Source of the DNA: a virus
Taxonomy: Duplodnaviria; Caudoviricetes
Direction: 5' to 3' (one strand)
DNA length: 53,153 bases
Virus record (IMG/VR): IMGVR_UViG_3300022591_000013
Span: 1-53,153 of that record
Positions 1 to 53,153 of this stretch are shown here, piece by piece; position 1 is the stretch's first letter; each line of letters starts with the position of its first letter. The notes under the pieces were generated by a model. That model saw only the letters and a program-made list of their open reading frames with translations. It did not search any database and had not been told where the DNA came from. Made by a program: the position numbers and the translations under genes.

Positions 1-99
1 GGTGGTTGAGATCCACCCGCAGATGTTGATCAGCTTCTTCTACAAGAAGCTCCTCGACCCGTTCATTCCATATTTCGACTATGGCAAGCCCAGGTCAAT
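1..99. repeat. Terminal direct repeat, identical to 53055-53153 (circular assembly overlap)
   Basis: First 99 nt (ggtggttgag...caggtcaat) are identical to the last 99 nt, and an ORF reads through the junction. Confidence 0.97.
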
Positions 100-910
100 G
101 CAGTTCATCCTCGACAGCGGCGCATTCTCAGCACGCAATAGTGGGAAGGATATTGACCTGGACGAATATTGTGCGTTCCTGCATAACACCATCGAGTATT
201 GGGATCACTATGTGAATCTCGACGTCATTCCAGGAACCGGAGGCAGAGAGGTCACTGAAGCAGAGATCGACCGCGCAGCATCACTGGGATGGGAGAACTA
301 CAAGTACATGAAGGCGGACGGTCTGGATCCCATTCCCGTGTATCACTACGGCGAGCCGCGCAAGTGGCTGCACAACATGCTTGATGCAGGCTGTGACTAC
401 ATAGGTCTGGGAGGCATGGTAGGGCTTGACGGGACTGGCAGGAAGAGGTGGCTGGATAGCGTCTTCCGAGATATCACGGACGTCCATGGCAACGTGCTAG
501 TGAAGACACACGGTTTTGGCATGACCGCAGTGCCGCTCATGCTGCGATATCCGTGGTACAGCGTCGATAGCATCTCGTGGAAGATTCTCACGATCAACGG
601 GTACGTGGATGTGCCGCGCCTCGACGACAACGGGAAGTTCAGGTTCGACGTGCCATCGCGCACCTTCACGGTGTCGACACAGCACTCCCATTTCAAGCAG
701 CAGGGGAAGCACGCAACGCACGCAGGTATAACTGACAAGGAGGTCATAGAGCGATGGCTTGAGCATTGCGGCGTGACGTGGGGAGAGGTGGCAGAAGACT
801 ACACCGCACGTGCCCGCTGCAATCTAATTCTGTACAGCAGTTTCGCGAAGCACAAAAAGGAAGCAGGCGTCGTTGGCGCCCGCTTTGTCCAGGAATCATT
901 CTTCGACTAG
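2..910 (+). CDS. dpdA: DpdA/TGT-like DNA-guanine transglycosylase, paralogue B (3' part; true start ATG 53014 across the circular junction, about 316 aa)
   Basis: TGT-barrel-like motifs ILDSGAFS, LDVIP, PIPVYHYGE, YIGLGG, HGFG, PWYSVDS; lies at the end of the folE-queC-queC-dpdA run. Confidence 0.8.
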   Translation: MVEIHPQMLISFFYKKLLDPFIPYFDYGKPRSMQFILDSGAFSARNSGKDIDLDEYCAFLHNTIEYWDHYVNLDVIPGTGGREVTEAEIDRAASLGWENYKYMKADGLDPIPVYHYGEPRKWLHNMLDAGCDYIGLGGMVGLDGTGRKRWLDSVFRDITDVHGNVLVKTHGFGMTAVPLMLRYPWYSVDSISWKILTINGYVDVPRLDDNGKFRFDVPSRTFTVSTQHSHFKQQGKHATHAGITDKEVIERWLEHCGVTWGEVAEDYTARARCNLILYSSFAKHKKEAGVVGARFVQESFFD

Positions 911-921
911 GAGCAACAGCA

Positions 922-1986
922 ATGAGCGACATCAACCGAGAGCACCTTCTTCAATCACTGAACTTGGCCAAGGCAGCAGTCGCCGGTCAAGCCTATGTGC
1001 CAGCACTCACCCACTTCGCCTTTGATGGCTGGGGGGTGCTCGCATATAACGACGTCTCTGCCATCGGCATACACGCGCCCATTGACATGCCTGTGTGCCT
1101 TCCTGCCGAGATGCTGATCAAGACGTTGAACAGCATGACTGCCGAGAGCATCCTGATCACCGAGACGGGCGAGGATGCAGTCGTGGTGGCAGCAGGCAGA
1201 TCCAAGGTGAAGATCCCGTTCCTGCCGCTTAACTCATTCCCGTTCGAGTTCCCGCCGGTGTGCTATGACGACGGGTTCATTGTCACTGCCGATATGCTGA
1301 AGGGCATTGAGAAATGCCTGGTCGGGGTTGGCACAGATCCGACGCACCCAGCGCAGATGGGAGTCACCCTCGAGGCCACCGAGTTCGGATGCGTCCTGTA
1401 CTCCACGGACAACTTCACGATCTCCCGCTACAAGTCGAAGTCGCACATCAAGCTCCCGGGCAATGTGCCGATCATCCTGCCTGCATTCTTCTGTAACCAA
1501 ATGCTGGCGCTGGCCAAGGCATTCATGGACGAGGAGATTGCCGTAGGGCTCCCCAAGGGGGCAATCTGTGCCAACTTCGGCGGGCAGGCGATGCTATTCA
1601 CGAAACTGCTGGTGGATCTCGAGCCACTCGACTTCGCGCGCCTGTTCAGCAAGTATCTTCAGGGAGCAGGTACGGACGACGCCGCGGAGATTCCCAACGG
1701 ATTCGAGTCGGCACTAGACCGCGCCCTGCTGATCCTCTCGACCGAGATGGACAAGGCCACCAATATCAGCGTCGCCGGCGGCAAGATGCGACTGTTCTCA
1801 TCCTCCGGCCAAGGCGAGGCGACGGACCTGTTGGCATTCGAGCACCCCGACACGGATTCGTTCCTAGCAGACCCCGCCCTGGTATCGCGTGCGTCCAAGA
1901 CCTGCCGCAAGATGAAACTTCTTGAGAAGGTCATGCTGCTTACGGATGGGCAGTTCCTGCACCTCATCGCACACTGCTCCGTCTAG
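922..1986 (+). CDS. dnaN: DNA polymerase III beta-type sliding clamp
   Basis: 354 aa; N-terminus INREHLLQSLNLAKAAV...VPALTHF, internal LYSTDNFTIS (cf. the ATDxxRL clamp motif); GGAG RBS; next to polymerase and clamp loader. Confidence 0.8.
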   Translation: MSDINREHLLQSLNLAKAAVAGQAYVPALTHFAFDGWGVLAYNDVSAIGIHAPIDMPVCLPAEMLIKTLNSMTAESILITETGEDAVVVAAGRSKVKIPFLPLNSFPFEFPPVCYDDGFIVTADMLKGIEKCLVGVGTDPTHPAQMGVTLEATEFGCVLYSTDNFTISRYKSKSHIKLPGNVPIILPAFFCNQMLALAKAFMDEEIAVGLPKGAICANFGGQAMLFTKLLVDLEPLDFARLFSKYLQGAGTDDAAEIPNGFESALDRALLILSTEMDKATNISVAGGKMRLFSSSGQGEATDLLAFEHPDTDSFLADPALVSRASKTCRKMKLLEKVMLLTDGQFLHLIAHCSV

Positions 1987-2009
1987 CACTCGCCCTCAGG
2001 GAGAGTGCT

Positions 2010-4610
2010 GTGGGGTTCTTTTACAACGGGACGCGCGGGCAGGCGAAGAAGGCCACTCCGGATAGCAGGCGTATCCCGATCGACACAATGCAGAGGATGG
2101 GCTGTGACGCCTGTCCTCTGGACAAGGCGAAGCTGACGACTCCGAAGATGTCTCCTTCCGGCACGGAGCGCCCGCTGATCTACGTGCTGGGCGAGGCACC
2201 AGGGGAGAATGAAGACCTCGAGGGCGAGCCGTTCGTTGGCAAGTCTGGCCGACTGCTTCGATCGCAGTTCCCCGCCTCGGTTCTCAGGCGCGACGTTCGC
2301 ATAAGCAACACGATACGCTGCCGCCCTCCGGAGAACAGAACTCCGGAGATGCCTGAGATCGAATGCTGCCGCCTCAAGGGCCAAGAGGATATAGAGCGGA
2401 CTGCACCGAAGGTCATCGTCGGGACGGGCAACATCCCGCTCAACTGGGCGACGGGGCTTTCGTCTGTCACTGCCTGGCGCGGCAAGCTGATCGCCACTAA
2501 GATCGGCAACCACCCGTGTTGGTACTATCCCGTTCTACACCCGTCGTTTGTACTGCGTAAGCAAAGCAAGTATCGCAAGAGCGAGTTCGAGCTTTGCCTT
2601 GAGCACGACATCGGGTGGATCCTTGACAATGCAGAGCGACTTCCCAATGCCAAGGTGCATGAGGCCCCCTACGATCGCGGCATAGAGATCATCGAAGGCC
2701 AAACCCTAGCTGACTTCAACCGACTGGAGGACATTCTCAATGAGCTTGCGAAGGAACCCAGTGTTGCGATCGACCTTGAAACAGGAGATGGAAAGACAGG
2801 GCTGGGATGCCTGCGACCCTACGTGGATGATCCAAAGATTTTCACGTGCTCTATTGGGACATTCGATAGGGTGGCTGCGTTTCCGATGGATCACCCGCAG
2901 GGATGGAACAGCAGTCTTCGTCGCAGAGTCTGGGCACTTGTTGCGGAGTTCTTACTGTCATCTCGGCGCAAGATCGCCCATCACCTTGGATTCGAGCTTG
3001 AGTGGCTCACCTACTTCTACGGGCGGGAGCTTGCGAATCTGACCGAGTGGGAGGACACGATGGCCCAGGCGCATACGCTCGACGAGCGCATCGGAACCCT
3101 GAGCCTGGACGACCTCACTCGGCAGCATTTCGGGTTCTTCTTGAAAGCCCAGTCCAAGGTAGATCCAAAGCGGCTTCTCGAGTACCCCATCCGCGATGCA
3201 CTGCGCTACAACGGGATGGACTCGAAATGGACGCACCTGCTGTACGAGACGCAGCGGCCGCTGGTTGAGCGCGAGCCCAAGTTCATTCGGGAGTACGAAC
3301 GCAAGCTGAGACTTGAGCCCGCCCTAGTGCTGACACAACAGAAGGGCATCCTCGTTGATTTTGACTATGCCCGGGAGATGGAGACCAAGCTGGTCAAAGA
3401 CCTGGCGGGCATTGAGATGAAGCTGGAGAAGTGCCCCGAGATTGGCAAGTACAAAGCGCAGTTCGGAACGTTCCTGGCATCCTCACCTGACCACGTCCTG
3501 CGGTTGATGAAAGACGTATGCCACAGAGACGAGGTTCGCAAGGAGGAAGGCGGGCACACATCGGACGAAGCGGCGCTGTCGAAGATACCGGAGGGGGAGG
3601 TTCCGTCCGCCCCCTTGATCCTTGAGCACCGGTCCGTGATGAAGCTGGCTGGAACTTACATCCTGCCACTGCTGGCGGGCAGAAACGCGTACCGCGACGG
3701 CCGCATGCACCCGAAGTTCAGCAGCATGGTGGCGGTGACCGGACGCCTTGCATGCGAAGACCCCAACGCGCAGAACTATCCCAAGCGCAAGCACAAGGAG
3801 ATTCGCGGCGTTGTAGTTCCGCCGCCAGGCGAATGGATAGCAGCGGCCGACTATGGACAGCTAGAGGCCCGCGTTATCGGCATGGCAAGCCGGGATGATG
3901 CCTTGTGCAGGGCGCTATGGACGGGGTACGACATCCACGGCTTCTGGGCAAATCGTTTCATGGAGGAGTACCCGCGCATCAAGGATCGCATGATCAAGGA
4001 CTACAAGGTGGATGGTGACGATGCGAAGCTGATCCGCAAGAAGTTCCGAGACGAGATTAAGAACGGGTGGGTGTTCCCGCAGTTCTTCGGATCGGCAGTG
4101 CGGTCGTGTGCCCAGGCGTTGCAGGTTCCCGATATGATTGCCGAGGACTTGGGAAAGGAGTTTTGGGATGAGTTCAGGGGAGTGAAGAAGTGGCAGGACA
4201 AGCTCCTCAAAGACTATGAGAAGAACCTGTACGTCGAGACTCTGACCGGACGCAGGCGCCGCGGCCCGCAGTCTAAGAACGAGATCATCAATGCGCCAAT
4301 CCAGGGCACTGCTGCGGATATCGTGACGGAGTCCATGGCAGAGCTATCGGAGATGTCAGTCATCCTCGACGAGCTCGAGCTCCAACCGAACATCAATGTG
4401 CATGACGACCTGACCACCAACTTGCAGGATCCCGGACTGGAGGACCGCCTTGAGCAGATCGCCCTCGTTATGTGCAGGCACCGCTTCGACTTCATCAACG
4501 TGCCGCTGATCATCGAGTTCTCTGTCGGAGAGCGGTGGAATACGCTGCAAGAGATCGCTGTGTATCGCAGCAATGAGATGTATAGATTACCAAACCCCTA
4601 CGAGGCATGA
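2010..4610 (+). CDS. polA: Family A DNA polymerase with N-terminal family-4 uracil-DNA-glycosylase-like domain and 3'-5' exonuclease domain
   Basis: UDG-4 motifs CDACPL, GEAPG, CRPPENRTP, HPSF; exonuclease DLET and YNGMD; polymerase TGRL, motif A ADYGQLEARV, NAPIQGTAAD, motif C VHDD. Confidence 0.93.
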   Translation: MGFFYNGTRGQAKKATPDSRRIPIDTMQRMGCDACPLDKAKLTTPKMSPSGTERPLIYVLGEAPGENEDLEGEPFVGKSGRLLRSQFPASVLRRDVRISNTIRCRPPENRTPEMPEIECCRLKGQEDIERTAPKVIVGTGNIPLNWATGLSSVTAWRGKLIATKIGNHPCWYYPVLHPSFVLRKQSKYRKSEFELCLEHDIGWILDNAERLPNAKVHEAPYDRGIEIIEGQTLADFNRLEDILNELAKEPSVAIDLETGDGKTGLGCLRPYVDDPKIFTCSIGTFDRVAAFPMDHPQGWNSSLRRRVWALVAEFLLSSRRKIAHHLGFELEWLTYFYGRELANLTEWEDTMAQAHTLDERIGTLSLDDLTRQHFGFFLKAQSKVDPKRLLEYPIRDALRYNGMDSKWTHLLYETQRPLVEREPKFIREYERKLRLEPALVLTQQKGILVDFDYAREMETKLVKDLAGIEMKLEKCPEIGKYKAQFGTFLASSPDHVLRLMKDVCHRDEVRKEEGGHTSDEAALSKIPEGEVPSAPLILEHRSVMKLAGTYILPLLAGRNAYRDGRMHPKFSSMVAVTGRLACEDPNAQNYPKRKHKEIRGVVVPPPGEWIAAADYGQLEARVIGMASRDDALCRALWTGYDIHGFWANRFMEEYPRIKDRMIKDYKVDGDDAKLIRKKFRDEIKNGWVFPQFFGSAVRSCAQALQVPDMIAEDLGKEFWDEFRGVKKWQDKLLKDYEKNLYVETLTGRRRRGPQSKNEIINAPIQGTAADIVTESMAELSEMSVILDELELQPNINVHDDLTTNLQDPGLEDRLEQIALVMCRHRFDFINVPLIIEFSVGERWNTLQEIAVYRSNEMYRLPNPYEA

Positions 4611-4611
4611 A

Positions 4612-4806
4612 ATGCCCTACGCAGACCGCTGGCTCATCTTGCACCCCGAGAGCGATAGCCTGTTCGAGATCCACGACCATAGAGTTCTGCGCCAGTGCCT
4701 TCGTGATGGATGCCAAGACGTCACTGGCATCGAAGACTGGGAGCATATGTTCAAGAGGTACGGGAAGTTCTACATTAAACCGAGAAGGAAGCTGATCCAT
4801 GAGTAA
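4612..4806 (+). CDS. Hypothetical protein (64 aa)
   Basis: Fills the gap between pol and clamp loader; GAGG upstream. Confidence 0.6.
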   Translation: MPYADRWLILHPESDSLFEIHDHRVLRQCLRDGCQDVTGIEDWEHMFKRYGKFYIKPRRKLIHE

Positions 4807-5740
4807 CACAGACCCGCTGCATATCAAGTATCGCCCTGCCAACTTGAAGGAGGTTGTCGGGCAGAAGGACGTTGTGTCGTCCTTGCAGGCAATGATCAAG
4901 AGCAAGTCGCGCGCCCATTCGTTCCTATTCACTGGGCCAAGCGGCTGCGGCAAGACAACCCTCGCCCGAATCATCGCATCAGAGTTTGGCTGCGACCGCT
5001 CCAACATCGTTGAGGCGGATGCCGCAACCAACAACGGAATCGACGACATGCGAGGCATAACGGAGACGCTCCGCTACGCAGGATTCGGCGACTCCCCCAA
5101 CAAGATGGTCATCATCGACGAATGCCATGCACTCAGCAAGGCGGCATGGCAATCGCTGCTCAAGGCCGTGGAGGAGCCGCCGCCGCACGTCTTCTTCGCG
5201 TTCTGCACTACGGACCCAGGCAAGGTGCCGGAGACGATCAAGACCCGCTGCTTGAGCTACAACGTCAAGCCCTTGAAATACGACGACATGATGGACCTGC
5301 TTGAGGCAGTCGCTGACGATGAACGGCTTGACGTGACGAAGGCACTGCTGGGAACAGTAGCCAGGGCCAGCGACGGCTCCCCGCGGCGGGCATTGGTACA
5401 GCTTGCAATGGTGCTGGACTGCAATAGCGATGCCGAGGTGCAGACGCTACTCGAGCAGCCATTCGAGAACAAGGAGATCATCGACCTCTGCCGCAAGATG
5501 ATCGAGCGCGACCTGCAATGGAAAGACGCGGTCAAGGTGCTAGGCGACATGACCGAGATGGCGCCCGAGTCGATCCGCATCGTCGTGACCAACTACGTCG
5601 CCGGATGCCTCATGCGGCCCAAGTCGGAGAAGGACGTGCCGCGGTTGCTGGATGTACTGCACGCCTTCAGCAAGCCCTGCAACCCAACCGACAAGCTGGC
5701 GCCCATCCTTCTCGCGATGGGCCAGGTGCTCTACGACTAG
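4799..5740 (+). CDS. dnaX: Clamp loader AAA+ ATPase (DnaX gamma/tau-like)
   Basis: KYRP...VVGQ, Walker A GPSGCGKTT, Walker B IIDECHAL, LLKAVEEPP, TIKTRC, GSPR. Confidence 0.92.
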   Translation: MSNTDPLHIKYRPANLKEVVGQKDVVSSLQAMIKSKSRAHSFLFTGPSGCGKTTLARIIASEFGCDRSNIVEADAATNNGIDDMRGITETLRYAGFGDSPNKMVIIDECHALSKAAWQSLLKAVEEPPPHVFFAFCTTDPGKVPETIKTRCLSYNVKPLKYDDMMDLLEAVADDERLDVTKALLGTVARASDGSPRRALVQLAMVLDCNSDAEVQTLLEQPFENKEIIDLCRKMIERDLQWKDAVKVLGDMTEMAPESIRIVVTNYVAGCLMRPKSEKDVPRLLDVLHAFSKPCNPTDKLAPILLAMGQVLYD

Positions 5741-5748
5741 GAGGCATC

Positions 5749-6246
5749 ATGGGAACCCGAGAGCCAATAAGCACGCTTGACGACTACCGCAGGCGGCTTC
5801 GCATAGAGAAGCACCAGCTGGACGATGAGCTCGAGCTGCAAGCCGAGCTTCTGCATAGCATCTCGGAGCACGTCGTCAGCGCGAAGTCGCGGGCACTTCA
5901 TGCCAAGGATCATCTGGAGCGCACCGAGGGCGACATCTACTCCGACGCCAAGCAGGACAACCCCAAGGCCACGGTTCCAGAGCTGCAAGGGATCACGCTG
6001 CGAGACCCCGACCGCATCAAGGCATTCGATCTGTATCAGCGGGCACGTGAGTCGCAGGAGTCGTGGGAGGGACTGCATGAAGCATGGCGGTCGCGCGGGT
6101 TCGCACTGCGCGCCCTAGTCGATCTTCGCCTTGCCAGCTACTACACCTCCGATAGCAGTGCAGCTGACGGGCGCAAGGCACTGAACCAAGCACGCCAGGC
6201 AGCACAGCAGCACAGCAGCACACCGAGGCGCCGCTCGGTTGTATAG
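5749..6246 (+). CDS. UvsY-like recombination mediator (coiled coil)
   Basis: Helical 165-aa protein ending ...WRSRGFALRALVDLRLASYY, located before the SSB and RecA genes. Confidence 0.5.
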   Translation: MGTREPISTLDDYRRRLRIEKHQLDDELELQAELLHSISEHVVSAKSRALHAKDHLERTEGDIYSDAKQDNPKATVPELQGITLRDPDRIKAFDLYQRARESQESWEGLHEAWRSRGFALRALVDLRLASYYTSDSSAADGRKALNQARQAAQQHSSTPRRRSVV

Positions 6247-6254
6247 TTTCCCAT

Positions 6255-6331
6255 GGGGGTGGACTTTGCTGATCCCAGCCAAAGCGGCGTCCTGGACAGC
6301 GTGAGGTCTCTCACACCTGTCTGCCCCCACC
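6255..6331 (+). ncRNA. Candidate structured RNA element in the SSB gene leader
   Basis: Closing stem GGGGGUG/UGCCCCC enclosing two hairpins; intergenic. Confidence 0.4.
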
Positions 6332-6361
6332 TCTAACCACACATCACACAGGAGCACTACC

Positions 6362-7498
6362 ATGAGCAGAGAAGAGCGCAGCAGGGGAAGCCGTGAGCGG
6401 GAAGATACCGGCGGCAGGAGTCGCGACAGTTCGCGCGGCGTTGGGCGCGACAGCCGTGACGATACGCGCAGCCGCCGCGGCGGTGGGTTCAAGTATCAGG
6501 AGCGGTCGCCCGACACTTACAAGAAGCGCGGCGAGCAGGGAGGCGGCGACTTCGACAAGTATCTGACGGACAGCATCAAGATGTTCAAGCCTGCGGACGG
6601 CGACAACATCATCCGCATCATGCCGCCGACGTGGGAAGGAGCCGAGCACTTCGGGCTGGACATTTACGTGCATTACGGAGTCGGGCCGGACTCGCAGACG
6701 TACCTCTGTACGCACAAGATGCAAAACAAGCCCTGTCCGATCTGCGACGAGCGCGAGAAGGCATCCAAGGACGGCGACGCAGAGTATGCGGACAAGCTGA
6801 AGCCCACCAAGCGCGTCCTGATCTACCTGATCGACCGCAACAACGAGAAGGACGGCCCGATCGTCTGGTCCATGCCTTGGACCATCGACCGCGACCTGTG
6901 CAAGCTGGTCGTTGACAAGCGCAGCGGCGAGATCCTGCCAATCGACAACCCCGAGAGCGGGTACGACATCAGCTTCGAGCGCAAGGGAAAGGGCGATCGT
7001 ACGCAGTACATCGGGCTGGCAGTGGCCCGCCGCGATTCCGACCTCGGTGATCCCAAGTGGCTCGACGAGATCCAGGAAAACCCGCTGGACAAAATCCTCC
7101 AGTTCTACGACTACGATCACGTCGCCAGCGTCTTCGGCGGCCGCAGTGCCAAGCGTTCCGGCAAGGAAACGGACTTGGACCGTGAGCAGGAGCGCGGACT
7201 GCGCGAAGTCGAGGACCGGGGCAACCGTGAGCGCAGTGCCCGCAGCCGTGAGCCCGAGCTCGACTGGGATGCGATCCACTCGATGAAGTTCGAAGAGATG
7301 TCAGCACTGATCGACGACAAGCGTCTTGACATCAATCCCGACGACTCGAAGGACGACGACGAGCTCGCCGACTGGATCTGCGAAGACCTGAAGATCGAGA
7401 AGGCAGCAGCATCGCGTCGCCGCGCCTCGGCAGACGACGACAGCAGCACGCGAGGCAAGATGGATCAGCTTCGCTCCCGCCGCACGCAGGTTGATTGA
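6362..7498 (+). CDS. Single-stranded DNA-binding protein (T4 gp32-like)
   Basis: GDNIIRIMPP, VHY, C..CPIC zinc-type motif, GYDISFERKG, acidic C-terminal region; AGGAG RBS. Confidence 0.8.
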   Translation: MSREERSRGSREREDTGGRSRDSSRGVGRDSRDDTRSRRGGGFKYQERSPDTYKKRGEQGGGDFDKYLTDSIKMFKPADGDNIIRIMPPTWEGAEHFGLDIYVHYGVGPDSQTYLCTHKMQNKPCPICDEREKASKDGDAEYADKLKPTKRVLIYLIDRNNEKDGPIVWSMPWTIDRDLCKLVVDKRSGEILPIDNPESGYDISFERKGKGDRTQYIGLAVARRDSDLGDPKWLDEIQENPLDKILQFYDYDHVASVFGGRSAKRSGKETDLDREQERGLREVEDRGNRERSARSREPELDWDAIHSMKFEEMSALIDDKRLDINPDDSKDDDELADWICEDLKIEKAAASRRRASADDDSSTRGKMDQLRSRRTQVD

Positions 7499-8538
7499 TC
7501 GTGGCCGTCGCTAAACCGCCCACGGTCCGCCGCAAGCGGGTCTCTGTCGACACGCCGGTAGCGAACTACTTCGCCTCCGGCACCGACAAGGACTTGCAGT
7601 TCATCTCGACGGGGTGCTCTGTCCTCGACTCGGTGCTCGGCGGCGGGTATGTGCTGGGCAGAGTCTGCAACATCGTCGGAGATAAGTCCAGCGGCAAGAC
7701 GCTACTGGCCATCGAGGCGTGCGCCAACTTTGCTCACCAGTATCCCGACGGGTTCATCCGGTACGCCGAGGCTGAGGCAGCATTCGACGAGCGGTACGCC
7801 GCTGCTCTAGGGATGCCCGTAGATCGCGTCGAGTTCGCGGATGACATCTTCACGATCGAAGACTTCTTCGAGGACTTGACGAAGGTTATGGACAAGCTGG
7901 GCGACCGCCCGTGCGTCTATGTCCTCGACTCTCTAGACGCGCTCTCCGATCGCGCAGAGCAGGCTCGCAAGATTGATGAAGGATCGTTCGGCATGACCAA
8001 GCAGAAGAAGCTGGGGGAGCTGTTCCGTCGTCTTGTGCAGCGTCTCGAGAAGTCGCGCGTGTTCCTGCTGGTCATCTCGCAGATACGGGACAAGATTGGC
8101 GTCAGCTTCGGAGAGACCAAGACGCGCAGCGGTGGCAAGTCGCTCGACTTCTACGCTAGCCAGGTGGTCTGGCTCTCGGAGATCGAGAAGATGAAGCGCA
8201 CGATCGACAAGGTAGATCGCGTCACGGGAGTCCGCGTCCGCGCCCGCTGCAAGAAGAACAAGATCGGCCTTCCGTTCCGCGAGTGTGAGTTCCCAATCCT
8301 GTTCGGGTACGGCGTCGACGACTTGACTGCTGCCGCCGAGTGGCTGATCGACGTCAATCGCGAGGACCGGCTCGCAGAGATCGGACTGAGCAAGGCGGGA
8401 TACAAGATCCGCATCGGCAACATCCGAGGCAAGGGCGGCGATGATGCACAACAGCTCCGGCAGCAGTTGAAGGATATCGTGGTCCAGGAGTGGTGCGCCA
8501 TCGAGACCAAGTTCCTGCCCACGTCAAGGAAATACTGA
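7495..8538 (+). CDS. recA: RecA/UvsX recombinase
   Basis: ISTGCSVLDSVLGGG, Walker A GDKSSGKT, VLDSL, ISQIRDKIG, SGGKSLDFYAS, KNKIG. Confidence 0.93.
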   Translation: MIVAVAKPPTVRRKRVSVDTPVANYFASGTDKDLQFISTGCSVLDSVLGGGYVLGRVCNIVGDKSSGKTLLAIEACANFAHQYPDGFIRYAEAEAAFDERYAAALGMPVDRVEFADDIFTIEDFFEDLTKVMDKLGDRPCVYVLDSLDALSDRAEQARKIDEGSFGMTKQKKLGELFRRLVQRLEKSRVFLLVISQIRDKIGVSFGETKTRSGGKSLDFYASQVVWLSEIEKMKRTIDKVDRVTGVRVRARCKKNKIGLPFRECEFPILFGYGVDDLTAAAEWLIDVNREDRLAEIGLSKAGYKIRIGNIRGKGGDDAQQLRQQLKDIVVQEWCAIETKFLPTSRKY

Positions 8539-8539
8539 C

Positions 8540-8674
8540 ATGGTCCCTCGCAAGCCAAGCCTATTGGAGAGCGCGGTGCGGGTGCTGTTATCCGCGCTGG
8601 CGCTGGGAGTCCTGTTCAGGATTCTCTGGGAGGCACTCAAGTTCGGTTGGTCACTGCTAGGAGTTGCACCGTGA
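8540..8674 (+). CDS. Small membrane protein (44 aa; not in the ORF track)
   Basis: MVPRKPSLLESAVRVLLSALALGVLFRILWEALKFGWSLLGVAP; fills the gap exactly and its stop overlaps the next GTG start (GTGA). Confidence 0.55.
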   Translation: MVPRKPSLLESAVRVLLSALALGVLFRILWEALKFGWSLLGVAP

Positions 8675-9237
8675 GAGCACTGCTTGTTGGTATCGACGCC
8701 GCCTTCTCCAATATGGGGTTCGCACGGATGCAGTTCGACAGCAACGAGAAGCCGATGCAGAACCTCCTGTCGCTGCACCTTGAATCCACCGAAGGCCAGC
8801 ACAAGAAGGAAGTCCGCAAGTCGAGCGACGACCTGCGTCGTGCCCGCCAGCTCTACCTCACTATGTGCAGGCAGTGCGAAGGGGCGCTCTTCGCGATAGC
8901 AGAGGTTCCTAGCGGGTCGCAGTCGTCCCGGGCTTCGTGGTCGCTTGGCATTGCGGTGGGGGTTCTTGCGTCCTGCCCGATCACGTTGCTTCAGGTCAGT
9001 CAGCTTGAAGTGAAGATGGCGTCGGTTGGCAAAAAGACGGCAAGCAAGGACGAGATGATCGAGTGGGCCATGTCGCGATATCCGCGTGCGGGATGGCTAC
9101 TGCATAAAGGACGGCCGGTCAAAGCGAACGAGCACCTCGCTGACGCCGTCGCAATCATACACGCTGGGATGCAGACTGATACCTTCAGGCTGGCGCTCCC
9201 AGTCTTTGAACGAAGCACCAGGGTGAAACTCAAATGA
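8671..9237 (+). CDS. ruvC: RuvC-like Holliday junction resolvase
   Basis: LVGIDAA..NMG, AIAEVP, EVKM...GKKTASKDEMI, HLADAVAI. Confidence 0.82.
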   Translation: MRALLVGIDAAFSNMGFARMQFDSNEKPMQNLLSLHLESTEGQHKKEVRKSSDDLRRARQLYLTMCRQCEGALFAIAEVPSGSQSSRASWSLGIAVGVLASCPITLLQVSQLEVKMASVGKKTASKDEMIEWAMSRYPRAGWLLHKGRPVKANEHLADAVAIIHAGMQTDTFRLALPVFERSTRVKLK

Positions 9238-9962
9238 TCATTACGCGCAGACCCACCAGCAGGTTCGTTCCGCCAGTACCAACCAAGCCGTCGCTGTTCT
9301 TCGATATTGAGACGCTCCCGACGGACGATCCGGAAGTCATCCAGATACTGTCTGACAAGTGCAAGCCACCGGGCAACTACAGCAAGCCGGACACCATCGC
9401 GGCATGGGAGCGCGACGAGAAGCCCAAGATGCTGGCGGATGCTATCAGCAAGACAGGACTGGACGGGACGTACGGACGCATCTGTTGCATCGGCTGGGCA
9501 CACAATGCCCAACCCGTGAAGTCCTGCATCGGGGACGAGCGCGAAGTGCTCCAGACATTCTTCGATGCGATCGCGTCCATTGCCGGCGTGCATATCGAGG
9601 GCAGCACAATGAATACGGCCCTCACGGTAGTTGGGCACAACATGCGCGCATTCGATCTTCGCTTTGTCTGGAAGCGGGCGACCATACTCAAGCTGAAACT
9701 GCCCAAGGCGATGCCGTGGAATGCAGGATATTGGGATGAGCGCGTACAGGACACGCTGCTGATGTGGGACCCCGATCCGTCGAAGCGCATCTCCCTTGAT
9801 CGGCTGTGCAAGGTGCTCGGCGTCAAGTCTCCGAAGAACGGGTTCGACGGCTCCATGGTTGCCGATGCGTGGCTACGCGGCGAGCATAAGAAGATCGCCA
9901 CGTACTGCGAGGGCGATGTCGATGCCATGCGCGAGTGCTGGTGGAGGATGCGCGGCGAGTAG
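9234..9962 (+). CDS. DEDD-type 3'-5' exonuclease (PolB-exo-like)
   Basis: FFDIET, VGHN..FD, SLDRLCKVLG, YCEGDV. Confidence 0.85.
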   Translation: MIITRRPTSRFVPPVPTKPSLFFDIETLPTDDPEVIQILSDKCKPPGNYSKPDTIAAWERDEKPKMLADAISKTGLDGTYGRICCIGWAHNAQPVKSCIGDEREVLQTFFDAIASIAGVHIEGSTMNTALTVVGHNMRAFDLRFVWKRATILKLKLPKAMPWNAGYWDERVQDTLLMWDPDPSKRISLDRLCKVLGVKSPKNGFDGSMVADAWLRGEHKKIATYCEGDVDAMRECWWRMRGE

Positions 9963-10002
9963 AACCTGCGGTGCCTGCCTGCTGCAAGGCGCGCAGCAGG
10001 GA

Positions 10003-10031
10003 TTGACTTTATATATAACCAAAATTAGAAT
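10003..10031 (+). promoter_or_regulatory. Sigma70-type promoter for the early region
   Basis: TTGACT (10003-10008), 17-nt spacer, TAGAAT (10026-10031); preceded by hairpin CCTGCTGC/GCAGCAGG (9978-10000). Confidence 0.8.
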
Positions 10032-10470
10032 TGGAGCTTAGTAGTAGAGGTTCAGTAGTAAGTAAGGTTGTGCTGGATGTAGTCGCTAGGTCGAAAATAA
10101 ATGTCCCTAGATAGCAGCCAACCAAGTTCAAGTAGCAGTCAGCCCGCAAGGACGCCGCGCGCCACCCAATGCTTCACCGGCTCTTGCATATAGGATTCCT
10201 GACGCTAGCCGGTCCACTCGGCCCTACTGCAAAGTTTTGGCAGTGCAGTCTGTGCAATGCAGACAGCATTTCAGTATTTCTCCCCATGCCCCACCGCCGC
10301 AGAACCTGCGCGTACATCTGTAACGATGTATGGCGGCAGGTACCAACAATCAAGTGCAGATCCAATACCACCCCTCACTCGGAATAGGCGGACGGCCCGA
10401 GTACGAGCGAGGGATACTATTTGATTTCACCGCAGCGCATACCAACAGCAACACAACTAAGGAGATTCAA

Positions 10471-10719
10471 ATGAACGCCACTATTAAGCTCATTACAGAC
10501 AGCCTCGACGCGCAGCACGCAAGCGTCAAAGGTCGCAAGGCATTCACCAAGGAAGAGCAGCAGCTCCCCAAGACTCTTTCAACTGCCATCAAGTCTGGTA
10601 ATTGGGATGCACATAAACACCAACTAGACGCTTGGATCTCGAGCATGGAGTTGGGATCGGGCGGAAACGCGGATTGCCTTCGCCGGTACCGATCCTATCG
10701 CAAAGCTCTCGGTGTTTAA
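10471..10719 (+). CDS. Hypothetical early protein (82 aa)
   Basis: TAAGGAG RBS before ATG 10471. Confidence 0.75.
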   Translation: MNATIKLITDSLDAQHASVKGRKAFTKEEQQLPKTLSTAIKSGNWDAHKHQLDAWISSMELGSGGNADCLRRYRSYRKALGV

Positions 10720-10848
10720 CAGGTGCTGAACCAGTACGCACAGCGTCAGCTGTGCGTACTACTGCATCACCTGCCCCGGCATCCCGGGAACATAACTACA
10801 GCGAAAGGAAACACCATGAACAAGTATCAGCAGCAGACCAGCACCGTC
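10720..10848 (+). repeat. 129-bp direct repeat copy 1 (hairpins + RBS + first 11 codons)
   Basis: Matches 13331-13459 with 4 mismatches counted by eye. Confidence 0.95.
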
Positions 10849-11118
10849 GAAGAAGCCCAGCAGCAACTCGTTGGGAAGATCTCCAGCGCAGTCTTCGCAA
10901 TCCTGAAGCCGCAGCTCAAGCAGTTCATCAGGGAGCAGGTGGCGGATCAGGTTGAGCGCGTCTGCGACGACGAGATGGACCGCCGCATCACCGCCGCACT
11001 CGACGACTCGCGTCGCGGCGAGGGCATCCTGGAAAACATCCTGGACAGCCGGGATTTCTCCGACGCCGTCGAGGAGGCGGTCCGCAACATAGACTTCAAA
11101 GTGTCTGTGCGCCGTTAA
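10816..11118 (+). CDS. Hypothetical early protein (100 aa)
   Basis: GAAAGGAA RBS before ATG 10816. Confidence 0.75.
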   Translation: MNKYQQQTSTVEEAQQQLVGKISSAVFAILKPQLKQFIREQVADQVERVCDDEMDRRITAALDDSRRGEGILENILDSRDFSDAVEEAVRNIDFKVSVRR

Positions 11119-11294
11119 TGAAGCACACGGCCACCGAGATGCTGGCGGCACTTGCAAGCAAGATCAGCAAGGAAGAACTTCGCCGCCAAATAGACGAGCT
11201 ACGCCGCGATCCTGCCACCGGTGATATCCGGATGAGCACCGTCGCGGCGATTAGCGTGATACACCAACGTGAATGTGAAGGAGTAGGGAAATGA
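11118..11294 (+). CDS. Hypothetical protein (58 aa; not in the ORF track)
   Basis: MKHTATEMLAALASKISKEELRRQIDELRR...; TAATG and ATGA overlaps with both neighbours. Confidence 0.6.
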   Translation: MKHTATEMLAALASKISKEELRRQIDELRRDPATGDIRMSTVAAISVIHQRECEGVGK

Positions 11295-11623
11295 TCAAGA
11301 TAGATGGATTCAAGCGGCATGCTTACACGCTGCTGATCGACGGCAACGATGGCGAAGAGCAGCTCGTCATCATCACCTCCAGCGGGCAGAACGGCCAGAC
11401 TGCAATCACGGTCGTCAGCGTGCAGGTTGATCTGGGAATGAAGGTGCTGGTCAATCACGAGCACTGGATCTCGACGTACAGGGAAGGCAGCGATCTGATC
11501 CAGAAGCTTCGGCAGGTCATCCGCACCTGGGTGATCGGCGGAATACCTCCCACCGGCGGCGAGATGCGAGAGCAGTACGCAATCATCGAGCGCATTCTGA
11601 ACAAGGATATTGATCATGTCTGA
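11291..11623 (+). CDS. Hypothetical protein
   Basis: Coupled ORF in the early operon. Confidence 0.65.
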   Translation: MIKIDGFKRHAYTLLIDGNDGEEQLVIITSSGQNGQTAITVVSVQVDLGMKVLVNHEHWISTYREGSDLIQKLRQVIRTWVIGGIPPTGGEMREQYAIIERILNKDIDHV

Positions 11624-12347
11624 AGATGACGTCGTCAAGGACAAGGTTCTCGCCCGCGTCCGCAAGATGCTGGCACTGGCCAACAACGAAGCCGCAACCG
11701 AAGGCGAGCGCGACAATGCGCTACGCATGGCACATGCGGCACTTGCGAAGTACAACCTCAGCCTCGGCGATGCCGAGATCGAGACCGAGCCTCGCGTCGA
11801 GGACAGCGCACAGATCAGCCCGCATCCCTGGGCACGGTATCTGATCGAAGCGATTGCTAACTTGTACTTCTGCAAAACGCTGTTTTACCTCTACCGTGAC
11901 AAGCGGCAGGTACATCATTTCGTCGGGCGCGAGTCGAACGTCGTGACTGCTATCGAGATGAGCAAGTACATCGTCGGCAGCATCAACAGGGAGGCGCGCC
12001 GCAAGGCAAAGGAAAACCCTTACATCACCGGGTACGAACGCGCCTTCTGCAAGGGGGCGGCGACTGCCGTGTATCACCGCTGCAAGCTGATTCAGCAGGA
12101 AGCCGAGCAGCAGGCATCGCCGCAGGCTAGCACAGGCACTTCGCTGGTGCTGGCATCCCTATACCGCACCGAGCTCGAAAAGAACGCACTGGTCATCGCC
12201 CAGAAGCACGGCCCGCTGAGTACGATGAAGAGGGCGGCTCGAGCAGCAGACGCCAACGCATTCGGCGCAGGGCAGCAGTACGGATCCAAGCTCAACCTGA
12301 ACCGGCAGGTCTCCGGCGGCAGCAGTAACGCAGCACGCCTGAAGTAA
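11616..12347 (+). CDS. DUF2786-domain protein
   Basis: DKVLARVRKMLALA...ATEGERDNALRMAHAALAKYNLS matches the DUF2786 N-terminal pattern. Confidence 0.8.
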   Translation: MSEDDVVKDKVLARVRKMLALANNEAATEGERDNALRMAHAALAKYNLSLGDAEIETEPRVEDSAQISPHPWARYLIEAIANLYFCKTLFYLYRDKRQVHHFVGRESNVVTAIEMSKYIVGSINREARRKAKENPYITGYERAFCKGAATAVYHRCKLIQQEAEQQASPQASTGTSLVLASLYRTELEKNALVIAQKHGPLSTMKRAARAADANAFGAGQQYGSKLNLNRQVSGGSSNAARLK

Positions 12348-12426
12348 AGCAGGTGCCGCGCGACAGGCGGCAGTTCTGCACAACGCTGTATATATCCCAT
12401 AGCAACATCACTCAAGGAGATTCATC

Positions 12427-13329
12427 ATGGCAACAAAATTCGACGGCCTCATCAAGCGTTCCGAGTACCTGTGCGTAGACCCGGCGATCATCGTCGTGGC
12501 ACCTGACTTCAACCCGCGCTTCGACCAGGGCGACCTTGCCGAGATCGAGAACAGCATCAAGGTTCGCGGCTTCTTCAAGAACAAGCCGCTCGTGGTGCAG
12601 CGCACCGACGACGGGAAGCTCATGCTTCGCGGTCGCGGCGGTCGCCGCTTCACTGCTGTGCAGAACCTGCTGAAGAAGGGCCACGTGTTCGAGGACGGTA
12701 TCCCCGTCGTCGTCGAAGGCAAGGACGTGACCGACGCCGAGGCACTGATCCTGGACTTGATCGACAATAACCAGAAGCCGCTGCTCCCTCTCGAAGAGGC
12801 CGCTGCGTACAAGCGGCTGCTCGACGGCGGCATCAAGGTGAAGGAGATCGCCAAGCTGGTACATCGCAGCGAGGCCAATGTGAAATGGACCCTTTGTCTT
12901 CTTGATGCAGACGAATCTGTCAAGGACGCAATGAAGGATGGCACGATCAACTCGAGTCTTGGCAAGGACATCGCGCAGAAGGCAGGCAAGGACAAAGCCA
13001 AGCAGAAGGAACTTGTCGAGAAGGCGACAAAGGGAGGCAAGGCAGGCAAGAAGCTCGTCAAGGAAGAGGTGGCTTCAATCAAGCGCCGCCCGACGACCAA
13101 GAAGAAGCAGGAGGCACTGGTGGCGAAGGTGCTCACCGAATCCCAACTGCGTACCCGCGAGTCCGTGCTGATCAAGCACGTCACCGAGGGGCTGTCGGCA
13201 ATCGGTATCACCGAAGACCAGGCTCGCAAGCATTTCAGCGAGTACGACATCGGCGCGGCTGCATTCCACTTCGGCGTCCTGATCGGACTGCGCGCTGCAC
13301 TCGGCCTCGACCCCAAGATCACCTTGTAA
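12427..13329 (+). CDS. ParB/Srx-like protein with HTH
   Basis: DFNPR...LAEIENSIKVRG..KPLVV, GGRRFTA, LPLEEAAAYKRLL..G...KEIAKLVHRS. Confidence 0.8.
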   Translation: MATKFDGLIKRSEYLCVDPAIIVVAPDFNPRFDQGDLAEIENSIKVRGFFKNKPLVVQRTDDGKLMLRGRGGRRFTAVQNLLKKGHVFEDGIPVVVEGKDVTDAEALILDLIDNNQKPLLPLEEAAAYKRLLDGGIKVKEIAKLVHRSEANVKWTLCLLDADESVKDAMKDGTINSSLGKDIAQKAGKDKAKQKELVEKATKGGKAGKKLVKEEVASIKRRPTTKKKQEALVAKVLTESQLRTRESVLIKHVTEGLSAIGITEDQARKHFSEYDIGAAAFHFGVLIGLRAALGLDPKITL

Positions 13330-13330
13330 C

Positions 13331-13459
13331 CAGGTGCTAAACCAGTACGCACAGCGTCAGCTGTGCGTACTACTGCATCACCTGACCCGGCATCCCGGGA
13401 ACATAACTACATCGAAAGGAAACACCATGAGCAAGTATCAGCAGCAGACCAGCACCGTC
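13331..13459 (+). repeat. 129-bp direct repeat copy 2
   Basis: Matches 10720-10848. Confidence 0.95.
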
Positions 13460-13876
13460 CTCGGTGCAGTTGAAGAAGCGCAGTCCGTTGCAGAGGAGCT
13501 GAAGGATGAGCTCGAGAACTGGCGCGACAGCCTCCCAGAGAACCTGCAAAGCGGCGAGAAGGCCGATGCACTGGAGGAGGCGATCAATGCCCTAGAGGAG
13601 GCGATTGACAAGCTTCAGGAGGTACAAGACTCCGACCAGCAGGCAGTGCTCGACTACGCGATCACGTATTCCCAGGTCGTGTATCCCAAGTCCATGTACA
13701 TGAGCCGCGCCAAGAGGCTCGAGGTAGCGATCAGCGGCCTTGGTGGCGTTCCCAGCGAGATGCCTGACGACCTCGAGATTCCGGAAGACGACCAAGACGA
13801 TGCTGACGAGGTATTCAACAACGTCAGCGAAGCCCTCGACGGTTTGCAGTCCGTCGAGTTCCCCGCAATGCGCTAG
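13427..13876 (+). CDS. Highly acidic helical hypothetical protein (149 aa)
   Basis: GAAAGGAA RBS; strongly D/E-rich sequence. Confidence 0.75.
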   Translation: MSKYQQQTSTVLGAVEEAQSVAEELKDELENWRDSLPENLQSGEKADALEEAINALEEAIDKLQEVQDSDQQAVLDYAITYSQVVYPKSMYMSRAKRLEVAISGLGGVPSEMPDDLEIPEDDQDDADEVFNNVSEALDGLQSVEFPAMR

Positions 13877-13887
13877 GAGCTGCTGGA

Positions 13888-14076
13888 ATGAGCCTATACA
13901 TTATCGCTCGGGAACCGAAGCTGGCGTATCGAGACAGATACGTTGTCGAAGTGGTGGTGGTAGAAGCTACGAGTAAAAAGCAGGCCCTTGTCTATTCAGG
14001 CATCGACACGAGCGGCCGTGAATTCAAGCAACCCACCGCCGAGCTGCTGAAGCTCAGCCACCACTACCTCTTCTAG
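13888..14076 (+). CDS. Hypothetical protein (62 aa)
   Basis: AGGAG upstream; operon position. Confidence 0.55.
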   Translation: MSLYIIAREPKLAYRDRYVVEVVVVEATSKKQALVYSGIDTSGREFKQPTAELLKLSHHYLF

Positions 14077-14114
14077 AAGCACAACCGTCACCATAACAAC
14101 TGAAAGGAATTACC

Positions 14115-14909
14115 ATGAGCAATCGCACACAACTGATCACCCCCGAGTGGCGCAAGCCCGTCGTCGCAGTGCCGCTGACGCAGGCATTCCCCGAGCTCGG
14201 CGAAGTGAAGGAGTTCAAGTCCAAGGTCTGCTTGTTCAACCACAACCGGACGAAGGTGTTCGACGTGGTCAGCGACAAGTATCACGTCATCGACCACGGC
14301 AAGGCACTGGACGTCGTCGTAGAGGCAGTGCAGGGATACTTCAGCGATACGACTATCGAGCCCACCGTCCGCAGCATGCAAGGCGGCGCCCGGGTCATGG
14401 CCACCATCAAGCTCCCTGTGGCCCCGATCGTAGTCAAGAAGGGCGACCTGACCGACATCACCATCACCGTCGAGAACAGCTACGACCGCAGCTCGCCGTT
14501 CCTTGCCTGTCTCGGTGGCCTGCGTCTAGTCTGCACCAACGGCATGAAGATGGGAACCACCTTCGGGAGCATCCGGGCAAAGCACGTCGGCACCGCAGAC
14601 GAGGAAGCCCGGGACGAGGAGATCCATGCCAGCTTGGAGCGCATGGTCAAGAACATTCCCAATATCCAGGAGCTGTGGCGGGAATGGGCAGAGACTGACA
14701 TCGACTATGATCAAGCCCACGAACTGCTGCAAGGCAAGTTCCCCGCGAAGTATCTGGCACCTGTGCTGGACGGCTCGCGATTCCCGCGCAGCAAGTGGGA
14801 TCTGTACAACGACCTCACCCGCTTCGCCTCGCACGACACGAAGACGATCCAGCGCCGTCTGGAGTTCGATGCAGTTATCAGCCGCTTGTTCTACGGCGTC
14901 GGCGACTAA
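14115..14909 (+). CDS. DUF932-family protein
   Basis: VVSDKYHVIDH, NSYDRS, GGLRLVCTNG, AKHVG, SKWDLYNDLT. Confidence 0.8.
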   Translation: MSNRTQLITPEWRKPVVAVPLTQAFPELGEVKEFKSKVCLFNHNRTKVFDVVSDKYHVIDHGKALDVVVEAVQGYFSDTTIEPTVRSMQGGARVMATIKLPVAPIVVKKGDLTDITITVENSYDRSSPFLACLGGLRLVCTNGMKMGTTFGSIRAKHVGTADEEARDEEIHASLERMVKNIPNIQELWREWAETDIDYDQAHELLQGKFPAKYLAPVLDGSRFPRSKWDLYNDLTRFASHDTKTIQRRLEFDAVISRLFYGVGD

Positions 14910-14946
14910 GCAGCACAACCCATACCAACTACAAAGAGGTATCACC

Positions 14947-15309
14947 ATGAGCAAGACATTTCGCATCGCACCCGCCCCGAAAGAGGCGGCATCTGTAACC
15001 GAGAAGAAGTCCAGCGCGCCAATGTGCTGCCGCCCGCGCGAGCACATTGCCCAACTGCCGCAGACTGAGTTCAACGTCGGCCCGTTCCTCGTGCGCTGCT
15101 CCAACAAACAGCACTATCGGCTGTACAGCATCTACGCGCGGCCTGACATGCTTATGTTGGGACGGCAGGCCAGCTATCCGTCGATATTCGATTGCCTGGA
15201 CAAGCTCGAGAAGCAGTACGGAGCGGGTGCAGTGCCTCAGTCCAGGTACGAGGCCATCATCAACAGCCGCGGCGTGCAGCAGGAACTGAACGCCCGCAGC
15301 GCAGCGTAG
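14947..15309 (+). CDS. Hypothetical protein
   Basis: AGAGGT RBS before ATG 14947. Confidence 0.65.
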   Translation: MSKTFRIAPAPKEAASVTEKKSSAPMCCRPREHIAQLPQTEFNVGPFLVRCSNKQHYRLYSIYARPDMLMLGRQASYPSIFDCLDKLEKQYGAGAVPQSRYEAIINSRGVQQELNARSAA

Positions 15310-15319
15310 GAGGGCAGAC

Positions 15320-15583
15320 ATGAACCACCAAATCTTCAACTACAAGCCGCGGGAGGTCGGCCCGCAACGGGCTCGCCTCGGCTACACCGCGGCGCTGCTG
15401 ATACTGCTGCTCGGTGCGTATGCGTTAGCGCAGCACATCACCGACCTGGGCGACGCACAGGCAAAGGTACGCGAGCTTGAGCAGTATCGAGAGAAGCTTC
15501 GCATCTTGGGCTCGTGCAGTGCCCAGCGGTATGCGTATCCGCTGATACCGCCCGCCGCCGTGAAACCGCGAAAGGAGATGTAA
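15320..15583 (+). CDS. Hypothetical membrane-anchored protein
   Basis: GGAGG RBS; hydrophobic segment TAALLILLLGAYALA. Confidence 0.65.
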   Translation: MNHQIFNYKPREVGPQRARLGYTAALLILLLGAYALAQHITDLGDAQAKVRELEQYREKLRILGSCSAQRYAYPLIPPAAVKPRKEM

Positions 15584-15813
15584 TGCCCAAGACGATCCAA
15601 GACGAAGCGCAAGTCCTCAACGAGGCGTGCCGCATCGCCAAGGCATTCGGCATGTACGTGGTCGTCAAGGAAGAGGTTCGCAATGGCCTGCTGGTGAATA
15701 TGTACCTGCTGTGCCGCAGACTGCCCTACGGCGGACACGGTACGGTGCTGGGGAAGCGCAACTCGCCAGCGGGCCTGCTGAAGCTCGTGAACAAGTGCAA
15801 GGAGGTGAAATGA
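15583..15813 (+). CDS. Hypothetical protein
   Basis: AAGGAG RBS, TAATG coupling. Confidence 0.65.
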   Translation: MPKTIQDEAQVLNEACRIAKAFGMYVVVKEEVRNGLLVNMYLLCRRLPYGGHGTVLGKRNSPAGLLKLVNKCKEVK

Positions 15814-16136
15814 AGACCAAGTGGAAAGTTCATCCCGCCCCCACCGGAAGATACCGCTCGTTCGAGAGCCGGGGCTGGCCGTACCTGGAATATGAGGACG
15901 GCCAGCTTGCTGCGTCGATTCAGTGCGGTGAGAACTATTCTTTACGGAAAGCAGCCAGCAAGGAGCATGGCAGGCTGACGGTGATTGTCTATGACTACAG
16001 GCAGGGCTCTTCGGACCGGAAGTTCCTCAAGGTTGCCCACACCTTCCCCGACCTGCCCAGTGCAAAGCGGGCAGCAGAGAAGGTTCTCGATGAGTATCCC
16101 GAGTTTCTACCATCGAAACGAAAGGAGCTAGCATGA
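15810..16136 (+). CDS. Hypothetical protein
   Basis: AAGGAGG RBS, ATGA coupling. Confidence 0.7.
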   Translation: MKTKWKVHPAPTGRYRSFESRGWPYLEYEDGQLAASIQCGENYSLRKAASKEHGRLTVIVYDYRQGSSDRKFLKVAHTFPDLPSAKRAAEKVLDEYPEFLPSKRKELA

Positions 16137-16351
16137 CAGATGCCCACATCACTGCCGACCGCAGCCTCGAGATCCTCGTGGCACTTGCGGATTACCACGG
16201 CATATACCGCGCACCTCTTCGGGACCTGCTGCACAAGCTGATACGCACAACGGAGCAGGCGACGATCCGCGCCTTCTACAAAGAGTTCCCGTCGTGCGTA
16301 TGCCCTACCGACGCCATCCTGCTGTGCATCATAGAGGAGCTACGGAAATGA
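16133..16351 (+). CDS. Hypothetical protein
   Basis: AAGGAG RBS, ATGA coupling. Confidence 0.65.
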   Translation: MTDAHITADRSLEILVALADYHGIYRAPLRDLLHKLIRTTEQATIRAFYKEFPSCVCPTDAILLCIIEELRK

Positions 16352-16626
16352 ATAAACCACTGCTGTACTTTGCGGGACACCCCGTGCATCTGAACGACGA
16401 GTTGATGGTGACGCGCACCGTCGAGGAGATACCGCGAACGTGGCGCGAAAGACTTTTCACCTGGCCCTGGCGCCCACTGCGGAGAACGAGAACCCAGGTC
16501 ACCGAGGTACCATCCCGCGCCGTTATGTTCATCAACGACGACGCGCTGGTCATGCACTCGGAACTGTGGCGCGATATCCAAGCGGCCGTGAAGCGCAACC
16601 AGGAGGCGGCAGCAGAGCTGTGGTAA
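16348..16626 (+). CDS. Hypothetical protein
   Basis: GAGGAG RBS, ATGA coupling. Confidence 0.65.
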   Translation: MNKPLLYFAGHPVHLNDELMVTRTVEEIPRTWRERLFTWPWRPLRRTRTQVTEVPSRAVMFINDDALVMHSELWRDIQAAVKRNQEAAAELW

Positions 16627-16958
16627 GCCGCCGCCAGACAACGGTGGAACGCATCCGCCAGCTACGCCTGAACATGCTCGTCCATTCGTACATCTACTAC
16701 ACGATGAACGAAAGCCTCATCAGCGACCACGAGTGGCAGCGACGTGCAGACGAACTGGTGGCACTGCAAGCACAACACACCGCGAAGATAAATTGCTACG
16801 ACGCCGCATTCGACGGGTGGGATGCCAGCACCGGATACCACCTTCCCGCAGATCACTGGGTCCAGTCGAAGGCGGACTATCTTCTACGGCACTTCTCGAC
16901 GACGTATGTACCTCCGCAACCAGCACCACGTCGCCGAGGACTGCTCGATAGCACCTAG
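16620..16958 (+). CDS. Stand-alone NAD-dependent DNA ligase domain Ia-like protein
   Basis: RIRQLR..MLVHSYIYY..NESLISDHEW....ELVALQ resembles the LigA N-terminal HxxxYY...ISDxEYD pattern; no adenylation domain follows. Confidence 0.6.
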   Translation: MVSRRQTTVERIRQLRLNMLVHSYIYYTMNESLISDHEWQRRADELVALQAQHTAKINCYDAAFDGWDASTGYHLPADHWVQSKADYLLRHFSTTYVPPQPAPRRRGLLDST

Positions 16959-16998
16959 CACCACCAGCGGGGTTTTCCTCCTCCTTCCCCGCTGCTTT

Positions 16999-17028
16999 GC
17001 CCCGCCCTCACCGGCGGGGCTTTTTTTT
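16999..17028 (+). terminator. Rho-independent terminator ending the early region
   Basis: GCCCCGCC-ctcacc-GGCGGGGC followed by T8. Confidence 0.92.
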
Positions 17029-17196
17029 GACCCTATAACCATGCAGGGCGGTATGGTATTGTACGTAAAAGAGCCTCATAGCGCGATAATTATGTACGGG
17101 GCCGCTACCCTACCAGCTGGGCTCTACATAAATGCCCGCAAACGAGCGTTTTGAGCCTGCCACGTCAAAGGAAAACCCAGCCCAACCCTGCCGGTA

Positions 17197-17224
17197 TTGA
17201 CTTTCCCAGCTCAATAGCTATGCT
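17197..17224 (+). promoter_or_regulatory. Sigma70-like promoter upstream of the packaging/morphogenesis operon
   Basis: TTGACT, 16-nt spacer, TATGCT; shares ATTGACTTT with the promoter at 10003. Confidence 0.55.
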
Positions 17225-17304
17225 CCGCGCCGAACAAGCAGAGCAGCCCGTGACGGGTGCTAGATAACACTGCGATCAACTCAGCACAGATATGGTGGGA
17301 TGCC

Positions 17305-17679
17305 ATGGGAAGGAAGATTCATGCAGGCATGTTCAAGAAGGGAGTTGGCGGCAACCCAGCAGGACCGAAACCGGGATACAAGCACAAGCGGACCATCTTG
17401 CGAGAGGCAATGATGGCGAATCCGAAGTACGCGAAGCTGGATCCCATCGAGTTCATGCTTGAGATGCTGTCAGACCCGTCGTACGGACTGAGCAACAGGA
17501 AGTGGGCCGCGATGCAGGTGGCGCCCTACGTGAGGAGCAAGATGCCGATCAAGGTAGAGACTGCACCAGCAGCAGACGATTCAGCAGCGCAGATACGCGA
17601 GACGCTTGCCGCGCTCAATGCAGTAACGGAAGGTGAAGCACCCCCAGCCCGTAAGCGGGTGAAACTTCTTGAGGACTGA
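17305..17679 (+). CDS. terS: Terminase small subunit
   Basis: FKKGVGGNPAGPKPG motif and AAMQVAPYVRSK; upstream of TerL; start codon uncertain. Confidence 0.7.
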   Translation: MGRKIHAGMFKKGVGGNPAGPKPGYKHKRTILREAMMANPKYAKLDPIEFMLEMLSDPSYGLSNRKWAAMQVAPYVRSKMPIKVETAPAADDSAAQIRETLAALNAVTEGEAPPARKRVKLLED

Positions 17680-17681
17680 TC

Positions 17682-17786
17682 ATGGCATGGACAGATGAAG
17701 CAAGAGCCAAAGCAGCAGCAACGCGCAGGGCGAGAGCCAAACAACCTGCGAAGGGTGCGAAGGCCACGGCCGGTCGCCGCAAGTAA
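17682..17786 (+). CDS. Small basic protein (34 aa; not in the ORF track)
   Basis: MAWTDEARAKAAATRRARAKQPAKGAKATAGRRK; GAGGA RBS; N-terminus resembles the protein at 19171. Confidence 0.6.
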   Translation: MAWTDEARAKAAATRRARAKQPAKGAKATAGRRK

Positions 17787-17792
17787 CACACC

Positions 17793-19169
17793 GTGACCAC
17801 TGCTGCACTCACTCCCCGTTGGACTTCTCTGCGACCACATCCGGTCCAGCAGGCGTACTGGCACAGCCCGCACCGCTTCAACACGGTGCCGAGCGGACGC
17901 CGTAGCGGGAAGACTGAGCTGGCCAAGCGCAAGCTGATCAAGCGCGGACTCGCAGCCACGACGGCGTGGAAGCCGCGCTTCTTCGCGGGCGCACCTACGC
18001 GTGACCAAGCCAAGCGCATCTTCTGGGAAGACCTGAAGGCCCTGGCACCGAAGCACCTGCTCGCTGGCGTCCCGTCCGAATCCGACTTGATGCTGCCGCT
18101 GATCAACGGCGCACAGATATGGGTTGTCGGGCTCGACGTTGCAGCGCGGATGGAAGGGCAACCGTGGGATGGCGGCGTCGTCGATGAGATCGGCAATGCG
18201 AAGAAGGAAGTCTGGGGCGCCAACATCCGTCCTGCACTATCCGACCGTAAGGGCTGGTGCGACCTGATCGGCGTACCCGAGGGCCGCAACCACTACTATG
18301 ATCTCGACCTGTCTGCACAAGCGCAGTTCAAGGAGCTGGGACCCAAGTCGCCGTGGGGACGCTACCACTGGAAGTCCGCCGACATCCTTGATGCCGAGGA
18401 GATCGAGCAGGCACGCCGTGACCTTGACCCGCTGACGTTCCAGCAGGAGTACGAGGGAAGCTTCATCAACTTCGAGGGCCGCGCGTACTACGTATTCATC
18501 GTTGAGAAGCACACGAAGCCCTTGAAGTATGATCCCAAGCGCGAGCTGATCTTCTGCTTCGACTTCAACGTAGATCCAGGCGTCTGTGCAGTCTGCCAAG
18601 AGCAGAACCTGCCTGGGCAGTATCACCGCGACGACAAGGGCGTCCTGCTGCTGGACAAGCCGATCTATGGCACGGGCGTCATCGCCGAGGTCTATATCGA
18701 GCGCAACAGCAACACGCCCGCGGTATGCCGCAAGCTGGTGCAGGACTGGGGCAAGCACGCAGGCAAGGTGACGTGTTACGGCGATGCGACAGGCGGCGCC
18801 CGGGGCACAGCGAAGGTGCAGGGCAGCGACTGGGATCTCATCAAGGCAGAGCTGAACCCAGTCTTCGGCGGCAGGATCACGTACGATGTACCTGCTAGCA
18901 ACCCAACCGAGCGCAGCCGCATCAATGCAATGAACACCCGCTTGCAGTCTGCCAGCGGCGAGATCCGCATGCTCGTGGATCCAGTGAAGGCACCGCACGT
19001 CGTGAAGGACTTGGACGGCGTTGTGCTATTGAAGGGCGGCAGCGGCGAGCTCGACAAGAAGGCGACGCCGATGCTCACGCACATATCCGACGGGCTTGGC
19101 TACTACATCGCCAAGAAGTTCCCGATCATTCCGCAGGTCATGCACCGAGTTGAAATGGGGGGCACATAA
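17793..19169 (+). CDS. terL: Terminase large subunit
   Basis: Walker A SGRRSGKT, APTRDQAK, Walker B VVDE, FQQEYEGSF, nuclease FDFNVDP and HISDGLGY. Confidence 0.95.
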   Translation: MTTAALTPRWTSLRPHPVQQAYWHSPHRFNTVPSGRRSGKTELAKRKLIKRGLAATTAWKPRFFAGAPTRDQAKRIFWEDLKALAPKHLLAGVPSESDLMLPLINGAQIWVVGLDVAARMEGQPWDGGVVDEIGNAKKEVWGANIRPALSDRKGWCDLIGVPEGRNHYYDLDLSAQAQFKELGPKSPWGRYHWKSADILDAEEIEQARRDLDPLTFQQEYEGSFINFEGRAYYVFIVEKHTKPLKYDPKRELIFCFDFNVDPGVCAVCQEQNLPGQYHRDDKGVLLLDKPIYGTGVIAEVYIERNSNTPAVCRKLVQDWGKHAGKVTCYGDATGGARGTAKVQGSDWDLIKAELNPVFGGRITYDVPASNPTERSRINAMNTRLQSASGEIRMLVDPVKAPHVVKDLDGVVLLKGGSGELDKKATPMLTHISDGLGYYIAKKFPIIPQVMHRVEMGGT

Positions 19170-19170
19170 C

Positions 19171-19518
19171 GTGGCATGGGGAGAAGCAGCACGCCGCGCA
19201 GCGGCAATGACGCGACAGGCGCACGCGCAGTACAAGAAGCAGTTCGCGCAGAAGGGCTGGGAGCGTAACCTGTCCGCCGATACCTCGAAGGGCGGTCGGA
19301 AGGATCTCGCCCGCAGACTGCGCGAGCTCCGTCGCGGGCCTGGCACCTTGGCGAACGGGACGAAGCTTCCGATCAGCGAGTACCGGATTCATGATGCTGC
19401 CAGCAACGCTGCGGCCAGCACCCGGCTTCGCAATGCAGCCAGGAAAGCAACGAGCACCACGACCAAGGCGTCGAAGCAGATCAAGCTGAGCCGAGTTGTA
19501 GGCAAGGGGAAGAAATGA
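19171..19518 (+). CDS. Basic hypothetical protein
   Basis: GTG start after TerL; K/R/A-rich; stop overlaps the portal start. Confidence 0.6.
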   Translation: MAWGEAARRAAAMTRQAHAQYKKQFAQKGWERNLSADTSKGGRKDLARRLRELRRGPGTLANGTKLPISEYRIHDAASNAAASTRLRNAARKATSTTTKASKQIKLSRVVGKGKK

Positions 19519-20948
19519 GCGTCCGCTCCACCCACCCGCAGTATGACTCCTATCTTCCGAAGTGGAAGAGGTGCCGCCATGCCGCCGAAGGCCAGGACTC
19601 CGTGCATGCTGCTGGCACAGACTATCTGCCCAAGCTCAAGGATCAGAGCCAAGACGACTACAAGGCGTATCGTGACCGCGCTGTGTTCTTCAACGCGACG
19701 TGGCGCACCTTGTCCGGTCTCTCTGGCATGCTGTTCCGCAAGCCGCCGAAGATCGATTGCCCTTCCGTTACGGAAGCACTGCTGGACACGGTTACGGAGG
19801 ACGGCCAACCCCTCGGCATCTTCGCCCGCGAGGTGGTCGAGGAGTGCCTGATGGTTGGGCGTACCGGCGTGCTGGTGGATTATCCGGAAGTTGATGCCGC
19901 TACCTTGACCAAGGCGGATGCCGCGGCGCTGAACCTGCGGCCGACGATGGCGGTGTATCGCGCCGAGAACATCATCAACTGGAAGCAGGCAGTCATCGCC
20001 AACCGCCGCGTGCTGACGATGGTCGTGCTCGAGGAAGAGTGCGAGACGCCGAAGGATGAGTTCGAGAGTACCTGCGAGACCCGCTATCGGGTGCTGGACC
20101 TCGTTCGAGGCGAGAAGGGCATGACCTACCGCATCCGAGTCTTCAAGTGCGACGAGCAGACCAAGGCAGATACGCAGATCGGCCAGGACGTATTCCCGAC
20201 GATGAGCGGCGCGAAGCTGGACTTCATCCCGTTCTACTTCCTGTCGGCAGACGACACCGGCGTTACGCCCGACGATCCGCCCATGATCGACTTGGTAGAT
20301 CTCAACCTGTCGCACTACCGCGTCACGGCGGACTACGAGCACGGGTGCCACTTCACGGGCCTGCCGACCGGGTACATCACGGGCTATACGAAAACCGAGG
20401 GCGAGAAAATCTACCTGGGATCGCAGAAGATGATGATCTTCCCAGGCCCCGAGGTGAAGGTAGGGTTCCTCGAGTTCAGCGGTGCGGGTCTCGGATCGCT
20501 ACAGGCCAATCTCGAGCGCAAGGAAGCCCAGATGGCAGTCCTCGGGGCGCGCATGCTCGAGGCGCAGAAGAAGGGCGTCGAGAGCGCAGAGGTCGCTGGA
20601 ATCCACCGAGCAGGAGAGAACAGCCTCCTTGCAGGCATCGCCCAGGCAATCTCGCTGGGCTTGACTGCTGCATTGCAGACGTTCAGCAACTGGGCTGGCG
20701 GCAGCGGCACCGTGATGGTTGCGCTGAACCGAGACTTCTTCCCTGCGCCCATGTCCGCGCAGGATCTAACAGCACTGGTGATGTCGTGGCAGCAGGGGGC
20801 AATCAGCAAGCAGACCTTGTTCGACAACTTGCAGGCAGGGCAGATCATCTCCGAGGGCACAACCTTCGAAGCTGAAGAGGTTCGCATCAACGACCAGTTG
20901 ATCACCGGGCCTGCCCCTGCCGCACCTCCTGCCGCGGGAGCTGCGTAA
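19515..20948 (+). CDS. Portal protein (DUF4055-type)
   Basis: THPQY, YLPK, YKAYRDRAVFFN, LNLSHYRVTADYEHGCHFTGLP; follows TerL. Confidence 0.9.
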   Translation: MSVRSTHPQYDSYLPKWKRCRHAAEGQDSVHAAGTDYLPKLKDQSQDDYKAYRDRAVFFNATWRTLSGLSGMLFRKPPKIDCPSVTEALLDTVTEDGQPLGIFAREVVEECLMVGRTGVLVDYPEVDAATLTKADAAALNLRPTMAVYRAENIINWKQAVIANRRVLTMVVLEEECETPKDEFESTCETRYRVLDLVRGEKGMTYRIRVFKCDEQTKADTQIGQDVFPTMSGAKLDFIPFYFLSADDTGVTPDDPPMIDLVDLNLSHYRVTADYEHGCHFTGLPTGYITGYTKTEGEKIYLGSQKMMIFPGPEVKVGFLEFSGAGLGSLQANLERKEAQMAVLGARMLEAQKKGVESAEVAGIHRAGENSLLAGIAQAISLGLTAALQTFSNWAGGSGTVMVALNRDFFPAPMSAQDLTALVMSWQQGAISKQTLFDNLQAGQIISEGTTFEAEEVRINDQLITGPAPAAPPAAGAA

Positions 20949-21175
20949 TGGCTGAGACTCTTTCGCCAACTGCATTTGAGCAGGCCGATACGTATCGCCC
21001 CGGTGAGCGCATCCAATCGAAGAGGACGCACCGCATAGGAACTGTGATTGAATGGCCTGTTGGGCAGGAGTACCCGCCCGGCCACGGCGCTGTGCATGGT
21101 GCCGTTATGGTTCGCTGGGATGATATGCCGCATAAGCCGACACATGCTTGGCGGCACCAAATTCACCGCATCTGA
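20948..21175 (+). CDS. Hypothetical protein (75 aa)
   Basis: TAATG coupling and GGGAG upstream. Confidence 0.6.
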   Translation: MAETLSPTAFEQADTYRPGERIQSKRTHRIGTVIEWPVGQEYPPGHGAVHGAVMVRWDDMPHKPTHAWRHQIHRI

Positions 21176-21182
21176 AAGGAGC

Positions 21183-22226
21183 ATGATCGTGGCACTATCC
21201 GCCGCAGAGCTGAAGATCGCTGACGACCTGCTGTCGCACAACCTGGACTTGCTCCGGTTGAATGCCAGCATGCGCCAGGATGCTCTGCGGGCGCTCAAGG
21301 CACTAGAGCAGGAGCTGACCGCACGCATCTCGACGGGAACGCTGACCGAGTACAGCAAGTCGGCCGCAGACTATCTAATCGCCTCGGCACGGGCTGTCGT
21401 GCAGCAGTATTACGCAGACATCAGCGCGACTGCGGAAGAGGCACTGGCGGGCTTGTCGCAAGTCCAGCAGGCAGTCGTGAGGGCGGCGTTCATTGACGTA
21501 GGGTTTGGTGCGGCACTTGCCCCCCTTACGCAGTTCGCCACAGCCCTCTCCGATATCATGATCGAAGGTGCTCCGTCGAAGGAGTGGTGGGCCAAGCAGT
21601 CTGAGGAGCTGGCGTTCAAGTTCTCCAATGCCGTGCGGCAGGGAATCATCCAGGGGAAGACCAACGCCACGATCATCGCAGACGTGCGGCAGGTTATCGA
21701 CATCGGCCGCGCCAATGCGGCTGCACTCGTGCAGACCTCCGTGCAGACGGTAGCGAACGTGGCGCGTCTCGAGTTCTTCCGCGCCCACGCCGACATCATT
21801 GACGGTGTGCAGCAGTTAAGCACGCTTGATAGCCACACCACGACAATCTGCATGGCGTACTCCGGGGCCGAATGGGACTTGGAAGGGAACCCGATCGAGG
21901 GCACGAAGCTCCCCTTCAACGGTGGGCCACCGCGGCACTGGAACTGCCGCTCAATCTTGGTGCCAAAGACCAAGACGTTCCAAGAACTTGGTATCGACGC
22001 CAGCGAGGTTCCCGAATCCACTCGCGCAAGCATGGACGGGCAGGTGGCGGCGAGTACGACGTTCGAGGCATTTCTCGAGCGCAAGGGCAAGGCATTTCAG
22101 GATGAGATGCTAGGCAAAGGAAGAGCACAGCTATGGCGGGACGGCACGATCACCCTGCCACAACTGCTTGACCTGAAGGGCAACCCGCTGACGTTGGCGG
22201 AGTTGAAGGCGAAGTACGTGAAATGA
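21183..22226 (+). CDS. Head morphogenesis protein (MuF/SPP1 gp7-like)
   Basis: STLDSHTTTIC and PPRHWNCRS; AAAGGAG RBS. Confidence 0.9.
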   Translation: MIVALSAAELKIADDLLSHNLDLLRLNASMRQDALRALKALEQELTARISTGTLTEYSKSAADYLIASARAVVQQYYADISATAEEALAGLSQVQQAVVRAAFIDVGFGAALAPLTQFATALSDIMIEGAPSKEWWAKQSEELAFKFSNAVRQGIIQGKTNATIIADVRQVIDIGRANAAALVQTSVQTVANVARLEFFRAHADIIDGVQQLSTLDSHTTTICMAYSGAEWDLEGNPIEGTKLPFNGGPPRHWNCRSILVPKTKTFQELGIDASEVPESTRASMDGQVAASTTFEAFLERKGKAFQDEMLGKGRAQLWRDGTITLPQLLDLKGNPLTLAELKAKYVK

Positions 22227-22264
22227 CGCGAGATGCGTCCAACATAATCCGGGAAGGATAGATC

Positions 22265-23026
22265 ATGGGATTGGCACTTGTAGTTGATAAGCTCGACGCG
22301 GTAGCTGAGACGGCCCGCGCGCTGTACGTTGAGAAGGACGGGAAATTCCACCTCGACGTTGATGGGCTGGAAGATACCTCTGGCCTGAAGACTGCCTTGC
22401 AGAAGGAACGCGACGCTGCCAAGGAAGCCAAGCGCATCGCCAAGGAAATTGAGCAGCGGTTCGAGGGCATTGATCCCGCCAAGGTGCGCGAGATGATGAC
22501 CAGGCTCGAGAACGACGGCGAGGCCGCGTTGATTGCAGCAGGCAAGATCGACGAAGTCATTGCCAAGCGTACCGAGAAGTTCAAGGCAGAGAGCGCACGC
22601 CAGATCGCCGACGCACAGGCCGCTGCGAAAGCCGCGGACGCCCGTGCCGCGAAGTTCAGCCAGCGCGTACTCGACAACCATATTCGGCAGGCCGCTACCA
22701 AGGCAGGTCTGCATCAACATGCCATTGAAGATGCCCTCTTCCGTGCGCGCAGCATGTTCACCCTCGGCGACGATGGCGATGCCATCCAGCTGGGGGCAGA
22801 CGGCGCCCCGGTACTCGGCAAGGATGGCAAGACGCCCTTCAGCCCCAGCGAGTGGCTCGAGGGCATGAAGGAAACTGCACCGCACTGGTTCCCCGCTGGG
22901 AGCAGTGGCGGTGGCGGTGGCGGCAATGGCAAGGGAAGTGGCGGCAACGGGAAGGACTTGTCGCACCTTCCGCCCGCAGCCCGTATGGCGGCAGCACGCG
23001 AAAGGCAAGCCGCTGGGCGGCGTTGA
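22265..23026 (+). CDS. Capsid scaffolding protein
   Basis: LYVEKDGKFHLDVDG..DTSGLKTALQKER coiled coil; APHWFP plus Gly-rich tail; directly before the MCP. Confidence 0.8.
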   Translation: MGLALVVDKLDAVAETARALYVEKDGKFHLDVDGLEDTSGLKTALQKERDAAKEAKRIAKEIEQRFEGIDPAKVREMMTRLENDGEAALIAAGKIDEVIAKRTEKFKAESARQIADAQAAAKAADARAAKFSQRVLDNHIRQAATKAGLHQHAIEDALFRARSMFTLGDDGDAIQLGADGAPVLGKDGKTPFSPSEWLEGMKETAPHWFPAGSSGGGGGGNGKGSGGNGKDLSHLPPAARMAAARERQAAGRR

Positions 23027-23146
23027 TTCAGGCAGTAACCGCGCCACAGGGATTGTGACGCATCGTAGCTTCTGACCGGGACGGTCATGCACCACACAGC
23101 AACAGAGCGCAGCACAAACTGACCATCACTCACGAAAGGAACTACC

Positions 23147-24205
23147 ATGCGTCAAATCCTGCAATACAAAGCGGTCGTGTTTCTCGCGACCATCGTCGGG
23201 TTCTTCGTCGGCGTTGCAGAGCTTGCATACGTCAAGCTGACGACCCACCTGAATCGCCAGGGAATGCTGCTGACGGGGATGACCCTCGTCGAGGCGGCGA
23301 AGATGGAGACCGGCGACGTCGTTCGCCAGGCCATCATCGAGCTGTATGCGGGCTCGAGCGATATCCTGATGAACCTGCCCTTCGATACGATCCCCGGCAA
23401 CGCGCTGAAGTACAACCGCGAGGATGCCCTGCCTGGCATCGGCTTCCGAGGCGTCAACGAGGCATACACGGCCAGCACCGGGGTCTTGAACCCGCTGACC
23501 GAGGCCCTGGTGATTGCCGGCGGCGACCTCGACGTCGACAAGTTCATTGTCGATACGATGGGCATGGCCCAGCGCAGCACGCATGAGGCGATGAAGGTGC
23601 GCGCCCTGTCGCTTGCCTGGACCAAGAAGTTCATCAAGGGCGACAACCAGTCCGATCCGCGCGAGTTCGACGGCCTGCAAGTCCGTATCACCGGCAACCA
23701 GAAGATCGCCGCAGGCACGACCAACGGCGGTGATGCGCTGTCTCTGGCCATCCTGGACCAAGCGATCGACCAGACGCTGAACCCGACGCATCTGATTATG
23801 TCCAAGGCGATGCGCCGCCGCTTGACAATCGCAGCGCGCACCTACACGATCGGCGGCTTCATCACGTATCAGAAGGATGCGTTCGGGCGCCAGGTCACGA
23901 TGTACAACGACCTGCCGATCCTGATCTGCGACCTGGACAACGCCAGCTCGGCGATCCTGGGCTTCACCGAAGTCAGCAACAACGTCAGCGCGGCCGCCAC
24001 TGCCACGTCGCTCTATGTCGTCAGCTTCGGCGATGGCATGCTGAGCGGCTTGCAGAACGGCGGCATCGACGTGCGTGACCTTGGTGAGCTGCAAACCTCG
24101 CCTGTGTTTCGCACCCGCGTCGAGTGGTACAACGGCTTCGGCGTCTTCAACGGCCGCGCAGCGACCCGCATATGGTCGATCGCAGACGCAGCAGTCGTGG
24201 TGTAA
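23147..24205 (+). CDS. Major capsid protein
   Basis: TLVEAAK...IIE...ILMNLPF, FRGVNE, GGDLDVDKF, EFDGL, RTRVEWY; position after scaffold. Confidence 0.9.
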   Translation: MRQILQYKAVVFLATIVGFFVGVAELAYVKLTTHLNRQGMLLTGMTLVEAAKMETGDVVRQAIIELYAGSSDILMNLPFDTIPGNALKYNREDALPGIGFRGVNEAYTASTGVLNPLTEALVIAGGDLDVDKFIVDTMGMAQRSTHEAMKVRALSLAWTKKFIKGDNQSDPREFDGLQVRITGNQKIAAGTTNGGDALSLAILDQAIDQTLNPTHLIMSKAMRRRLTIAARTYTIGGFITYQKDAFGRQVTMYNDLPILICDLDNASSAILGFTEVSNNVSAAATATSLYVVSFGDGMLSGLQNGGIDVRDLGELQTSPVFRTRVEWYNGFGVFNGRAATRIWSIADAAVVV

Positions 24206-24260
24206 TGGCGTAAGCCAGCGCCACTGAACAAACCCCCACATCACGAAAGGAAGCAGCATC

Positions 24261-24713
24261 ATGGCAAACCTTCACTCGCAATACACGTACGACGACGCGC
24301 TGAAGCTCAAGGCAGCAGCGTTGGTCGCCGCCACCGCCAACGGCTCGATCATCCTGGACCTCGGCAACGGCAAGATCGACACTGACCTTGTCGTGGATGT
24401 CACGGCCCTCGAAGTCGATACCAACGACGAGAGCTACGAGATCATCGTCCAGGGCTCCCCCGACGCCGCCTTCGGCACTGCTGCCAACATCCGGCCGCTT
24501 GCCTGCATGACGCTCGGTGCCGCAGGCTCTGCTCGCGGCGCTGCTGGCGTCCTGGGCATCGGCGCCAACGATGCCATCGGCCGCTACGTCCTCTCGTTCC
24601 GCAACGAGCGCAATGGCACCACGTACCGCTACATCCGCATCCGCACGGTCGTGGTCGGCACGATTGCAACGGGCATCAACTATTCGGCATTCGTTGCCGC
24701 CAAGGACCAGTAA
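24261..24713 (+). CDS. Virion structural protein (capsid decoration candidate)
   Basis: Strong RBS; beta-rich, ending YRYIRIRTVVVGT; follows the MCP. Confidence 0.6.
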   Translation: MANLHSQYTYDDALKLKAAALVAATANGSIILDLGNGKIDTDLVVDVTALEVDTNDESYEIIVQGSPDAAFGTAANIRPLACMTLGAAGSARGAAGVLGIGANDAIGRYVLSFRNERNGTTYRYIRIRTVVVGTIATGINYSAFVAAKDQ

Positions 24714-24779
24714 CCGCGCCTGACGAATATCCCGGGGGAAGTTCCCCGGGGTGCTCTCAACTGAACGAAAGGAAGAAGC

Positions 24780-25397
24780 ATGAGAATCGTACAAGCGCAG
24801 GTTCCGGTGTCGGCAGTAAATGCGGCGGCGGTTAGCTTGCAGAACGTTGATCTGGACGCATCGCAGCTGGGATTGGGATTCATTCCCGATGCGATGAAGC
24901 CCTACATCACGGCGGTGGAGAAGGGTGATCCCTCGGGCGTCTTTCATCAGACCACCCTGACCCTCACCAACCTGCCGCAGACCATCGTCAATGGCGCATC
25001 GGAGTGGGTGGGAACCGAGATATTCGACTTCCCGCTGGGCCGTATCAACGTGCAGGGAGTTGCATCGTCGCTGGCTCCGACCACCACCAGCACCCTTGCA
25101 TCGACCATCACGACCGGCACCACGGGCGCGGTATCCCTCGGCACGGTGACGGACGACGGTACGCACAGCACGACCAAGGTGGATCTTGGGGCTGATACCG
25201 CCTACACGTCCTCCACCACTATCAACGTTGCAGCCGCCGCCGTCAAGGTGCTATTGGCGGCCGAAGCTAAGTTCGACGGCTCCGCCACTGCGAAGAAGAT
25301 GTTCCTCAACAACAAGATCGCGACCAACACCAACGACGGCACCATGACGTGGTCTGGCACGATCACCATCAACTGGGCCAACCTCGGACCGAACTGA
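24780..25397 (+). CDS. Putative virion structural protein
   Basis: GAAAGGAA RBS; Thr/Ala-rich; in the head module. Confidence 0.6.
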   Translation: MRIVQAQVPVSAVNAAAVSLQNVDLDASQLGLGFIPDAMKPYITAVEKGDPSGVFHQTTLTLTNLPQTIVNGASEWVGTEIFDFPLGRINVQGVASSLAPTTTSTLASTITTGTTGAVSLGTVTDDGTHSTTKVDLGADTAYTSSTTINVAAAAVKVLLAAEAKFDGSATAKKMFLNNKIATNTNDGTMTWSGTITINWANLGPN

Positions 25398-25476
25398 GCA
25401 CCACGTAGCAGCAGTGCAGAAGAGCGGGGCCTCTGTGCCCCGTCTCCCGCAAACCCAACCCTTAGGAGACAACGCA

Positions 25477-25683
25477 ATGAAAACGATCTACCATACGGCC
25501 ACAGGTGAGGCATTCGAGCGCGAGCCTGTCGACGCCAACGAGATGCTGGCCAGCGGCCAGTACCAATCCGAACCGCCGACCGAAGAGCAGATGGCCGAGG
25601 CCGCTGCGAAGGCCGCAGAGGTCGAGGATGTCGTCGTTCGGAAGGCCGCAACCAAGGCCGCGCCCAAGAAGTCCGGCAAGTAG
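25477..25683 (+). CDS. Hypothetical protein (68 aa)
   Basis: AGGAG RBS. Confidence 0.65.
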   Translation: MKTIYHTATGEAFEREPVDANEMLASGQYQSEPPTEEQMAEAAAKAAEVEDVVVRKAATKAAPKKSGK

Positions 25684-25711
25684 CACAACGCCACTCGCAC
25701 TTGCTGCAATC

Positions 25712-26635
25712 ATGGCCGCAATCGGCACCCTGACCCAGCCCGGCGGAGTCATTCCGCCGGTGCATACCGGCACCGCGCAAGGCGCGGCGTATGGCTCGCT
25801 GACGTTGGCCGCATCCGCCGACGCCACAACGGACGCCTACAAGTGGTATTGCGTCCGCATCACCGGCGGCGCCGGGGCGGGGCAGGAGCGAACGATTCTG
25901 GCGAGCCGGAAAAACTTGCTGAAGTACTCGGAGGACCAGCGCAACACCGCCGAGGCCGGATCGTCAAGACCTTGGGCACAGTTCAATAACGCCGATATTG
26001 ACGTTGCCCAAGTCGCAGCGAACACGCCATCCGGTGTTGCGGGCACGGTTAGCAGGCTCCAGTGTTCGACAACCGGGGCTCTTCAACGGCAGACGATCTA
26101 TAGCATCAGCGGACTGGCCGACACCACTGCGTATTGCTGGTCTGCCTACGCCAAAGCGGATCAAGTGCCAGCAGTCTTTCATGTCTTCAAGAGCAAGGCG
26201 GGCAATTTCCCAGGTGTCCGATTCAACCTGCTGACAGGGGCTATGACCAGCATCGCGCACGCAGGAGAATCAGCAATCGCTTACGGCATAACTCCTGCGC
26301 AGGAGCCGGGATGGTATCGGACGTGGTCAGCCTATGACACTAAATCCGGGGGGAATACGCCGAATATAAACTTCGAGTTGATGACCACCAGTGGCGGCTT
26401 CTACAACGCTACGAGCATTGGCCACGGCCTGCTGATGTTCGGCGCGCAACTCAACGTCGGCAGCGCCCCCGACGAATACATTCAGACCGTCGCCAACGCC
26501 GCCGTCGGCGTGCAGATCGACCGGCCGTGGCTCGTGATGCCGGATGCGACAAGCACCTACGAAATCTACAGTCCCAGCGCGTCGGCCATCGGCGCGCTTT
26601 CGCAACCTGTCGGCGCCATCGGCGTAGTGGGGTAA
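25712..26635 (+). CDS. Putative head fibre/spike protein
   Basis: ITGGAGAGQERTI, RKNLLKYSED, FGAQLNVG..PDEYIQT and PDATSTYEI motifs typical of virion appendage proteins. Confidence 0.55.
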   Translation: MAAIGTLTQPGGVIPPVHTGTAQGAAYGSLTLAASADATTDAYKWYCVRITGGAGAGQERTILASRKNLLKYSEDQRNTAEAGSSRPWAQFNNADIDVAQVAANTPSGVAGTVSRLQCSTTGALQRQTIYSISGLADTTAYCWSAYAKADQVPAVFHVFKSKAGNFPGVRFNLLTGAMTSIAHAGESAIAYGITPAQEPGWYRTWSAYDTKSGGNTPNINFELMTTSGGFYNATSIGHGLLMFGAQLNVGSAPDEYIQTVANAAVGVQIDRPWLVMPDATSTYEIYSPSASAIGALSQPVGAIGVVG

Positions 26636-26639
26636 CGGC

Positions 26640-27002
26640 ATGAGCACCATCACCATCGATCGCGGCGAACTGGTAGCGATCCCCTTTTCGATCACCGACG
26701 CTGCCAACGGGCTGGCCGGCAAGCGAGTCACTTGGTCCGTGGCCAGGGCCGCTAACGGGCAGCGACTTCTTCGCAAGGTGGGAGGTCTTCCAGGCAGTTC
26801 GGCCGATATAACGATCACTGTGCAGAATGCAGGGGCTATATCTGGAACAATCAATATGCTCTCTGCGGACTTTGCGCTGCTCCCTGCGGGCAGTTATGCT
26901 GTGTCGCTATGGACAGACGACGGCATCGGAGGGGATCAGTGCGTAACAGCAGGCGGCACAGACACCCTAGTGATACAGCCAACTGTGGCGCGCGCTGCTT
27001 GA
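26640..27002 (+). CDS. Ig-like/beta-sandwich structural protein
   Basis: ITIDRGE..IPFSITD...LPAGSYAVSLW pattern. Confidence 0.5.
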   Translation: MSTITIDRGELVAIPFSITDAANGLAGKRVTWSVARAANGQRLLRKVGGLPGSSADITITVQNAGAISGTINMLSADFALLPAGSYAVSLWTDDGIGGDQCVTAGGTDTLVIQPTVARAA

Positions 27003-27023
27003 ACTTAACAGCGGGAGGTTGAA

Positions 27024-27545
27024 ATGGCACTTGTAGTTGAAGATGGAACCGCCAAGTTAGATGCAGAGTCTTACATCAGCGTGGCCGATGCCGACACCTA
27101 CCATGCGGCACGAGCAAACGTTGCCTGGGATGCAGTCGGTGAAAAGGAAGCGGCGCTTCGCAAGGCCACGGACTACATGCTACAGACCTACCGCGACGCG
27201 TGGAAGGGGGTTCGCATGAAGGCGACGCAGGCACTGGACTGGCCGCGCGCCTTTGTCTATGCCGAGCCTGCGCTGACCGGAAGCTCCGGGGCGTATCCGT
27301 ACCTCATACCTGACGGCATCGTGCCAGTAGAGGTGCAGCGTGCCTGTGCAGAGCTTGCCCTGCGGGCCGCATCGGGCGAGCTGAATGCCGACCTCGAGCG
27401 CGCAGTGTCGAGCGAGACTGTAGGCCCCATCTCTGTCACGTACGAGCAAAGCTCTCCGCAGTACAAGCGGTACAGGTCTGTGGATATGCTGGTCGCGAGG
27501 TACCTCACGTCCGTGGGGTGCTCAGTCCCGGTAGGGCGGTCATGA
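27024..27545 (+). CDS. Head-tail adaptor (DnaT-like family)
   Basis: MALVVEDGT..AESYISVADAD.Y, QALDWPR, VGPISVTY. Confidence 0.8.
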   Translation: MALVVEDGTAKLDAESYISVADADTYHAARANVAWDAVGEKEAALRKATDYMLQTYRDAWKGVRMKATQALDWPRAFVYAEPALTGSSGAYPYLIPDGIVPVEVQRACAELALRAASGELNADLERAVSSETVGPISVTYEQSSPQYKRYRSVDMLVARYLTSVGCSVPVGRS

Positions 27546-27745
27546 GCGGCGCTGATAACAAGCTCGTAGGGATCCAAGGCGGCAGGGAGAAGAACCCGGC
27601 CTTGGATGCCATACGGCAGATCCAACACAACCTTGCGTTCTACTGCGAAGCGCAAGCGGCACTTGCGGCAATGACTCGATCCAAGTATGAGGCACTGCTC
27701 AAGGAAGGTTTCACGGAATCGCAGGCACTTGAACTCTGTAAATAA
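27542..27745 (+). CDS. Hypothetical protein
   Basis: ATGA coupling; ends YEALLKEGFTESQALELCK. Confidence 0.6.
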   Translation: MSGADNKLVGIQGGREKNPALDAIRQIQHNLAFYCEAQAALAAMTRSKYEALLKEGFTESQALELCK

Positions 27746-27761
27746 CCCACCGGAGCAAACC

Positions 27762-27944
27762 ATGAAAACTGTGTATGACGATCGAGGTGTAGCGTACGAT
27801 CTGGATGACGCCGAGGCGGATGCCCGCGTCGCTCGCTACGGGTTCAGCACCACCTGGCCCCCTGCGGCGCAGGAAAAGCCCGCTGAGGAGGACGCGCCCG
27901 TTCAGGATGCTCCGGCACCGATCGACTTCGGCGCGGATCAGTAA
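27762..27944 (+). CDS. Hypothetical protein (60 aa)
   Basis: GGAG RBS. Confidence 0.6.
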   Translation: MKTVYDDRGVAYDLDDAEADARVARYGFSTTWPPAAQEKPAEEDAPVQDAPAPIDFGADQ

Positions 27945-27946
27945 CC

Positions 27947-28315
27947 ATGAGCAACGCGTTGTACGTCCGGCTGGCGGCATCCACACTCAGGATGCTGACC
28001 ACCTATGGGAGCGCCGTAACGCTGCGCTCCTATTCCGGCGGTACGTACAACCCGGCAACCATGGCCGCAGCTCCGACCGTCTCCAACTCCTCCCGAGTGG
28101 CCGTCGTGATTGCCTACAAGTCGGGCGACGTCTTGGCATCGGGCGGGCTGATCCAAGACTCCGACCGCCTCTGCATCATGGGGGCTGAAGGTGCGGCACC
28201 AACCTTGAGCGATAGGGTTGTAGTCGGTGCGGTAGAGTACGCGATCAAGGCAGTTAAGACGATCGCCCCAGACGGCATCACGCCCGTCCTTTACGAGCTT
28301 CAATTGCGGGCATGA
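27947..28315 (+). CDS. Head closure/head-tail joining protein
   Basis: YG..VTLR..GTYNPAT...LIQDSD...LYELQLR; neck position. Confidence 0.7.
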   Translation: MSNALYVRLAASTLRMLTTYGSAVTLRSYSGGTYNPATMAAAPTVSNSSRVAVVIAYKSGDVLASGGLIQDSDRLCIMGAEGAAPTLSDRVVVGAVEYAIKAVKTIAPDGITPVLYELQLRA

Positions 28316-28812
28316 GTTTTCACCTTGATATCCGCGAGTGGTGCAAGAAGGCGAAGGGGCGCACGGACCTCGTTGTTCGGAAAGTGCTCATTGACCTTGG
28401 AACCCGACTGGTGGAGAAGTCTCCGGTGGGGAACCCTGATCTCTGGGATTCGCTCTACGACACTGCGGATGCAGGATCCGGCGCTCAGCGCACGGGCGCA
28501 CGCCGCAAACCTCCCGCAGGGTACGTGGGAGGTCGCTTTCGCGGGAACTGGCAGTATGGAAACCTTGGCCAGCAGTCTGTGCCGATGCAGAGGCTGGACG
28601 ATATCGATCCGTCGGGCGCGATCAGCATCTCGCGGATCACCAAGGGGGTTCTCGAGGCTGAGCCTGCCAACATGCACTATCTCGTCAATAATCTTCCGTA
28701 TGCACAACGCTTGGAGAACGGGTGGTCCAAGCAGGCGCCGCAGGGAATGGTGGCGCTGACCGTTGTCGAGTTTCAGGACATAGTACGGGCCGCAACCGGA
28801 GGCAGGGAATGA
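28312..28812 (+). CDS. Neck/tail completion protein (HK97 gp10-like)
   Basis: SPVG..., GRFRGNWQ, NNLPYAQRLENGWSKQAPQGMV. Confidence 0.8.
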   Translation: MSFHLDIREWCKKAKGRTDLVVRKVLIDLGTRLVEKSPVGNPDLWDSLYDTADAGSGAQRTGARRKPPAGYVGGRFRGNWQYGNLGQQSVPMQRLDDIDPSGAISISRITKGVLEAEPANMHYLVNNLPYAQRLENGWSKQAPQGMVALTVVEFQDIVRAATGGRE

Positions 28813-29228
28813 GCAGCAATGTCGTTGATGTTGGGAGCACGCTTGAGGCCGCACTGGCTGCGATGCCGCAGGTCATTGCGATTGCTTCCGAGAACACTGC
28901 CTACACCCCTACGGCAGGGGTTCCGTACTGCGAGGCGAATCTACTGCTGGCACAACCCTCGGACCTTGAGCTTGGGTCGCAGGGTGCGTACCGAGAGCAG
29001 GGCGTCTTCCTCGTCCGTCTCAACTATCCTCTTCAAGTCGGCAAGGGCCAGAGCCTGGCCTTCGCGGCACTGCTGCGCGCCTATTTCAAGCGCGGCACAA
29101 CCTTCGCTGGCAGCAATGGCGTTCAGGTCACTATCGACAAGACCGCTGAAATAGCACCGGGGTCAGTCGATGGCGATAGGTGGGTCACCCCGGTGCGAAT
29201 TCGGTTCTACTCCAACGTAACGCAATAA
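28809..29228 (+). CDS. Tail terminator protein (DUF4128-like)
   Basis: IASEN..YTP, QGVF.V....P...G, FKRGT, PVRIRF; directly before the tail tube gene. Confidence 0.7.
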   Translation: MSSNVVDVGSTLEAALAAMPQVIAIASENTAYTPTAGVPYCEANLLLAQPSDLELGSQGAYREQGVFLVRLNYPLQVGKGQSLAFAALLRAYFKRGTTFAGSNGVQVTIDKTAEIAPGSVDGDRWVTPVRIRFYSNVTQ

Positions 29229-29246
29229 TCACTGAAAGGAACTGCC

Positions 29247-30479
29247 ATGCCGCTCACCGCGCAAGGAATCAAGAAGCAACTCGTTATCAAGAAGCAGGTG
29301 TCCCTCGGCTCGCTGGCCTCGGGCTCCGGCGGGCAGGTCCTCCGCCGCCGCACCTCCATATGGGAGCAGAAGAAGGCGGAATACAAGTCCGACGAGATCG
29401 TCAGCCACCAGCAATCGACAGGCGCGCGCTATGGCATGGGAACAGTGACCGGGAAGCACTCCGGTCTTCTCTCCCCTGGCACCTTCAAGCTGTGGATGGC
29501 GGCGGTATGCCGCAAGGACTTCGCGGCCGGGGCGGCGACCGGTGCCATCGCGACGGTGACTGCTGCGGTTACTTCCGGCGCCGCAGGGACGTTCACGCGA
29601 TCGGCAGGTTCGTACCTGTCGGACGGCTTCAAGCAGTTCGACGTTGTGCGCTGGGCTGGCTGGGCCACGACGGGCGTTCCGAACAATGCTCACAACTTCT
29701 GGATTACCAGCCTGAGCGCAACCGTCATGACTGTGCTGGCACTGGATGGCGTTGCAGTTGGTGCCAAGGCGTCGGGCGACTCCGTCACTGGCACCGTTGT
29801 CGGCAAGAAGACGCTGGTCCCGCTGACCGGGCACACCGACGACATCTTCACCGTCGAGAATTGGCATCCCGATCTGTCGCCGGTCGTCTCCGAGCTGTAT
29901 GGCGACGTCAAGGTGGATGCAATGTCAATCGGCATCCCTGCCAGCGGCAACGTAACAGTCGATTTTGACTTGAACGGCCTCAGCGAGAGCGTGACCGCCG
30001 CACAGGTGCTGACTACCCCGACAGCTGAGACCACCACGGAAATTCTCAGCGCAGTGCGCGGCTCCATTTCCGTCAATGGTGCGCTGCAAACAACGATCAC
30101 CGGCCTCACGGTCAATGTCAAGGCCAACACCAGCGTCGACGGCCCCGTGATCGGCACCAATGCCGGCCCGAACGTGTCTCGCGGTAAGGTCGAAGTGTCC
30201 GGGCAGTTTCAGGCATATTTCACCGACTCTACCCTTATGCTTCTGCTGAGCAACGAGACGAACATTGGCATCGGTGCGGTCGCTACCTGCGACAATACTG
30301 CCACCAGCGACTTCATCGCCCTCAGCATGACTCGCGTCAAGATCGCAACGGACACTCCGGACGATGGCGAGAAGGGCATTATCCGCACCTACAACTTCAA
30401 TGCCGAGATTGACTCAGCAGGCGGCGCCGCGCTGGCAAACGACCAAACGATCATTTCGTTCCAAGACAGCGCCGCTTAA
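29247..30479 (+). CDS. Major tail tube protein
   Basis: LRR....KSDEI, SRGKVEVSGQFQAYF; strong RBS; precedes chaperones and TMP. Confidence 0.85.
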   Translation: MPLTAQGIKKQLVIKKQVSLGSLASGSGGQVLRRRTSIWEQKKAEYKSDEIVSHQQSTGARYGMGTVTGKHSGLLSPGTFKLWMAAVCRKDFAAGAATGAIATVTAAVTSGAAGTFTRSAGSYLSDGFKQFDVVRWAGWATTGVPNNAHNFWITSLSATVMTVLALDGVAVGAKASGDSVTGTVVGKKTLVPLTGHTDDIFTVENWHPDLSPVVSELYGDVKVDAMSIGIPASGNVTVDFDLNGLSESVTAAQVLTTPTAETTTEILSAVRGSISVNGALQTTITGLTVNVKANTSVDGPVIGTNAGPNVSRGKVEVSGQFQAYFTDSTLMLLLSNETNIGIGAVATCDNTATSDFIALSMTRVKIATDTPDDGEKGIIRTYNFNAEIDSAGGAALANDQTIISFQDSAA

Positions 30480-30512
30480 CTCGCAGCGCACCCTCAACCC
30501 AAGGAGATCACC

Positions 30513-30917
30513 ATGAATCAAGACCAGCCGGTGTCAATCGACGCCCTCAATGCCGTACAAGCCTGCGATGCCGGGTTCGAGTTCGAGTACATCGGACCTG
30601 ACGGAAAAGGCAGTGGGCGCTTCTTCACTGTAATCGGAGAGCAGTCCGAACAGGTGCAGGAGTGGATTCGCAAGAGGCTGAACAAGCTCCGCCGTGACGA
30701 GGATATGGCTCGCCGACGCGGCAAGGAGATTCAGCGGCTGGTTGAGACCGATCAGCAGTTCGGGATCGAGTCTGCTGCGATCAGGATCACGGGCTGGCGG
30801 GGCATCTCGGAAGAATGCACCTTCGACAATGCGGTGCGCCTCTGCACGATCAACCCGCTGATTCGGGCGCAAGTCCTGGATGCATCCGCAGACCTGGGAA
30901 ATTTTATGAAGGGCTGA
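30513..30917 (+). CDS. Tail assembly chaperone (G-like)
   Basis: Between tail tube and TMP; ends LGNFMKG at the slippery site. Confidence 0.8.
   Translation: MNQDQPVSIDALNAVQACDAGFEFEYIGPDGKGSGRFFTVIGEQSEQVQEWIRKRLNKLRRDEDMARRRGKEIQRLVETDQQFGIESAAIRITGWRGISEECTFDNAVRLCTINPLIRAQVLDASADLGNFMKG
30896..30905 (+). promoter_or_regulatory. Programmed -1 frameshift site giving a G-T fusion that ends at 31264
   Basis: In-frame slippery heptamers G GGA AAT and A AAT TTT; the -1 frame stays open to 31264. Confidence 0.8.
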
Positions 30918-31264
30918 TCTCGCAGCTCTGCAAATTCGCAGAGCGAATCTTCCTCCTGGCAACCAAGCAGGAGGATGGTTCAACCTTGCGAGCTCACCTC
31001 AAGTCGCTATGGCGGCAAACCGGTGAGAAGCCAGAGCTGCTTGAGGTCCCAGAGTGCCCCGAAGAAATATCCCACGTTTGGACGTGGTTCGAAGAGTTGA
31101 ATGCTGCAAGGTCAAAAGGGGAGTTGGCGTCGATGCCTATTACGTATGCGGATATTTGGTACTGGTCCTCGCTTACCGGGGTCCGTCCAACCGCACTCGA
31201 GGTTCGAGCCCTTAGGACGTTGGACGGCATGATGCTCAACCCTAAAAAAGGTACAGCAAGATGA
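30899..31264 (+). CDS. Tail assembly chaperone frameshift extension (T-like)
   Basis: HVWTWFEEL..R...PITYADI..W......E...L..LD pattern; no start or RBS of its own. Confidence 0.75.
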   Translation, partial: KFYEGLISQLCKFAERIFLLATKQEDGSTLRAHLKSLWRQTGEKPELLEVPECPEEISHVWTWFEELNAARSKGELASMPITYADIWYWSSLTGVRPTALEVRALRTLDGMMLNPKKGTAR

Positions 31265-34200
31265 GTGACTCCGGCGCCGCAGATATTGCCTCTCTAGGAC
31301 TGAGCGTTGATGCGACTAGCGTCGACGCTGCGGCCAAGTCGTTGGATCGGCTGAGCGAGGCATCTGATCGCAACAGCAGCTCCACCGAGCGCCAGATGCA
31401 GAACATGCGCGGCGTTGCTGCCAGCATGAAGCAGCAGGCGACCTCTGCCAACGAGGTGGCCGACAACGTACAGAAACTACTGAACAAATACGACCCGCTT
31501 GGCACCAAGCTCCGCTCCCTTGAGTCGGAGTTCATCGCCTTGAACAAGGCCGTGGCCAACAATGCCGTAGGATCCACCTCTGATGCGGCATTGGACAAAA
31601 CCTACGCGGCACTGAACAAGGAAATTGCCAGCACCAAGACCCTGATGGAAAACGCCGCGAGCGCCACCACCAAGTTCAGCATGTCGGCCAGCTACGCATC
31701 GCGCGAGTTGATGGTCCTAGGGCACGAAGCAATGAACGGGAACCTGAGCAGGATTCCAGGAACCTTCATGAGCATGCTGGCACACTCGAACTTCTTCGCA
31801 GCAGGATTGGCGCCCGTGCTGGCGGGGGTGCTGGCGGTTGCTGTGGGCGTGGGAGTGCTCGGCAAGGCGGCATACGACGCCCACCACAACCAGGAACTTC
31901 TGGGCAATTCCCTATACGTCAGTGGCAACTACGCCGGGAAGACTGCTGGTCAGTTGGATGCGATGGCCAGCAGCATGGCCAGCAGCGGTGAGATTGGCAA
32001 CAATGCCGCGAACAAGATCGTGGCTGGCTACGCGGCCAGCGGGCAGATAGGAGGCGAGGCACTCGAAAAACTATCGGGGCTGACACTTGACTATGCCCGG
32101 ATCACCGGACAGACCGCAGAGAAGGCGGCGGAGCACCTGACGAAGATGTTTGAAGACCCTAAGAAGGGCGCAGAGTCTTTCGCCAAGTCGACGCACGACC
32201 TGACGCTTGCGGAATACGACCTGATCGTCGCGATGCAGGAGCAAGGCAGGCAGGGTGAGGCCCAACTGCTGCTGGGAGAGAAGCTCAGCACCTGGACCAA
32301 CAAGCACAAGGAAGAGGTCGGCCTCTTGGCATTCACCTATCGCTGGTGGAAAAGCGCCATCAGTGAGGCCGACACCGAGCTTGGGAAAATCCTGATGGGA
32401 ACCCACTCCTTGCAGGAGGTAATCGCCGCGCAGGAACGCTCCATAGAGAGCTCCCGGAAACTTGGGATTGACCCTGGCGTCATCAAGATGGCAGAGGAAA
32501 AGCTCGAGCTTCTGAAGGGCGAGCTGGCGATTCTCGGCATTCAGACCAAAGAGCGCGAAGAGCAGAGCAAGCTGAACGACGCAGACCTAGCCAACCGCAA
32601 GCTGGTCGCTGCATCGGATCAAGGTCGCCTTGCCACCTTGCAGAATCAGATGAAGGCAATCGCTGATACCGTGCGGATAGGGGCCGACGCTGACGTCGCC
32701 ATGCAGGCATCCGTCACGGTGCAGAAGCAGATCGACGAGCTCATGGACCGCATGGGCACCAAGGGCCGGCAGCGGGCACAGGAACAGATCGAGTTGCAGT
32801 CCAGGCTGAACGAGATCTCGATTGCCGCAGCGCAGAAGGCCAACGATCACGAACTCAAGATGGGCGCGATCACCAAAGAGCGGCATGATCAGAACAAGCT
32901 GGACCTGGACCTGCGTAAGAACGGGATCGAGCAGGTGAAGGAAGCAGAGCTTGCCGCGATCAGCTCCGTTATCTCTGGTGAGCGTCGTAAGCATCAACTC
33001 AAGCTACAGGAGCTGGTCGCCGAAGCGGAGGCAATTAAGCTTCAAGGCGGGTATGCAACGGACGAGGAGAAAAAGAAGTCGCTCGACGATGCACTGAAGA
33101 AGCAGCAGGAGCTGGACAAGCACGAGCTTGATGCCCTGGACAAGAAGATCGCAGCGCAGCAGCTGTACAACGCCGAGATCGGGAAGACGCAAGCGCAGAA
33201 GGATATTGAGAAGCAGCTGGTGGAAGAATCCGGGACGCGCGAGCTCGAGATCCAAGCTGAGGCGTTCAGGAACGTCGTCGCATTGAACATACTGTCCGCA
33301 GACGAGCTGAAGATCTACCAGGAGAAGCTGACGACGCTGGACGCCGAGATCGAGAAGCGCAAGGTGCTGGCCACGCTGCTTGGACAAGCCTCTGTGCTCC
33401 AGAAGCAGGCTGACGGCATCAAGGAGACGAAAGCTTCTTGGAAGAGGCTGACGGATGACGTAGAGCGCAGTCTGACGGATGCCTTGATGCACGGGTTCGA
33501 TAAGGGCAAGGGGTTCTTGCAGAGCTTCACGGATAGCATCAAGAACTCGCTGAAGTCCTCGATCATCAGTATTGGCGTGAGGGCAGTGGTCAGCCCAATC
33601 ATGGGCGCGATTGGAAGTGCCCTGGGAATTGCCGGAGATGCGGCATCCGGTGGCGGCGGTGGTATGAGCGGAACGAGCATGCTGTCCTTGGGGAGCAGCG
33701 CGTACAGTCTGGCCGGCGGAAGCAGTCTCTACTCCAGTTTCGCGATGTCGGGGATGGGGCAGGCTCTTGGCCTGAGCACCGCTGGCTCTATGATAGCTCC
33801 TGCGGCGGGAACAATTGTCTCCGGCGCCGCAGGTTCGATCCCGACGGTATTCGCGGCGAATATGGGGACTGTCATTGGTGGGACGGCAGAAGCTGTTGGT
33901 ACAACGGCGGCGGCTGGTAGCATGACCGCCCTAGGATCTGCCATCCCCTATGTCGGGGCGGCGATTGCTATTGCATCCGCCCTTGGCCTATTCGGTGGTG
34001 GCAATGACAACGCAGAGCCTGCTGGGCCTCCCAATCAATACTGGGTAAATCTCAAGGGCATGGCGTCCGGCCTGGCGGCGAAGGGCGGTGCCAGCTATGG
34101 GTACATGGGACGCCGCAATGATGGTGGCGAGTATGACGGCAGTGGCGGCTTTTCCGCAGCGCAGCAGGCATCCATCAGCTCGACGATAGCAGGGTTGTTT

Positions 34201-35178
34201 GCCGGGTACAAAAGCATAGCGAGCAACATGGGCCTGAAGCTTCCTGACCTAGTGTCGAACACCCCCGGCTCGGCATCCTTCACGGGAAGCAACGGCGAGA
34301 TGGTAGGATCGCGCGTCGGCACGTCGCTGGCGGACGCGCTGACAAAATCTCTTGACGACTTGAGCATGGCAATAGCCATGAAGATGATTCCCAATCTCAA
34401 GTCGTTCCAAGCAACCGGTGAGACGCTTACAGCAACCGTACAGCGGCTGAATCAGGAGTTCAACCTGACCAACCAAATAACCGCACTGTCCGGAAAGGAC
34501 GGGACTGCGGTGTTTGGCAAAGGGAACCTGAAGGACCGTGACCAGCTGGTCAGCATGCTGGGAGGTTTATCGAATGCCTCCTCCTCCGTGGGCTCGTATT
34601 ACAACGCATACCATAGCCAAGCCGAGCGCACTGCCGATACGCGTGCGAGCATCGCCAGCACTCTGAGGTCTCTAGGGATAGCAGACGCCCCAACAACTCG
34701 AGGGCAGTTCCGCACCTTGGTTGAAAGCCAAGACTTGGCGACTGAATCGGGTCGCAGGATGTACGCCACCTTGATCTCTGTAGCGGATGCGTTCGCAGGC
34801 ATCACGGATGCGGCAGCAAACGTCTCTAAGGCACTCGACCCGTTCGACGAGAGCAGGTTCAAGACGCTTGCGGCATACCGGTACGCCAACCTCAGGGCCG
34901 GACGCGTCCCTGCGTTTGCCGCAGGCGGCTCCTTCGATGGAGGAATACGCGTCGTCGGAGAATCAGGCCCCGAGGTCGAATTCACCGGCCCTAGCAGGAT
35001 CGCGAGCAATGCGGACAGCAGGCGGCTTCTAGATAACTCGCAGGTGGTCCGAGAGGTGCAGCTCCTGCGCGACGACCTCCGCCGCGGGCAACTGGTTATG
35101 GCGCAGCACCTTCGTGTCATGTCACAGGTACATAAGAGCTGGGACGGCAATGGCCTCCCAGCGACGAGGACCGTGTAA
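31261..35178 (+). CDS. Tail tape measure protein
   Basis: 1305 aa helical; DIASLGLSVD N-terminus, SGNYAGKT, C-terminal FAAGG..RVVGESGPE. Confidence 0.93.
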   Translation: MSDSGAADIASLGLSVDATSVDAAAKSLDRLSEASDRNSSSTERQMQNMRGVAASMKQQATSANEVADNVQKLLNKYDPLGTKLRSLESEFIALNKAVANNAVGSTSDAALDKTYAALNKEIASTKTLMENAASATTKFSMSASYASRELMVLGHEAMNGNLSRIPGTFMSMLAHSNFFAAGLAPVLAGVLAVAVGVGVLGKAAYDAHHNQELLGNSLYVSGNYAGKTAGQLDAMASSMASSGEIGNNAANKIVAGYAASGQIGGEALEKLSGLTLDYARITGQTAEKAAEHLTKMFEDPKKGAESFAKSTHDLTLAEYDLIVAMQEQGRQGEAQLLLGEKLSTWTNKHKEEVGLLAFTYRWWKSAISEADTELGKILMGTHSLQEVIAAQERSIESSRKLGIDPGVIKMAEEKLELLKGELAILGIQTKEREEQSKLNDADLANRKLVAASDQGRLATLQNQMKAIADTVRIGADADVAMQASVTVQKQIDELMDRMGTKGRQRAQEQIELQSRLNEISIAAAQKANDHELKMGAITKERHDQNKLDLDLRKNGIEQVKEAELAAISSVISGERRKHQLKLQELVAEAEAIKLQGGYATDEEKKKSLDDALKKQQELDKHELDALDKKIAAQQLYNAEIGKTQAQKDIEKQLVEESGTRELEIQAEAFRNVVALNILSADELKIYQEKLTTLDAEIEKRKVLATLLGQASVLQKQADGIKETKASWKRLTDDVERSLTDALMHGFDKGKGFLQSFTDSIKNSLKSSIISIGVRAVVSPIMGAIGSALGIAGDAASGGGGGMSGTSMLSLGSSAYSLAGGSSLYSSFAMSGMGQALGLSTAGSMIAPAAGTIVSGAAGSIPTVFAANMGTVIGGTAEAVGTTAAAGSMTALGSAIPYVGAAIAIASALGLFGGGNDNAEPAGPPNQYWVNLKGMASGLAAKGGASYGYMGRRNDGGEYDGSGGFSAAQQASISSTIAGLFAGYKSIASNMGLKLPDLVSNTPGSASFTGSNGEMVGSRVGTSLADALTKSLDDLSMAIAMKMIPNLKSFQATGETLTATVQRLNQEFNLTNQITALSGKDGTAVFGKGNLKDRDQLVSMLGGLSNASSSVGSYYNAYHSQAERTADTRASIASTLRSLGIADAPTTRGQFRTLVESQDLATESGRRMYATLISVADAFAGITDAAANVSKALDPFDESRFKTLAAYRYANLRAGRVPAFAAGGSFDGGIRVVGESGPEVEFTGPSRIASNADSRRLLDNSQVVREVQLLRDDLRRGQLVMAQHLRVMSQVHKSWDGNGLPATRTV

Positions 35179-36092
35179 TGAAGATCGTTCAGCCTATAGC
35201 GGTAACAGATGCAATCCTGTCGTCCAGCAACATCCCCGAGACTGAGTACGGGATCTACAGCGCCCTGGCGACGTATGCAGCAGGAGACTCTGTAATCGTT
35301 CTCTCAACGCATCATATCTACAAGTCTCTTCAGGCTGGGAATATAGGTCACGACCCAGTGGCGGATTCCGCCCTAGAAACACCGCTGTGGTGGGTCAATA
35401 TGGGTGCAGATAACAGGTGGCGCATGTTCGACGGTGCAAGCGTCAATGTATCGAGTGCCGCGGACCTGATCTCCTGCGGACTTCAGATGCCAGTCGGGAA
35501 CAGGGCAGACAGCATTGTGCTACTGAACCTGGATGGCGTTTCCGCCGAGGTCACGGTAACAGACCCCGTAGAGGGAGTTGTGTATGACACGACGCATTCC
35601 CTAATCTCCAATCTCGGAATCACGGATTGGTATTCCTACTTCTTTGAGCCGATCATCCGGATCACGGAGCTCGCAGTCACGGACCTTCCTCCGTATGCCG
35701 CAGCATTGATTGGCGTAACCATCAACGCAGCAGGGCAGACAGTCAGCTGCGGTGAGCTTGTCGTGGGGCTTTCCAAGTTTATTGGCAACAGCCAGTACGG
35801 AGCACAGCTCGGAATTCAGGACTACAGCGTCAAGCAGACAGACCCTTTCGGGAACTACACGATCCTGCAACGGGCATTCAGCAAGAAGGCAACATTCCAG
35901 GTTTGGGTTGATGCGGCGCGCGTAGATTCTCTTAACCAACTCTTCGCAGATTACAGAGCGACTCCGATTGTGTGGATCGGAGCAGACGAGTATTCAAGCA
36001 CCATCATATACGGGTTCTACAAAGACTTCTCTGTTGAGATTGCGTACATGGAAGTCTCCATTTGCTCACTTGAAATAGAAGGACTGACATGA
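35178..36092 (+). CDS. Tail tip/distal tail structural protein
   Basis: TAATG-coupled to TMP; NRWRMFD and GIQDYSVKQTDPFGN. Confidence 0.7.
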   Translation: MKIVQPIAVTDAILSSSNIPETEYGIYSALATYAAGDSVIVLSTHHIYKSLQAGNIGHDPVADSALETPLWWVNMGADNRWRMFDGASVNVSSAADLISCGLQMPVGNRADSIVLLNLDGVSAEVTVTDPVEGVVYDTTHSLISNLGITDWYSYFFEPIIRITELAVTDLPPYAAALIGVTINAAGQTVSCGELVVGLSKFIGNSQYGAQLGIQDYSVKQTDPFGNYTILQRAFSKKATFQVWVDAARVDSLNQLFADYRATPIVWIGADEYSSTIIYGFYKDFSVEIAYMEVSICSLEIEGLT

Positions 36093-37591
36093 CCATCTCT
36101 ACGTTACCTGCCGCACCCTCCCGCAACGATTCTCCCGATGTCTTCGTTGGGAAGAGCGATACGTTTGTTGCTGCACTTCAGACGCTCGTGACGGAGATCA
36201 ACGCCACAGTCGTCGGATTCAACGTCACCAAGTGGATCACCGGAACTACTTATGGAATCGGCGATCTGACCTGGTCTCCGATTGATTACCAGACCTACCG
36301 CCGCAAGACGGCTGGCGCTGGCACCACGGACCCCTCTGCCGACACCACGAACTGGGCGTTGCAGTTGATCTCCGGCGCAGCAATTCAGGCGCAGACCTAC
36401 ACTGCATTCACGACCGGAGGAACTTCCGGGTCATTCACCCTTTCTCCGGCGCCTGCCCTTGGCAGCTATATCGCGAACCAGAGATTTCGTGTCAAGTTTC
36501 ATACCGTCGGGAATGGTAGCGACAACCTGAATATCTCAGGGCTTGGCAACAAGGCCCTGAAGCAGTATGACCAGCTGGGAAATAAGAGGTCTCCACGAAT
36601 CTATTCTGGAATGCAGACAGATGTGGAGTACGACGGCACGGACCTGGTGATCCGCGACCCAGTGCCGGCCGGGGCGCTGCTCAGTGACACTTGGTACGCC
36701 ACGCCGGCCGCAAACCAAGTGACCTTGATACTTGGCGGGCAGGTATCCCCATCGGGATTACCCGTCGCTATATTCACAAATAACCAGGCGGTGGTGTTCT
36801 CTACGACCGGAGCGTTGCTTTCGCCTCTGGTGGCTGGCACCATTTACTACACAGTGAAATCCACTGGTTCCAATTTCTATGTGGCGGCAGAACCGGACGG
36901 CGCACCCATCGTGTTCACCGGAACTCAATCCGGTACGCAGACCATCTCCAACGCGCCCTATAACAAAGCCACAAACAATCCCGCGCGCGTATTGATCGAG
37001 ATGGTTGGACCGGGCGCCGGCGGCGGAAATGTCACCGCGGTGGCCGGTGCAGCCGGAAGCGGTGGAGCTGGCGGCAACGCAATTGTCATTGACACTCCGG
37101 CGAGCAGGCTTGCAGCGGGAAATATTACGCTCACGACCCCTATAGGCGGCACGCCGGCGGCCGCCCCGATTGCAGGCACGTCCGCCGATTTTTTCGGGAC
37201 CGGCAGCATCAGTACAGGGATCGCAAACCCCGGCCTGACATCGTCTGCGGCGTCTGTTTCAAAGCAGGGTGGGGCTCCTGACGTAAATGGAATACCTGCT
37301 GCCGTCTATGGAAACTCTGCGATGCCAGGAGTCGCCCCCCTCCATATAGATTTTTTCTCAGGTGACGGCGGCGGTGCCTCGTTTTGCACTGCGGCAGTGG
37401 CGACGGCGGTGCCTGGAACGGGCGGGGCTGCGGCGCTGTATAGCGCCGTAGCAGTGGCCTTCGTCGGTGCGACGACGCCAGGAAACTCCGCCAACAGTTT
37501 CGGCAGCGGAGGTTCCGGCGCCCTCGGCGCCACGGCAAATAATGGCGGGCACGGCCGAAATGGCTGCATCCGCATCCGGGAATACGCATAA
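36089..37591 (+). CDS. Tail fibre/receptor-binding protein
   Basis: LPAAPSR N-terminus, Gly-rich C-terminal domain (GAGGG...GGHGRNGCIRIREY). Confidence 0.8.
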   Translation: MTISTLPAAPSRNDSPDVFVGKSDTFVAALQTLVTEINATVVGFNVTKWITGTTYGIGDLTWSPIDYQTYRRKTAGAGTTDPSADTTNWALQLISGAAIQAQTYTAFTTGGTSGSFTLSPAPALGSYIANQRFRVKFHTVGNGSDNLNISGLGNKALKQYDQLGNKRSPRIYSGMQTDVEYDGTDLVIRDPVPAGALLSDTWYATPAANQVTLILGGQVSPSGLPVAIFTNNQAVVFSTTGALLSPLVAGTIYYTVKSTGSNFYVAAEPDGAPIVFTGTQSGTQTISNAPYNKATNNPARVLIEMVGPGAGGGNVTAVAGAAGSGGAGGNAIVIDTPASRLAAGNITLTTPIGGTPAAAPIAGTSADFFGTGSISTGIANPGLTSSAASVSKQGGAPDVNGIPAAVYGNSAMPGVAPLHIDFFSGDGGGASFCTAAVATAVPGTGGAAALYSAVAVAFVGATTPGNSANSFGSGGSGALGATANNGGHGRNGCIRIREYA

Positions 37592-37702
37592 CGACTTCCT
37601 GACTGCCGCGGCCATCTCCTCCTCGGCAGTCTGAAAACAAGTGCCGGCCCTTGCGAAGATGACCGGCAAGAGAAAACAACGAAGGACTGTTTGGAGAATG
37701 TA

Positions 37703-38197
37703 ATGTCTGAAGCCGAAAACGCGCAAGCCACCCTTGCCACGCTGCAAGCCGAGATTCGCGCCTTGTGCGAGAACGTGCAACGCCTGTCGAATGTGGTCGA
37801 GCAGAACACCGCCCAACTGTCGAAGCTGGCCGTGCTGGAGGAAAAGCACAATAACCAGTCGCAAGCCCTTGACCGCGCCTTCGCGTCGGTGCGCCACCTT
37901 GAGGAGGACATGACGCAACACGGCAAGGATGACGTGGTTGTTCACGACAAGCTCGCCGCGCAGACCGAGGCATTGAAAACGGACATTGCCCTACAGCTAA
38001 AAGAAGTGAAAGAGGCGAACGACAAGGATCACAAGTGGTACGACCGAGCCATCAACATCTCTCTCGGGTTCATGCTGGCGGTGTCGGTGGGCTGGACGAT
38101 ATTTGGCTTCCGCCTTCAGCACGGCATGGACGAGTTCGACTCGACCCGCTTGGAAATGCTGATCTATCTGAGAACCCACAAGCAGGTGACGCCATGA
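37703..38197 (+). CDS. Coiled-coil protein with C-terminal TM segment (holin/antiholin candidate)
   Basis: LAVLEEK coiled coil plus hydrophobic ISLGFMLAVSVGWTIFGF; first gene of the lysis region. Confidence 0.55.
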   Translation: MSEAENAQATLATLQAEIRALCENVQRLSNVVEQNTAQLSKLAVLEEKHNNQSQALDRAFASVRHLEEDMTQHGKDDVVVHDKLAAQTEALKTDIALQLKEVKEANDKDHKWYDRAINISLGFMLAVSVGWTIFGFRLQHGMDEFDSTRLEMLIYLRTHKQVTP

Positions 38198-38673
38198 TCG
38201 GAACAATCCGCAGAGGGAAGTCCCAACCATGGGGCACGCCCGGCAAGCTGGTGAGCAATGCCGGTTTCATGTGCGACACGCTCGAACTGCCGTGGCGTAA
38301 CAATCTGCGCGGCGTGTCTTGCATTGTTGCGCCGGACAGCTACATCGGCTACCCGTGGGAAAGCCCGACGCTTGGCCGGACGGTGATCCGGCTGATCGAC
38401 AAGAACGGACGGAAGGACTGTCTGCTGCACAACGGGACGTGGGCTGGCGACACCGGCCTCGACATCGATGGTGACGGCAAAGCGGGTGACCTCGTGACTC
38501 AGGTGCATGGCTGCACGCTGGTTGGACGCGGCTTCGGGATGATCCAGCGCCCTGATGGGGCAATGCAGATGGGCATCTACAAGAGCAAGGACACCCTGGC
38601 CGAGTTGATCAAGCACTTCGGCCCCGGCCAGCATTCGTTCCTGTACCTATGGGATCCGGGGTGCGAGCCGTGA
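38194..38673 (+). CDS. DUF5675-family putative endolysin
   Basis: GTPGKL...FMCDTLELPWRNN...SCI, LLHNG, HGCTLVG, SKDTL; lysis position. Confidence 0.7.
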   Translation: MIGTIRRGKSQPWGTPGKLVSNAGFMCDTLELPWRNNLRGVSCIVAPDSYIGYPWESPTLGRTVIRLIDKNGRKDCLLHNGTWAGDTGLDIDGDGKAGDLVTQVHGCTLVGRGFGMIQRPDGAMQMGIYKSKDTLAELIKHFGPGQHSFLYLWDPGCEP

Positions 38674-38894
38674 TGATGAACTGGAACTCCATCGACTCTG
38701 CCCCGAAGGATGGCTCACATATCCTTGGGAAGCAGTATCGCGGCCCCGCAACCATCAGTCACAATATGTCGCCGCCATACGTCATGCACTGGTTCGAGCC
38801 GGAAAACCGTTGGTGCCTGTCGAACGGAGATATGGGCACAGACCTACTCCCAACGCACTGGTGCCCAGTGCCAGCGTTCCTGTTCGCGGCATGA
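38673..38894 (+). CDS. DUF551-like small protein
   Basis: W.SIDSAPKDG..IL...PTHW.P. Confidence 0.7.
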   Translation: MMNWNSIDSAPKDGSHILGKQYRGPATISHNMSPPYVMHWFEPENRWCLSNGDMGTDLLPTHWCPVPAFLFAA

Positions 38895-38898
38895 TGCT

Positions 38899-39168
38899 AT
38901 GACTGAACAGCGCAAGGCATCCCTACGCCGCGACCTCAACGACCTCGTGCGCTCTCCAGACGGTAAGGTGTCTGAGGCGAAAGCGTACGTCGTCGCATTC
39001 AAGGGGGTTTTGCTCTACACCTTCCTGCACAACGTCGAAGTGATCCTGGGCGGCTGGGAGATCCTGTCGATCTTTGTGCTGGCCTTCATCGCCCCCGACG
39101 CACTGAAGAAGATCCTAGCCATGAAATTCGGTGCCACACCAACTGCAACGAAAGAGAGCAAGACATGA
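38899..39168 (+). CDS. Holin candidate
   Basis: DGKVS motif followed by two hydrophobic segments and a basic tail. Confidence 0.55.
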   Translation: MTEQRKASLRRDLNDLVRSPDGKVSEAKAYVVAFKGVLLYTFLHNVEVILGGWEILSIFVLAFIAPDALKKILAMKFGATPTATKESKT

Positions 39169-39752
39169 CGCGCACCCAAATCGCTATCGCAGCGGCCCTC
39201 ACGATCGTGCTGATCTGCCTTGGAGTCGGATTGGGCTGGTACGCATTTCATCCCGCGAAGGTCATAGAGACGGCCAAGCCCCCAGAAGTGCAGAAGGACG
39301 GCTCCTTGATCGTTGAGCGAGAGGCGACAACCCCCACTGCCAAGCCCAAGCAGCAGGTGCCAAAGGGAGGCAAGGTAGAGCGCATTGGGTCAGTCACTGC
39401 CCAAGGCATCACCCCCGATGCGATAAAGGCATGTACGAGCGTTCCGTGCCCGCCTGTGACGATTGATACGAGCTTGGTGCGGATGCCGGACGGCAGCAAG
39501 CGCGTTATCGTCTCAAGTGCTGACGGGACAATCCTGAAGGGCGTCGATATCCCCGTCGATACGCAGGAGGTGCCAGAGCCCAAGGTATGGGCGGCTGGTA
39601 TCGCGATGAACCCGATGAATCAGACGCTGGGGGTTTGGGTTGAGCGCGACATACTGCGCGCCCGGGTGGGAGTAGAGATCAACCAGACCCGGCAGTCGCC
39701 GGTGGCCCCGACGGGAGCCGAGATTCGCCTGCGGGCTGGCTGGACGTTCTAG
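39165..39752 (+). CDS. Spanin-position membrane protein
   Basis: N-terminal TM segment; C-terminal amphipathic beta strands ending RAGWTF; last lysis gene. Confidence 0.55.
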   Translation: MTRTQIAIAAALTIVLICLGVGLGWYAFHPAKVIETAKPPEVQKDGSLIVEREATTPTAKPKQQVPKGGKVERIGSVTAQGITPDAIKACTSVPCPPVTIDTSLVRMPDGSKRVIVSSADGTILKGVDIPVDTQEVPEPKVWAAGIAMNPMNQTLGVWVERDILRARVGVEINQTRQSPVAPTGAEIRLRAGWTF

Positions 39753-40099
39753 AGGCGGGTGGTAAGACCCACCTTCTCCGAAGTCGCGTTGAACTTGTCG
39801 CGCACAGCCTGCGACAAGACAATCCCCTCCGCCATGCAGATCAGATCAACGCAGATAACGACGTCGGCTAGCTCTTCCGCCAGCCGCTCCTTGGTGGATC
39901 TGCTGCCGCGAATTCCCATGCGCTCGCGGTCGAGCTTCTTAATTTCGTTGCAGGCCTCGCCGCATTCCCCTGCCAGCTCGTTCCCGCGATACGAAAGGGC
40001 GATCTTGTCACTAGGGTCCCACTCGCGCTGGCGGCGGATGTTCGCAGAGCGAAGGTCGTCGAAGTTGATGCCAAGCGCGGCGCTATTTCCCGCTCTCAT
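39749..40099 (-). CDS. MazG-like nucleotide pyrophosphohydrolase
   Basis: ELAGECGEACNEIKK...LAEELADV...KFN. Confidence 0.85.
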   Translation of the reverse strand: MRAGNSAALGINFDDLRSANIRRQREWDPSDKIALSYRGNELAGECGEACNEIKKLDRERMGIRGSRSTKERLAEELADVVICVDLICMAEGIVLSQAVRDKFNATSEKVGLTTRL

Positions 40100-40389
40100 G
40101 ATTCAACCTTCAGCAAGGTGCGCCGCATCACGCGTACCTCGGGCTCCTGCACCAGCTTCGTGCGGTGCGGTAACAGCCTGCCGCGCCACCGCAAGACCTT
40201 GATGAGCTCGAGCTTGTAGTGCTCTGCCCAGGACTTGGCTTTCCAGAACCCCCACTGTCCGAGATGTTTGTCCCAGCTTGCGGTAGTTTCCTCCTCGGTG
40301 ACCAGGTCGGTCATTACAACTACATCGTAGATCCCCGGATTGACCGGGGCAACATCGCCCGGGAACCAGTCTGTTTTGATCTGCTCCAT
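40096..40389 (-). CDS. Hypothetical protein (97 aa)
   Basis: GGAGG RBS; TDWFP..V.PV.PG.Y...WRG. Confidence 0.7.
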   Translation of the reverse strand: MEQIKTDWFPGDVAPVNPGIYDVVVMTDLVTEEETTASWDKHLGQWGFWKAKSWAEHYKLELIKVLRWRGRLLPHRTKLVQEPEVRVMRRTLLKVES

Positions 40390-40399
40390 TTCGCCTCCC

Positions 40400-40852
40400 T
40401 TAGAAGCCGTTGTCGGTGAATGCGTCGAGATCGTAAGACGCAGAGCACTTGCGGGTCTCTTCGATCCGAACCTTGATCAACAAGCAGCCAGTCCCCTTCA
40501 ACTGCTGAGGACCAACTTCAAGCACAAGATAGCGCGCCATGTTCTCTGCCGTAGGGTTGAACGGAACCCAGACAACCCCCTGCGGATCTGCCATCGTCAG
40601 CGCATCGCGTAGCGGGTCGGAATCAAAAACCAGGAACTTGTGATCCCAGTGCTCCTCTAGCCAAGCGCAGAGGTGCGACTTGATCGCGGAGAAGTCCAGG
40701 ACGCGCCCGACTTCATCGACGCCCCCGTCCGCGTCAATGACGGTGAAGTGGATGCGGTAGTTGTGCCCGTGAAGGTGCTCGCACTTGCCGCCCTGCCCTA
40801 CGACCCGGTGGCCGCAGGAAATGTCGTGGTAACGCTCTGCCGTAGTGCTCAT
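40400..40852 (-). CDS. queD: 6-carboxy-5,6,7,8-tetrahydropterin synthase
   Basis: CGHRV..GKCEHLHGHNY, LDF..IK, WDHKFL, NPTAENMA, ET; AAGGAG RBS. Confidence 0.93.
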   Translation of the reverse strand: MSTTAERYHDISCGHRVVGQGGKCEHLHGHNYRIHFTVIDADGGVDEVGRVLDFSAIKSHLCAWLEEHWDHKFLVFDSDPLRDALTMADPQGVVWVPFNPTAENMARYLVLEVGPQQLKGTGCLLIKVRIEETRKCSASYDLDAFTDNGF

Positions 40853-40883
40853 TGGAACTCCTTGGAAGTGGGTGATGCTGAGG

Positions 40884-40920
40884 ATATATACGCCCGCCCA
40901 ACGCATCGCAGCGTATATAT
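40884..40920. promoter_or_regulatory. Divergent control region with inverted GCGTATATAT boxes
   Basis: ATATATACGC (40884-40893) and GCGTATATAT (40911-40920), 17 bp apart, between divergent genes. Confidence 0.65.
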
Positions 40921-40958
40921 ATAAACGCAGCATACAGAACCTAACGAAAGGAGCAGCA

Positions 40959-41207
40959 ATGGCAGCGAAGCAGCAGGCAGTGATGAAGGACTGGCTGACG
41001 ACCAAGGACGTATGCCGGATCTTGGACAAGACGCCGATGATGGTTTATCTCTACCGTCAAGGTACGTGCAAAACAACGACGCCGCTTCCGCACTACGTAC
41101 AGGGCCGTGGGAAGCGGCATTTCGTGCTCTACAAACCCTCCGACATTCGTGCCTGGGCCAAGCACAATGGTTTCACCGTCGTTGAGTCTGCATTTCCGCG
41201 GCAATGA
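40959..41207 (+). CDS. Xis/MerR-like winged-HTH DNA-binding protein
   Basis: WLTTKDVCRIL...VYLYRQG...LP...VLYKPSDIRAW. Confidence 0.75.
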   Translation: MAAKQQAVMKDWLTTKDVCRILDKTPMMVYLYRQGTCKTTTPLPHYVQGRGKRHFVLYKPSDIRAWAKHNGFTVVESAFPRQ

Positions 41208-41848
41208 ACATAAACCCGAAAGCCGTAGGGGAGAACAAAGGGCGGGATGGAATGGAACCCACCCACCCCTTTAGGGGTAGGGGTGGGGTTCCATCCCGCA
41301 CTATCCTCCCCGTACGCGGTAATGACGTAGAAGTGGTGAAGGGATTATGTCGGACACTTGATGTACGTCAGCGAAAGGAGGTACGTGACTACATCGCCTA
41401 TCTCGACAAAGAGCAGGGCCAAGCAAACCTCTTGAGCGCGAGAGCAGGACAAGCCCTTGAGCGCGACGAGGAGATGTGGGCCGACAGTCTTGAGCAGACG
41501 TTGGGCGAAGCTCTAGGAAGCCCGCCGTCAGCCCGCAAACGATCGCCAGCGATCCTTGGGTCACTTAGGGCTAGCTACGCTGTTGTTGGTGCCTTTGTTC
41601 AAGCCCTAGGTATCGTGCAGCCAGTCAGCTACAACAGGAAAGTGCTGTACAACCTGCTGGCTGGGTTTGTAGTCGAGTATGCCAAGCAGCTCGCGGCCAA
41701 GATCGGCGCGCCGCTGACATTCAAGTTCGTGTTGCAGAACGTCGAAAAACTTCCAGCCCTATTCGACCGGGCGTACCCCGGGTACGCGCAAGCTGGGCTG
41801 GCGTGTATAGTTGTAGAGCATCTCATCAACCCAAAACCAAAGGAATAG
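41204..41848 (+). CDS. Hypothetical protein (start uncertain)
   Basis: ATGA-coupled ORF; its 5' part overlaps a long inverted repeat. Confidence 0.6.
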   Translation: MNINPKAVGENKGRDGMEPTHPFRGRGGVPSRTILPVRGNDVEVVKGLCRTLDVRQRKEVRDYIAYLDKEQGQANLLSARAGQALERDEEMWADSLEQTLGEALGSPPSARKRSPAILGSLRASYAVVGAFVQALGIVQPVSYNRKVLYNLLAGFVVEYAKQLAAKIGAPLTFKFVLQNVEKLPALFDRAYPGYAQAGLACIVVEHLINPKPKE

Positions 41849-41849
41849 C

Positions 41850-42572
41850 ATGTTCGGCACAAACCCAATTCGGAAGCAGGATCTCAAGGACGGCGCAACG
41901 CTCCGCGTGCAGGAGATATTCAAGACGGTGCAAGGCGAAGGGCCGCATGCGGGGCGACCAGCAATCTTCGTTCGGCTGGCAGGCTGTAACCTGCGCTGCA
42001 CCTTCTGCGATACAGACTTCGAGAGCGGCTACCAAAACCAGCTCTCAATCCCCGACATCATGCAGATGATCGCCAATGCCAAACAGGAGTCGCACATATC
42101 CCTGGTCGTGATCACGGGCGGCGAGCCGCTGCTTCAGAACATCATCCCGCTGATCAAGCTCCTTCGTCGGTCCGCATACGATGTGCAGATAGAGACGGCC
42201 GGGACGGTCTGGATCCCCGAGCTCGATCAGCTTCTGTTCTTCCTAGGTGCAGATTCGCTGGTGTGCTCGCCCAAGACCCCTAAGATCCACCCGGACGTGT
42301 CGCGCATGTGCAGTCACTGGAAATACATCGTCAGTGAGACGAACGTGTCGGACGAGGACGGACTGCCAAACATGAGCACCCAGCCTGGCGCTGCCAAGGA
42401 AGGCCCGCTGTACCGCCCGCCGCCCAACTCCCACGGCGTGATCTGGGTGCAGCCGCTTGACTCCGGCGACAAGGAGCAGAACATACGGAACCTGTACGCC
42501 TCGATCGAATCCTGCATGAAGTTTGGGCACCGCCTGTCCGTGCAGATCCACAAAGTGATCGGGCTCCCGTGA
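41850..42572 (+). CDS. queE: 7-carboxy-7-deazaguanine synthase (radical SAM)
   Basis: EIFKTVQGEG, FVRLAGCNLRCTFCDT, VITGGEPLLQ, IETAG, CSPK, RLSVQIHK. Confidence 0.95.
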   Translation: MFGTNPIRKQDLKDGATLRVQEIFKTVQGEGPHAGRPAIFVRLAGCNLRCTFCDTDFESGYQNQLSIPDIMQMIANAKQESHISLVVITGGEPLLQNIIPLIKLLRRSAYDVQIETAGTVWIPELDQLLFFLGADSLVCSPKTPKIHPDVSRMCSHWKYIVSETNVSDEDGLPNMSTQPGAAKEGPLYRPPPNSHGVIWVQPLDSGDKEQNIRNLYASIESCMKFGHRLSVQIHKVIGLP

Positions 42573-43468
42573 ATCAGCGCGTCCTGCTGGCCGTCGATTT
42601 ATCGAACCAAGCATACAAGGCGGCAGCGAGCCACCCGCTGCTGTCTTCCGGTGATACCTTCACCGGCGGTCTGTACGGGTTCCTGGGTGCAATGCAGAAG
42701 GCGATTGCCGCGGTCGATGCAACAGACATCGTCATCTGCGAGGATCGAAAGCCCTACGTCAGGTCTGACCTGTACCCGCAGTACAAGGAGCTGCGAAAGA
42801 CCACGCGCGACCCCGAGCTGTATGAGAAGGCGCAAGCCACGATCGCGCTGATCAAGAAGCTGCTAGCAGTTACGGGGTGGCCGCTGTGGGCACTGCGCGG
42901 GTTCGAGTCGGACGACCTGATCAGCCATGCTGCGATCAAGTATCGCAACCGCTACAAGCACGTCATTGCCATGAGCAACGACAGCGACCTGTACCAGCTC
43001 TTCAAGTATCCGGGCTTCGCGATCTGGAAAGGGAAGAAAGGGCTCTACACCCGGCCCGAGTACGAGCGCGAGTTCGCCGGACTTCCGCTTGAGCACCTTC
43101 CGACCGCACTTGCGCTGATGGGCACGCACAACGAGGTGGAGGGTGTGCGGGGCATAGGGATCGTGACGGCGGTCAGTATAGTTTCCCATCCATTCAAGTT
43201 ACGGCAGGCACTGGATCAGCATGCTGATATCGTCGCACGCAATCTTGAGCTGATCCACCTGCCGCACAAAGACTTCCCGCGTGAGCTGTCAATCCCTGCG
43301 TACTCGAGGCAGTTCGTCGAGCGCGAGCTGCTTCGGTTCTGCGGCAGGTACGACATCAACGTGACCAGAGATATGTGCATCGCATTCGAACGCATAGGGA
43401 CAAGCCATGAAAGAGGAGTTGCTATCAGGGGCGCTACAAGAAAACATATTGACCCTGCTGGTCTTTGA
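42569..43468 (+). CDS. 5'-3' exonuclease/flap endonuclease
   Basis: LAVD, R..LYPQYK..R, GFESDDLI, SNDSDLYQL, GVRGIG. Confidence 0.88.
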   Translation: MNQRVLLAVDLSNQAYKAAASHPLLSSGDTFTGGLYGFLGAMQKAIAAVDATDIVICEDRKPYVRSDLYPQYKELRKTTRDPELYEKAQATIALIKKLLAVTGWPLWALRGFESDDLISHAAIKYRNRYKHVIAMSNDSDLYQLFKYPGFAIWKGKKGLYTRPEYEREFAGLPLEHLPTALALMGTHNEVEGVRGIGIVTAVSIVSHPFKLRQALDQHADIVARNLELIHLPHKDFPRELSIPAYSRQFVERELLRFCGRYDINVTRDMCIAFERIGTSHERGVAIRGATRKHIDPAGL

Positions 43469-44849
43469 CGATGAGTTCTGCCCCATCGTCCGTAACACGG
43501 TCAGCGCCAATCTATTCGAGTCGAAGATATTCAAGGAGATTGCATCGCATGCGATTGACTACTTCGACCAGTTCAAGGAAGCAATCAAGGAGCACCTAGC
43601 AGATGAGCTAGAGGGCATCCTCGACGGAACGGACAAGCGCAAGGCCGCGAGCTACAAGCGCGTCCTCGATAACCTATTCATGGCCAAGGACGGCATGAAC
43701 AGGGAGTACGTCGTATCCAAGCTCAACGTCTTCGTCCGGCAGCAGGGGCTGAAGTCCGCCATCGTCAAGGCAGTTGAGGCGGTGGAGAGCGGCAATATCG
43801 ACCAAGCCGAGATAGAGCTGAACAAGGGGCTGTCGTCGCAGATGGTCTCCTTCGAGCTTGGCACGAACTTCTCCGATCCCAAGCAGTCGCTCCAGTTCTT
43901 CGACCACGTTGCAGACGGGATACAGACAGGCATCGGGCAGTTGGACCGACGCGATATCTGCCCGCGACGGCAGGAGCTGTTCATGTTTGTTGCCCCTGCG
44001 AAGAAGGGCAAATCGTGGGCTCTCATCCAGGTGGGGAAGTACGCACTGCTTCAGCGCAAGAAGGTGTTGCACGTTACGCTTGAGATGTCGGAGCAGCGGG
44101 TCAGCATGCGCTACATCCAGAGCTTCTTCTCGATCTCCAAGCGGGAGGCGAAATTGCAGTGCCCGAAATTCACCTTGGACGAGTATGGGCAGTTCAGCAA
44201 CATCACCATGGAGGAGATCGTCCGCCCTACGTTGAAGGATGCAGGCATCCGCGCCCACCTGACTTCCCGACTGACGCGAGAGTTCAGGAAACGCCCGCCG
44301 CTAATCATCAAGCAGTTTCCCACCGGTTCGCTGACCATACCAATGCTCAATGCGTACCTTGACGGCCTCGAGAGATTCCACAAGTTCGTGCCAGACGTGC
44401 TGATCGTGGATTATCCCAAGCTCATGAAGCTCGACGCGCAGAACCTGCGGATAGAGCTGGGAGGGATTACGGAGAAGCTCCGCGGGGTAGCGGTGGAAAG
44501 GAACCTAGCACTTGTCACGGCTGCACAAGGCAATCGTGATTCGGCCAGCGCCCAGATCGTGACGGACACGATGATCGGCGAAGACTACAGCCAGATCGCT
44601 ACCGCAGACAACGTCGTCACCTACACGCAGACAGCGCAGGAAAAGGCCCTAGGGTTGGCTAGGCTGTACGTGTCGAATGGGCGCAACGACGAGGACAAGT
44701 TCGTCGTGCTGGTATCGCAGTCTTATGCGATAGGGCAGTTCTGCCTCGACTCGGCAATGATGGCGAACCACTACGACGATCTCCTTGAGCGGCTATCTCC
44801 TACCGCAGAGGGGAGGCGCCGCAGGCGTGCAGCAGGCGACCGCGAATGA
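43407..44849 (+). CDS. Replicative DnaB-like helicase
   Basis: TGI..LD, Walker A APAKKGKS, HVTLEMS, LIVDY, VTAAQGNR, TADNV. Confidence 0.88.
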   Translation: MKEELLSGALQENILTLLVFDDEFCPIVRNTVSANLFESKIFKEIASHAIDYFDQFKEAIKEHLADELEGILDGTDKRKAASYKRVLDNLFMAKDGMNREYVVSKLNVFVRQQGLKSAIVKAVEAVESGNIDQAEIELNKGLSSQMVSFELGTNFSDPKQSLQFFDHVADGIQTGIGQLDRRDICPRRQELFMFVAPAKKGKSWALIQVGKYALLQRKKVLHVTLEMSEQRVSMRYIQSFFSISKREAKLQCPKFTLDEYGQFSNITMEEIVRPTLKDAGIRAHLTSRLTREFRKRPPLIIKQFPTGSLTIPMLNAYLDGLERFHKFVPDVLIVDYPKLMKLDAQNLRIELGGITEKLRGVAVERNLALVTAAQGNRDSASAQIVTDTMIGEDYSQIATADNVVTYTQTAQEKALGLARLYVSNGRNDEDKFVVLVSQSYAIGQFCLDSAMMANHYDDLLERLSPTAEGRRRRRAAGDRE

Positions 44850-46432
44850 TTGCCAAGGACGCCCTCAAAGCGTACATGTCTCGGGAGCTGGACTCCTGCA
44901 CTTGGATGAAGAAGCTCCCGCGCGAAGTGCTCGAACGGGAGCTTCGTGGTTTCAAGGTGCGCCCCAAGTTCAAGGGCCGCGATCCTTGGACGCACCAGCT
45001 GGCCTGCTTCCTGATCGGGTGCAGTTATCCCGAATACTTGTTTCTTCTCGACATGGGATTAGGCAAGACGCGCATTCTTCTCGACCTGATGACGCAGCGC
45101 CAACGCGAGGGCAGGTTCAGCAGGGCAATCGTGACTGTTCCTCGGCTTGTCAATCTGGGGTCGTGGGAGGATGCGATTAGGGAGTATTCGGACTTCGAGC
45201 CCAACATCGTCAGCGGCAGCGTCGAGGAAAAGTGGGAAGCACTATCCAACCCGAAGGGCGATATCACGGTCATCGACTATCCGGGGCTTCAGCATGCACT
45301 GTCGTCGCGCCTGTCCGGAAGCAAGATGTCAGAGAAGGGCCAGCGCGCAGGTAAGAACTTCGAGTACGGCAAGGATGACAAGCGCATCCGGCAGGTGGCG
45401 AAGCTGTACTCGTTCTTCGGGATGGACGAGAGCCACAAGTCGAAGAACAAGGATGCCCTGCGGTTCAAGTTATTGAAGCGGCTGACGGCGACAATGCCCT
45501 ACAGATACGCCACGACAGGAACGCTCTTCGGCAGGAACCCCGAGGACATCTGGGCACAGTTCTACTTGGTAGATCACGGCGAGACATTCGGCGACACGCT
45601 AGGGATGTTCCGCGCTGCATTCTTCCGCGAGGTTGAGAACTACTGGAAGCAGGAGTTCGCCTTCAACAAAGGCATGACGCGCGAGCTGTATCGGTTCCTG
45701 CACCACCGCTCTATTCGGTACTCCGAGGACGAATGCCTTGACCTCCCGCGCCGCAGGCACGTGACGATACCGATTCGATTCACAGAGGAGCAGCGTGACC
45801 ACTACATGCGCGCAGTGGATGGGCTGATCAATGCAAGAGGTGAATTGAAGGAGCTTGACTCGAACTATCTACGCATGCGGCAGATATGCGCTGGGTTCCT
45901 CGAGTGGCGCGAGGGCGACGAGAAGGCCCGCGTCATATTCCGCAACAACCCGAAACTGGACGCCCTCGAGCGGCTGGTCGTCGAGTCTGGGGACTCCAAG
46001 CTGGTGGTCTCCCACGAATACACTCTGTCCGGGCAGATGATCACGGAACGCCTCGACGAGATGGGCGTCAAGTTCGAATGGCTGTATGGCAAGTCGAAGG
46101 ACCCAATCAATGCCGTGCGCCGCTTCCTAGCAGACCCCGACAAGCGCGTGTTCGTGATGAACAGCGAGTCTGGCGGCACAGGTACGGACGGACTCCAGAA
46201 ACAGGCGCGGTATCTTGTCTTCTACGAAAGCCCCGTATCGCCAATAACCCGCCAGCAGGTACTGAAGCGCGTGCATCGCCCCGGGCAGGAACGCGAGCCC
46301 GTGATCTACGACCTAGTCATGGAGAAGTCGATAGACGCTCGCATTCTGGGCTTCGTAAAGGAAGGCCAGGACCTACATGCGGCAGTGGTAGATGGGCGCG
46401 TTGATCCAAGAAGTTTTTCACTGTTGCGTTAA
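44846..46432 (+). CDS. SNF2-like superfamily 2 helicase
   Basis: DMGLGKT, DESH, TGT, SGGTGTDGLQ, KRVHRPGQ. Confidence 0.9.
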   Translation: MIAKDALKAYMSRELDSCTWMKKLPREVLERELRGFKVRPKFKGRDPWTHQLACFLIGCSYPEYLFLLDMGLGKTRILLDLMTQRQREGRFSRAIVTVPRLVNLGSWEDAIREYSDFEPNIVSGSVEEKWEALSNPKGDITVIDYPGLQHALSSRLSGSKMSEKGQRAGKNFEYGKDDKRIRQVAKLYSFFGMDESHKSKNKDALRFKLLKRLTATMPYRYATTGTLFGRNPEDIWAQFYLVDHGETFGDTLGMFRAAFFREVENYWKQEFAFNKGMTRELYRFLHHRSIRYSEDECLDLPRRRHVTIPIRFTEEQRDHYMRAVDGLINARGELKELDSNYLRMRQICAGFLEWREGDEKARVIFRNNPKLDALERLVVESGDSKLVVSHEYTLSGQMITERLDEMGVKFEWLYGKSKDPINAVRRFLADPDKRVFVMNSESGGTGTDGLQKQARYLVFYESPVSPITRQQVLKRVHRPGQEREPVIYDLVMEKSIDARILGFVKEGQDLHAAVVDGRVDPRSFSLLR

Positions 46433-46461
46433 TCAAAAGTTATATATAAATTCGGTCATCT

Positions 46462-47475
46462 ATGGCATCACCTCTCAACTGGCTGCGCGTTCTCAACTCG
46501 TCTGGAATCGAGTACGTAGAGCGCGGCAGCAACGTGGCAAAAGGCCACGTCAACATCCACTGCCCGTGGTGCGGTTCGGCTGACCCGTCGCACCATCTCG
46601 GCATAGAGCTGTCAACGGGATACTGGGGGTGTTGGCGAAACGCCCAGCACCGCGGCAAGTCACCACTACGCCTGCTGGTACGCCTGCTAGGGGTTTCGTA
46701 CTACAAAGCCCGAGAGATAGCAGGGCTGACGGACGACTACGCGGACCCTGAGGGATTCGATGCGGTCGCAGCTCGAGTTATGCAGCGCGGGCAGGTAGAG
46801 ATCGAGCAGCTCTTCAAGCGCAACGCCCTCAAGATACCGGAAGGGAACCGGCCGATCGTCAATAGCGGCGCCACCCGCAGGCATTGGGAATACCTCGTGT
46901 ATGATCGCGGCTTCCTGCCTTGCGACATCCCGCTGCTGCTGGACTGGTATCTCGTTGTCGGCAGCGTCAGCGGGACGTACCGGGATCGGGTGCTCTTGCC
47001 TTATGTCATGGAGTGGGAGCTCGTGGCATGGACTGCGCGTGCGATCGCGGACGCCAAGATCAGATACCTGGACCTGTCGAAAGACGAATGCGTCGTCGAG
47101 CCCAAGCAAACGCTGTACAACCACGATGCGGCATTCGCAGGCGGGCATACGCTGCTGGTGGTAGAAGGCCCGTTCGATGCCTTGAAGCTTGATCTGTACG
47201 GGCGCGATTGGGGGGTGCGCGCGGTTGCACTCTCCACGAACAGCATCCAGGACCAGCAGATCTACCTGTTGGAGGAGGCGGCACCAAACTTCTCGCAGGT
47301 GCTAGTGATGATGGATAACGCAGGTCAGTTGGGAGTGGTGGATTCAATGCGGATGCGGGAGCTTCTATCGCAGGTACCAAACCTGGGATTCGCGCCCGTG
47401 CCCTACGGAAGGAAGGACGGCGGCGATCTACTGCCGAATGAGGTTATCAACTACGCAAGGAGCATAACAACATGA
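46462..47475 (+). CDS. DNA primase (zinc finger + TOPRIM)
   Basis: CPWC..H...GCWR, RVLLP, WTARAI, VVEGPFDA, MMDN, KDGGD. Confidence 0.85.
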   Translation: MASPLNWLRVLNSSGIEYVERGSNVAKGHVNIHCPWCGSADPSHHLGIELSTGYWGCWRNAQHRGKSPLRLLVRLLGVSYYKAREIAGLTDDYADPEGFDAVAARVMQRGQVEIEQLFKRNALKIPEGNRPIVNSGATRRHWEYLVYDRGFLPCDIPLLLDWYLVVGSVSGTYRDRVLLPYVMEWELVAWTARAIADAKIRYLDLSKDECVVEPKQTLYNHDAAFAGGHTLLVVEGPFDALKLDLYGRDWGVRAVALSTNSIQDQQIYLLEEAAPNFSQVLVMMDNAGQLGVVDSMRMRELLSQVPNLGFAPVPYGRKDGGDLLPNEVINYARSITT

Positions 47476-47867
47476 AGTACAGTCTGGGCAATATCAACGG
47501 GAAGCCGCTGCTGGCGGAAGCAGAGGACCCGCACAAGGGGAGGACAATCCGCGCGTACTACATCAATTCTGACACCGAGGTTCAGCTGCACGACGGGATC
47601 GACTCTTGGATCGCTACCGTGGGAACCTGTCTTCCCAGCATGAAGCTGGCGGACAAGATCGCTGCACTGCGCTCCGGCGGAATGCCGCTTGCTCGCCCGC
47701 GCGTTCGGGTTCTAGAGGACGACGAGCCTGATCGGTTCTGCATCACGACTCCCGACGGTGACTGCATCAGTGACGATCCTCGGTGCATGCACAACAAGCA
47801 GCTGTCTGTTGATGAAGGAGGGGTGGGTATTCGCCGTCGCCCTCGGAGGCGCGCCCATGTCGGCTAG
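47472..47867 (+). CDS. Hypothetical protein
   Basis: AAGGAG RBS, ATGA coupling. Confidence 0.65.
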   Translation: MKYSLGNINGKPLLAEAEDPHKGRTIRAYYINSDTEVQLHDGIDSWIATVGTCLPSMKLADKIAALRSGGMPLARPRVRVLEDDEPDRFCITTPDGDCISDDPRCMHNKQLSVDEGGVGIRRRPRRRAHVG

Positions 47868-48441
47868 TCCGCGGCCTCGCAGGTACATACCCAAGTTCGA
47901 GGGCGCGATAGAGGGCTATGTCGTGAATTTCCTACGCACCAACTTCTGGCGCGTGCAAGGCAGCATGGAATTTCAGGACTGTATGCAGGAAGCCCACTAT
48001 CTGTTTCTTCGCCTTGCTGACCGCTACGGTGTGCTGGATACGCCGCAGCATTTCATGGGCCTGTTCAAGCGGGCCTGGCACAACCACTTCACCGACCTAT
48101 CGAACATCGACACCAAGCTACGCGCAGAGGTATCCGAAAGCCAGCTCTCGCTTGAGGAAGAGTCCGGCATGACGTACATCAGCCTAGTCGAGCGGCTGGT
48201 CGGAGATACAGACTGCGCTGGATATATCGCGGTCATGTTGCAGCAGGCACCAGCCGACGTCAGGACGGTGCTGTCGTTCTTTGTTGTGGCTCCGCAGGAT
48301 CTAGTCGATCTCACGTTCAGCTCATGGCGCAAGTCGCGCCGAAAAAAGGAAGGAGGTAACAACATGCTCTGCCAGGTTCTCGGGTTTGCCCCGGGAACCG
48401 ATCTTCTCGGCAAGGTGGCAGACTATTTCAAAATGACGTAG
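47857..48441 (+). CDS. Sigma-factor-like protein (region 2-like)
   Basis: EFQDCMQEAHYLFLRLADRY...FMGLFKRAWHNHFTDL resembles the sigma region 2 DLxQE...F...I.N...D pattern; GGAGG RBS. Confidence 0.55.
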   Translation: MSASPRPRRYIPKFEGAIEGYVVNFLRTNFWRVQGSMEFQDCMQEAHYLFLRLADRYGVLDTPQHFMGLFKRAWHNHFTDLSNIDTKLRAEVSESQLSLEEESGMTYISLVERLVGDTDCAGYIAVMLQQAPADVRTVLSFFVVAPQDLVDLTFSSWRKSRRKKEGGNNMLCQVLGFAPGTDLLGKVADYFKMT

Positions 48442-48506
48442 TGGCCTGTATATATGAACACTGGGCCTAAACCAGTAGAACCCTCTCAACGTACAAGGAG
48501 CAGCAC

Positions 48507-49472
48507 ATGAGCAAGATTCAACAGGAGCTGGCGGCATCAACGGAAGTCACGAAGAAGCGCGGGCAGGATGACCAGGAGTATCTGAAGGCATTGATCAAGG
48601 CCACATCCGACCTGGCCGACGCGCAGTGGAACAAGCTGAGCACCGAAGCCCAGGACTGGTTCAACGAGGCTGCGGACGCCATGAACTCCAAGAAGGACAT
48701 TCCGGCTTTCCCCGATGCGGTCAAGGAAGAGAAGGAAGAGACCACGACCCGCCGCCGCGGCGCTGCCAAGGAAGAGACCAAGGCCAGTCCGGTGGTGGGC
48801 GATAAGGTCACGATCGTCACCTTGCGCGACAAGACGATCAGCGGCAAGGTCGTCGAGATCGACAAGGAGATCATCGTGGTCGATTCCGACGGCGAGGAAC
48901 TCGAGGTCGCGCACGACCGCATCAAGTCTCTGACCATCGCGTCTGCCGTTGACAAGCCCTCCCGCCGCAAGGCAGCAGACGACGAGCCCGAGGCCCCGGC
49001 GGTTGCCGAGCCGAAGGTGGGTGACAACATCACGGCCGTCACCGCCCGCGACAAGGAGTACTCCGGCGAGGTGATCGAGGTCGATGACGACTTGGTCGTG
49101 ATCAAGGACAAGGACGGCGAGGAACTCGAGCTGACCCCATCCAAGCTGAAGTCGCTGGTCATCGCTGCCACCGAAGTCAAGTCTTCCCGCCGCAAGGCAG
49201 CAGACGACGGCGAGGCCACGACCCGCAGTGCGAACAAGGACGCTGCGGCCGGCGACAAGCCCAAGCGCACCTCGGCGAAGGACAACGGCGGCGTCAGCGC
49301 CACGGTCAGGATGCGCGAGCTGATCGTCGATGACATGGAAGCCAAGGTCGATGACATCGCCAAGGCACTGAAGAAGGAAGGAATCCAGTATCGCGACAAC
49401 ACGCTCAACCTCGTCTTCGCCGATGTGCATAAGTTGCTGGCCATCATGCGCGCCAAGAAGGTCATCAAGTAA
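48507..49472 (+). CDS. Charged protein with two tandem Sm/LSM- or SH3-like beta repeats
   Basis: Internal repeat VGD.[VI]T.VT.RDK..SG.V.E[IV]D...V...DGEELE......KSL.IA, each followed by SRRKAADD. Confidence 0.7.
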   Translation: MSKIQQELAASTEVTKKRGQDDQEYLKALIKATSDLADAQWNKLSTEAQDWFNEAADAMNSKKDIPAFPDAVKEEKEETTTRRRGAAKEETKASPVVGDKVTIVTLRDKTISGKVVEIDKEIIVVDSDGEELEVAHDRIKSLTIASAVDKPSRRKAADDEPEAPAVAEPKVGDNITAVTARDKEYSGEVIEVDDDLVVIKDKDGEELELTPSKLKSLVIAATEVKSSRRKAADDGEATTRSANKDAAAGDKPKRTSAKDNGGVSATVRMRELIVDDMEAKVDDIAKALKKEGIQYRDNTLNLVFADVHKLLAIMRAKKVIK

Positions 49473-49506
49473 CCCCCCTTCTGGGCCAACAGGTCTTAAT
49501 AGGCCG

Positions 49507-49542
49507 CGCCTGCGGGAGTGATCTCGCAGGCGTTTTACTTTT
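49507..49542 (+). terminator. Rho-independent terminator upstream of the folE-queC-dpdA cluster
   Basis: CGCCTGCGGGA-gtga-TCTCGCAGGCG then TTTTACTTTT. Confidence 0.8.
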
Positions 49543-49559
49543 GAAAGAGAGGAATTGAA

Positions 49560-50507
49560 ATGTCCATAATCAGCCTCGACAGATGCAAGGCCGCAGCAGA
49601 ATCCTTGGGCCGTCGCATCAACGAGCTCTACGGGATGAACCCCATGAACATCTGGGGCATCCCGCGCGGCGGGTTCAACGCGGCGATGCTGCTTAGTCAG
49701 AAGTTCTGGCACCTCAAGATGGTCGAGGATCCATTGCATGCAACTCTTGCGATTGACGACATCGTCGATACCGGAAGCACCGCCCAGCAGGTCATGCAGT
49801 TCTACGGCCTCCCAACTGCGACGCTGTTCGCCCACGACTTCAAGATTTTGGGAGACGAGGTGATCGCGTATGGGGAGCTGCTCACCAAGGAAGACGGGTT
49901 CGTCAATTTCCCGTGGGAGTTCATGTTCAAGAGCAACGACTTCGACTCCGCACACGACTCGGTGGTCCGCATGTTGCAGGCAATCGGCGAGGACCCTGCC
50001 CGCGAAGGGCTCAAGGAAACGCCCAAGCGCGTTGTCAAGGCGTGGGGCGAGTGGTTCAAAGGGTACGGGCAGAACCCCGCCGACGTGCTCAAGGTATTCG
50101 AGGATGGTGCCGAGGGGTATGGCGAGATGGTGCTCCTCACGAACATCCCTGTCTATTCGCACTGCGAGCACCACATCACCCCCTTCGTCGGCGTAGCGCA
50201 CGTTGCCTACATTCCCAACGGCAAGATCGTCGGCTTGTCCAAGATCGCCCGCGTCGTCGAGATATTCTCCCGCCGTCTGCAAGTGCAGGAGCGACTGACC
50301 AACCAGATCGCCGACGCATTGGTTGCGAACTTAGAGCCGCAGGGGGTGGCAGTAGTCATTCAGGCGAAGCACTTCTGCATGGCTACCCGAGGCGTCAAGA
50401 TGCCGAACGTTGATACGCACACCTCTGCAATGCGCGGCGCCTTCTTCGATAGCGCAGCAACGCGCGCGGAGTTTATGAGTCTGATTCGCGCTGCTCATCA
50501 GCCATGA
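49560..50507 (+). CDS. folE: Fusion of purine phosphoribosyltransferase-like domain and GTP cyclohydrolase I
   Basis: PRTase [21 protein letters not shown]; Fol[43 protein letters not shown]. Confidence 0.92.
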
Positions 50508-50755
50508 AAGTATTGGCCTATGATCTGGACGGAACTTTGCTTGCAAGAGAAAAGCCGATCCAGCACATGATCGAGGAGGTGAATGCTGCGTTCGAAGATG
50601 CAGATAATTTCATCGTCATCTACACAGCACGAAGCTACACCCTTTTTCATCAGACGAGATCACTTCTTCTGAAGTATGGCATCAAGCATCACGCCCTCGT
50701 CATGGAGAAGATGCGCGCCAACTGCTACATCGATGATCGTGCGAGGAAGCCATGA
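50504..50755 (+). CDS. Minimal cap-less HAD-superfamily phosphatase-like protein
   Basis: [14 protein letters not shown]...YIDDRA. Confidence 0.8.
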
Positions 50756-51423
50756 GAACAGTCCAGCTGTATGGAGGCGGCATTGACAGCCTCTGCATCT
50801 CCTACCTGGTAAAGCCTGACGTGAAGGTGTATTTCAATCTGGGTACAGAGGAAGCACCGCATGAGGAGAAGGTCGCCCGCAGGAGAGGTGCCATCATCGA
50901 CTATCGTTTCACCCTTAAGGACCAGGTTCTTCCGAATAAGATACTGCCTCTGCGTAACCTGCTCCTTGTCGCTGGGGCTGCGTACTACGGCAACTACATC
51001 ATCGTCGGAAGCACTGCCGGAGATACTACGAAGGACAAGGACGAGAGGTTCATGGTCCTATGCACGGAACTTCTACAGCATGTTCTTGTCGGAGATCCTG
51101 ACAAGTCCTTGCCTTGGTTCAACGATGGTGTTGCCGTGGTCGCGCCTCGCCGCAACTCAACCAAGGCCGAGCTAGTTCGGGAATACCTTACCGCAGGAGG
51201 GAGCGCTCAAGACCTCATCATCAACTCAAGGTCGTGCTATCACAGCGGCGCTTTGGAATGCGGCGTCTGCCGAAGCTGTGTCCGGAAGTATGTAGCATTG
51301 AAGTTGAATGGCATCACCACCGAGGCATTTCAAAGCAAACCTGACCTTCAGGAAGCGTATGACTATGCCTTATCTCACAACCGCGGCCGCGAGGCCGCTG
51401 AAATCAAGGAGTGCTTCAAATGA
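50752..51423 (+). CDS. queC: QueC-like ATP pyrophosphatase, paralogue A
   Basis: PP-loop variant YGGGIDS, PLRNL, KAELV, zinc site SCY...CGVCRSC. Confidence 0.8.
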   Translation: MRTVQLYGGGIDSLCISYLVKPDVKVYFNLGTEEAPHEEKVARRRGAIIDYRFTLKDQVLPNKILPLRNLLLVAGAAYYGNYIIVGSTAGDTTKDKDERFMVLCTELLQHVLVGDPDKSLPWFNDGVAVVAPRRNSTKAELVREYLTAGGSAQDLIINSRSCYHSGALECGVCRSCVRKYVALKLNGITTEAFQSKPDLQEAYDYALSHNRGREAAEIKECFK

Positions 51424-52121
51424 AGAGAGTTATCATGGCAACTGGCGGCATGGACAGCACCGTGCTGCTGTATATGAGCATGCTGGTCGACAAGGTCAGG
51501 CCGCAGATCGTCACCGTCGATTACGGGCATCTCGCATTCAAGAAGCAGCTCGAAATGATCCAGCATCACGTTGACATCCTGAAGCTGGATTCGCCGCAGG
51601 TGATCACCATCAACTATCAGGGCTGGCAGAAGAAGCCAGCCCTCTTCTCCGGCACTGGCCTTCGGGATACCGATGCTGACCACCCGATGAAGGGCAAGCG
51701 CATCTTCGACGACCAGGAGATGCGATACGCCGAGATGTTCGTCGAAGGCAGGAACCTGATCATGGCGGCGTACTGCATGGCCTACGCCAGCAGCATTGGC
51801 GCCGACGAGCTGTGGGCAGGCTATCTCCGCGGGCCGGCTGAGTGGGCGAACCAACGCAGCTACAAGATGATCACCGGCGACAACAGCCCGCAGTTCGTCG
51901 ATGCCATGAATACCATGAGCTTCATGGGGTTCAGCCATCAAGTCCGCATGCGCGCCCCTTACTACGAGGGACGCCTCAGCAAGAACGATGTTGCCAAGCT
52001 CGGTGCCAAGCTCGGAGTTGATCTCAGTCTTACGCACAGCTGCTACTGGCCCGAAGCTTGCGGCGAGTGCGATAACTGCCTGCTACGAGCCGAAGCACTG
52101 CGCCGGCTCACTCAGGTCTAA
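51420..52121 (+). CDS. queC: QueC-like 7-cyano-7-deazaguanine synthase, paralogue B
   Basis: PP-loop TGGMDST, DYG, FVEGRNLI, LSKNDV..LG..LGV....THSCY...CGECDNCLLR. Confidence 0.85.
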   Translation: MKRVIMATGGMDSTVLLYMSMLVDKVRPQIVTVDYGHLAFKKQLEMIQHHVDILKLDSPQVITINYQGWQKKPALFSGTGLRDTDADHPMKGKRIFDDQEMRYAEMFVEGRNLIMAAYCMAYASSIGADELWAGYLRGPAEWANQRSYKMITGDNSPQFVDAMNTMSFMGFSHQVRMRAPYYEGRLSKNDVAKLGAKLGVDLSLTHSCYWPEACGECDNCLLRAEALRRLTQV

Positions 52122-52138
52122 CCCCGGGAACAGCTTCG

Positions 52139-53017
52139 ATGATCTTCTGGCCTGGTGGCACCATCCGCAGTGATCTCTACAAGTCGCTGCGGATGGCAGA
52201 CTTTCGACTGCACCTATTCAGCTTCTACCACGAGCACAACCGCCGCTTCGACGAGATGAAGGATCCGATGCTGGACTTCAGATACTTCGCGGACAGCGGC
52301 GCCTTCTCTGCCTGGACTCGCGGCGACCCAATCGACATAGAGGAGTACAGCGCGTTCGTTCGCTATCACGCGGGATACCTCGAGGCGTACGCTGCGCTTG
52401 ACGTGATCCCCGAGTCGACGCATCCATCCGAACTTGAGCGGGCAGCAGGCAGGTCGTGGCAGAACTATCTCGACATGAAGGCAGACGGCCTCGATCCCAT
52501 TCCCATCTACCACTACGGAGAGTCGCGCAAGTGGCTGGACATGCTGCTAGGAAGCGGCTGCACATACATAGGGCTGGGAGGCATGGGAAATGCGAACAGA
52601 GCCGAGCGCGCTGCATGGCTGGACAGCGTCTTCCACGATCTGCCCGACGGCATCAAGGTGCATGGGTTCGGGGTATCTGCAATCAACCTCCTCTTCCGGT
52701 ATCCGTGGTACAGCGCAGACAGCATGACGTGGCGCCTTGCCGCGAACAACGGGAACGTATTCATCCCGCTGCACGACGGGACGCAGTTCCTTTACGACCG
52801 ACCGCCATACCTTGTGCATACCAAGGAACTTCTGACCACAGCATCGGACGAGATCGACGAGTGGCTGCGTATTGTTGATACAGATCGTCAGAAGCTGTTC
52901 GACGATTACCGCCACCGCGGCGCCTGCAATGCGGTATTCATGCGCGAGGTCACTGCACACCATGCAGAGCACGGCCCTAAGAAGCGCAGCAGCGCACAAC
53001 AAGGGTTCTTCAAATGA
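52139..53017 (+). CDS. dpdA: DpdA/TGT-like DNA-guanine transglycosylase, paralogue A
   Basis: FADSGAFS, LDVIP, PIPIYHYGE, YIGLGG, VHGFG, PWYSADS. Confidence 0.8.
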   Translation: MIFWPGGTIRSDLYKSLRMADFRLHLFSFYHEHNRRFDEMKDPMLDFRYFADSGAFSAWTRGDPIDIEEYSAFVRYHAGYLEAYAALDVIPESTHPSELERAAGRSWQNYLDMKADGLDPIPIYHYGESRKWLDMLLGSGCTYIGLGGMGNANRAERAAWLDSVFHDLPDGIKVHGFGVSAINLLFRYPWYSADSMTWRLAANNGNVFIPLHDGTQFLYDRPPYLVHTKELLTTASDEIDEWLRIVDTDRQKLFDDYRHRGACNAVFMREVTAHHAEHGPKKRSSAQQGFFK

Positions 53018-53153
53018 TTCTGTGGATCGGCACTGGGCAGGAGTACAAGGAGCTGGTGGTTGAGATCCACCCGCAGATGTTGATCAGCTTCTTCTACAAG
53101 AAGCTCCTCGACCCGTTCATTCCATATTTCGACTATGGCAAGCCCAGGTCAAT
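53014..53153 (+). CDS. dpdA: 5' end of DpdA paralogue B (continues at 2..910)
   Basis: ATG overlaps the paralogue A stop (ATGA); MILWIGTGQEYKELVVEIHPQM joins the ORF at position 2 in frame. Confidence 0.85.
   Translation, partial: MILWIGTGQEYKELVVEIHPQMLISFFYKKLLDPFIPYFDYGKPRS
53055..53153. repeat. Terminal direct repeat, identical to 1-99
   Basis: Exact sequence match. Confidence 0.97.

Follow-up and report, generated by a model that had tools for sequence, protein, structure and literature searches.

Modification of DNA with 7-deazaguanine bases is a widespread counter-defence of phages. The bacterial enzyme DpdA needs a partner, DpdB, which is a homodimeric ATPase of the ParB fold with a modelled, positively charged tunnel of ~20 Å and may encircle DNA (PMC10164549, available in part, as were the other papers cited here). 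Phage DpdA, unlike the bacterial enzyme, is active in E. coli without DpdB: that of phage 9g, together with Gat-QueC, gives plasmid DNA in E. coli a dG+ content of 9-18% of G with the phage clamp absent, and Mycobacterium phage Rosebush, which is without a clamp, contains dPreQ0 at ~28% of G (PMC6884629), so that a phage clamp is unnecessary for catalysis or high-level modification. Insertion of the base by DpdA has been termed 'post-replication' (PMC10516641). In the available text of the DpdA literature, the targeting of phage DNA, the modification of up to a third of guanines and the independence from DpdB are left unexplained, and the available text of the papers on the DpdA enzymes of 9g, the CAjan/Seurat group and Iggy mentions neither a clamp nor a tail.

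Clients of the bacterial beta sliding clamp, among them Pol II, Pol IV, the alpha and delta subunits of Pol III, UmuC, MutS, MutL and Hda, carry peptides of the consensus QL[SD]LF or QLxLxL, with L at position 2 in E. coli. Several clients of one clamp share a short peptide that contains Q and a hydrophobic pair, often in a flexible region at the end of the protein (PMC3716654, PMC9690074). A clamp-binding motif also brings some non-polymerase phage proteins to a sliding clamp, namely MuC of phage Mu (PMC12867686) and the clamp clients of T4 (PMC6212786); their roles are in transcription or ligation rather than base modification, and the clamp used by MuC is that of the host. In eukaryotes, the N-terminal region of Dnmt1 includes a PCNA-binding part (PMC4575159), a case of a DNA-modifying enzyme with a clamp-binding region that links modification to replication.

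The locus described here encodes two DpdA paralogues in tandem, followed by a sliding clamp and a DNA polymerase. Its DpdA proteins belong to the same enzyme family as bacterial DpdA; the candidate ring partner in the window is, however, the replicative clamp, contacted through a terminal peptide, and a search of the window for a ParB_N domain found none. With the DpdA1 group of phages (9g, the CAjan/Seurat group and Iggy) the locus shares homologous DpdA proteins (~31-33% identity) and the order dpdA-clamp-polymerase, and the tails in that group are LQDLFDE, VMELF and IQELF, but the window has two tandem paralogues, FF rather than LF in the tails, and a family A polymerase with a fused UDG domain in place of the Queuovirinae polymerase type. 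Like the bacterial clamp, that of the window has the DnaN fold and matches solved clamp-peptide and clamp-MutL entries, but it is phage-encoded, and DpdA, as a DNA base-exchange modification enzyme, is of a class unlisted among clamp clients in the available literature. The DNMT1 system also differs in its clamp (PCNA), its motif (the PIP box), its chemistry (methyl transfer versus base exchange) and its outcome, since DNMT1 maintains a pattern whereas DpdA gives blanket protection from restriction. On the computed evidence presented below, the DpdA tails are probably clamp-binding motifs that tether the enzymes to the phage clamp; no account of such a coupling was found in the literature, in keeping with the original prediction, which knew of none.

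The DpdA pair and the clamp in the window

The window, that is, the whole 53,153-nt stretch of DNA analysed, is a circularly closed record of a metagenomic virus contig, classed in IMG/VR as 'direct terminal repeats', in which bases 53055-53153 repeat bases 1-99 (a 99-nt terminal repeat). The DpdA-B gene runs across the ends of the record: its true start is the ATG at 53014, which overlaps the DpdA-A stop codon (ATGA), and the rebuilt frame encodes 316 aa. Genes of preQ0 synthesis are co-located with the DpdA pair (Table 1), with FolE and the two QueC genes (49560..52121) immediately 5' of it. The clamp gene had been read as starting 12 nt after DpdA-B and the polymerase as beginning with MGFFY, as is the case: the first base of the clamp ATG is 12 nt past the DpdA-B stop (spacer, 11 nt), and the polymerase ORF starts with a GTG, at a position where relatives use ATG, with AGGGAGAG at 1998-2005 as its ribosome-binding site.

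Table 1. Positions of the DpdA pair, clamp, polymerase and associated features in the window
Feature	Position	Strand	Evidence and remarks
DpdA-A, predicted DNA 7-deazaguanine transglycosylase paralogue, 292 aa	52139..53017	+	stop TGA; PHROG 887 'queuine tRNA-ribosyltransferase' E = 8.8e-40
DpdA-A tail QQGFFK, clamp-binding-like motif	52997..53014	+	classed Q..PhiPhi
DpdA-B, 5' part	53014..53153	+	99-nt terminal overlap, rebuilt 316-aa frame
DpdA-B, remainder, 302/316 aa	2..910	+	frame from base 2, stop TAG 908-910; PHROG 887 E = 7.4e-48
DpdA-B tail QESFFD, clamp-binding-like motif	890..907	+	read from translation; no secondary structure
DnaN-type beta sliding clamp, 354 aa	922..1986	+	PHROG 947 E = 1e-29, fold matches
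DNA polymerase (UDG + 3'-5' exonuclease + family A), 866 aa	2010..4610	+	Pfam UDG, DNA_pol_A_exo1, DNA_pol_A
Polymerase N-terminal peptide MGFFYN	2010..2027	+	read from translation
Clamp loader subunit (AAA+, DNA pol III gamma/delta'-like)	4799..5740	+	Pfam DNA_pol3_delta2 E = 9.5e-23; PHROG 5846 'clamp loader' E = 2.8e-82
SNF2-like helicase, end ...RSFSLLR at 46409-46429	44846..46432	+	PHROG 62, Pfam SNF2-rel_dom
FolE	49560..50507	+	Pfam GTP_cyclohydroI E = 4.6e-73
Two QueC paralogues	50752..51423, 51411..52121	+	Pfam QueC E = 9e-9 and 5.6e-29
QueE	41850..42572		

Fold and family matches establish the identity of the DpdA enzymes and of the clamp. A Pfam search of the two DpdA proteins gave no match; tblastn matched DpdA-B to DpdA genes in 195 phage records, among them those of 9g, CAjan, Seurat and Iggy. 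An AF2 model of DpdA-B (pLDDT 86) has the TIM-barrel fold of TGT and DpdA, and a fold search with DpdA-B placed 7UI4 (DNA preQ0 insertase DpdA) first in the PDB, followed by TGT entries (probability 1.00, TM ~0.5). Residues D38, S39, G40, D74, H115, H170 and D189, candidates for the transglycosylase site, are invariant across 36 aligned DpdA sequences. Both paralogues are, to judge by their sequences, DNA guanine transglycosylases predicted to insert 7-deazaguanine. The AF2 model of the clamp monomer (pLDDT 96) has the three-domain beta-clamp fold and matches bacterial beta clamps by Foldseek (E = 5e-24, TM ~0.8) and those of the PDB by profile (E = 1.4e-31). In Pfam, the N-terminal DnaN domain scores 25.0 bits (cut-off 24.4) and the central domain 21.1 (cut-off 27), and the C-terminal domain is unmatched. 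Residue P258 of the clamp is nearly invariant and falls, in the alignment, on the F/Y-P-D motif of bacterial clamps, where the equivalent proline presumably lines the peptide cleft. A clamp loader is encoded in the window too.

The C-terminal tails of DpdA

DpdA-B ends in FVQESFFD and DpdA-A in SAQQGFFK, as originally read, and the pattern Q-x-[SG]-F-F is kept in the two paralogues (41% identity) despite final stretches of ~20 residues that are otherwise dissimilar. Compared with the bacterial consensus, QESFF and QQGFF retain Q1, have a small third residue and close with a hydrophobic pair (positions 4-5), whereas position 2 is E or Q for the L of E. coli, and FF stands for LF. The terminal motif is also found in relatives at merely 31-60% identity. 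Forms in relatives include QVSLF, QRRLF, QQGLF and GFGL, and both the five-residue form (QxxLF) and the six-residue form (as GFGL) recur among DpdA tails, as they do among bacterial clamp clients. Each of three tandem DpdA duplications (the window, L055 and L068) has the tail on both copies, and the P0048 representative has the motif in three copies. The terminal motif is absent beside a clamp in phiSM (no motif), L030, L031, L047, L079 and L087.

The resemblance of the tails to clamp-binding peptides is far beyond chance. A QxxLF-like or GFGL-like end is present in 61 of 92 distinct DpdA tails versus 273 of 1331 background ORFs (other ORFs of at least 200 aa from the same loci), with a Fisher odds ratio of 7.6 and p = 1e-19, a statistic that ignores relatedness; the GFGL-type form occurs 26 times among the DpdA tails and once in the background. 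By eye, about 12 of the 18 short tails that do not match come close to doing so (e.g. RRIGL, SFSL, FGLRR, QQSLNF), and Q precedes the hydrophobic pair by 2-3 residues in 15 of 18 DpdAs of clamp-encoding genomes. The pattern comprises just five residues, and a hydrophobic pair is found near the C-terminus of ~20% of background ORFs, but an accidental likeness of two short C-termini is contradicted by the proportion of tails that match, by the near-misses in most of the others and by the co-occurrence with a clamp described below, and its probability is negligible.

The DpdA tail is predicted to be disordered and is conserved. In the DpdA-B model the last helix comprises residues 267-288, and residues 289-302 (pLDDT ~55) are without secondary structure; across relatives, the linker ahead of the tail varies in length and sequence and the terminal motif is kept. 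A different role for these residues would be that of a structural or self-association element of the DpdA subfamily, packing beside the N-terminal strand or joining subunits for example, with the clamp association explained by shared ancestry and gene order. There are 13 distinct long DpdA forms in which the motif-like residues are internal or absent and an extension of 70-120 aa follows; in these apparently circularly permuted proteins the residues sit between the core and a transplanted N-terminal element, so that they do not always form a free terminus, and a structural role is conceivable as well. Presence or absence of the tail also follows DpdA subfamily, and TGT-family enzymes are often dimers. 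Bacterial and archaeal TGTs have been described as functional monomers and the eukaryotic enzyme as a heterodimer (PMC10164549). Against a structural element stand the predicted disorder of a tail unpacked against the domain, the constancy of the end behind a varying linker, the triplicated motif of P0048, the occurrence of the same motif at the N-terminus of unrelated proteins (two kinds of polymerase) in the same genomes, and the score of 0.00 that an unrelated chain obtained in the fold test described below. Such an element is considered quite improbable as the explanation of the tails.

Association of the tail with clamp and polymerase

The gene order dpdA-clamp-polymerase is near-universal. 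Of 101 loci (98 from IMG/VR, 2 named phages and the rotated window), 99 have a clamp ORF just downstream of dpdA on the same strand, and at the other two, L057 and L078, the sequence ends ~0.2 and 4.3 kb past dpdA. Among 16 further named phages, dpdA is followed by 0-5 intervening genes and a clamp in 14 (9g, Seurat, JG012, RHEph04, BcepGomr, Vid5, ART, a Stenotrophomonas phage, Synechococcus Yong-L2-223, VspDsh_1, pVco-14, ZHS, Iggy and Dp-1), and the clamp is 2.5 and 3.3 kb downstream in phiSM and R5C, respectively. The polymerase is next after the clamp, directly or past 1-2 small ORFs, in 12 of those named phages; its position in R5C is beyond the fetched stretch, and in Dp-1 it is not among the listed features. 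The clamp gene is the sole gene that consistently adjoins dpdA.

It had been proposed that the tail might be checked for restriction to phages that encode a clamp, and within the sample of named phages plus the window this held: the tail is present in 17 of 18 DpdAs from clamp-encoding genomes versus 0 of 8 from seven clamp-less actinophages (Fisher p = 6e-6, with relatedness ignored and with all clamp-less cases being actinophage DpdAs of a different subfamily). Because every clamp-less example belongs to another DpdA subfamily, the co-occurrence is confounded by descent; the sample contained no clamp-less phage with a DpdA of the window type. The A2 profile found no clamp in the seven actinophage genomes and recovered its positive controls (9g, E = 1.8e-35; phiSM, 9e-21; Dp-1, 9e-19).

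These data also bear on whether the tail binds the host beta clamp instead of, or besides, the phage clamp, in which case whatever DNA is replicating in the infected cell would attract DpdA, and the adjacent phage clamp would be of importance only as a member of the replication module. The tails are compatible with the general bacterial motif (e.g. LQDLF of 9g, QVSLF of R5C and QRRLF of Dp-1), the phage clamp has the fold of the host clamp, and the 9g enzyme modifies E. coli plasmids with only the host clamp present (PMC6884629). However, each tail-bearing DpdA examined has a clamp in its own genome, the two misses among the 101 loci being short ones, and the clamp-less phages have DpdAs without the tail although their hosts encode clamps. 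Recruitment by the host clamp is thus regarded as unlikely.

The cognate polymerases have a GFF or GLFW motif at the extreme N-terminus that matches the DpdA tails. Among 69 distinct N-termini of related PolA proteins, [FWL]F is found within the first residues of 62 and G[FLM][FLYI] in 51, the latter versus 7% of random 36-aa windows, and all 12 polymerases of named phages begin with M-x(4-7)-G[FLM]FW. The position of dpdA within a replication module would also suit docking of the tail on another replisome protein, such as the polymerase, clamp loader, helicase or SSB, and in the T7 system polymerase contacts are mediated by C-terminal aromatic tails. The DpdA tails, however, contain Q and a hydrophobic pair and are basic to neutral, whereas those of the T7 type are acidic; the polymerase bears a motif of this kind itself, pointing to a common third-party receptor, and no gene but that of the clamp is consistently adjacent. 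A receptor other than a clamp has a very low probability.

Proposed docking on the phage clamp

The fold check that had been suggested for the clamp and a tail peptide was made with residues 268-302 of DpdA-B and gave a weak pass. The score was 0.47 (runs 0.47, 0.40 and 0.47), with contact agreement of at least 61% and partner pLDDT of at least 44, versus 0.02 for the controls (best of 3; unrelated chain 1, 0.00). Of 80 solved complexes, 58 pass the mark, as do 2 of 110 mismatched pairs, and passing scores of 0.60 or below comprise just 7 of the 80 solved complexes and both passing mismatches. Because many beta-clamp-peptide complexes have been solved, the pass may stem from resemblance to these and need not mean that this copy binds.

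Docking on the phage clamp, the central part of the original prediction, is supported by several independent computed lines (gene order, the conserved, predicted disordered tail, co-occurrence with a clamp, the polymerase motif and the weak fold pass). In its further steps, DpdA would act at the fork on nascent DNA and would protect phage DNA while sparing that of the host; one of these steps is weakened by the plasmid modification that the 9g enzyme achieves without a phage clamp and by the dPreQ0 of clamp-less Rosebush (PMC6884629). In the proposed mechanism, each DpdA would consist of a catalytic TIM-barrel and a short disordered tail with Q-x-[SG]-F-F at its end, and this tail would dock into the hydrophobic cleft of the DnaN-type clamp encoded directly downstream. 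The clamp would be put on DNA by the phage clamp loader, and its cleft would also receive the N-terminal GFF peptide of the polymerase. Clamps present, or remaining, on newly replicated phage DNA would then retain DpdA, which would exchange guanines at those sites. We infer that docking would make DpdA locally more concentrated or more processive on phage DNA and would time modification to replication. The likeness of the tails to clamp-docking peptides suggests a link between DNA modification and the replication machinery of the phage.

If true, a clamp-docking tail would be a simple answer to how DpdA locates phage DNA, modifies up to a third of its guanines and dispenses with DpdB, would add a new enzyme class to the clients of sliding clamps, and would be the counterpart, in a prokaryotic virus, of replication-coupled methylation by DNMT1 and PCNA. 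The combination of a tail and an adjacent clamp gene provides a sequence rule by which DpdA genes in metagenomes can be sorted, and two kinds of phage polymerase gain a likely N-terminal clamp-binding motif. A more speculative generalization, which we hold to be doubtful, is that DpdAs work only if coupled to a ring of protein around DNA, with a ParB-fold NTPase and a beta clamp being interchangeable: the former would be DpdB in bacteria and a ParB-like neighbour in actinophages and phiSM, and the latter, through the terminal peptide, would serve the many phages that have a DnaN-like clamp gene of their own. Were this so, guanine exchange in the clamp group would be co-replicative, with DpdA and polymerase alternating on a private phage clamp; phage DNA would be marked as self within seconds of synthesis, with modification biased away from the host chromosome; and the tandem DpdA pair of the window would put two specificities on one clamp.

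The SNF2-like helicase of the window is a possible second clamp client: its close relatives have ends of the LLLGL/FFLG type in 12 of 12 rows (10 distinct tails).

Terminal peptides of the dpdA locus

The two DNA 7-deazaguanine transglycosylase paralogues encoded in tandem in the window, DpdA-A and DpdA-B, had been predicted to end in a motif resembling those that bind beta sliding clamps, and this observation is confirmed and generalised here. Read directly, the C-termini are AQQGFFK in DpdA-A and VQESFFD in DpdA-B; the paralogues are 41% identical overall, and only the Q-x-[SG]-F-F end is common to their otherwise dissimilar tails, as claimed. The adjacency of the clamp gene to dpdA-B and the start of the polymerase at MGFFY were likewise borne out: a short spacer separates dpdA-B from the clamp, and the polymerase reads MGFFYN from a GTG at the position where its relatives have ATG, with a good ribosome-binding site ahead. 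The first 99 bases of the 53,153 are repeated as the last 99, and the IMG/VR class of the record is direct terminal repeats.

Coordinates of the dpdA locus and of other proteins considered as clamp partners
Feature	Coordinates	Position or remark
FolE	49560-50507	first of the run, window read as a circle
Two QueC paralogues	50752-51423 and 51411-52121	after FolE
DpdA-A	52139-53017	after the QueC pair
DpdA-B	ATG at 53014, over the junction, to 910	start overlaps the DpdA-A stop
Clamp	922-1986	after DpdA-B, 11-nt spacer before ATG
Polymerase (UDG, 3'-5' exonuclease and family A polymerase domains)	2010-4610	
Polymerase N-terminal peptide	2010-2027	GTG start at 2010
Clamp loader	4799-5740	after the polymerase
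172-aa protein	16440-16958	C-terminus RRRGLLDST
SNF2-like helicase	44846-46432	C-terminus RSFSLLR

Both DpdAs match PHROG 887, and a Pfam search matched neither to any family. DpdA-B matches the DpdA genes of 195 named phage records, with 48% identity to that of Edwardsiella phage vB_EpM_ZHS and approximately 31-33% to those of 9g, the Seurat group and Iggy; when the opening 6 kb of the window was compared with named phages by megablast, no match was obtained. The AF2 model of DpdA-B (pLDDT 86) has as its top PDB fold match 7UI4, the bacterial DNA preQ0 insertase DpdA. The clamp model (pLDDT 96) superposes on bacterial DnaN clamps with a TM-score of about 0.8, and the clamp profile matches beta clamps in the PDB (E = 1.4e-31). 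FolE has an additional N-terminal region of about 130 residues with only a faint phosphoribosyltransferase match, and the first QueC paralogue is far more divergent than the second (Pfam E = 9e-9 versus 5.6e-29). Together with the two DpdAs, these features may point to two distinct modified bases.

Occurrence of the tail and of the clamp among DpdA relatives

DpdA relatives were taken from 98 IMG/VR loci (each with 10 kb of flank) and from 150 representative proteins. For the loci, a tail was defined by a regular expression as two bulky hydrophobic residues side by side, or G-F-x-L, close to the C-terminus. The motif is present in 61 of 92 distinct DpdA C-termini of the loci (31 of a five-residue type, 4 LL and 26 GFGL), compared with 273 of the 1331 other long ORFs that these loci contain (Fisher odds ratio 7.6, p = 1e-19, kinship ignored). 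About 12 of the 18 short tails that fail the regular expression are near-misses by eye (RRIGL, SFSL, FGLRR, QQSLNF and similar), and five (in loci L030, L031, L047, L079 and L087) have no similar residues at the DpdA end. A hydrophobic pair occurs within the last four residues of 39 of the 150 representatives, the remainder being mostly of a long class; one representative (P0048) carries the motif in triplicate (VRKEFFD, KKVGFFE, KKKGFFV), scattered along its C-terminal extension. All three tandem dpdA duplications seen (in the window, L055 and L068) have kept the tail in both copies. A cause at the nucleotide level, such as the ribosome-binding site of the next gene, was rejected because the downstream gene differs across phages and between the two paralogues.

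Since a tblastn search with only the window clamp as query lacked the sensitivity to judge absence (9g-type clamps were missed), an iterated clamp profile was built and also run on whole records. By this profile, a clamp ORF lies just downstream of dpdA on the same strand in 99 of 101 loci (the rotated window, two named phages and the 98 from IMG/VR); in the other two, L057 and L078, the sequence stops approximately 0.2 and 4.3 kb past dpdA. The DpdAs of a group of large phages (L016-L026, contigs of 110-166 kb) end in ARRIGL, and a more divergent clamp, found by the iterated profile and missed by tblastn, is located about 1.1 kb downstream of dpdA with a clamp loader close by.

Among named phages, 9g, Seurat and PaMx25-like phages were considered as clamp-less negative controls and rejected, as all have dpdA-clamp-polymerase. 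The order dpdA, clamp, polymerase is found in 9g, Seurat and JG012, and also in RHEph04, BcepGomr (in which gp28 is the clamp by profile), Vid5, ART, a Stenotrophomonas phage, Yong-L2-223, VspDsh_1 and pVco-14; in ZHS and Iggy it is kept with a few more small genes between. In Dp-1, DnaN is encoded downstream of dpdA at a distance of two small genes, with no polymerase among the features listed for that stretch, and the clamp of R5C is 3.3 kb downstream of dpdA.

DpdA tails in named phages that encode a clamp
Phage	DpdA tail
9g	LQDLFDE
Seurat	VMELF
JG012, Iggy, Vid5	IQELF
Dp-1	QRRLF
RHEph04	EQRLF
BcepGomr	QQGLFV
R5C	QVSLF
ART	QMELLG
Stenotrophomonas phage	QMELF
Synechococcus phage Yong-L2-223	PVLF
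VspDsh_1, pVco-14	QGLF
ZHS	KQSLW

The original prediction had proposed testing whether the tail occurs only in phages that encode a clamp, and the named phages bear this out: 17 of 18 DpdAs from clamp-encoding genomes (the window included) have the tail, versus none of 8 from clamp-less ones (Fisher p = 6e-6). The latter belong to seven DpdA-bearing actinophages (Typha, Mufasa8, Megan, Saguaro, Finch, Sour and Quesadilla), in whose whole genomes the profile found no clamp, while the positive controls 9g, phiSM and Dp-1 were all detected. Descent is a confounder of this co-occurrence, as the DpdAs from clamp-less genomes belong to a different subfamily. Among the 18 DpdAs from clamp-encoding genomes, the sole one without the tail is that of phiSM, of which no relatives were found in IMG/VR; the Saguaro DpdA gave two loci only, one of them from the same phage. 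Of the 7 clamp-less actinophages, 6 have a gene annotated as ParB-like beside the tail-less DpdA, and phiSM has one there as well (loci L104, L111, L113, L121, L122, L123 and L106). Bacterial DpdA is described in parts of PMC10164549 as dependent on DpdB, a ParB-fold ATPase, and no ParB_N domain was found in the window; together, these features suggest two alternative DNA-ring partners for DpdA.

Polymerases, other candidate clients and proposed clamp docking

The remark on the polymerase start provided the most informative control. Among related family A polymerases, 62 of 69 distinct N-termini have [FWL]F within the first residues and 51 of the 69 have G[FLM][FLYI] there, the latter against 7% of random 36-aa windows, and all 12 named-phage polymerases beside a DpdA and a clamp start with M-x(4-7)-G-[FLM]-F-W. 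This near-universal N-terminal GFF or GLFW peptide (window; L003-L100, L101-L118) is probably the clamp-binding motif of the polymerases. At the level of sequence, then, a terminal G-F-F-like peptide is common to DpdAs and two kinds of polymerase in clamp-encoding genomes. This is most simply read as pointing to one shared receptor, which for a polymerase peptide would be expected to be the clamp. The N-terminal place of the motif in the polymerases led to the rejection of a C-terminal degradation signal as the cause of the tail. The SNF2-like helicase is possibly also a client of this clamp: its close relatives have LLLGL- or FFLG-type ends in 12 of 12 rows (10 distinct tails), and such ends are absent in 5 more distant ones. 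Also weighed as a client was the 172-aa protein, which consists of little beyond the NAD-binding domain of a ligase Ia (Nlig-Ia); a homologue was found in none of 5 related genomes.

Folding of the clamp (86-sequence alignment) with residues 268-302 of DpdA-B (36-sequence alignment), along the lines first proposed, weakly supports docking of this tail, with a score of 0.47 (runs 0.47, 0.40 and 0.47; best of three controls 0.02), at least 61% contact agreement and a partner pLDDT of at least 44. Of 80 solved complexes, 58 reach the mark for the test, as do 2 of 110 mismatched pairs; passing scores of 0.60 or under account for only 7 of the 80 complexes and for both of those mismatches. The PDB contains many complexes of clamps with peptides, so the pass may be due to resemblance alone. 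Clamp docking is the best-supported mechanism for the DpdA tails and rather likely to be correct; DpdA would accordingly seem a good candidate for a client of the clamp-binding-motif kind from a new enzyme class. Action at the fork and sparing of host DNA would be hypothetical consequences of such docking.

According to passages of PMC6884629, 9g DpdA with Gat-QueC in E. coli gave dG+ at 9-18% of plasmid G, DpdA alone inserted preQ0 at 0.03-0.3%, and about 28% of G is modified in clamp-less Rosebush. These levels indicate that the phage clamp is dispensable for catalysis and for high modification, and the ability of the pathway to modify E. coli DNA (same passages) is at odds with strict sparing of host DNA. 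The 9g tail could use the host clamp as well; the phage clamp may act in timing, in efficiency at natural expression levels or in targeting during infection. A full-text literature search found no title or abstract on DpdA-clamp coupling. Word searches within the main phage DpdA papers gave no 'clamp', 'C-terminal', 'replisome' or 'processivity' in the Iggy paper (PMC10484667), neither 'clamp' nor 'C-terminal' in PMC6884629, and only 'C-terminal', in an unrelated sense, in PMC10516641, part of which describes the modification as a post-replication event. A preprint about phage polymerases of family A that are fused to UDG (10.1101/2025.03.26.645540) does not, in the portions consulted, discuss an N-terminal clamp motif.

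Long DpdA forms

Thirteen distinct long DpdA forms have an extension of 70-120 aa, and nine of them have a like motif at a homologous internal position (AKSLF, VVGFFD, LSGFF, LRGFY, LSNLF, IRSMF, NNGLL, QSYDLF; by eye). Such an internal position allows a structural role for the tail residues in DpdA; in the AF2 model of DpdA-B the tail is disordered, beyond the last helix. The long forms (among representatives P0007-P0153, and in loci L012, L013, L032, L034, L035, L037, L050 and L058) start directly at the LDSGA strand, and their C-terminal extension resembles the N-terminal 40 or so residues of window-type DpdAs. An HMM of window-type N-terminal segments matches long forms at positions of about 260-330 (50 at E <= 10 and 3 at E <= 0.01, versus 12 and 0 for reversed sequences). 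The long forms look like a circular permutation, and the tandem DpdA-A/DpdA-B pair, overlapping at ATGA, resembles the duplication stage that could yield it.
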